The notes below the pieces were generated by a model, which was given only the letters and a program-made list of their open reading frames with translations, was not told the origin of the DNA and did not search any database. DNA of 63,928 nt, filler included, from Octopus bimaculoides (taxonomy: Eukaryota): assembly GCF_001194135.2 (NCBI RefSeq). It is 5 parts of 3 records of this genome, joined end to end, with 100 filler letters (N's around TTAATTAATTAA, not from the genome) between each part and the next. Parts side by side here need not be neighbours in the genome. Positions count along the whole stretch, not along the records: positions 29,241 to 46,530 come from NC_068989.1; 4 more parts are not named here. The stretch is one strand, 5' to 3'. The position numbers and the translations under genes are program-made. Shown in pieces: positions 1 through 63,928 of the stretch (within the stretch, counting starts at the first letter, position 1; the number at the start of each line of letters is the position of its first letter).

Positions 1-217
1 TAGATATACATATATATATATATCTATAGATATACATATATATATATATCTATAGATATACATATATATATATATCTATAGATATACATATATATATATC
101 TATAGATATACATATATATATATCTATAGATATACATATATATATATATATCTATAGATATACATATATATATATATCTATAGATATACATATATATATA
201 TATATCTATAGATATAC

Positions 218-222
<5 letters not shown>
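1..222. repeat. Minisatellite of ~26-30 bp near-palindromic unit TAGATATACA(TA)nTCTA, about 8 copies
   Basis: Unit tagatatacatatatatatatatcta recurs from base 1 with variable (TA)n length and is self-complementary except for the single C. Confidence 0.9.
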
Positions 223-263
<41 letters not shown>

Positions 264-264
<1 letters not shown>

Positions 265-366
265 GCCTTGCTCAAGAATACAAAACATAGCCCTGTCGGT
301 GAATCGAACTCACTATCCCTATAATTGCAAGCCCGATGTTCTAACCACTGAGTCAGGCACCTTCAC
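264..366 (-). mobile_element. tRNA-derived SINE head (5' fragment)
   Basis: Reverse complement resembles the SINE heads at 58003 and 37850-37980 (gtgaagg...ctcagtggttag...gagttcgattc...ttcttgagcaag). Confidence 0.8.
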
Positions 367-1159
367 ACACACATGCATACACACTTATAGACGCACACAC
401 ACACATGTATATATATGCATGAATATATATATATTGATATACACAGCCGTATGTGTTATCTGGTATTCCTACAATTGTATCATTAGGAATGTTTGATTTG
501 GCGTATGCGTAATACAATTAGTTATATTGTGTAATACGCATCTTAACTCCCAATTCAACCGGCAGTCAGGTGCAATATGTGAGGAACAACCTGTTGATTA
601 ATCAGCAGAATATCAACAAGTGAAATTCCTAATCTTAATAGCACATAAAGAATTCGAGGTGGGTATGTCACCTAGCTGTCAATCGACAGAAACTAGTAGA
701 GCACTTTTTTGATTTTAAAGGCAATTTGGAGTAGTGGGATGTATAAGAAATGATTAAACTAACCAACGTCGACCACAAAGGTGAGTAGAGCCAGATGTTA
801 GCCAAATATTGTAGATATTAGGCGATATGCAAGCATTTAACCTTGGCGAAACAAGTTTAAAGTCGATCGGAAGCAATATACAAGAGAAAGTCATTTATTA
901 CGAATTATCAATTTAGAGTCGGTATTAGTTTTTTCTATCATTCATTAATCGTGATGAGAGACAAGCGGGGTAAAGGATAAAGAAAAAGTGGAAGAGAAAT
1001 AAGGAAACAAACATGGTGAACGATGCAGAGGGATGAAAGAATAAATTGATTGGGAAGAAAATGTGTGACAAAAATATAGAACAAATGAAAAAAAAGTTAT
1101 TTCACACTATGACTAGAAGACTTGATCGGCACAAAGCAAAATAAAAATATATAAATAAT

Positions 1160-1290
1160 ACAGTTCTAACCCTAACCCCAAGACACCTGACGAAGGCTGG
1201 AGGGTATATCAGCCGAAACGTTGTGTTAACAACAAACAAGATGAGGACAAATATCCGACAAATGTAAATAATGTAATATAAATAATAATA
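1160..1290 (+). mobile_element. Penelope-like element terminal fragment carrying a hammerhead motif
   Basis: Contains the hammerhead motif at 1182-1227 followed by an A-rich tail. Association with PLEs is inferred from the motif type. Confidence 0.55.
1182..1227 (+). ncRNA. Minimal type I hammerhead ribozyme
   Basis: GACAC-CTGACGA-A-GGCTG[gagggtatat]CAGCC-GAAAC-GTT-GTGTT. Intact catalytic core, 5-bp stem II, stem I GACAC/GTGTT, palindromic ACGT stem III, GUU cleavage triplet at 1220-1222. Confidence 0.85.
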
Positions 1291-1791
1291 GTAATGATAA
1301 AATGAATAATAATAATAATAGTTAGACATGCGCCTTAAATTATCGAAATTATATATATATATATATATATNNNNNNNNNNNNNNNNNNNNNNNNNNNNNN
1401 NNNNNNNNNNNNNNNNNNNNNNNNNNNNNNNNNNNNNNNNNNNNNNNNNNNNNNNNNNNNNNNNNNNNNNNNNNNNNNNNNNNNNNNNNNNNNNNNNNNN
1501 NNNNNNNNNNNNNNNNNNNNNNNNNNNNNNNNNNNNNNNNNNNNNNNNNNNNNNNNNNNNNNNNNNNNNNNNNNNNNNNNNNNNNNNNNNNNNNNNNNNN
1601 NNNNNNNNNNNNNNNNNNNNNNNNNNNNNNNNNNNNNNNNNNNNNNNNNNNNNNNNNNNNNNNNNNNNNNNNNNNNNNNNNNNNNNNNATACTATAATAT
1701 TCCCTCAGCTAAAATACTATATCTGATGGCAAAACTTTAAAATGATAAAGAAACTTTAAAATAATTTAACATCATTTAAAGTTACATTAGA

Positions 1792-2412
1792 AAGTCCTGT
1801 ACTTACCTCTAGGTACACGTAATAACAGCAGACTTCCATAGGTAAAATCCGTTTCTGCCCACCCCACCAAACTTACAAAAGTTCATAAAGACCACTGGTC
1901 AAAAAACTTAGGTTAAAACACACACAAGCACCTATGGCCATTTCAAGGGTTCACCACCGTAGTCCATACACGTCATAGTGCAATCCGGTGATGACCCCCT
2001 CCTCAACGTAACAATTACAAACAAACATCAGAACATGAAAAAAAAAAAAATTTTTTGTCTATGATTGGCTATTCCACGTCACGAATAAAAAAAAAATTGA
2101 AATTGACTGTAGTAACTAATGTAATCATCCAGGTTTCAAATCACCCTAACGCAGATAAATATTAGCAAATGTCTATTGTGTATTAGGGAATCCCTCACTA
2201 TACTTAGGTTGTTAAATAAATTCTCTGAAGTAATCCCCTTCTGCAATCATAGGTTTTCCTCCACTTTCTTGAAGGTATATAGAAATAAAAATAAAAATAG
2301 AAATAGAAATAGGATAATTTTTATGAGCTTTTGTAAGTTTGGTGGGCAGAGACGGATTTTACCTATGGAGGTCTGCTGTTATTACGTGTACCTAGAGGGA
2401 AGTACAGGACTT
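1792..2412. mobile_element. MITE with ~95-bp terminal inverted repeats
   Basis: 1792-~1888 (aagtcctgtacttacctctaggtacacgtaataacagcagac...acttacaaaagttcataaa) is the near-perfect reverse complement of ~2320-2412. Flanks ttagaaa/ttagaat (or aga/aga) are candidate target duplications. Confidence 0.85.
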
Positions 2413-4507
2413 AGAATGGAACATATAATAAGAAATAAGGACGTAAGAGAGTGTTCAGATAGTCTTTTACAGTTGTTTCTAGAATAGCTGAAAAAGAAAA
2501 TAAGCTATCCGTAAAATAGCGGACTATTCCATCCTCAGAACGCAAAAAAAAAAGGTAGAAGCTACGGAGAGGATTTTAGCAGTGATAAGTTCCATGGCTG
2601 AACACAGAGTGAGATAGATCAATAAAGCTACAGATAAACATTACAAATATAGACAGACATGTCCACGAAAATGTTTGTGTGTGTGTGAATTTACATGTGC
2701 ATTTATGTACGTCTATATGTATATATATGGCGTGAGGCGTTATTGTATAGTAATGCCCTTATATAAATATATATATATACATAGGTATACATACGCACAC
2801 GTACATGTATATATATATATATAGAGAGAGAGACTTTCGGGTTCTCGTCTACAGAGGAGAGAAATCGACCTTGATAATTCTAAGAAATATACCCGAGTCG
2901 CAAGAAGAGAGAGGTTAATTCTCCCACTCCATCGAGATGAGAATCTAACGATCCTATGGAATAATAGACACAATATGTCTTAAAAAGTCCTCATTAATTA
3001 AATGAATTCTTTTCATTTATCGCAAATGATAACTATGTTATTTTCTAGTTAATGTTGTTGGTACCCATCTTTCCAACTGATATTTCGTTGAAAAATTACA
3101 AACCAAGTAGATAGACTGTTAAATATCTTATAGTATTTATACGTGTCTTTTTACGGTGAGAATTTCAGATAGTTCCTATACAGATCGATAAGACAAATAA
3201 TGGTAATACAACATTATCGATTTCGTAGACTATAATCATCTCCTACAAATCAGTGTTTTTACACGAATGTGAGAAACCAATATTACAGCAACTAGCATTA
3301 TTGCTTGGCATATGAACTAAATTGAGAACGTCTACGTGATCACTCAAATAATCGTTATTATACTTTTTTCTTCTTTATAGACCAGGCAGAGTGGGGAGGC
3401 GAAAACTCTGGACAATTTTAAATGCCTCCAATTCTATTGGAAGGAAGTGACAATTCAGTCTAAGTATTCATTCTGCAGACTGATTACATATACCAAATAC
3501 TCACAACACGATGGAATGGTTAAAACCATCCAGGATCTGGTAGTTGCGTTAAATGGACCGCGGATTAATGCTACCAAGAATATGAAATCTTAATGGGCGT
3601 TGGCACACAGCCTGTACATCTATCTATCTATCTATCTATCTAACTGTCTGTCTGTCTGCCTTATCTATGTGTACATATGTGTGTGTGTGTGTGTGTGTTT
3701 ATTTTTACCTTTAGCTCTGTTTTTTCCTGTGCATGTGCGTATATAGACGTGTGTGAACCTTTTGTGTGCGCGTGTGCGTGTGTGTGAGTGTGTATGCGGG
3801 TATGTATATATTTTTTGGTGAATCTGTGGGTGAGCATGTGTGTGCTTCAAGTGAGAGTGGATGAGTATATACATACAGGTGAGAGAGACAGATTGAGAGA
3901 GAGAGAGAAAGGGGGAGAGAGAAACTATACATTTCCAAATTCATGGCAAACTACCTAGGTTGCTATTGTGAAACGGATTTTCATTAATCTAAAACTGAAT
4001 GTGAAAATAGGTTACGTAATTTGTCGTTGCCCAGTTATAAACTTGGAATACTGATCGGCAAAGACGGCAGGAAAAACAATGGGTATCATTGATAAATTTC
4101 TGCCAGTATTCTATATTTTTGTTTGACGATGGTAATATCTGCCAATAAAGCGAGGCATAATTGAAAATCAATCAGAGGTCGATAAAGGAAGGATTTTGTG
4201 AGATTGGGAGAATACTGAAGGGATTGAAAAGAGTGAGAGAGAGAGAAAAAAGTGATAAGGTGAGACGGACAAAGTTGGAGTGAAACAAGATTAACGGAGA
4301 CGAACGAGAAAATGAAATAAATATAAAGGGATGAAGTATAGGGAGGGAGACATTAAATATAGGATGAAAATACAAATGTGGTAGAATAGCGCAGTGCAAT
4401 TAAGCTGCCATAAAAACGACTGAAACATAAAGTTTGAAAGTAGGACACAAACACAGTGACACATGCAACCCCATCTACACGCACACATATATATGCATAT
4501 AAATATA

Positions 4508-4546
<39 letters not shown>

Positions 4547-4584
4547 CATATATATATATGTATGTATATCTATATTAACATGTA

Positions 4585-4626
<42 letters not shown>

Positions 4627-4644
4627 CATCTATATTAACATGTA

Positions 4645-4675
<31 letters not shown>

Positions 4676-5113
4676 NNNNNNNNNNNNNNNNNNNNNNNNN
4701 NNNNNNNNNNNNNNNNNNNNNNNNNNNNNNNNNNNNNNNNNNNNNNNNNNNNNNNNNNNNNNNNNNNNNNNNNNNNNNNNNNNNNNNNNNNNNNNNNNNN
4801 NNNNNNNNNNNNNNNNNNNNNNNNNNNNNNNNNNNNNNNNNNNNNNNNNNNNNNNNNNNNNNNNNNNNNNNNNNNNNNNNNNNNNNNNNNNNNNNNNNNN
4901 NNNNNNNNNNNNNNNNNNNNNNNNNNNNNNNNNNNNNNNNNNNNNNNNNNNNNNNNNNNNNNNNNNNNNNNNNNNNNNNNNNNNNNNNNNNNNNNNNNNN
5001 NNNNNNNNNNNNNNNNNNNNNNNNNNNNNNNNNNNNNNNNNNNNNNNNNNNNNNNNNNNNNNNNNNNNNNNNNNNNNNNNNNNNNNNNNNNNNNNNNNNN
5101 NNNNNNNNNNNNN

Positions 5114-5151
<38 letters not shown>

Positions 5152-5732
5152 TGTATATACATACAATTGTACGCGTAGTAAGTGAAGGGCTTATAAATTT
5201 AGTTTAAACAAAAGAATGCAACACAAAATGAGATCGTATATTGCTGAAATTATCGATAATCTTATATATGCAATATCAGTGTAATAAAGAAAAAGTCTTA
5301 TTAATATTTACTTACTGATTCTAAATAGCATGAAAAAAAAAAGACAACGACAAAAAATAAACAATTGCAGATGTCAGAATTTAATGATCGCTTTGATATG
5401 AATAATACATGACAATAGATTTTAAAAAGAGATCGTCATTAAATAGACGACAGGCGCCATTTCGCCGTTATATACACACATATATATAGATATGTGTATA
5501 GATATATCTGGTGGTGGTGGTGATGATGGTGGGCGTTGTTTTCTTTTAATGGTTTGTTTTTATCTTATTGCATATGTTATCAAATTCTTTTTATAGCATT
5601 TAATAAGCGAATGTCGATTTAGGGTTCTTATATATCGTAAACTGATTAAATACACAGGCATAGTTGTATGTAACTATACATGTTTAGCTATGCTAATACA
5701 CGCACAAATACATACAAATATACATGTGTATA

Positions 5733-5768
<36 letters not shown>

Positions 5769-6390
5769 CATTCATAGAAATATATACATGTATATGTTAC
5801 TGTTCCATTTTAGGTAGGGTCAACAAAAATGTACTCCATCCAGTAAGATATAAATATCATTTATTATATAACATTGAAAAACAACTAATAGTTTCATGCT
5901 TTAAGAGGCACTAAATTGCCAGATTTCCATAATATGCCATGTATCTCCAGGCAATCTTTCATACTCAATTCACAACAACAGATGCATATATACACCAGAA
6001 CGCTGGTCTATGAGAAAACATTAAAAAACAGACGGGGGGAAAAAACGCAATAATGATTGATGCGCACACACATATTCACACACACACCCATACACACAAA
6101 AATTGATAAATAATCTAAATATATATATATTAGCGACAGATGCAGTATTAATACGGACGTGTATGTTGTGTTAGATCAAATTATACTGCGGCAGATACCA
6201 TGGGAGAAAACCTTATACCTGGTTTCGATTCAAAATGCACCTTTGTTTATAAAGCCCGCGAGGAGAAAATTCCCCACAATCTCCAGCGCATAGACCATCG
6301 GACTACGTCATTCCGAACTTCCTTGATCTCGACGATGATGGAAGCTCGACACATACATACATATGTGTGTGAATGTATGATTCTGTGTTT

Positions 6391-6580
6391 TTCCACTACC
6401 GGTTGATTACTGATGTTGGTATGCTTACGTACTCATAACTTAGCGGTTCCGCAAAATTGATCACTGGAATAAGTACCAGGCTTAAAATATTAGTACAGTG
6501 GTTGATTAGTTCCACTAAACATTCTTCAAGGCAGTACTCCAGCCTGGCCGCGTTCTAAATAAGTGGAGCAAGTAAAAGGT
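6391..6580 (-). mobile_element. SINE-like repeat (family also at 14345, 25488, 39385, 56270)
   Basis: Shares aacttagcggttc...gaataagtaccaggctt...ccagcatggccgc with the other copies. Confidence 0.75.
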
Positions 6581-6699
6581 AACAGAATAATCACATACAC
6601 CAAAACAATAAAGCAACGTATATCAATAATCGTATACGTAATAAACTCCACACAAAAAACGGACAGAAATTACACCGACATACCGTCTTTTTTTTTTTG

Positions 6700-6857
6700 T
6701 AGAGGGAGCGCTGAAAAGTACCTGGCATAGGGTAAAAGAAAATACTGGGGGATCAGCTAATTGTGAATTAATTCAACATATTCCCCTCTCATATACTTGT
6801 AAACTTTTGCAGCGCTCTCTCAGCTTTTGTAAGCCCTATAAAAGAACTCGGAAGGTT
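6700..6857 (-). mobile_element. Degenerate mariner-derived MITE
   Basis: gaggg..gctgaaaagt.cctggc terminus. The reverse strand encodes a mariner-like C-terminal remnant (...RGEYVE). Confidence 0.55.
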
Positions 6858-7263
6858 AGCAGCATTCGACAACACCACGAATATAGTGTTATGTCTTCAA
6901 CAGACAAAGCCGCATATCACTAAAGCTCAAGAGTGCTGTTCATAATGCAATGGAAAACTTGCATAAAACTTGAATGCACGAGGAAAATATACCAACAATT
7001 TCAACATATTAGATTACAGAATGGTATGTTTTTATTGAATTTAGCCATTCGAAATATTCAATATTATTTGTAGGTTTCCAGTTATATTCCAATTAACACA
7101 TTTATGTATAATGTCATTTCATATGAGTAGTAATGTTAGTAATATTTGACACCGGAAAAAATATTTACCGGCATGTTCTGAGTTCGATGTAACCGACTAA
7201 CAACCTCCCCTAAAATTGCTGGCCTTGTGCTAAAATTTGAAATGAAATTTATTAATATTAGAT

Positions 7264-7470
7264 AAGGCGATGAGCTGGCATAGTCTTTAGCACACTAAAG
7301 TGTTAGCGGTATTTTTTTTCCATCTTTGCGTTCCGATTTCAAAACCTGCCGATTTTACCTTTCATTCTTTCTGAGTCAGGAAAATAAGGACAAGTTGAGA
7401 ACTGAGGTCGATGAAATTGACTAACGCCCGGCTACTGCCCAGAAACTGCTATCTTCGTGCCAAAGTTTTA
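7264..7470 (+). mobile_element. tRNA-headed SINE, diverged
   Basis: aaggcgatgagctggca...ttagcggtatt...tttcattctttc...gtcgat, the reverse complement of the family at 9684, 9930 and 45441. Confidence 0.7.
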
Positions 7471-8279
7471 ATCCGATTTTAGACAAAATCTATTCTCACA
7501 TCGCCAGACTTACACACATCAAGAAAGGAAAAATATCCTATCACTAGTGAGGCTTCAAACCAGAACATTAATGAAGTACAGAGTACTCTTCTCTGTAACG
7601 GCTGCTGACAAATCTTTTCTGTCTCTCTGGGTATTTTACCCGTATTTCTAAAGATGTTTTTACGGCTATTTTCTCCTGCGTTCGAAGTTACTTTCATTTC
7701 TAAAAACCAAAAACTATTAATGAGTTTAGTTTCTACGGATTGTTCTTTATTCCCAACTGAACAACGAAAGATTCGAAGACGCAAATATTACTGATAGTTG
7801 TTCAAATATATTTACTTACACAAGTTACATCGCATTTATCATATAGCATACTAACAATTCAATAAGTAACCATAAAAGGAGAAATACTGCGACAGCTGCC
7901 CGCAAGTAAAACAGATCTGTGGGAGGATAACAAGCTAAGTTGGCCTCTCCAGGATATAAGGTTGTATATAATGTTAATAGTATTACGAGAGAAACTGAAT
8001 ATAGCAAATGTTTCAATGATAAATATGACATATAAAAGATGTTACTATAATGCAATTATATTAATTTCAACACATGCGCCAAGTTCGAATGAACAAAGAA
8101 ATAAAAATAACAACATCATTAATATTTTTAACTGTCTAACACAATATAACATGTGTTAATGTCAGGTGAAATTGTAGTTATTTGCAGAATGTTTAGATGT
8201 TTATATTTTGAATTTTTCTGTCTAGAAGTTAATTTATAAACTTCTGTTGCAGCATACAACAATTTCAATTTTTCAAAGG

Positions 8280-8314
<35 letters not shown>

Positions 8315-8333
8315 GCCTTTCAAAAATTTAAAT

Positions 8334-8377
<44 letters not shown>

Positions 8378-8541
8378 CATATACATACATACATATATAT
8401 TTATATATACATATATATATATACATATACATACATACATATATATTTATATATACATATATATATATATACATATACATACATACATATATATTTATAT
8501 ATACATATATATATATACATATACATACATACATATATATT

Positions 8542-8602
<61 letters not shown>

Positions 8603-8693
8603 ATATATAGATAGATAGATAGATAGATAGATAGCTACTTATATACATACATACAAATATACATACTAATATATACACACATACATACACATG

Positions 8694-8743
<50 letters not shown>

Positions 8744-8806
8744 TGATGTATGGAAGTATATGTGTAGTATGTATTTATGTATGTATGTATGTATATTATA
8801 TGTACG

Positions 8807-8891
<85 letters not shown>

Positions 8892-9683
8892 ATGTATGTA
8901 TGTATGTATGTATGTATTATCTATCGCGATCAGTTGTAGTTCATCGTGTAAAAAGAGCGCTGATATATACGAAAGAGAAACCCGCAGCCACTTGGCTGAA
9001 ACACATAAAAAAAAAAAAAATAATAAATAAATAAATACGAATATATACGATTACAGAATTGTTCAAGCGTAGGGCTTGGTCTTGAAACAAGAAATTATGG
9101 ACGCTGGGGTTATTCTGTACGCAAAGCCTTTTGGCAACATATCGTGAAAATATGTTGCATGGTTTTGTGGACGTAGTTTAAGTAATCCTCGGTCCCACGT
9201 TACGCATTATGACTGATGCACGCGCTTGTGTCTTGCCTTCCGCTTGCTATACGGTGGTTTACATTTACGACGTTGTCTATCGCACCCACGAGCAAAAAAA
9301 TGTAATAACATTTGGAGAAACATTATTATTCTCACTGAAGAGTTCAAACAAAGCGCAATTTGCCAAATTTGCAACGATTAAGATATACGAATAATGAGTC
9401 AGACAATATAAACAGAGTATACGTTTCCTAGAGAATCAAAAGAAATTATTATTATTTAAACACAAACAATATGAGAGATCACTATATGGATCCTTTGTAA
9501 GCTAAAAATAGACGTCGAACCGTCTTACCACTATATCTGTATCCTCAACTTAGTAAGACGCTGTATTTTTACGAGCTAGACAAATGAAAAGAAATAAACA
9601 CAGCACTTAATTCCACGACTCGGACGTTTTTAATTATGCTGACTACTTTTCGCCCGGCGTTCACGATCCCAATACGTAAATGC

Positions 9684-9798
9684 TACTTATTTAATCGAGT
9701 CCGAAAGGATTAAAGGCAATGTCTACCTCAGCGGAATTTGAACTCACAATGTAGCAACGGCGTCCAGCACTCTAACAATTCTGCCAGCTCACCGCCTT
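9684..9798 (-). mobile_element. tRNA-headed SINE fragment
   Basis: gaaaggattaaaggcaatgtctacctcagcggaatttgaactc...ctgccagctcaccgcctt. Confidence 0.75.
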
Positions 9799-9805
9799 AA
9801 TAATA

Positions 9806-9844
<39 letters not shown>

Positions 9845-9929
9845 TCTACTGGAAGCACATGGCTCAAATTTGGGGGAAGCGATGAAGTCCATTCCATCGA
9901 CCCTAGTGTTAATTATTATTATTTATACT

Positions 9930-10140
9930 CTAGTAACACGGGCTTGAAAATTCTGGGGGAACAGGGCCACACAATTACATCAACCCCAGTGCAAAACTGG
10001 TAGTTATTTCAACGTCCCCGAAACAATGAAAGGCAAAGTCTACGTCGGCGGAATTTGAACTCAGAATGTAGCGACGGGCGAAATACTGCTAAACATTTCG
10101 TTCGTCCTGCGCGCTACGAAATCAGTCAGCTCACCGCCTT
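9930..10140 (-). mobile_element. tRNA-headed SINE
   Basis: atgaaaggcaaagtctacgtcggcggaatttgaactcagaatgtagcgacgggcgaaatactgctaa...cagctcaccgcctt. Confidence 0.8.
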
Positions 10141-10934
10141 AAAAATAATAATGATGATGATGATGATGATAATGATAAGTAGTAGTAGTAGTAGTAGTAT
10201 TGTAGTGAGGCCGAATACAAACACAGATTCCAGATGACTTTCTTATTGTTAGAACAATAAGTCTATTCTGTTGATTTATCTTATCACAAGATTTCAGATT
10301 TATTAAAGAAGTGAAAATATAAAAGGAAAATAAAACCATTATCCTAAACAGAATACACCATATGTAAATGTCAGAAAAGCGTTTCAGATGCTTTAAAATA
10401 AATAGGTTTTGTTCTTTTTTACGACAAAACACCATGCATTCTGAAACAATTCTTGAAAGTGTTGATACTTGTAAGCGTCTTCAGAATCCCCTCCTCTCTT
10501 TCTATCTCTATATCTACATAAGAATATATATANNNNNNNNNNNNNNNNNNNNNNNNNNNNNNNNNNNNNNNNNNNNNNNNNNNNNNNNNNNNNNNNNNNN
10601 NNNNNNNNNNNNNNNNNNNNNNNNNNNNNNNNNNNNNNNNNNNNNNNNNNNNNNNNNNNNNNNNNNNNNNNNNNNNNNNNNNNNNNNNNNNNNNNNNNNN
10701 NNNNNNNNNNNNNNNNNNNNNNNNNNNNNNNNNNNNNNNNNNNNNNNNNNNNNNNNNNNNNNNNNNNNNNNNNNNNNNNNNNNNNNNNNNNNNNNNNNNN
10801 NNNNNNNNNNNNNNNNNNNNNNNNNNNNNNNNNNNNNNNNNNNNNNNNNNNNNNNNNNNNNNNNNNNNNNNNNNNNNNNNNNNNNNNNNNNNNNNNNNNN
10901 NNATTCTTTCACCACAACTTTCTCTCACGCTTAC

Positions 10935-11139
10935 TTCCTGTTTCTGTTGTGTCTGTAATTCAAAGGGTCAGCCTTGTCACACTGTGTCACGCTGAATATC
11001 CCCGAGAACTACGTTAAGAGAACACGTGTCTGTGGAGTGCTCAGCCACTTGCACGTTAATTTCACGAGCAGGCTGTTCCATTGATCGGATCAACTGGAAC
11101 CCTCGACGTCGTAAGCGACGGAGTGCCAACAACAACAAC
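10935..11139 (+). mobile_element. SINE 3' half with (CAA)n tail
   Basis: Aligns by eye to 58140-58318 (gccttgtcac...gagaactacgtta...ttaatttcacgagcaggctgttcc...gacggagtgc). Confidence 0.85.
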
Positions 11140-11158
11140 ATAAATATGTAAATACATC

Positions 11159-11193
<35 letters not shown>

Positions 11194-11309
11194 GTGTGTA
11201 TGTGTGTGTGTGTGTGGGTATGTATGCTTTTATGTATATATATATGTATACAACCTCCATCGACATATGTATGTATATATAGATAGACACATATATACAT
11301 ATATTTTTT

Positions 11310-11465
11310 ATTTTTATATATAACGTTGACCACTAAAGTGGACATTTAATGTGCTAAAAATAGACCACATGTGTCTACTAAGACTTAAATTAGGTCTTAG
11401 ACACATGTGGTCTATTTCTAGCACATTAAATGTCAACTTTAGTGGTCATCGTTATATATAAAAAT
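11310..11465. mobile_element. Palindromic (foldback) MITE-like element
   Basis: ~70-bp arms (atttttatatataacgttgaccactaaagtggacatttaatgtgctaaaaatagaccacatgtgtct and its reverse complement), about 3 mismatches, short central loop. Confidence 0.8.
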
Positions 11466-11636
11466 ATACTTTAATCCCCTAAGATCTCAGATATTTTTTT
11501 CTGAATCTCTCTGATTCTTTAAATGTGCTAGCTTCCTGGTAATAAATCGATATTAATTAATATATGATTTTTTACCCTATGTTTTAATTTAATTATATAC
11601 ACACATACATACGTACGTACGTATCTACGTAATACA

Positions 11637-11671
<35 letters not shown>

Positions 11672-13023
11672 TGACATTCATATATTTTTTATAGCTTCTG
11701 TATATAATCTATTTCAACGGCAGAAAGTTCTTATCGAATGAATCCATAACTTTTAAAACAGTGAGCTGTGAGATGTGAAACCGCATACGTGATGGCTATC
11801 GCGAACTGATTAAAATTCAAGGTGGATAAGATTAATAAGCTATAGCCGATAACTGAATAGGAGATTTACTGTCACCTGCTGTGTGTGTGGGGACGGATTT
11901 CAATCTATGTAATTGAAGAACAGGTTTAAGATTTATCACGATTTTAACTAGTCAATTATGAATGGCGTTAAAAACAATTATTTCCCCATATAACGGGTAT
12001 ATATGTACGGCACGCGTTTATTTCCTATTTCAGTCGCGCAGGTAGAACGGTAATTACTTGTCTCCAAGTGGAAATCTTGTTGATCTGGCGCGAGAAGACG
12101 AAATAAGGACATTCGGTTCTGTGAGTTAATAATCACTGTTCTATCTATGTGGATCTATACAGTGGCAAATAAAAGAATAGAGCATACGTTATAGGAAAGA
12201 AGTTATGAGGTGTTTTCGGTGCATTTGTGTCTCAAGCTACTGCTATCTAGCAGTTTCGGATGATCTCTACTCAACCGCTAAACAACTGCTACTCAACACT
12301 CCTACCACGGCCAGACTACTTCTATTTATATGTCTTGGGAGAACCTACTTCTTCACCTGAGGGCATCAACACGACACGTACATACATATATACATATTCC
12401 ATATACGTCTCCATCAACTTCCATCCATCATACTAACTTCAACATTTCACCCTCTGACCGAATTGTTTCGGCTGAGTCATCTGAGACTACAAACTTCAAG
12501 GCGTTTGTTTCCCCAGCATCTCATAACTTAAAAAGAAAGAAGAAATATATATTTATATATGCGTCTGTGTGTGTGTTTGTGCGTGCATAGGTGTACGTGT
12601 GTACATGTGTGTGTACATACATACATATATATTTGTTTATGAATTCATACGTATGTTTTTATGTATAATATTGCTTGGTAGAAAACATATCTACGGCATT
12701 ATTTCTAAGTTTCTAAATAATTTGTTTCCTATTTCTCAACCAAAGAACACGGCTTATGTCTATAATCAGTAATATTTTTAGTGAATAATATCCTGCTCTG
12801 TCGATAACATTGGCATCAGTGAAATGTTCTCTATTTTTCTGGAAGCAAAGAAAATTTCAATAAATTAAGAATTTATTTCCGACGCTATTAAATAAACCCA
12901 TAGACGTACTCGTTGTTCAAGTACATGCCGGCGGCCATTTGTATTATTCAGACGTATTTCCCTTCAATCATATTCGTTTTATTTATATGTATAGGATTAT
13001 GTATTTTGGTGTGTAATTCTGTA

Positions 13024-13054
<31 letters not shown>

Positions 13055-27416: not shown

Positions 27417-28082
27417 TACGTACGTATGCATGCATGTATATATGTATGTATGTATGTATACAAGCCAACATATTATTTATTTAGTTATTTATAAATAGGT
27501 TTTCAAAAACATAATGCCTGACTGTACTAAATAGATCTAAAATTTAGATAGTTAATATAAATATCTTCTGCTCGATAGATTATTTGTTGTCTTTTAGATT
27601 GTGTTATTTATAAATCTTTTGTACACGGAATATTTCTTACTCTCCTGAGATGTTATTCATTTCGATGTTAATTTTATCTTACTCATCAAGCAACTTGTTT
27701 GAAGTTGTTTTACAGTCAATATTTATCGATTCTTGTTTTCAATGTAATTTTGAAACAGCTTTGTTTGTTTGTGTTTTAATAAGAAAAAAAAGAATAAATG
27801 AAAGCAAGATTTTCAGATACTTTCTTCAAAGTTGCTGCTTTTCTCCATATTTTACTGTACACATACTGAAAAAATATAAAGACACTGTCGACCTCTGGTT
27901 TACAAGTTCAATTTACATTCTTATAATCTCGGGGGAATTCATATCCTGAGAGTAATTCTGGGTTCACAAATACTGTTTAAAAACCTTCGGTTGAAGACAT
28001 TATATGTAAGTCAGTAGTTCATACGCGTTACAGAGAGGGCCATAGATCATGTAACTATATATGGATAAATTGACAGATAGGT

Positions 28083-28129
<47 letters not shown>

Positions 28130-29093
28130 TATATATATATATACACATCTATATACACTTCCACATATCTACATTCATGTATGAGTGCGTGTATTTGTAT
28201 ATACATTTACGGTATATGAATTTTTTTTATTGTATTGTGTTGGCAACTGTTGTTTTGCGACCTTTAAATAAGTGTGTAATTTTAAATGTGATTTAATTGT
28301 AGTATTTGATGACAAAAGACTCACACTATTCTGACGAAATGTTTTAAATCACCCCGGGTGATATAAGCTATCATAAATATTGCATATTAAACAATGCACA
28401 AAACCAATCTTGCTTGAATAGGCTTTGCTGAAATTAGGATCATCTTAAACATCTCCGAGTCTTTTATCACACCAGATACTGTTGTGATGTTTCTAATGTA
28501 AAACTGTGTTTTTTTCTCCTCTGCCATGGTTTTGTCGTTAGGGTGTAGCTTAGCCATAACATTTGGGTTTATTAATTGGAAACGTATACTTAAATTGTGT
28601 TCGTTTGCTTATTAGTTTGGTTTTATGCTTGGCTGCAGGAATGTCGCAAATACATACCTTGAAGTGTGTATATAAATGTGAAAAGATATTGCAAGAATCT
28701 TTGGAATTTTATACATGCTTACTTACGTTTATGTTTAATTATAAGAATATGATTATAATAAAGGGCGTTGAATTGACAACGTCTCTACGCTAGAAATAGA
28801 CGCCAAATGGACTATAAACCACATAAGTTATTACTCCGTTACCACAAGGTGTGTGCGAGGAAAATAGAGAGAAAGGTTTTATGAAATATTATGGAAAATA
28901 CTATATCTTCAAATTTCAAGGACTGCGATACTAAAAACGCATCCCCATCTTCAGTAGGATAAACCAATAGTAAATAAATAAAGAAATGCATATAGATACC
29001 ATCGTACAAATACGAATATATACATAAGTTTCACACATACATACCATGTAAAACGCTGATAAATCATTATATAATGATTTTTTATATATTTCG

Positions 29094-29140
<47 letters not shown>

Positions 29141-29184
29141 NNNNNNNNNNNNNNNNNNNNNNNNNNNNNNNNNNNNNNNNNNNN

Positions 29185-29196
29185 TTAATTAATTAA
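29185..29196. other. Synthetic scaffold spacer TTAATTAATTAA inside N44...N44 (also at 46575, 57760, 62111)
   Basis: Identical 100-bp N44-TTAATTAATTAA-N44 block occurs four times. Confidence 0.95.
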
Positions 29197-29426
29197 NNNN
29201 NNNNNNNNNNNNNNNNNNNNNNNNNNNNNNNNNNNNNNNNCCTGGATGCAAACATTTTTGTCAATGACTCCTTATCAAATTAAATTTCCAATAAGATACT
29301 GAATTCATCTTACATAGAAAGATAACACTTAGGTATTAGCGCAAAAGTAATTTTAATATTGTCTTAATTTCTGTTATAAACGCCAATGATAAAAATGATA
29401 AAACAAAACAGCTTTTATTTGATAGT

Positions 29427-31165
29427 TTATCCCAAATTTTTTCGATGTGATGGTTGACTTTGGTGTTTACTGGCTATTACTCTAGGTTCCATGCTGCTTA
29501 GAAGTAATTGCAGATCTCCTTGTTTTGTAATTTGTGGGCAGTTTCTTTGCTTAGTAACAAGCTGTGTAACTGCATTGAACCCACATTCAGTCATATAGGA
29601 AGTTGGAAAAGCAATGAAGAAAAGTTTGATAGCTTCCCACAGCTTTAGATATCTTTCAGTAATTTTTTTTTGTAGTCAGAATTCCTGGTATGATTTTTTG
29701 AAGAGAGGCTTTAATTCAAAGTCTTTTTTTAAAGTTATTAACACCTCTTGTATTGCAGAGTCTGCTTCATTCGTATAAGTGTTGATAAATAGGTTTATCA
29801 ACCACTCAGGTTTTTCTATATTAATGAGGTCCCGATATCTACTGCTCATGTCATCATGCAAAGACTTCAAATGGTCACAATAAATGAAGAGGTCATTATC
29901 TGATATAGAGATATCAGCCTTGTGATTATTTTCTAGTTGAGCAAGATTTGGAAATTGACATAGCTCCCGACGACCATCATCATGTCTAAAGAGTGAAAGC
30001 TTGTCCATGAATGCACAAATAACAAATTTTGCTTTGATAAAATTTACATCACTGCCTTGCAATTGCAAATTCAGATCATAGAATATATTGAATGAATCTG
30101 TTAAGTAGGCAATGTCTCATTTACAAGCTTAGAGATCCTCACTCAAATGATCATGCTTTCTCTTGAAAAAATTGTATGGCAGTGTTGAAAAGTGAATAAA
30201 ATCACTTCAAACACTTGCCTCAGTAAGTAAAAGAAGACGATCAAATTCTCCATCATTGTTGTTGCAGAGTTGTCAAAATATTTGGGAATTAAGGGGAAGA
30301 CATTCTATTTTATCTATTGTTGTGATAACAATACCAAGTTATTTATGAAGCCAATCACTTAAGTGTCTTGCAACTTGATGTTGACGATGAATTATGAATG
30401 TATTGTAAAAACATTGGGTACAGCCTTCTTTAAAAATGTAAGAAAGCCTCTGTACCACCCTGTTAATGCTGGAGCACCATCTGTTACACAAGCAACTATA
30501 TTGTTCATAGTGATTTCTTTATCGGTGAAAATCTGTTTAACTATAGTAAAAATGGATTCACCTTTAGTGTCTGTTTTAAGTTCCTTTGCAAACAATAATT
30601 CTTGCACAATTTTCTGATCTTTAATAAAGCAAGCATATTCTAAAAGCAGGGCTTCATTGTCTGGGAGAGTCAACTCGTCCAACTGTAAACCAAATTGTTG
30701 ATTTTTTTAAGTATTGTAAATAACATTTCTTCAATGTCCTCAACCATTTCATCAATTCTTCTCTCCACAGAATTATTACTAAGTGGAATCGTTCTGATAA
30801 TTCCACTTGGGGAAGGATGATGTACTACTGTGCAAAGAGCTGGCAAAATGGGTTATTCTCCAATTGTATAAGGTTTCCCTGATTTGACAAGTCCATTGTC
30901 ACATTTCTGTGATTGGTTTGTCATAAGGGAGTGAATAGATTTTCAGTTGCGAAATTTATCTAATTGAGTTTTAAAGTATGACAAATCTTTGTCTACTTTA
31001 TCAAGGTGTATCTTGTCTAAATGATTGGAAAACCTAAATGGCTTCTTGGCCTCATTCAAAAAAAGCTTTCTCGCAAAGAAGACACATTGACTGTTGTTCG
31101 TTATTAAGAGCAATAATAAATCCAGATTTCATATATTCAATGCTATACTGTCTGCATTTTCACTT
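29427..31165 (-). pseudogene. hAT (Buster/ZBED5-SCAND3-like) transposase pseudogene
   Basis: N-terminal BED finger KCRQYSIEYMKSGF...MCLLCEK...NEAKKP, middle ELLFAKELKTDTKGESIF...VTDGAPALTG...FTIH, C-terminal dimerization region LFFIAFPTSYMTECGFNAV. Multiple stops and frameshifts. Confidence 0.92.
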
Positions 31166-33119
31166 TAATGAGTTTCCTGAAATGATTATAGTTGAACTCA
31201 AGCACTGAAAATAAAGTAAGGTAAAAAAAAATTACAAATAATGTCAACAACCACCATTAACTCTTCAAAAACTATTGAGGTACAGGGGTGCTTTTTTTTC
31301 CTGAAATAATAGTACTTTGTTGAAACAATAAAGAGTTTATGATTGAAAGACTAATAGTTTCTCTTACTAAATCAGCTGCTTCACTATTGTAAGTGTGCAC
31401 CTGCCTAGTGTAAGTAGCATCTCAATAAATATGGTTAGAGGTGGAAGCATATTAATCTATTTAAAAGAAACTGGAAAATTAGTTGAGTGACAATAGATAT
31501 TTGAGACACGAATTAAAGTATATGACAGAGAGATCCACGGACTTAGTGCATGGCATGTTCACAATAAGCAAGGAGCTAAATAACCATTTCTCAATCAAAA
31601 TTTCCAATTAATGAATTTCATGATTATAATTCCAGTAAGAAAAGATAATGGAAAATGAATAATTCAAGAAAAATCTTAAAGCAAAATCACAATATTTAAA
31701 TAATTCCTTGAATGATGGTAATAATAATGATAGAAGAATTTGTTGCAATTAAAAAAAATTCTCAAAATTTATTCTCAGCTGGATATAATATGTGTAGAAA
31801 TTAATTCGGTACTCCAATAAATAACAGGTGAAAATAAATAAAATAAATGAAGGTAAGTTAATAACTGTCATTTTTTTTTCGAAAATACTTGTTAATTTTT
31901 ATAGTAAACTTATTAAAAAAATAAATTGATCATTTTCCGAAGTTTCATGGTAGTAACTGGGTTGGATTTAGACATTGGAGGAAGAGTACTTCATGTTTGG
32001 TGGGCTCCTCCAAGTTTCCCGGGAAACTCCAAGTTTTCCTCCCCTCCCTTCCCCCTTCATTTTTGCAGAAAAAAGTAGCCTGCATCAGGTTTAGTGGTAA
32101 AATACATTGAAAGCGCTCGAAAAACCTGTAGAAAAAGATTATTTCACACCAAAGTATGAGCAGGTCCTTTACAAAATATTTACCAATTATTTTCAAGGAA
32201 ATGGAAAGCGCTACAAATGCTTCAGGAAAAATATAATTTCAGGGAAAAATATGTAAAATTTGTCTCAACACACAAGTTCACATCAAGAATCTTGCAAATC
32301 TAATACAAACACGTAGCATTTAGGAAAAAAAAAAAAATGTTTACTCCCCTAAGGATTAAAATTTATATTTTGATTTTATTCGGCTCTATGAATTAAATTT
32401 TTTAAATGCTTCCCTCTTTTGCTTGATACATGACAAAAATAATTTGAAAATCCTGACCAAAACAGAGAAATTCTAACTTAGCAAAAAATATAGAAAGAGA
32501 AAGAAAAGCTTCTGTTTTCCAAAGCCAAAACAAGAGTTTTTAGCTGAGGTGTAATTTTATAATTAAAACAAATTCAAAATGTAAATTTCAGAACATAAGA
32601 TGTTATCTGGTGTACAAATGGGTACAAAATCTAAAACAAATATGTGTATGTGTGTGTGCATGCACATGCATGCGTGTGGCCAGGCCTTTAATTGCCAGGA
32701 GTCAATTTAAGTTCAGTTGCAGAGAGGAATTCAAAACTGCAACACACTCACATACATGCAGTCATATACATACAAACATACCCGTACATACGCACACATT
32801 CGCAAACACATACATATCAGCCACTCCCAAAATTCTGACCACCATTCTTTATTTGCTCACAAACACACACATTCAGCTTTTCACTTTTATTCATTGCTTT
32901 TGTTTTCTTTTAGTCATTTGTCAATCTGTCTTTTTTTTTGTTTTTGTTTTGGGGGTTTCACCTTAGCGACACCAGTTACACATGGTGCCAATAATTTGCT
33001 TGGTTTCACCAAAGTGGTAAAAGTGTTTTTCAAATTTTTAAAAATTTGAAAGAAAAAGAAAGGATAAATGCCCACTGCCCACCTGAGTATAATCACTGTC
33101 CCCCCAAATGAAATAAAAA

Positions 33120-33188
33120 CTCCCAGTGCTTCTTTTCAACACAACAGTGCCCACAAGGAGGCACTAGCTCCCACATTGGAGAACACTG
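33120..33188 (-). mobile_element. hAT/Buster-type terminus
   Basis: Reverse strand begins CAGTGTTCTCCAATGTGGG at 33188. The adjacent 8 bp (33189-33196 ctctaaac) has the central TA typical of Buster targets. Probably the 5' end of the element encoding 29427-31165 (inference). Confidence 0.55.
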
Positions 33189-33239
33189 CTCTAAACAATA
33201 TTATTATTATCAATAGTAATTGATAATAAATAATGGCAA

Positions 33240-33268
33240 TCTATATATATAAAAATGAGAATGTGTGT

Positions 33269-33309
<41 letters not shown>

Positions 33310-35712
33310 TCCCTAAAACTCGAGAACTACACAACCAATTTCATTCAAATTTTACACATGTCTTACTTAGGCTTCTGGTTGTGCTTTAATCAAAAAATAA
33401 TTTTTTAACTTCTTGCAGAGTTCGAGCTCACGGCAACATAATATCTCCTCCACCATTTAAGTATTACGTGTTAAAAGTGAAACAAAAACNNNNNNNNNNN
33501 NNNNNNNNNNNNNNNNNNNNNNNNNNNNNNNNNNNNNNNNNNNNNNNNNNNNNNNNNNNNNNNNNNNNNNNNNNNNNNNNNNNNNNNNNNNNNNNNNNNN
33601 NNNNNNNNNNNNNNNNNNNNNNNNNNNNNNNNNNNNNNNNNNNNNNNNNNNNNNNNNNNNNNNNNNNNNNNNNNNNNNNNNNNNNNNNNNNNNNNNNNNN
33701 NNNNNNNNNNNNNNNNNNNNNNNNNNNNNNNNNNNNNNNNNNNNNNNNNNNNNNNNNNNNNNNNNNNNNNNNNNNNNNNNNNNNNNNNNNNNNNNNNNNN
33801 NNNNNNNNNNNNNNNNNNNNNNNNNNNNNNNNNNNNNNNNNNNNNNNNNNNNNNNNNNNNNNNNNNNNNNNNNNNNNNNNNNNNNNNNNNNNNNNNNNNN
33901 NNNNNNNNNNNNNNNNNNNNNNNNNNNNNNNNNNNNNNNNNNNNNNNNNNNNNNNNNNNNNNNNNNNNNNNNNNNNNNNNNNNNNNNNNNNNNNNNNNNN
34001 NNNNNNNNNNNNNNNNNNNNNNNNNNNNNNNNNNNNNNNNNNNNNNNNNNNNNNNNNNNNNNNNNNNNNNNNNNNNNNNNNNNNNNNNNNNNNNNNNNNN
34101 NNNNNNNNNNNNNNNNNNNNNNNNNNNNNNNNNNNNNNNNNNNNNNNNNNNNNNNNNNNNNNNNNNNNNNNNNNNNNNNNNNNNNNNNNNNNNNNNNNNN
34201 NNNNNNNNNNNNNNNNNNNNNNNNNNNNNNNNNNNNNNNNNNNNNNNNNNNNNNNNNNNNNNNNNNNNNNNNNNNNNNNNNNNNNNNNNNNNNNNNNNNN
34301 NNNNNNNNNNNNNNNNNNNNNNNNNNNNNNNNNNNNNNNNNNGATTCACTTGCAAAGTGTTGAGTAAAATTATTTCGTTGCAGACTTCCTTTGAGTCTTT
34401 TTATTACCACTGCGACACATATAGTTCCCAGTTGGTAACATTGATTTCAAGGCCTTCCCAGATGAGTGACTGGTTGTTCTAAGACATTTATTGATTGTAA
34501 ATATTTTCTGCCTAGTTACCTATCAGTATAGTGGTCATTTGCAAACTCCAGAGGCGACACTTTCATTTCCCTTTACTCCAAACGTCACACATTGTTGTTT
34601 CAATTGGGTCATGACCTTCCAATTGCTATAGATCCATAATGCATCTTAAAGCTGTGCCTGTCACCTGTATAGTGAGGAATCCTACATTGGAATCCTACGG
34701 TAGCTGACTGATTATCGTGATCATTCATCTTTTGCTTTCCTGTAGCTTTGCTCTCTTTTACAAAACCAGTGAACATACATACATTTCCTATTTCAAAGAA
34801 ATTCAAACAATACATATTACACACAAGTTAAAAAGATTCCCATCAATTAAACTTCTCTAGTTGACATTAATACACCTATCACCAATAGGGGCCTTAACTC
34901 CGACATTTTTCAGCTCCATGAGCTCCATTTTTCAGGAGCAAAATTCTTTTAGGGTCCATGTAGTGTCTTAGGTCAAAAAAATGTTTAACTTCCTGCATAG
35001 TTCGAGCCCACAGCAATCATATCTCCTCCACTATNNNNNNNNNNNNNNNNNNNNNNNNNNNNNNNNNNNNNNNNNNNNNNNNNNNNNNNNNNNNNNNNNN
35101 NNNNNNNNNNNNNNNNNNNNNNNNNNNNNNNNNNNNNNNNNNNNNNNNNNNNNNNNNNNNNNNNNNNNNNNNNNNNNNNNNNNNNNNNNNNNNNNNNNNN
35201 NNNNNNNNNNNNNNNNNNNNNNNNNCCTACGGTAGCTGACTGATTATCGTGATCATTCATCTTTTGCTTTCCTGTAGCTTTGCTCTCTTTTACAAAACCA
35301 GTGAACATACATACATTTCCTATTTCAAAGAAATTCAAACAATACATATTACACACAAGTTAAAAAGATTCCCATCAATTAAACTTCTCTAGTTGACATT
35401 AATACACCTATCACCAATAGGGGCCTTAACTCCGACATTTTTCAGCTCCATGAGCTCCATTTTGCAGGAGCAAAATCTTTTTTACAGGTTCCAGAAGACT
35501 GAAATTTTGGAATATGCGCATAAACATCAATAGTATAGGATACATGTCTCATGATTAGAATTTTTTATGGTGTGTAAAGAGGGAAAGAACCCTCATGTAC
35601 AATTTTGATGAAATTTGAATCATATGTATTCCAGTTCCTTACAGAAAATATAACAGAAAAGTCTCATTTTTCAATTGCATGTAACACGGGCAACGCCGGG
35701 TATCTCTGCTAG
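33240..35712 (+). mobile_element. Non-autonomous Helitron-like element with internal tandem duplication
   Basis: 5' A|TCTATATATATAAAAATGAG at 33240. 3' hairpin cgggcaacgccggg followed by CTAG|T at 35709-35713. Two gaps inside. Confidence 0.65.
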
Positions 35713-37569
35713 TGATTTCTAAATAGTCAATTATCTCAATGCTGGCAGAAAGATAGACATTTAACTCAACACCATAGTTAAATACAAAGCATTTAAACTG
35801 TTAATCTACTGATTCTGACACTGTCTTACAATAATAATGATTTCTTATATCAGCACAAGGTCAATAATTTGGAATGAGGAAACAATAGATTGATTACATG
35901 GACCTCAGTGTTTCACTGGTACTTATTTCATAACTCATGAAAGTATGAAAGGCAAAGTCAACCTTGGCAACATTTGAACTCTGAATATAAAGGCTGTAGT
36001 TAAACATCACTGATTCTAATATGGGCACAAGGCATAAAACCTTAGGGAGGGAGTAAGCTGATTAGACTGACTCCACAACATCTCTAGTATGTTATTTTAT
36101 CAAGCCAGAAGGATTAAAGGTAAAATTTAACTTGGTAAGATCTGAACTCAAACACTGCAAGATATTTTTTTTAGCTCTCTCATGATTCTGCTCAGAGCCT
36201 GATGATAACAATAAGAATAATAATTAGATGGAAACTATTCAACTTTCAATGCATTACATTTCATATAATTGATTTAAGTACTAATCTTTACATATTTTTA
36301 TTTCATTTTTTACTTCTTATATTAATTATTAATCACAAGTTTCACAAAATAAAAGAGTTGAATGTCTAGTATAGTTATATTTCAGATATTCCTACTTTCA
36401 GCTTGCAGAGTTAATGAGGTAGACAGTATAGAGTTTAAGTTTCAGATAGTAAGATAAAACAAAACACAGCAATGATGCTATGTTCTCAAGTGTAGAACAG
36501 CAGAAACCGTTTGCTGAAAAGTGATAGTTTACATGCTTGTTAGATGATATAGTAACCAGTCAGTATTTGACACTTTACATGGAGAAGAAATAAATATTTG
36601 TATACAGAAGCACTATTGTTTATACGAAAATAACTCAGTGTATAGAAAATATACACCTGCAGCTTATGAATGCTAAAGAGACTATTTTTTGTGGATGTTT
36701 TATTTTTTATTTTTTGTAGTATTTTTTGTTTATGCTTGTTATATTTTTTTTCTATTTCATAATTTTCACTCCCCTAACATTTTAACAAAATATAAATAAA
36801 ATAAAATAAAAGATTTTTATGGGGATATACTTACTTGGAGAAATTTACTCCAGAGTCAAATACAGACAGTACATAATTAAAATCCAAAAGCTCCCTTCAC
36901 CAAGCAGCTAAAAAGCTCGTGAAAAGATGGCACTCTTTTGCTCTCTCATGCAAACAATGCTAATAGAAGGTGAAATAGCTATGTTGGATGAGGCAGCTTC
37001 AGGTATCTCACTGACTTTTCAGGTTGGCAGCTCCCCAAACATAAGCAAGGCCAATCAGAGCGAGAAAGTAACAGTTTTATACATAACTGTAAACAGTGTT
37101 ACTCGCTAGCAGATATTGGCACCCTCATAGAATAGATCTCAATAGTTAGGAATGTCATTTAACTGTACAGTCTCTAGTTTCAGATTTGTGTTCTTTTTAC
37201 ACAAACAGGGTTATCAGATAGGATTCTTTGATACATTAGATTTGTCAACCCTGCTCTGAATTACTGCATGAACAAATATGTCACAAGCATTTGCCTACCA
37301 GCAAAAGCATCTATGAATAATAAACTTTACGGTATAATTACAAAATATATTGTAAATGGGTGAATGAAGCTCATATGCATTTATCCTTCAATAGATCTGA
37401 TTAAAACTTTTAATTCTACATTCTTCACCAAGATATGTAGGAAATATAATTCTTACATAACTTTTGAGGATGCTACATGTTATAGGATATTACATGTCTT
37501 AATCAAAAAGAGGGTAATAACTCAAGAATACATAATATATCACTAATAATAGAGAGAAATAACTAGGAA

Positions 37570-37668
37570 GTGAAGGTGCATGGGTTCATGATCAGAAAAT
37601 CATGGGTTCAGTTCCTGGACTAGGTAGCACATTGTGTTCTTGGGCAAGGCACATTATTTCACAGTTGC
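37570..37668 (+). mobile_element. tRNA-headed SINE 5' fragment
   Basis: gtgaaggtgcatgg...gggttcagttcctggac...ttgtgttcttgggcaaggcacattatttcac. Confidence 0.7.
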
Positions 37669-37980
37669 TGAGACCACCTTCAGTCATGACTGACCATGGG
37701 ATTGCTCCCAGAAAGCCACCCTCCCAGGCACAAGTTCGGGCAAGGTTGTTTATGGAAGACCAGCAGTTGCCCATGCATACCAGCCTCCCCAAGGGAAAGG
37801 CAAAGGCTGATACAGCTTGGCACCTGTGACGTCGCAACTCATTTCTGCAGCTGAGTGAACTGGAGCAACATGAAATAAAGTGTCTTGCTCAAGAACACAA
37901 CACAGCCCTGTCCAGGATTCAAAATCACAACCTCACGATCATAAACTCGATACTCTACCACTGAGCTATGCGTCTTCACA
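37669..37980 (-). mobile_element. Near full-length tRNA-headed SINE with CORE-like central region
   Basis: gtcatgactgaccatgggattg...gctgagtgaactggagcaacatgaaataaagtgtcttgctcaagaacac...ctaccactgagctatgcgtcttcac. Confidence 0.85.
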
Positions 37981-38884
37981 TTTCACAATACACATTTCAC
38001 AGTACTTCAGCTGAAGATAAGCAGCTCTTGACTGTTGGTATAGCAGTCTCTTTCTAGCAGTCACAGCCTCAATGTTTCACTGGGTCAAGGTTGGTGGGCG
38101 TTAAAGGGGTTAAAGGGTGTCATTGCTTGTCACTACATAGGCACCTAAAACAGTTAGCAAAAGCTAGTACAAGCTACCAGGCCATACTTGCTCATAAGTG
38201 TTGGCTAGGCTATATTCTAAATGATTAGAAGCAATTTGGATAACTTCTACTTGAAAGGATTTCCTCATTATAAATAAATTAGTTGCAGAATATCAAGAGT
38301 TTAAACATATGTTGTTCCATATTGGGAAGGAATTAAGCAAGCTTGTGGTATCATTTAACTCTCTAGAATGCAAATGTTCTTTTTGTTGTTGTGTCAAACT
38401 AAGTTTTCCACAATTACTCTTAGTTTATCTCTAACACAAGCTACCAACAACAGTAATACACAATACCTGTCTCTATAAATATGAGGTTAAAATGCTTCAG
38501 TACTTCAAAACTTACTACAATCATTGTATCATAGTTTGTGAACAAGGGACATAACTCTGCTTGTTTCAGGCTGCCTGACTTGCAAATTCCACATTTATTT
38601 CATGATTAATAAGAAAGTTAATTGTTCTAAGATTTTATAAATTAAGAAAAATGCACACAAATCATACTTATACAGAAAAAATCAATGTAAAACAATGCAA
38701 TATAAAAAAAAACTATAGTTGTGGCTGTGTGGTAAGTAGCTTGCTTACCATAAAGGGGTTATTGGTCGGCGGGTGCTGGTGTTCCTCTCATTTTTACTCA
38801 TTTTCGTTATCATTCGTCTCATTAATGTCCTCGTCCAGCCCGTAGCTACTCTGTGTACTGCCCTCATGGCAAATTTAAGGAAAT

Positions 38885-39025
38885 AAAGTAGCTTGCTTAC
38901 CAACCACATGGTTCTGGGTTCCGTCCCACTGCATGACACTTTGGGCAAGTGTCTTCAACTACAGCCTTAAGCCGACCAAAGCCTTGTGGGTGGATTTGGT
39001 AGATGAAAACTGAAAGAAGCCTGTC

Positions 39026-39030
<5 letters not shown>
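38885..39030 (+). mobile_element. tRNA-headed SINE fragment
   Basis: agtagcttgcttaccaaccacatggttctgggttccgtcccactgcatgacactttgggcaagtgtcttc...gaaaactgaaagaagcc. Confidence 0.8.
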
Positions 39031-39061
<31 letters not shown>

Positions 39062-39350
39062 TGAGACCCCCTTTAGTCATGACTGACCATGGGATTGCAC
39101 CTAGAAAGTTACCCTCCGAGGCACAAGCCCAGGCAAGGTTGTTTATGGAAAACCAGCAGTCGCTCATACATACCGGCCTCCCCTCTCCACGCCACCAGTG
39201 TTATCCAAGGGGAAGGCAACAGCCAATACAGCTTGGCACCTGTGACATCGCAACTCATTTCTACAGCTGAGTGAACTGGAGCAACGTGAAATAAAGTGTC
39301 TTGCTCAAGAACACAACACACAGCCCAGTCCAGGATTCGAACTCACAACC
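39062..39350 (-). mobile_element. tRNA-headed SINE (same family as 37669-37980)
   Basis: High similarity by eye to 37669-37930. Confidence 0.85.
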
Positions 39351-39384
39351 AATGTGCTTTTACACACACACACACACACATACA

Positions 39385-39590
39385 TATGTTTGTGTGTCTG
39401 TGTTTGTCCCCCACCAACATCGCTCAACAACTGATGTTGGTGTGTTTACGTCCCCGTAACTTAGTGATTTGGCAAAAGAGACCAATAGAATAAGTACTAG
39501 GCTTACAAAGAATAAGTCTTGGAGTCGATTTGCTCAACTAAAGGTGGTGCTCCAGCATGGCTGCAGTCAAATGACTGAAACAAATAAAAG
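39385..39590 (-). mobile_element. SINE-like repeat
   Basis: Same family as 14345 and 25488. Confidence 0.8.
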
Positions 39591-41279
39591 AATATTGATA
39601 TTTCACCTTTCCTTATTTAGAAAAGCAATGCCAGCGACCTTCCCTTATAGACAGATGATTTCTATATTCAGCCTAAACTTCCCAAGGCTGATGGCTTTTT
39701 TGGAAAAATGTGGATTAGGTAGTAGTTTCAGAGGGTAACATTTCTGGGTAAGAGAAACTAAGAAAAATATTTAAAGAGACACAGAAATGCAGGAAAGTCA
39801 AGAGGTAGAAATTTGAGTGCTATAGGTAAGTTTGTCAGTTCAGAGAGGAGGGACCAATGTAGTAACAGTCGAAACTTAAGAATTTGTGAACTCATGGGTA
39901 TAAAGTGGGTTTGGTGAATAAGTTTTAGCCAATCTGCCATAAAGTCCTTTTCTGAATACAGCCATGAATGTATGCAGCAGCAATGTCCCATATATGTATG
40001 AGTAGTGCTCATGTGGATCACATTTGCTATGTGCATGTTTACATATGCTCATATAATGTGTATCTGTGTGTGCATACCAGTGTAAATTAATTCATCGAGT
40101 TGCAACCCTTAATGTTGCAAGTAATTTAGTATTTTGATAAATAATGATCAACAAAAATACCAGACTGAAATTAGTGTTGGAGCTGATGGCTCAACTAAAG
40201 GTGAAAGTGATAACCCAGCCCCACTAGTCTGAAACCAGAAAAACATTTTTTTTTTAATGTGAGGTAGCTACAAGGGATAACAAAAGGCCTAACATTTGTT
40301 GCAACATTTAAGCATTTTAGATGTGTGTTGTTCATGCATGTAAGTAGTGCACTGTCTTGTTGCAATTAAAGTGAACTAGAGTGTCATGTGTACGAAATGG
40401 TTGAAGTTTTTTAAGTTTATAAAATAGTGCAAGTTTATGCAAATCTAGTGTGAGGAGCACCTGTGTGAAGAAGCTTAAAGACTGAAGGATGATATCTCAG
40501 TATGATTGCATGTGGTTACAAATACTAGTAATATACAGAAAGAAGAATGTGGAAGAGATAAGTAAATGTTGATGAACCATGGTGATAAAAAATGTGATTC
40601 AGGGAAAGTACCATTGATGCAGGCAACAACAGAAAGTTCGACAGACAACTATCCAACAGACAAGAGGTATAAAGGGTCCATGGGCAGGAAAATCAGCTAT
40701 GAGATTCTAATACTAAACATAGTCAAAGCCTTTGTTGATGTCAAGGATAACATAGATAATATTAAATTTGACAAATGACTACTGGTGCATGACAAATATT
40801 GGAATGTGGGTCTCTGGTAGTATTGGTTCTTCAGAATCTGTACTTGTTATTGAGAAGTGAGACTTGTTGAAGGTGCCTTACATTCCCTTCATATAGAGCA
40901 GACCATGATCTGCAGCATAACAGATCAATGAAATGTGAAGAATTAGCAGAATATTGTTGTAAATGCTGAGGTGAAATAAGAATACAAGTGAATGTGTGGA
41001 TGTGTACCAGTATGTGTATGTAACCAGGTATGAACAAATGAAAGTCTAAATTGAATTAAAACAATTTAGACAGATATTAATAGTTATCACCAAGCTAACA
41101 TGGCAGTCCAGAAAAATAGGACGAATGCTGCTATTGAACAGATGGTCAGTAGCGACACCTGCTCGGTTCGGCTGCTCTACATTGATAAGGGGCAAATACC
41201 CTGAAACTTGGAGCGAATCAACGGCAGCATTCGTCATATTTTTCTGGACTGCTTGGCGATAACTATTAATATCAGTACT

Positions 41280-41352
41280 GCTAGTCGTGTCTATTATAAC
41301 CTTCGAACAGGAGAGGTCAGCCTGTTCGAAGGTTATAATAGACACAACTAGC
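41280..41352. repeat. 32-bp-arm near-perfect hairpin
   Basis: gctagtcgtgtctattataaccttcgaacagg [agaggtcag] cctgttcgaaggttataatagacacaactagc, one mismatch. Confidence 0.95.
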
Positions 41353-43784
41353 TAGAAGGTTATAATGGACATAGCTAGCTAGAGGTGATGGTCTCTTGGA
41401 GTTAATCAATGGTAGCATTCGTCCTATTTTTCTGGGCTGCTTGGTGATAACTATTAATATCCAGTACCGCTGCTGTAGTCTCCTTTAGAGAGACTTAGAA
41501 ATATTAATATTTCTAATTTAGACAGAAAGTCACAGATTGAGAATTCATTAAATACCAACTTACTGAATACTACAAATATATCAATGTTCTTTCAATTATT
41601 TTTTATAGCTTAGTCATTTGAGAAGGTGTTGTGTACAGAGGTCTAGCAAAAAGAAAAAGACAAAAGAAATGAAAAAAAAAAACCAGAGGACTGGTTCAGA
41701 GGCCTGTAATAAAGTGAACTCTTCTTAGGCACCTAAAGAGGAGGTCTTAAGCAAGGCGATGGAATATGTCTGCCACTCAACAACTGTTTTCATCTACCTA
41801 ATTTTATGGAGTCTATAGGTGTCAATTCTTCCTAAAGTGTTGTGTAATGGTATCATATCTAGAAGAATATTACTACAAAGCTAATTTCTTAACCACACAG
41901 TCATACCAGCAGTATGATGCATAAAAATTTGTAAACTTCAAAAGTGTAGCACATCAACCTGTAGATAGACTAGCTCAGCAAGTAGTAGATAGGTATCTTA
42001 TTGTGGTACAACTCATTGCATGTAGTAGAATAGTGTGTAACTTGTGTATTTTGTAAGCTTCAATCATTAAGTTCAACTCAAGAGAAATACTTGAGAGAGA
42101 GAGAGAGAGAGAGCGAGAGGTCATAAACATTCAATAATGGAGGAGACAAAATATAGACAGCAGGTAAAGTAACTAGCTAAGCATTATCACTAATACATTC
42201 TGCTTTTAATTTGATAGAATTATTACATCATGGAAACTCTAGAAGAATGACAGGAATTGTATAGAAAACATGGAGTCCATAAAAAAATAAGGAGATCAGT
42301 AGGGAACCTGTATAAGAGTGATATGATCTATGGAGAAAATATAGGGTTGGAGGAAGAGATGGGATCTGTGAATGAGTGAACTGTGGATGGGGTGATGCAA
42401 ACTGAGGTGGAGAAAAATGAACAAGAGGAGAGATACAAACCATGAATGATGAACCATGAGACAATAACACATTGTTGAGGAATGATATAAAGCTTAAGTG
42501 AAAATTGATGATGATATTGTCAGCTTGTATAATAAGTTACAAGTAGTATAGTGAGATGAAAATGCATGTAATGCAAGTGCACAGAAATGTAAGTGGACAG
42601 AAAGATGTAGCGAGGGGAGAAGGCAGTGCGTGTGTGGTAGGAAGCATCTAGTGTTATTAAGTGACAGAAGATGCAAATGTATGAGAGAAAGAGCATATCT
42701 GTGTATGGAAGAAGCATGAACAATAGTATGTGTGAGAACATACAAATATGATGTGTGAAATAAAGTGCGGGCGTGTATGTATGTGAGTAATAGAAGACAA
42801 TCTTTTTAGGTATGTGTGTGAGTGTATGTGCACATACATACAATCATTCAAGTGTGTATGTGTGAGCCCATAATCAAGAATGTGTGTGAAAGAAAAAGAG
42901 ATAGTGCATATATGCATGATGGTATGACAAAATGGTTAAGAAGTTCACTTTATAATCATGGCATGATGGGTGTGTTGTCTCATAGCCTAGACTTAACCCT
43001 TAACCTCAGGAATGAAATTGAGTAGAAGGGAAATTGTATGGGAACTCATCAGATGGACTATACTTATTATCCAAAGATCCAGCATTATTTCTCACAGTTC
43101 CATGCTGATTCTGGCTAAGTATTATGTTAAAGGCACAATTCTCTATGAACTACTCAGCTACTAAACAAACTGGAATACTCATCATAGAAACTCATGGTAT
43201 ATGAGAGATGCTTAAACATATATACATATATGTTTCTGCATTTCTGTAGACAATTAACTCTGTGTGCATAAGCATACATAACAGTATGTGCATCCTGCTC
43301 TCTCTGCTTTTAATGTCCATTTTTCCACAATTCAGTGGATAAGACAAAATTTGATGAAGTAGATATTTATATGGCTGGATGAACTTCCTGTCATCTGTTC
43401 CCATGTAAAGTAATCATTCCCTAAGTCCTTCAAACATAAACAGAGTAATGGTTGGATTTCTTTTCATGAATAATGACAAAAGAATGACATTGCAGGTATG
43501 ACAGTGCAGTTTCTACATAGCTAGTATGCCCTATTGAGACAACAGGACATAAACAACACCACCTTCCTAATACACACACAAAGATACATATACATATATA
43601 CAAGCTACTTTCAGATTCAGTTTACCAAAGCCACTCACAAGGCTTAAGTCAGCCAGAATAAGAACAGCAATAACAATAGGGCTTTTCTATAAGTAAGTTA
43701 TCTCCCTTGGCTAGGTAGCGCTCCATGTAGACAATTAAACTTCCGCAGACTATCCACGCTATTGTTATTGTTTTACATCTTATC

Positions 43785-44042
43785 ATGGTACTTATCGAAG
43801 TACTTACTGTGCCTGAGTTAAAGAAATATTTAAGATTATATGGACAGTATGTTACTGGAAGAAAGGCGGACTTGACTGAAAGGCTGAAAGGTATAAAAAT
43901 TCTGTCAATGAAGAATGTCAACAGAGTAAATTCATTGGACGATAAGTCTGAAGTATCGGACGATACTTCAGACAGGAATAAGCAGAAGCTTATATCTCCT
44001 CTCGGTGAAGTATTGCCTGATCCCAATCTGCTTTCAGCATAG
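43785..44042 (+). CDS. SAP-domain ORF (85 aa), likely N-terminus of the transposon accessory protein
   Basis: LTVPELKKYLRLYGQYVTGRKADLTERL fits the SAP consensus (V.ELK..L...G...G.K..L..RL). Confidence 0.7.
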   Translation: MVLIEVLTVPELKKYLRLYGQYVTGRKADLTERLKGIKILSMKNVNRVNSLDDKSEVSDDTSDRNKQKLISPLGEVLPDPNLLSA

Positions 44043-45026
44043 CTTTCAGCAACCATTCACTGATTTGGCCATGAGCATGATGAGGTGTAGAAGAGTTAGG
44101 GACAGTCACACTATAAAGTCTAATAATTAGAGGAATATTAGATTCAATGCTGTAAATTTATTATTTAATCAAACAAACACAGACACACACACACACACAC
44201 ACACACACANNNNNNNNNNNNNNNNNNNNNNNNNNNNNNNNNNNNNNNNNNNNNNNNNNNNNNNNNNNNNNNNNNNNNNNNNNNNNNNNNNNNNNNNNNN
44301 NNNNNNNNNNNNNNNNNNNNNNNNNNNNNNNNNNNNNNNNNNNNNNNNNNNNNNNNNNNNNNNNNNNNNNNNNNNNNNNNNNNNNNNNNNNNNNNNNNNN
44401 NNNNNNNNNNNNNNNNNNNNNNNNNNNNNNNNNNNNNNNNNNNNNNNNNNNNNNNNNNNNNNNNNNNNNNNNNNNNNNNNNNNNNNNNNNNNNNNNNNNN
44501 NNNNNNNNNNNNNNNNNNNNNNNNNNNNNNNNNNNNNNNNNNNNNNNNNNNNNNNNNNNNNNNNNNNNNNNNNNNNNNNNNNNNNNNNNNNNNNNNNNNN
44601 NNNNNNNNNNNNNNNNNNNNNNNNNNNNNNNNNNNNNNNNNNNNNNNNNNNNNNNNNNNNNNNNNNNNNNNNNNNNNNNNNNNNNNNNNNNNNNNNNNNN
44701 NNNNNNNNNNNNNNNNNNNNNNNNNNNNNNNNNNNNNNNNNNNNNNNNNNNNNNNNNNNNNNNNNNNNNNNNNNNNNNNNNNNNNNNNNNNNNNNNNNNN
44801 NNNNNNNNNNNNNNNNNNNNNNAACATTAAAACAATTTCAATGTATTTATTATTTGAATGCAAAATACCTGTACATCAACACAACAATTATTAGATTAAA
44901 CATTCGTGTTTAGCCCAACGTACACCACTCAAATTTGTTTCCCTCTTGAATTTTAACATGTTCTAATCTGTTAATGAGGAGATAAATCAAAGAGAAATTT
45001 CACTCATCTACTAACTGCGTATATGA

Positions 45027-45305
45027 TCATGCACTTACTGATATTTTAAATACTTTGTTTGGAAAAACGGATGGCAAGGGGTGATCTTTCGATAGTCCAT
45101 TAAAATTGACGAAATGCTGGGAACACATTTGGCTATTTGCAGTGTAAACAAAGTCTTTCCTCACAAGTCTCGATCTCTGAAGCCAAATACGATGAATAGC
45201 TACGTTTGCAGGATATCTATGTAGTGAAATAACTTTGGCGTCTACATTCTTCCCTCTATAGTGGCTGCATATACAGCAGTATTCGTGTGATTTCTTTGGA
45301 GACAT
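45027..45305 (-). CDS. THAP zinc-finger ORF/exon, likely N-terminus of the transposase
   Basis: YCCIC...LHRYP...W...MCSQHF...LPSVFP is the C2CH THAP signature. A GTAAGT donor follows ...FKIS. Confidence 0.85.
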   Translation of the reverse strand: MSPKKSHEYCCICSHYRGKNVDAKVISLHRYPANVAIHRIWLQRSRLVRKDFVYTANSQMCSQHFVNFNGLSKDHPLPSVFPNKVFKISVSA

Positions 45306-45440
45306 ATTAATCGGTCAGTACAGTATGTGAGTCGTCTGCGGAAGTTAAAGCAAGTCACTGAGCATGCGTACATGTCATACGGGAGAATTCCAATCAGGGG
45401 TGGATAACAACCTTATAGGAACCCCCTATAGTAATAACCC

Positions 45441-45647
45441 TTCTACTATAGGCACAAGGCCTGAAATTTAGGGGAGGGGATAATCGATTAAATCGACCCA
45501 GTAGTCAACTGGTACTTATTTTATCGATCCCAAAAGTATGATAGGCAAAGTCGACCTCAGCAGAATTTGAACCCAGAATATAAAGACGGACGAAATATCA
45601 CTAAGCATTTTGCCCGGCATGCTAATAATTCTGCCAGTTTGCTGCTT

Positions 45648-45648
<1 letters not shown>
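45441..45648 (-). mobile_element. tRNA-headed SINE
   Basis: ggcaaagtcgacctcagcagaatttgaacccagaatataaagacggacgaaatatcactaagcattttgcccggcatgctaa. Confidence 0.85.
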
Positions 45649-45702
<54 letters not shown>

Positions 45703-46132
45703 TGCAGCAGCAGTAGTAGTAGTAGTAGTAATGGTTTCAAATTTTGGCTCAAGGCTAGTAATTTCAGGGAGGTGTTACATCAATTTCTTCAAGTCCAATG
45801 GGTACTTATTGTATCGACCTCAAAGAAATAATGATGATGATGATGATGATGATCATAATAATAATAATAATAATATAGAAACCACAGAGTACCAGAGAAT
45901 ACCGATAAAGTAACTAATGAACACAATCTGGATGGACATGTAATAGTAAGGACAGCACAAGATTTGAATGATGAAGAGGAGATTTTAGAAATGTTGTGAG
46001 GTAAAATGTCTGATGGGGAAAATGAGAGGCGCCCAGCCATCATTCATCTGAGAGTCCTTCTACAGAATGTCCTCAAATTTCTATACAGCATATTTTGCTT
46101 TTTTTCTTCCAGTATATAAGCAACAATTACAT

Positions 46133-46161
46133 TCCCGGGCAACGCCGGGTGCCTATGCTAG
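46133..46161 (+). mobile_element. Helitron-like 3' terminus
   Basis: cccgggcaacgccggg hairpin followed by ...ctagt. Confidence 0.6.
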
Positions 46162-46805
46162 TATATATATTTTTCGACTTCCTCCCTTTGTTTCTCCCTC
46201 TACCACTCTCTCTCTTCCCCTCGTTCTTCATCTTTACTACTACGTATCTCGCTTTACCCCTCTCGTTCTTCCTCTGTTACTACTACGTATCTCTTTTTTC
46301 CCCCTTGTACTTCCTCTCTTTCTCTTTTCCTCTCGTTGCTCACCTATTCTTCTACTTCCTCTCTTTGTTTCTCCCTCTGCCACTCTCTCTCTTCCCCTTA
46401 CACCAGCATGCTTCCGGTCAATAATCCTTTTCTTCCTTGGCTGTCGCCGAGCTAACACGCGAACCACTTTGTCTCTACTTTCAAGTACGTGTCTCACAGC
46501 GTTCATACACAAACAATTTTTCTCGTCTGGNNNNNNNNNNNNNNNNNNNNNNNNNNNNNNNNNNNNNNNNNNNNTTAATTAATTAANNNNNNNNNNNNNN
46601 NNNNNNNNNNNNNNNNNNNNNNNNNNNNNNGGTAACATTGATTTCAAGGCCTTCCTAGATGAGAGACTGGCATTTCACTTAATGTCTATGTTCCATGCTG
46701 GCATGGATTGGAGAGTTATTAATGTAGAAATATGGTATCGTAGCTACTAACAGTTGAGGGTTGCGTAGTCTAGACGGCGTTTTTAGATTTCATTATTCTC
46801 TTTAA

Positions 46806-46835
46806 CCCGGGCAAAGCCGGGTATTTCTGCTAGTA
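46806..46835 (+). mobile_element. Helitron-like 3' terminus (same family as the 33240-35712 element)
   Basis: cccgggcaaagccggg...ctgctagt. The segment at 46631 (ggtaacattgatttcaaggccttcc) matches 34433. Confidence 0.6.
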
Positions 46836-46936
46836 TATATATATATATATAAAATCAATCCAAACATGAGCAAGCAAGAAAAAAAAAAGCGAGGACGTGG
46901 AATCGGATGCTCAGGAAAGGAAAAAAAAGAAAGAGG

Positions 46937-46971
46937 ATTTCACGTTTCGAGCGGAGCTCTTCATCAGAAAT
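46937..46971 (-). ncRNA. Minimal hammerhead motif with GUG at the cleavage triplet
   Basis: Reverse strand reads ATTT-CTGATGA-A-GAGC[TCC]GCTC-GAAAC-GTG-AAAT. Confidence 0.7.
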
Positions 46972-47159
46972 ATAGAAAAAGTCCAAAGAAGGGAAGATGG
47001 AGAAAGAAAATCGACAACGATATACACGCGGTCACTATTTATATATAAATATATGCCAGAGTAAGCCCATAAATGTGAAACAAGGTGGGAAGAAATAGTA
47101 CTCGAATACCGAAGATAGAGTAATATGCTTTGTTATTAAAGCTGAAAAAACATCACAAA

Positions 47160-47201
47160 AACTGTTACTCAGTATTTCACGTTCCTGTTCGTCAAACAGT
47201 T
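47160..47201 (-). ncRNA. Degenerate type I hammerhead motif
   Basis: Reverse strand reads AACTGT-TTGACGA-ACA[GGAA]CGT-GAAA-TACTGA-GTA-ACAGTT. Perfect 6-bp stem I, C3U change, one stem II mismatch. Confidence 0.55.
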
Positions 47202-47215
47202 GTGGTTTTATATAT

Positions 47216-48402
47216 CATCATCATCATCGTTTAACGTCCTCGCTCGAATGTTTTTTCACGTGCCACCGGCACAAGTGCCAGTAAGGCATCGCTGGTAACG
47301 AACACGTTCGAATGGTGCTTTTTACGTGCCACCGGCATAGAAGCCAGTCAGCTGCTCTGGCAACGATCAAGTTTGGATGGTGCTGTTTGCGCTCCACTAG
47401 CACGGATGCCAGTCATCGAATTTGATTTCGATCTCACATGCCTCAACAGGTCTTCGCAAGCAGAGTTTAGTGTCCAATAAAGGAAAGGTATGCATAAGTG
47501 GGCTGGTTACAACCCTGGCATAGGCCATGGGTTATGGTCTCACTTGGCTTGCCGGGTCTTCTCAAGCACAGCATATTTCCAAAGGTTACTAGTTATTGCT
47601 TTGGTGAGGCCTAATGTTCAAAGGTATGTGCTTCACCACCTCATCCCAGGTCTTCCTGGGTATACCTCTTCCACAGGTTCCCTCAAACACTAGGGTGTGG
47701 CACTTTTTCACATAGTTATCCTCATCCATTCTTGCCACATGACCATACCAACGCAATCAGCTCTCTTGCACACAACTGATGCTTCTTAGGTCTAGCTTTT
47801 CTCTCAAGGCACTTATACTCTGTCGAGTATACACACTGTCATTACACATCCAGCGGAGCATACTAGCTTCATTCCTTGCGAGCTTACGCATGTCCTCAGC
47901 ATTCACGGCCCATGTTTCACTGCCATGTAGCATGGCTGTTCGTACACATGCGTCATACAGTCTGCCTTTTACTCTGAGCGAGAGACCCTTTGTCACCAGC
48001 AGAGGTAAGCTCTCTCTGAACTTCGCCTAGGCTATTCTTATTCTAGCAGCTACGCTTTCAGAGCACTCACCTCCGCTACTGACTTGGTCACCTAGTTAAC
48101 GGAATCTATCAACTGCCTGGAATGTGGCAGAAGTTGTTCTCTGCACATTTTCAGTGTTTATTGCTCCTGAGCATCTGCCACATACAAAATCTATCTTCCC
48201 AGTAAGCCTTCCTTTGATATTGCTGCACCTCTTATGTGTCCATAGCTTACACTGGTTACATCTTATGGAGTTTCTACCTATGCCTTTTCTACAGATCGAG
48301 CAGAGCCATCTACCTGAAGGGATTTGTGGTTTGTCTGCCTTCCTACTTATTAGGACTTTGGTTTTAGCTAGGTTGACTCTAAGGCCCTTCAATTCTAATC
48401 CT
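47216..48402 (-). pseudogene. 5'-truncated RTE-clade LINE (RT C-terminal part, 3' UTR, (GAT)n tail)
   Basis: KGLRVNLAKTKVL, a CSIC..C..C...H..C...C..C insert, VDRFRYLG...ARIRIA, KGRLYDACVRTAMLHGSETWA...LRWMC. Confidence 0.9.
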
Positions 48403-48464
48403 AAGACAGGTGGTGTTGAAAACAAACGGTTGTATTAGTGTAACGCTCGGGAATAGAGAAAGTC

Positions 48465-48498
48465 TTTAACGTTTCGAGCCTACGCTCTTCTACAGAAA
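48465..48498 (-). ncRNA. Variant minimal hammerhead motif (A6U)
   Basis: Reverse strand reads TTT-CTGTAGA-A-GAGC[GTAG]GCTC-GAAAC-GTT-AAA, within a PLE-like fragment at ~48403-48560. Confidence 0.55.
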
Positions 48499-48575
48499 TG
48501 AACACGGAAAGAAACAAGGAGAGAAAAATGTGTGTAGTGGTCAGCGATCTATCATGGTGAATATATGTATGTGTA

Positions 48576-48636
<61 letters not shown>

Positions 48637-48706
48637 CATGTGCACATGCACACTAAAACATGCATAAGAATGGAAGAGAGAGACATGGAGATAAAAATAG
48701 ACAGAC

Positions 48707-48772
<66 letters not shown>

Positions 48773-49859
48773 TGTTGAATGACTTGACTTACTGGAATAC
48801 CCTGGCTGCTGAAGCTGTATCAATGATTTCTCTTGCTTTAGCAGAAGAATAATTTTAAAAGAAATATTGGTTGAGGTTAGAGTGTGATGGCAAACAAAGG
48901 TCAACTTTGGTGGAATTTGAACTCAGGACGAGAATGAAAGGATTGAGAAAAGACTCCTTGCTCTTCAATGAAGCCATTACCAAAGGTTTTCAAGTTCCAC
49001 ATGAAAAGGAAGGTGAGAGTGGAGAGGAAAGTGCTCTTTTGTCAGTGAATTTGTAAAAAATGTTGGGTGGCTCTAACCAAAATGGTCAGAGGGATTGGCC
49101 CTACTCTAAGCATGCAGCTATAGGTTGGATTAGAAGAGGACTAGTGCCTTTACTGGTCAGGGTTAACCTTGGATCTGTGGTGTTCCTTGATTGGCCCCAG
49201 CTGGAGTTTCTCCGCTGCATCTTTCATGTTGTCACATACTTTGTATACTTCAATCTTATTTCACTGTCTTTGCCATTTCTTTCTCTTCCGCATCTCTTAC
49301 GTAAACCACTACAAGCCACTACTTGAATTAATCTTAACTTCCAATTCCATTTCTTCTTGTTTAGGTATTTTACTAGTTTAAAGTTGTTTCTTTTCTATTT
49401 GGGATTCACAGTGATTTATTTAAAAAGAACAAATTAAAAAACAGAAACAAAAGAAGCAACATGTGTTGCCGCAGTTGCAGACATGTATTGGGTGGGACTG
49501 AAGCAGTTAATTACATCATGGTAGAGTCATCGTAGACATTAGAAACATATACACACACACATGGACGCACACACATGAACGCACACACATGGACACACAC
49601 ACATGCACACACACACACACACGCGCGCATACACACACACGCATACACACATACACACAATACACACGCACAAACACAACACACACACACACAGTTATTT
49701 GTCTGCTGGATTTTGCAGGTCCAAGTTTACACTTATATTTTATTATGGTGATGATGGCGATGATGATGAAGACAGCAGTGGCAGTGGTAGTGGTGATGTT
49801 GTTGTTGATGATGACGAAGACGATGATGATGATCGTTTCTAAAGCATGAAAATGACCAG

Positions 49860-50290
49860 ATATTTGAGGCAAGGAGAACAGTAAAATATATTGATCCCAG
49901 TACTTTATTTTATCGACCCTATAAAAGGGATGTGAAAGGCAAAGATAATTTCGATGGGATTTAGACTTTCAACTCAAAGAGCTAGATGTGATACCGCAAA
50001 GAATATTGATTCCAACGCTTTAACAGTTCTGCTAATTAGCAGCAATAATAATTCTTTCAACTATAATTAACAGCAATAATAATGATAATGGATTTTTTTT
50101 CATTTTATTTAGGTACAAGGCCAGCAATTTTAAAGGGTGAAGATAAGCGAAAACCATTGGCTCCAGTGCTTGACTTGTACTTTAATATATTGACTCGTAC
50201 TTCAGTATATTGCCCCACCCCACCCCACCCCGAGGGATGAAAAGCAGAGTTGACAACAGAGTTGATATTCAAACTACAGTGGAAAAGGTT
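49860..50290 (-). mobile_element. Two adjacent diverged SINE fragments
   Basis: cccagtactttattttatcgaccc...gaaaggcaaag... and caaggccagcaatttt...ggatgaaaagcagagttgac. Confidence 0.6.
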
Positions 50291-50897
50291 AGCCACTGGA
50301 TTTGGTTAAAAAGAGATAATGAGTGATGGCTAAAAGAATATCGAGCTTTATTTGATAACCAGTTGATCTAGAAAGCGGGGTCTCATATCGGTGAGGAGGG
50401 CTGGTGCACAATGATGCTGTCGAGAGGTAGGCCCCGAAATGGTGCGCATTCTTTCCTGATGACCTCATACGCTTGCTGGCTTCTGGTATGCGGAGCTTTC
50501 GACTGGTAGCACTTGCATGTGCAAGTTGTTTGTAAAACACATAATTTAATTAGAGGATATGTTAACCTCATGAAGGGATGGTTGCATCCAAGGAAATACT
50601 GGTTCAATACCTAGTATTTTAGGGGGAATGAAATTGCCTTAAAACAATAGGTATATATTAAGCATATAGCTTATATCTATTTAAAAGAAAAGAAAATGGA
50701 GATAAAGAAGTTAATAACTGTTTATTATTAACAGAAAATTTTGCTGTTAATAATAAATAATTAACTTCCCACTCTCCATTTTCTTTTTTTTTTCTTTTAT
50801 ACGCACACACATACATACATACATATATACATACATATATGCATACATCCATACATACATCCATACATACATACATGCATACATACATACATACATG

Positions 50898-50929
<32 letters not shown>

Positions 50930-51083
50930 CATACATATACGCACACATCCATCCATACATACATACACCCATACATACATACATGCATACATACATACAT
51001 ACATACATACATGCATACATATATACATACATACATACATTCATACATATATACATACATGCATACATACATATATATGTGTA

Positions 51084-51406
51084 TAATAATCGATTAAGTA
51101 AACAGAAAATAGAATTGATATAATTCTTTATTTGTACGACGATCGTTTCGATCCATTCTGCGACTGTCCTTTATAGGCGGGATTCTGAGCATCATATTGT
51201 GTTGCATCAATCATGCAGTCTGAGTCACATTAGATATATTCATACATAAAGTCGTGTCTAACCCTGACCCAGACTGCAAGATTGATGCAACACAATATGA
51301 TGCACAGAATCCTATCTATAAAGGAGTCGCAGGATGAATCGAAACGATCGTTGTACAAATAAAGCGTTATACCAATTCCATTTTCTGTTTACTTAATCGA
51401 TTATTA
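51084..51406. repeat. Long foldback inverted repeat, ~140-bp arms and ~37-nt spacer
   Basis: taataatcgattaagtaaacagaaaat...gcatcatattgtgttgcatcaatc.tgcagtctg.gtca is mirrored at 51265-51406. Confidence 0.9.
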
Positions 51407-51543
51407 TTTCAACAAACACTGCGGAATTCGTGAAGTAGTTCCAAAGGAAATTTGCCCCAACACCAGGTAGCCCAAAACTGTGCCAGTGCTTTACTCAACA
51501 CAACAGCATACTAATTGACATATACACATTAGTCCAAAATATT

Positions 51544-51594
<51 letters not shown>

Positions 51595-52051
51595 NNNNNN
51601 NNNNNNNNNNNNNNNNNNNNNNNNNNNNNNNNNNNNNNNNNNNNNNNNNNNNNNNNNNNNNNNNNNNNNNNNNNNNNNNNNNNNNNNNNNNNNNNNNNNN
51701 NNNNNNNNNNNNNNNNNNNNNNNNNNNNNNNNNNNNNNNNNNNNNNNNNNNNNNNNNNNNNNNNNNNNNNNNNNNNNNNNNNNNNNNNNNNNNNNNNNNN
51801 NNNNNNNNNNNNNNNNNNNNNNNNNNNNNNNNNNNNNNNNNNNATATATACATACATATATATATGTATGTATGTATATATGGATGGATGAATGCATGCA
51901 TGTATAATATAATATAATATGAATATGCATCATACGTATGTGCATACATATCTATCTATCTATTAATCAATCAATCAATCTATATATCTATCGATAGACA
52001 GACAGACAGACAGACAGATAGATAGATAGATAGATAGACAAACAGACAGAT

Positions 52052-52112
<61 letters not shown>

Positions 52113-53104
52113 CAGATAGATAGATAAATAGACTTAATGGGGTTTAAAATTTACGACAGATGTTGCGGTAGAATTTTATTGATGCATTCATAATTACGTC
52201 ATAGCATAAAGCCATCGTTTTCTGGTAAAATTTTAAACAGGAAGAAACAGGTAACATGATGAATAAGTATTTAACATGTTAGTTGTTTGTTGAATCAAGG
52301 TTTCTCTGTTTGTACCAGTTTTAAATTTTAGCTGAAAATGGTGAATTTATGCTATGATGTAATTTATGAATGCATCAATAAAATGCTACTGAAACAGCTG
52401 TAGTAAGTTTTAAACCCCATTTGTGTTCCTTTTATACATACACTACACCTGGAACCAGCCCTGAGTCGACCTACGGTTAAAATTGGATTTTATACTTACA
52501 TCTAAATATATCTGTAGTATACTACCAACACATGGTTGTTTTAGCTCACTGTGAACTCAATGTGTTAGTACCTGGTCAATCCTGACATCCTACGTGCTGA
52601 TGCGCCACACACACACACACATACACACACATACATACATACATAAACATATATACATACATACATAAACATATATTTTATTGAAGGCGAAAAGATTTCA
52701 CAAATTCTGGACCAGAATCCCAGATAACCGAGCACCGGACAGTCGTGTGGTATATTTTTTTTTTAACAATATGGTGGTTTATAAATGTTTGTAAATAGTG
52801 ATAAATATTCAAACTCATCATTTAAAGCTGACTGAACTGGCAATTATTACTTTAGAGAATAAGAACCTGCTTGAGGAAAACGATTGCATGTTTGTGTGTA
52901 TCCAAAAGAAGGGTGCGCAGTCACGTACGGAGAAGTTAGATATTCCCTACGTATTTCTAAATAACCTTCAGCACTAAGGCAAGACTCTTCTCCCTGATAG
53001 GAATATTCCAAACAAACCAAACTACCAGCCTCTTCAGGGCTCACCTCTCTCACCTACCTTTTGTTTAACAACTCCCCTACTCAACTCTCGCAGTTCGTTA
53101 TCCA

Positions 53105-53375
53105 TGATGAAGATGATGATGATGATGATGATAGGAGGAGGAGCAGCAGCAAGATGGGCAGGAGGGGGAGCAGGAGGAGGAGCAGGAAGAGGAGGAGGAG
53201 CAGGAGCAGGAGGAGCAGGAAAAGGAGGAAGAGGAGGAGCAGGAGCAGGAGGAGCAGGAAGAGGAGGAAGAGGAGCAGGAGGAGCAGGAAGAGGACGAGG
53301 AGCAGGAGAAGCAGGAGGAGGAGCAGGAGAAGCAGGAGGAGGAGCAGGAGGGGGAGCAGGAAGAGAAGGAGGAGA
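53105..53375. repeat. (GAT)n plus purine-rich (GGA/GCA) low-complexity repeat
   Basis: aggagcaggagg-type units, which account for the poly-R/G/P/L ORFs. Confidence 0.9.
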
Positions 53376-53559
53376 GTTTGGCAGCAAAGAAAACTGTACC
53401 TCCTTGTTACACATATACAACATATTTTGCCCGCACCAGCAAACCTGCTCAGGGTTATATGCAAATTCCTCGATTGCAATCTCCAATCAAAATGAAAGAA
53501 TTAGTCCTCTCACAGCGACCCTTTTCGCTGCTTGCTGGTACCAACATCTAAGATATTTG

Positions 53560-55230
53560 ACTGGTCTGTAGAAGTGGAAACTTCTACAGAAACAGTGATA
53601 TTGACAGGCTTTTAACTAAGAAGAGAGAAAGGAGGGAATGGATTGAGATCAGTGCAGGCAGCCTTCGAATATCGTATAGTCTCTCTCAAACAGCACTCAA
53701 GAAACAACAGCCGTAAAAATAAAAACATGGACTCAATATTGAAAAGCAAAGAGAGCAACATCCTTGATGTTGGCAGTGAACTTCTCGGCGGGACCGATTT
53801 TAAGACAGATTTTTTCAAATTAGGCCCCGCGCCAAGAGAAGGCCCTGTACACACTCTCGAGTGGAGGACGCTACAGTGAATTTAAACATTTCTCAATGTT
53901 TTTATTGCTTTGAGGATTTACTTGACAGTGTCCGTAACAGACGCGTCAGGTGAAAAAAGTTTGTCAAAACTAAAAATGATTTAGAAAGACTTTAAAAACC
54001 CAACAAATTATTATTTTTTTTTTTTTTGGAAGGCCTTTTCACAAACAGTATGTAATTATCTTGTAATAAAACATAAAAACTTTCATATGCGCTTTCAATT
54101 AATTGTAGTATATCAATGCGGCAAATGGTGAAGCTTCAAGCCTTAATCCTTCAACGCTTTTTGGCTGGGACTGGCATAAAAACATCAATCTTCAGCCTTT
54201 GTAAAGAAGAGAGTCCCACTGATGATTCTCTAATTGTGCCCCGCACTTTCTAGTGCCGGCTCTGCACCTCAGGAAGCACTTTCTTCCTGATGACCTCCCA
54301 TACAACTCCAAAACAGTCAGACTAACATTCACCATAGAAGACCTGAATGGGAAACGCTCAACATACCAAAAATATTTAAAAACAAAAAAGACTTTACATA
54401 CATATGTTTCCGAAAGACTTCAAGGAGACAGTAATATTGGCATAAAGCAAAGTCTCTCTTTCATGAGTGACCAGTACATCACATGACACTTCGAAGGCTA
54501 TGTATTTACAATCCAAGAAGAGGAGACTGCTATTAAATACCAAATGAACAGACGATAGAGAAACCCTTGGAGTTCCAAGAGGCAAATAAAAATGTAGATT
54601 ATGTCATATTTCTGCTCAAAAATGTCACCAAAGCACAACCTCCCAATGCGCCACGATGTTGTAAAAACAATATTCAATGTTAATGAGAAAAAAGACTGTT
54701 CTGGAATAAATATAAAGAATCCTTGTTATTGAATACATACTCAAATAACAGCGGAAGGAATACTGGTGGAACATTCCCATCAAAACATCTGTCAAGTGTA
54801 TACATAACAGACCAGATATTGTTATTTGGGACGGACAAGGAAATTTATGTACCGTCATAGACATCAACTGTCCTACTGATGTGAATATCTCTTTCAAAAT
54901 CAAAGAGAAAGATGATAAATATGAACAAGCGCTTCGAAACCTCCAGTTTCTATATCTCGATCACAAATTCACATTTATACCGATAATAATTGGTGCAATT
55001 GGTTTTTGTAAGTAAATGCTTTAGTGACAATCTGGATCAGCTTAGATTTTCAGAAAAGAAATCAACCAAACTGAATCGCACTTTACAGATGCATTCTGTA
55101 AGCGGAACAGTAAAATTATGTAAGACTTTTCTCAGATTCAAAATGTGACATTGCTTTTGTTATCTACATTTCCTAGATGGAGCTTTGTATCGTTGTTAGA
55201 AACCAGCTTCTTCCTCAGAGGAAGAATTTA
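53560..55230 (+). pseudogene. R4/Dong-like (RLE-type) non-LTR retrotransposon 3' relic, interrupted at ~53.8-54.27 kb
   Basis: NSDIDRL...KGGNGLRSVQAAFEYRIVSL, KCRLC zinc-knuckle remnant, HNRPDIVIWD...IDINCP...EKDDKY...IPIIIGAIG endonuclease motifs. Confidence 0.85.
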
Positions 55231-56224
55231 AACGATTAAATACAGAAGCGACATACATACACACATACATACATACATATATATGATTTTAAATTCTTAA
55301 ATCACTTCTTTAACTTTCTAAGACATCTCAATGCTTCTAAAAGCAAACTTCGTTTGTTTGTTTACGTTTGTCGTAATTTGAATTTATATATATATATATA
55401 TNNNNNNNNNNNNNNNNNNNNNNNNNNNNNNNNNNNNNNNNNNNNNNNNNNNNNNNNNNNNNNNNNNNNNNNNNNNNNNNNNNNNNNNNNNNNNNNNNNN
55501 NNNNNNNNNNNNNNNNNNNNNNNNNNNNNNNNNNNNNNNNNNNNNNNNNNNNNNNNNNNNNNNNNNNNNNNNNNNNNNNNNNNNNNNNNNNNNNNNNNNN
55601 NNNNNNNNNNNNNNNNNNNNNNNNNNNNNNNNNNNNNNNNNNNNNNNNNNNNNNNNNNNNNNNNNNNNNNNNNNNNNNNNNNNNNNNNNNNNNNNNNNNN
55701 NNNNNNNNNNNNNNNNNNNNNNNNNNNNNNNNNNNNNNNNNNNNNNNNNNNNNNNNNNNNNNNNNNNNNNNNNNNNNNNNNNNNNNNNNNNNNNNNNNNN
55801 NNNNNNNNNNNNNNNNNNNNNNNNNNNNNNNNNNNNNNNNNNNNNNNNNNNNNNNNNNNNNNNNNNNNNNNNNNNNNNNNNNNNNNNNNNNNNNNNNNNN
55901 NNNNNNNNNNNNNNNNNNNNNNNNNNNNNNNNNNNNNNNNNNNNNNNNNNNNNNNNNNNNNNNNNNNNNNNNNNNNNNNNNNNNNNNNNNNNNNNNNNNN
56001 NNNNNNNNNNNNNNNNNNNNNNNNNNNNNNNNNNNNNNNNNNNNNNNNNNNNNNNNNNNNNNNNNNNNNNNNNNNNNNNNNNNNNNNNNNNNNNNNNNNN
56101 NNNNNNNNNNNNNNNNNNNNNNNNNNNNNNNNNNNNNNNNNNNNNNNNNNNNNNNNNNNNNNNNNNNNNNNNNNNNNNNNNNNNNNNNNNNNNNNNNNNN
56201 NNNNNNNNNNNNNNNNNNNNNNTA

Positions 56225-56430
56225 TATATATAAGAGGTTTGCTTCCCACCCGCTTCTTAGTCCCACTGCGCCATGGTGTGGTTACATCCTCGTAGCGGTT
56301 CGGCAAAAAAAAACCCGGTAGAGTAAGGAGCAGGCTTAAAACAAGCACTGCGGTCGATTCGTTCGACTAAAATTCATCAAGGTGGTGCCCCAGCATGGCC
56401 GCTGTATGAATGAAACAGGTAAAAGATAAT
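56225..56430. mobile_element. Composite of SINE fragments
   Basis: The tRNA-head-like gtcccactgcg is joined to tagcggttcggcaaa...ggtggtgccccagcatggccgc. Confidence 0.6.
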
Positions 56431-56929
56431 ATATATATATTGTTTAGTAACAGTTTGACTCAGTTCCATACAACCATGCAACTTAAAGTTGATTCGAAGA
56501 GCGAACCTAACTCTTCTGCAATCTATGTAACTCCTAATAAATATTATGAGTGCTACGTTTGTGTTTATGTATGCATATATGATTTCCTTTGAGTTTTTCT
56601 TGAGAGACTTCAAGCCAGTTACTAACAAAGCAACAAGACATTTTGAGTTAAGCGAGTTCATGGTGTTTGTAAATATGTGCGTGAGTTGGTGTGTTAATTA
56701 AACTATCGATGCTCACACCTAAACGTGTACCTCTATTCACAGAAGAATCTCACATGGAAAATCTTTGGAATGTCTCACAAATCTTCACTGTGCCATTAAT
56801 AGATTGAATTTGGAGAATCCGTGTCAGTTTCTTTTGTTTTTTCACTCTGAAACCAAGTATTTCTAGGCTTTTGTGTAAATTTGTTTTTATAAAATAACCT
56901 AATGCCCNNNNNNNNNNTGTGTGATATCA

Positions 56930-57690
56930 TCCACACTGGTATAGCAAAGCCGACATATTTTATCACTGCGTGGAGGTTAGTGGCGCTCTTGTCCCTCTCA
57001 TTTATCAGGTATTTGGTAGCTTCCAGCTGTTCCTGGATAGCGACGGCATATCTCTCCTGGGTGGGATGTAATGTATCTTATCACAGGTCATATTCTCCGA
57101 ATTAAACTTTCGGTCATCAACAAAAAATGTGTACATAGCATTAGCTTTATTGTTTTCTACGTATCCCAGCATGCAGCCTTGACATTTTGTTAACAGGGCT
57201 GACAAGGGATTCTCTGCCAGTACAAATAGCATAGCAAATAAACTATCACTCTGGAATATGCCTGTTGATAGTTTAACTAACTGTGTGGACCCTATTGCAG
57301 TCAGTCTTTCAAGGGCATTCACTTTTGCAGCTGGTACTTTGGTGAGGTGTAGCGATTCTATCGCCCATGAGTGAGGCACAGAGTCGAACACCCTCTTGTA
57401 GTCTAACCATACCATTAAGAGATTACAGCAATGTTGCTTGGCTTCCTTTAGGGAAGCTTTGTTGAGAAGGACTCCTTTCTTTCCTCCTGCCTGTTCACTG
57501 GTTATCACACCATTTGTTTGGCAGTGGTCCTGAAGAAACACATTCAGACAACCTGTGTATAGTTTGTACATAACATTCAGGTATGCTATGGGCCTATAGT
57601 TTTCAGCCACATGGGTCCCTTTGTTCTTGCAGATAAGAATAGCCCATGTGACCATCAGCCAATCTGGTATATCTAGCTCAGCATCCATTG
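56930..57690 (-). pseudogene. Reverse transcriptase fragment of R4/Dong-like LINE
   Basis: ENYRPIAYLNVMYKL, EQAGG, WLDYKRVFDSVPHSW, GIFQSDSL, FFVDD. Confidence 0.9.
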
Positions 57691-58000
57691 ATTTTTTTTT
57701 GATTTTTTTATACAGNNNNNNNNNNNNNNNNNNNNNNNNNNNNNNNNNNNNNNNNNNNNTTAATTAATTAANNNNNNNNNNNNNNNNNNNNNNNNNNNNN
57801 NNNNNNNNNNNNNNNCCCGTAACTACCAAGCCACGCAACTTCGCATGATTTATTTATTCTTACATATATACGGACAGTCTTAAAGCATTACATTTTATTA
57901 TGTATGGTTTCTAATGAATTACACACACTAAATTGTTTTCTTTAATATGGCATTGGACAACTTAAAGCATGTTGCTTAAGTACATCATATAAAGGAAGGA

Positions 58001-58320
58001 ATGTGAAGGCGCCTGGCTTAGTGGTTAGGGCATTCGACTCACGATCGTGAGTTCGATTCCCGGCGACGCGTTGTGCCCTTGAGCAAGACGCTTTATTTCA
58101 CGTTGCTCCAGTCCACTCAGCTAGCAAAAATGAGTTGTACCTGTATCTCAAAGGGCCGGCCTTGTCACGCTATGTGTCACGCTGAGTGTCCCTGAGAACT
58201 ACGTTAGGGGTACACGTGTCTGTGGATTGCTCAGTCACTCGCACGTTAATTTCACGAGCAGGCTGTTCCGTTGATCGTATCAGCTGGGACCCTCCTCGTC
58301 GTAACCGACGGAGTGCTCCT
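58001..58320 (+). mobile_element. Full-length tRNA-derived SINE with 13-bp target-site duplication
   Basis: A box TGGCTTAGTGG at 58014-58024, B box GTTCGATTCC at 58051-58060, TSD tataaaggaagga at 57988-58000 and 58321-58333. Confidence 0.92.
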
Positions 58321-58856
58321 TATAAAGGAAGGAGTCCTATCCGAAGATAAAATCCAACAGCTAAAAGCCTTGATTGCGTAAAACCTGGGCTTTACGCATT
58401 AAAAGTGAGCATTCACTTCATTATTTTATGAATTTTATATATATTGATGTTGTTTAACCAATGCATATTACAAACCTGCCATCTTCTTTTATCATATTGT
58501 TTTATATCAACTGCCATTTTATTGAAAGGTTCTGTATTAGTCAATAAATAAACCATAACTATTATTACAACATTTCTGTAATTATACTTATCTGTGTATG
58601 GTTTGTAACTTCCTAACAAATAGAAAATGGATGTATTAAGTCAGGTAATCGTTGCTACTTATATAATATCGATCACATACTATAATAATAATTTATCATT
58701 TGTCAGCGATTCTTTCAACATAAATTTATAAACGCGTTTATGAAAGATTGCGATGGTTTGTCAACATGCACGTGTCTGCAGGTGTGTGTGTGTGTGTGTG
58801 TGTGTGTCAGTGTGCGTGTTCTGTGAATGTGTGCTTGCTCTGTGAATGTGTGCGTG

Positions 58857-58897
<41 letters not shown>

Positions 58898-59779
58898 CTG
58901 TGAATGTGTGCGTGTTGTGTGTGTGTGTCAGTGTGCGTGTTCTGTGAATGTGTGCATGTTGTGTGTGCGTGTGTGATTGTTTGACTTTGTAAAACAGGAA
59001 CGGCAATGTGGAGGAGTATGTTTGCAATTGTTGTTTAGTCACCGTCGAAGATGATGACGGCGGCGACGGGGGGAGGGGATGAGAAGAGTAGATGGAGGAT
59101 AGTGATGATGATAATGATGACGACGACCACGNNNNNNNNNNNNNNNNNNNNNNNNNNNNNNNNNNNNNNNNNNNNNNNNNNNNNNNNNNNNNNNNNNNNN
59201 NNNNNNNNNNNNNNNNNNNNNNNNNNNNNNNNNNNNNNNNNNNNNNNNNNNNNNNNNNNNNNNNNNNNNNNNNNNNNNNNNNNNNNNNGGTGGTGGTGGT
59301 GAGGAGGAGGAGGAGGAGGAGGAGGAGGAGGAGAAGAAGAAGAAGAAGAAGAAGAACAACAACAACAACAACAATTGGCTGAATGTGAATTAGCTTTGTT
59401 ATTAGCCGTGTTATGCTGCTTTTGTGACTTAAATACAAGTGAAACAACATACAACTAAAATCAATAAACTTCATAAGTACATTGTACTGTATATGGAGTA
59501 TTAATCGTGTCATGTGACTGCCCTACTGATCTGTTTGAATGACAAGCAATTAGACTGTTAGCGATAGAATAACGAGTGATATAGATGAGAGTGAGGTGGC
59601 AGTGATGGGTAGGTCGGTTGGTAGGTTATTAGATTGATGGGAAGAGGCCTCATATAAGTCAGTAATGACATTCACCCACCTGACCTTCGTTAGTGAAACT
59701 TTTACTCTCTGGTAATGTTTCAATTACAGCAAAGGTAAACTACTTTTGATACTATTAGCAACAACAACAACGACAACAG

Positions 59780-59990
59780 TTTCGAATTCAGGCACCGACA
59801 ATTTTCAGGGGACGAGTCTTGTTGATATGCATCGAACTCGGTACATAACTAGTGTATTATGCACTCTAAAGGGATGGGAGGCAAAGTTCACCTCGGCGAG
59901 ATCCGAGCTTAGAACGTAAAGGGTTCGAATAAATAAGGTAAGTCGCTTTTTCCCGATGCTGTAACGATTCTACCAAATTTGTGTTGATGA
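59780..59990 (-). mobile_element. Diverged tRNA-headed SINE
   Basis: ggcaaagttcacctcggcgagatccgagcttagaacgtaaag. Confidence 0.6.
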
Positions 59991-60059
59991 TAACGGTAAG
60001 TAAATGGTTCTATATTTTGCCGATCCAGGAACAATAACAACAACAATAATAATAATAAT

Positions 60060-61390
60060 AGTGGACTAGTAGGGAAAAGGGAAGGAAGAACACAATAGAA
60101 CAGCAGATATGGACCACCATCACAGGCCAAGAGATCACGGACACACTGAGGAGTACCAACAACTCCTGGAAAATTCCAGGTATAGACAAGGTCTCTAACT
60201 TCTGGTTGAAACACCTCACCAGTACCCGTAACCACTTAGTGGGATAGTTCAATTTATTGATAAGTGAACCAGACTCAGCACCAAACTGGACCCTAGTCAA
60301 TACCAAACACCACCCACAAAGTTACAGACCAATAACATACCTATCAACATCCTACAAAACCCTAACATCAGTCATCTATAACCGGCTTATAAAGCACCTG
60401 GAAAACAACAATGATTTACCAGAAGAACAAAAAGGGTACCGGAGAGGGACGTATGGCTATAAGGAACAACTTCTGGTAAATCGAGCAATTATTGAGGACC
60501 GTGAGAGGAGAAAGACAAATCTGAATATGGCTTAGACGGATTACCAGAAAGCATTCGACAGTGTTCCATAATCCTGGATACTGGAATCATTCCACACAAA
60601 TAAGGTAGACCCACTACTACTAAAATATGTTAAACATGCAATGGCAAACTGAGAAACCAGTATAACATTAAAAAATTACTTACAGTTTATTAGAACCTAC
60701 ACTATACCCATAAAAAGAGGGATTTTCCAGTGGGATTCACAGTCAACCCTGCTTTTCTGCCTTTCTCTTACCCCGCTAACAAACATGTTAAACGAAACCA
60801 CCATGAGTTATAGGTGCTACGGACAAAAAATAAGACATCTCCTATACAGGGATGACATAAAACTTTTCGTTAAGAGTACCATGGGAGAGAGAAACCTAAT
60901 CAAAATTGTTCTGAGTTACAGCAATGACATCAGAATGAGCATGGGGCTGGACAAATGTGCCAAAGTCACACTGAGAAAAGGCAAAATATTCAGCACTGAA
61001 AACACTGCACTTGACATAGACACAGAAATTAGAGAGTTAGACCACAACCGCCTGTACAAATACAGCACACAGAAATGTAAGAGAATACTAGGAGAGTATT
61101 ACAGAAGGGTTGCACTGATATTAAACACTGAACTTTACGCTAGTCGTACCGGTCATAAATTACATCATTAACATAATAAACTGGAAGATCAGTAAATTGA
61201 AAAACCTAGATGGAAAACTACTAACAGCGTACCGAAGTCACCACACCAAAGCAGATGTAGACAAAATATATCTACCCTGCTCAGAAGTGGGGGGGGGGGC
61301 GTAGCCTGATACAGATAGAAAACTACTACAAAATAACAACAGTTGGACTAGCAAAGTACTTAGAAACATGAAGTAAAGCAACTTGAGAAG
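60060..61390 (+). pseudogene. Reverse transcriptase relic of R4/Dong-like LINE
   Basis: SYRPITYLSTSYK, EEQKGYRRG, DYQKAFDSVP, KRGIFQ.DS, HLLYRDDIKLF, GLDKCAK. Several stops. Confidence 0.9.
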
Positions 61391-61399
61391 AAAAAAAAC

Positions 61400-61934
61400 G
61401 CTTTTCTCTATGGCTTCTTATCTTATCTGACTGGAAGTGTTATCATGTACAGTGTTTTGTCTTAGTATAAAAAATGGGCTACAATAAATATTTTGCTCAA
61501 TACCACAGATTTGCTTGTTAGTAGTTTGACCTTAACCAGTTGAGCATGTCCCTTGGTGGTTGACGATATGTTCATCTCTGATTATGAGCAGAAGTAGTGG
61601 GGGAGCATCATAGCCATGTGTTGAGATGAATTCTTTGGGGTTTGAATAATTCACCTTTGGGGGACATGGGTATTTCGTCCAACATCCTTAAACAATCCTT
61701 ATTCAGGGACCTTTTGAGCGGGATGGGCTACTCGACCTGAAGGAAATTCTAACTGAGCCCCACCTCCAAGGTCATGCGCTGTTTATCTTGATATGAGATC
61801 GCCATGTTGCGCACATATGGTTGTGATGCATGTGCCTGGTGTACCCTTATCAGACGGGTAGTCATGATGAATATACTGGGCTTCGTATATTTTACCCCAG
61901 TGCTAATTTGAGGACATGTATTGCTCTCTCATTC

Positions 61935-61985
<51 letters not shown>
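61400..61985 (+). mobile_element. Non-coding retroposon-like repeat with (AAT)n tail
   Basis: About 530 bp of non-coding sequence ending ...ctctctcattc(aat)n, lying between LINE fragments. Confidence 0.45.
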
Positions 61986-61986
<1 letters not shown>

Positions 61987-61988
<2 letters not shown>

Positions 61989-62066
61989 GAAACATAACAA
62001 GTAACTGTAGAATATGTGGAGTTGGACAAGAAACAATAAATCATATTATCTCTGGCTGCCCAGTCC
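61987..62066 (+). pseudogene. CCHC zinc knuckle of RLE-type LINE
   Basis: NCRICGVGQETINHIISGCPV. Confidence 0.8.
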
Positions 62067-62166
62067 NNNNNNNNNNNNNNNNNNNNNNNNNNNNNNNNNN
62101 NNNNNNNNNNTTAATTAATTAANNNNNNNNNNNNNNNNNNNNNNNNNNNNNNNNNNNNNNNNNNNN

Positions 62167-62201
<35 letters not shown>

Positions 62202-62988
62202 TATATGAAAGTCTCAGTGTTGCTAGTTTAGAGAATTTAGACTTGGTCAGTATTTTCTTATGAAGTGTATTTCCTTGCTAATGCGTTCATTTTGGTTAGC
62301 ATTGTCTTTTACTTTGTATTCTTCCCAACTAGCTAACCACTTGTACAAGCTGAGAACAACCTAGTGCTTATGCTCAGCTACGGGGAGGTTCTTGACTTCA
62401 ACACCCAGAGCCATCTCAGTTGAACGTGGCCTCAAACTAGACATGTGTGTTTGAAGTCTTCTTCCAAAAGATAGCCAGGGTCATCAAGTGAATGGTGTAA
62501 TATATTTCCCTACCTTGCTGGGTTCACAGCTTGAGCAGCAACTGTCTGTTATCATTCATTTTACCCACACCAAAATGTCTTGGTCTACACCGACTCTACC
62601 TTTCTTCTGGGGATAAAGAAAAGCGCCGGAACATAAAAGGTCACAGGGGTGATTGGGCTTATGGAGGTATTTTAGTGAAGATCCAAGAGCAACTTTGATA
62701 TAAGCGATAGTTCAGCAGTAATCAATAAGTTGCTACTTCTATGAAGCAAATTCCACGCTTTCCAAACTAATCAGAAACTTTCCCATTGATAGATGAACAT
62801 AAATAAATTTTGTTTTAACTTATTTTATTTTTGATTCTTTGTAAATCAACTTATACGAAAATTGTTCTTCATTGTAACCGAAAATTCTCGTATATGCGAG
62901 TAACTACAGACAACTACCAAAATGTATTCTAATCGAAATAAGCGAAACGGAGATAAAAAAAAAAACGAGGTACCATTTGACAAGTCAT

Positions 62989-63079
62989 CTGACGAGACGT
63001 AGCTGCACCAATAGCGCACCACAACTGTTTCTAGAGCATCTCACCTGCGAGGGATCGATGCTCGGTGGGTCGAAACGTC
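62989..63079 (+). ncRNA. Hammerhead-like core with extended stem II, stem I not evident
   Basis: CTGACGA-GAC...GTC-GAAAC-GTC with an internal GAGCATC/GATGCTC hairpin. AATAAA follows at ~63090. Confidence 0.4.
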
Positions 63080-63928
63080 CATAGTGATTAATAAAGAATC
63101 TTGTGAATTCCATTTTCATTTCCTTTCTCTCATATTTTAAAAACACTATGGAGACGAAGAAATTCCTGAAGCAAATCCCGTGGCATTTAAATCCATACTG
63201 TTGATGACATCAGGTAGTCGAATAGAGCGAAAGAGCTTTAAACGGAATATTACAATGTATTTACATATGTATGTATGTATGTGTGTGTGTTTGTATGTAT
63301 GTATGTTTGTATGTATATATGTATGTATGTATATATGTATGTGTCTCTGTGTGTATTCATTGATTTTATGACTACTTAAGGAAGACAATTATACTTCTGT
63401 TACTATATGTCTATATGCATGTGCTTTTCTGTATGCATGTACGTATATGTTTATATGCGTGAGAACAAATATATAAAATTGATACAGCATATATGTGTTT
63501 ACATGTACTTTCATAGATATGCATATAAAGATTTGTGCGTGAATGTATTGCTGTCGATCAGTTTCTATATTTATACAAAATTATATTTAATCACTAGCTG
63601 TGAGTTGTGTGTATGAATAATAATGTATTGGTTGCGTTTGAACGAATGTGAAAATACACACATACACACATACTCACACACATACACAAACACACATACA
63701 CAAACACACATACACAAACACACATACACAAACACACAGATATGTATACGTATATATTTACATACATATATACATACACGCATATATATGTGTGTGTATG
63801 TGTGTATATATATATGTGTGTGTATATACATTTGTATATATATTTATATATATGTATACATCACACACGTACACATATATGTGTGCATATGTATTGTATG
63901 TATATATATATATGTGTGTGTGTGTGTG

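What the first reader, a model, noticed from the sequence alone, without database searches (positions are those of the whole stretch)
43678..45427. Compact ISL2EU-like transposon retaining two convergent DNA-binding ORFs (SAP and THAP)
Seen: ~25-bp imperfect TIRs starting AGGG, AT on both flanks, an open SAP ORF reading inward from the left and an open THAP ORF reading inward from the right. No DDE or exonuclease sequence is visible. Established: ISL2EU (PHIS superfamily) elements have AT target duplications and encode a THAP-containing DDE transposase plus a YqaJ-type exonuclease. Inference: the SAP ORF is the N-terminus of the second protein, and this derivative kept only the two DNA-binding modules. 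It may be a repressor-like or domesticated form, since both domains are stop-free in a window where every other transposon ORF is shattered.
Basis: partly seen in the sequence, partly recalled or inferred. Interest (0 to 1): 0.75.

Follow-up and report, generated by a model that had tools for sequence, protein, structure and literature searches.

The report
Broken ISL2EU transposon copy in octopus
This is an ordinary, internally broken copy of a two-gene ISL2EU "cut-and-paste" transposon in an octopus genome; it keeps its two ends and the first exon of each gene because those exons lie right beside the ends, not because they have been put to a new use.

Summary
Terminal inverted repeats sit at 43678-43702 and 45403-45427, with AT on both flanks. 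A SAP ORF reads inward from the left and a THAP ORF from the right; both pass Pfam's gathering scores. No DDE or YqaJ sequence is visible.

The family assignment is also right. An intact 4.56-kb relative in the mussel Sinanodonta woodiana has the same termini and two convergent genes: THAP-HTH-DDE_Tnp_4 (507 aa) and SAP-SWIM-YqaJ (565 aa). The window's THAP ORF equals exon 1 of the first gene and ends at the same GTAAGT donor. The SAP ORF equals residues 9-84 of the second.

The "repressor-like or domesticated" reading is not supported.
- The SAP exon is truncated: it matches only positions 12-88 of a 205-position exon-1 profile and ends at a TAG inside a 12-bp tandem duplication.
- The N-terminus lacks 7 family codons.
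- The TIRs are retained.
- Octopus bimaculoides carries many paralogous short fragments.
- Simulation shows both ORFs stay open by chance in 20-58% of cases at 2-6% divergence.

Neither ORF reaches the gap.

Verdict: a non-autonomous deletion derivative of low interest.

The parts
43676..43677 (.). Left flanking AT (putative 2-bp target-site duplication)
   Evidence: Read. The same 'AT' precedes AG.. at all six ends compared in octopus, Sinanodonta and Pinctada. The alternative reading of TA + GGG cannot be excluded without an empty site.
43678..43702 (+). Left terminal inverted repeat, AGGGCTTTTCTATAAGTAAGTTATC
   Evidence: It aligns with the SAP-side termini of the mussel elements L001 and L004.
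43738..43750 (+). Subterminal conserved block AACTTCCGCAGAC, 35 bp upstream of the SAP ATG. It is probably a promoter or transposase-binding element.
   Evidence: 2 matches, 0.21 expected. CTTCCG is invariant in all six ends of alignment A5. Function is inferred.
43785..44042 (+). SAP ORF (85 aa): a truncated exon 1 of the SAP-SWIM-YqaJ second gene
   Evidence: Pfam SAP 25.7 bits. 46% identical to P0017 residues 9-84. Matches exon-1 profile positions 12-88 of 205 only. 87-99% identical to O. bimaculoides paralogues. Lacks 7 codons of the family N-terminus: MDIKQLDDSA has become MVL.
44030..44053 (+). 12-bp tandem duplication (gctttcagcata / gctttcagcaac) whose junction creates the TAG stop at 44040-42. 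Homology to the ancestral exon ends here.
   Evidence: Sequence; loss of profile match after this point.
44043..44209 (.). Interior sequence left of the gap. It is non-coding, has no similarity to relatives, and ends in a (CA)n run (~44184-44209) that abuts the gap.
44210..44822 (.). Assembly gap (613 N, length only estimated); content unknown
44823..45032 (-). Remnant of intron 1 of the THAP-DDE transposase gene: non-coding sequence downstream of the donor
   Evidence: Lies beyond the conserved donor. No coding similarity. The intron is 470 bp in L004.
45033..45038 (-). GTAAGT splice donor ending THAP exon 1
   Evidence: Same position as the annotated donor of the P0018 gene in L004.
45039..45305 (-). 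THAP exon 1 of the transposase gene (89 codons). If unspliced, the ORF runs on to the stop at 45027.
   Evidence: Pfam THAP 28.5 bits. 71% identical to P0018 residues 1-89. 79-94% identical to O. bimaculoides paralogues. One private change, P to L in NGLSKD, falls at a site invariant in the other five sequences.
45334..45346 (-). Subterminal conserved block AACTTCCGCAGAC, 29 bp upstream of the THAP ATG. A GCATGCGT box (NRF1-like) lies at 45362-45369.
   Evidence: Function is inferred.
45403..45427 (-). Right terminal inverted repeat, AGGGGGTTCCTATAAGGTTGTTATC
   Evidence: The blastn alignment of 45033-45427 to L004 11074-11464 (69%) ends exactly at both termini.
45428..45429 (.). Right flanking AT (putative target-site duplication)

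Best explanation
The feature is a non-autonomous, internally deleted copy of a mollusc ISL2EU (PHIS superfamily) DNA transposon in an octopus genome, O. bimaculoides or a close relative.

The autonomous form is about 4.5 kb and carries two convergent two-exon genes that read inward from the termini. One encodes a THAP-HTH-DDE_Tnp_4 transposase; the other encodes a SAP-SWIM-YqaJ protein. Each first exon starts about 100-120 bp from its terminus.

This copy has lost its middle. That most likely happened by abortive gap repair after excision, which is an inference. It kept the TIRs, the subterminal regions, all of THAP exon 1 and the first ~45% of SAP exon 1.

It cannot make a transposase or an exonuclease. 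It could move only if an autonomous copy supplied both in trans. The two short ORFs are open because the copy is young and the ORFs are short, not because they are under selection.
For: Shown:
- The termini are homologous to both ends of the intact Sinanodonta element L004 (6901-11464, 4564 bp) and to L001. All have AT + AGGG...TTCC.ATAAG.
- L004 encodes P0018 (THAP+HTH_Tnp_4+DDE_Tnp_4, 507 aa) and P0017 (SAP+YqaJ, 565 aa, named SWIM-type) in convergent orientation. Pinctada locus L005 has the same layout.
- A read-through of L001 gives DDE_Tnp_4 102.9 bits, HTH_Tnp_4 41.7 bits and YqaJ 51.3 bits.
- The window's THAP exon equals P0018 residues 1-89 and ends at the same donor.
- The window's SAP ORF equals P0017 residues 9-84. 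The rest of the 182-codon exon is absent from all frames of 44040-44209.
- There is no DDE or YqaJ in the visible sequence.
- At least 15 different short O. bimaculoides gene models carry these exons at 79-99% identity, with varied junctions.
- Substitution-only simulation keeps both ORFs open with probability 0.58 at 2%, 0.33 at 4% and 0.20 at 6% divergence.
- The literature definition of ISL2EU matches.

Inferred: the deletion mechanism, mobilisation in trans, and an element length of ~1.75 kb, which depends on the gap estimate.
Against: - The 613-N gap is only an estimate and could hide more element sequence.
- The join of the two contigs was not verified with reads.
- No octopus consensus DNA or autonomous octopus copy could be retrieved. 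No cephalopod protein appeared among the best 120 DDE/YqaJ hits, so the exact deletion breakpoints and the source of transposase in octopus are unknown.
- No dN/dS could be computed, because only protein sequences of the paralogues were available.
- No empty site was found in the piece.
Confidence: 0.72

Rival explanations
1. A longer, possibly near full-length, ISL2EU copy whose middle is hidden because the gap length is underestimated. The loss of homology at 44040 would then be due to a nested insertion or local damage.
For: The gap length is only estimated. A (CA)n run abuts the gap, which is a typical assembly breakpoint. Some octopus gene models join the SAP exon to the next segment (QQLRSGIFYHDRHVH...SADCNC), so longer copies exist in the genome.
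Against: About 3.6 kb is missing relative to L004, against an estimate of 613 bp. SAP exon 1 is already broken by a stop and by loss of homology 170 bp before the gap, so the copy is defective in any case.
Confidence: 0.12
2. A scaffolding artefact: the left end of one copy and the right end of a different copy of this multi-copy family were joined across the gap.
For: The family is multi-copy. AT is uninformative as a shared duplication. The join could not be checked, and no empty site was found.
Against: The two ends are in the correct convergent orientation, at a plausible distance. The joined flanks read as one continuous AAT/AAC-like low-complexity tract...aataacaAT|agtaataac....
Confidence: 0.08
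3. A functional truncated element. The THAP-only peptide (92 aa if unspliced), the SAP peptide, or both bind the family's ends and repress transposition, as the KP derivative does for the P element. Alternatively they have been domesticated by the host.
For: The THAP C2CH residues and the SAP core are intact. Conserved promoter-like subterminal motifs are retained upstream of both ATGs. The unspliced THAP ORF stops 3 codons after the donor. A precedent exists from general knowledge: KP repressors are THAP-containing deletion derivatives.
Against: The TIRs are retained and there are many paralogues, so this is not a single-copy domesticate. The SAP ORF has a premature stop, an N-terminal 7-codon loss and private substitutions, and the THAP ORF has a P to L change at an otherwise invariant site. 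Openness is expected by chance. There is no expression or selection evidence.
Confidence: 0.05

Closest known systems
ISL2EU elements of the PHIS superfamily (Han et al. 2014, PMC4122938; Han et al. 2015, PMC4482050; Repbase ISL2EU)
   Same: AT on both flanks. G-rich TIR start. The first exon is homologous to a THAP-HTH-DDE_Tnp_4 transposase, and the second gene is homologous to a YqaJ-domain protein. The genes are convergent in intact relatives, and the autonomous size is ~4.5 kb against a published mean of ~4.84 kb.
   Different: This copy has no DDE and no YqaJ in the readable sequence. The TIR starts AGGG rather than the 'usually GG' of the paper. [quoted passage not shown] I found no cephalopod ISL2EU in the searchable literature.
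Intact Sinanodonta woodiana element (L004; proteins P0017 and P0018)
   Same: Same terminal sequence (AT|AGGGC.TTCC.ATAAG), same subterminal ACTTCCG box, same exon 1/intron 1 boundary, 71% identity in the THAP exon and 46% in the SAP exon.
   Different: The mussel element is 4564 bp with both genes intact. The window copy retains only ~530 bp of the left arm and ~605 bp of the right arm around a gap.
KP-type P-element deletion derivatives of Drosophila (from general knowledge, not tested here)
   Same: An internal deletion leaves the N-terminal THAP DNA-binding domain as a short ORF next to an intact terminus.
   Different: KP is a demonstrated repressor that has spread in populations. Here there is no evidence of expression, spread of this exact form, or repression.
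Non-autonomous PIF/Harbinger derivatives (Tourist-like MITEs)
   Same: Same superfamily and the same logic: the ends are kept, the middle is lost, and movement depends on transposase supplied in trans.
   Different: MITEs are usually under 800 bp with no coding remnant. This copy is larger and still carries two exon remnants.

Membership tests
ISL2EU (PHIS superfamily) | 2-bp AT target-site duplication | tested here: inconclusive
   AT flanks both ends here and in L001, L004 and L005. All ends read AT-A-G.., so TA + G.. is an equally possible parse. No empty site was found.
ISL2EU (PHIS superfamily) | Terminal inverted repeats, usually starting GG | tested here: met
   25-bp TIRs, 19/25 identical, starting (A)GGG, with 0 matches expected by chance.
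ISL2EU (PHIS superfamily) | Transposase with THAP + HTH + DDE_Tnp_4 | tested here: inconclusive
   Only THAP exon 1 is present in the readable sequence. The DDE may be deleted or lie in the gap. The homologous exon in L004 belongs to the THAP-HTH_Tnp_4-DDE_Tnp_4 protein P0018.
ISL2EU (PHIS superfamily) | Second ORF with a YqaJ exonuclease domain | tested here: inconclusive
   No YqaJ in the readable sequence. The SAP ORF is homologous to the N-terminus of the SAP-SWIM-YqaJ proteins P0017, P0019 and P0037.
ISL2EU (PHIS superfamily) | Sequence homology of the ends to an autonomous ISL2EU element (the criterion for a non-autonomous member) | tested here: met
   45033-45427 aligns to L004 11074-11464 at 69%, ending at both termini. 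The left TIR and subterminal block align with the SAP-side ends of L001 and L004.
Domesticated transposase-derived host gene | Loss of TIRs, single-copy orthologous locus, intact ORF under purifying selection | tested here: not met
   TIRs are retained. Many paralogues exist in O. bimaculoides. The SAP exon is truncated by a stop. Selection was not measurable because no paralogue DNA was available.
KP-like repressor-producing deletion derivative | Expressed truncated DNA-binding protein that inhibits transposition | not testable with these tools
Only the intactness of the ORF can be stated.
MITE | Short (under ~800 bp), no coding capacity, high copy number of a uniform form | tested here: not met
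   At least 1137 bp are readable, and two exon remnants remain.

The most novel reading that the evidence does not exclude
Deletion derivatives of this octopus ISL2EU family, which retain promoter-bearing ends and the THAP and/or SAP first exons, are expressed. They would act as KP-like competitors for the transposon ends, giving a self-limiting regulator of the family. The three near-identical O. bimaculoides models that share the same truncated SAP exon (P0006, P0007, P0009) would then mark an amplified repressor subfamily.
Probability: 0.05. Interest if true: 0.5.

Novelty: new member of a known kind. Interest (0 to 1): 0.13.

Why it matters
It matters little beyond annotation. The finding documents that octopus genomes carry an ISL2EU family. 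It also shows that the second ISL2EU protein in molluscs has a SAP-SWIM-YqaJ architecture, with the SAP module encoded right next to the terminus. It is a useful caution: short open ORFs next to transposon ends are the expected residue of internal deletions and should not be read as domestication. If truncated THAP or SAP peptides turned out to regulate transposition, this would extend the KP-repressor principle from P elements to the PHIS superfamily. Nothing here argues for that.

Tried and rejected
- Fetching octopus copies by exact protein look-up: the window's THAP ORF, its SAP ORF, the antisense 135-aa ORF, P0006 and P0014 were all not on record.
- The metagenome scan with the THAP alignment gave one locus (L003). 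It is GC-rich with only a 30-residue match. I judged it irrelevant and did not pursue it.
- I tested whether the gap flanks overlap, which would make the gap spurious. The result was not significant.
- Paralogous empty site within the piece: only partial SINE-like matches appeared, none spanning the insertion point.
- Interior segments 44043-44209 and 44823-45026: blastn found no match to the rest of the piece or to relatives.
- A weak tblastn hit at 39878-39979 (E 0.003) comes from a non-coding frame of L001. I rejected it as noise.
- A possible continuation of the SAP exon in the +1 frame (PFTDLAMS compared with GWTDSLLS or PNFTD) looked suggestive by eye. The exon-1 profile search did not support it.
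- dN/dS was not computed, because only protein sequences of octopus paralogues were obtainable. The mussel comparison is too diverged (~69% nt) to inform on this copy.
Full report
**1. What is in the sequence**

The element runs from 43678 to 45427.

- The left terminus is AGGGCTTTTCTATAAGTAAGTTATC. The reverse complement of the right terminus is AGGGGGTTCCTATAAGGTTGTTATC. They agree at 19 of 25 positions.
- The shared pattern occurs only at these two places in the window, with none expected in shuffles.
- A second inverted block, AACTTCCGCAGAC, lies 60 bp inside the left end and 81 bp inside the right end.
- AT flanks both ends.
- An 85-codon ORF (43785-44042, +) passes Pfam's SAP gathering score (25.7 against 23.9 bits).
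- A 92-codon ORF (45305-45027, -) passes the THAP score (28.5 against 23.9 bits) and has the C2CH residues.

**2. The gap**

The gap is 613 N at 44210-44822.

- Neither ORF reaches it. The SAP ORF stops 167 bp before it and the THAP ORF stops 204 bp after it, so nothing in this report depends on a frame across the gap.
- The left edge of the gap is a (CA)n run, a common cause of assembly breaks.
- The two edges do not overlap significantly.
- The only support for the join is indirect. The two sides carry complementary ends of one family in the right orientation. The outer flanks, once joined, read as one continuous AAT/AAC-like low-complexity tract.

**3. Organism and copy number**

Both ORFs hit short UniRef gene models of Octopus bimaculoides. 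Four THAP models match at 79-94% identity and eleven SAP models at 87-100%.

- The family is therefore multi-copy in that genome, or in a very close relative.
- The SAP models share an N-terminus, MDIKQLDDSAIEVL. The window copy has MVLIEVL, a net loss of seven codons.
- Several models join the SAP exon at different points to a further segment, (QQLRSGIFYHDR)HVHSIEYHDVSESCSHC...SADCNC.
- One model (P0149) fuses a SAP fragment to unrelated host exons.

This variety is what a population of decaying, variously deleted copies looks like to a gene predictor.

**4. The autonomous relatives**

A search with the mussel sequences found intact protein pairs in bivalves.

- In Sinanodonta woodiana, locus L004 carries an element of 4564 bp (6901-11464).
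- Both its ends are bounded by AT followed by AGGGCATTCCAATAAG.
- It holds two convergent, two-exon genes.
  - P0017 (565 aa) has SAP, a SWIM-type finger and YqaJ. Its exon 1 covers residues 1-182.
  - P0018 (507 aa) has THAP, HTH_Tnp_4 and DDE_Tnp_4. Its exon 1 covers residues 1-89.
- A second, decayed Sinanodonta copy (L001) and a Pinctada locus (L005) have the same layout.
- The literature defines ISL2EU by AT duplications, a THAP-HTH-DDE transposase and a second YqaJ protein, with a mean autonomous length of ~4.84 kb.

**5. How the window copy maps onto the intact element**

- The right arm, 45033-45427, aligns at the DNA level to L004 11074-11464 (69%). The alignment ends exactly at both termini.
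- The THAP ORF is 71% identical to P0018 residues 1-89.
- The GTAAGT at 45038-45033 occupies the same position as the annotated donor in the mussel.
- The left TIR and subterminal block align with the SAP-side ends of L001 and L004.
- The SAP ORF matches P0017 residues 9-84 (46%).
- I built a profile from exon 1 of seven relatives (205 positions). It matches the window only at positions 12-88. None of positions 89-205 is found in any frame of 44040-44209.
- Homology ends at the TAG at 44040-42, which lies at the junction of a 12-bp tandem duplication.
- No DDE, SWIM or YqaJ remnant is visible anywhere in the piece.

**6. Interpretation**

So is the inference that the SAP ORF is the N-terminus of the second protein.

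What is not supported is the step from 'both ORFs are open' to 'repressor-like or domesticated'.

- The two first exons begin 107 and 122 bp from the termini, so any internal deletion that spares the ends will keep them.
- The SAP exon is not intact. It has a premature stop, loses homology after ~45% of the exon, and has an N-terminal 7-codon loss.
- The THAP exon has a private P to L change at a site invariant in the other five sequences.
- TIRs are retained and paralogues are numerous, which is the opposite of domestication.
- The copy is young. It is 94-99% identical at the protein level to its closest paralogues.
- A substitution-only simulation keeps both ORFs open with probability 0.58, 0.33 and 0.20 at 2, 4 and 6% divergence.

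The most likely mechanism is an inference from general knowledge of DNA transposons. It is an internal deletion arising during gap repair after excision, leaving a non-autonomous element that can move only with transposase, and perhaps the YqaJ protein, supplied in trans.

**7. Open points**

- The gap could hide more of the element. About 3.6 kb would be needed for a full copy against an estimate of 613 bp, and the SAP gene is already broken outside the gap.
- The join could be a mis-scaffold.
- The duplication can be parsed as AT+AGGG or as TA+GGG. Only an empty site would decide, and none is in the piece.
- No cephalopod DDE or YqaJ protein appeared among the 120 best hits. I could not show that an autonomous source exists in octopus.
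- No dN/dS or expression test was possible.

**8. Verdict**

It is a new member of a known kind. I found no cephalopod ISL2EU in the searchable literature. Interest is low. The only more novel reading left open is a KP-like repressor role for the truncated THAP and SAP peptides. I rate that at about 5%.

Noticed in passing
window 43738-43750 and 45334-45346; L004 and L005 ends (alignment A5): CTTCCG, inside an ACTTCCG motif that looks like an ETS site, is invariant in all six subterminal regions of the octopus, Sinanodonta and Pinctada elements. It lies 29-35 bp upstream of each ATG in the window copy. A GCGCATGC-like (NRF1-like) box sits on the THAP side in octopus, Sinanodonta and L002. These look like conserved promoters, or transposase-binding sites, built into both ends.
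   Followed up: partly
window 45033-45427 vs L004 11074-11464: There is 69% nucleotide identity over ~395 bp, including the non-coding 5' region and the terminus, between an octopus element and a freshwater-mussel element. That is high for lineages this far apart. It suggests strong constraint on the ends, or horizontal transfer among molluscs.
   Followed up: no
L002 (JGI metagenome contig, 4011 bp) 617-2936: A relative in which the THAP exon and the HTH_Tnp_4 part are followed directly by the SAP/pre-SWIM ORF on the same strand. In intact elements the two genes are convergent. This is a rearranged or deleted derivative, or a chimeric contig.
   Followed up: partly
protein P0121 (530 aa, ENA, 43 member sequences): A single polypeptide with SAP, THAP, HTH_Tnp_4 and DDE_Tnp_4. 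Here the SAP module sits on the transposase itself rather than on the YqaJ protein.
   Followed up: no
protein P0149 (278 aa, octopus-like): A gene model that fuses a SAP fragment and the pre-SWIM segment of this transposon to unrelated cysteine-rich, transporter-like host exons and an acidic tail. It is probably an annotation chimera caused by a transposon fragment inside a host gene.
   Followed up: no
window 43584-43653 and 45440-45640; also ~35889-35992 and 38971-39044: The element is flanked by fragments of other interspersed repeats that recur in the piece (SINE-like by my recollection of octopus repeats, not tested). The insertion point lies in a short AAT/AAC-like low-complexity linker between them.
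   Followed up: partly
window ~45648-45740 and 44184-44209: There is a long (TAG)n microsatellite just right of the element and a (CA)n run at the left edge of the gap. The (CA)n run is the probable reason for the assembly break.
   Followed up: no
window 33490-34342 and 35035-35225: Two further assembly gaps (853 and 191 N) lie in the same piece.
   Followed up: no
L001 10921-11740 vs L004: Sinanodonta holds an intact copy (L004) and a decayed copy (L001). L001 has in-frame stops in the transposase and a broken SAP exon, so the family has been active over a long span in that genome.
   Followed up: partly
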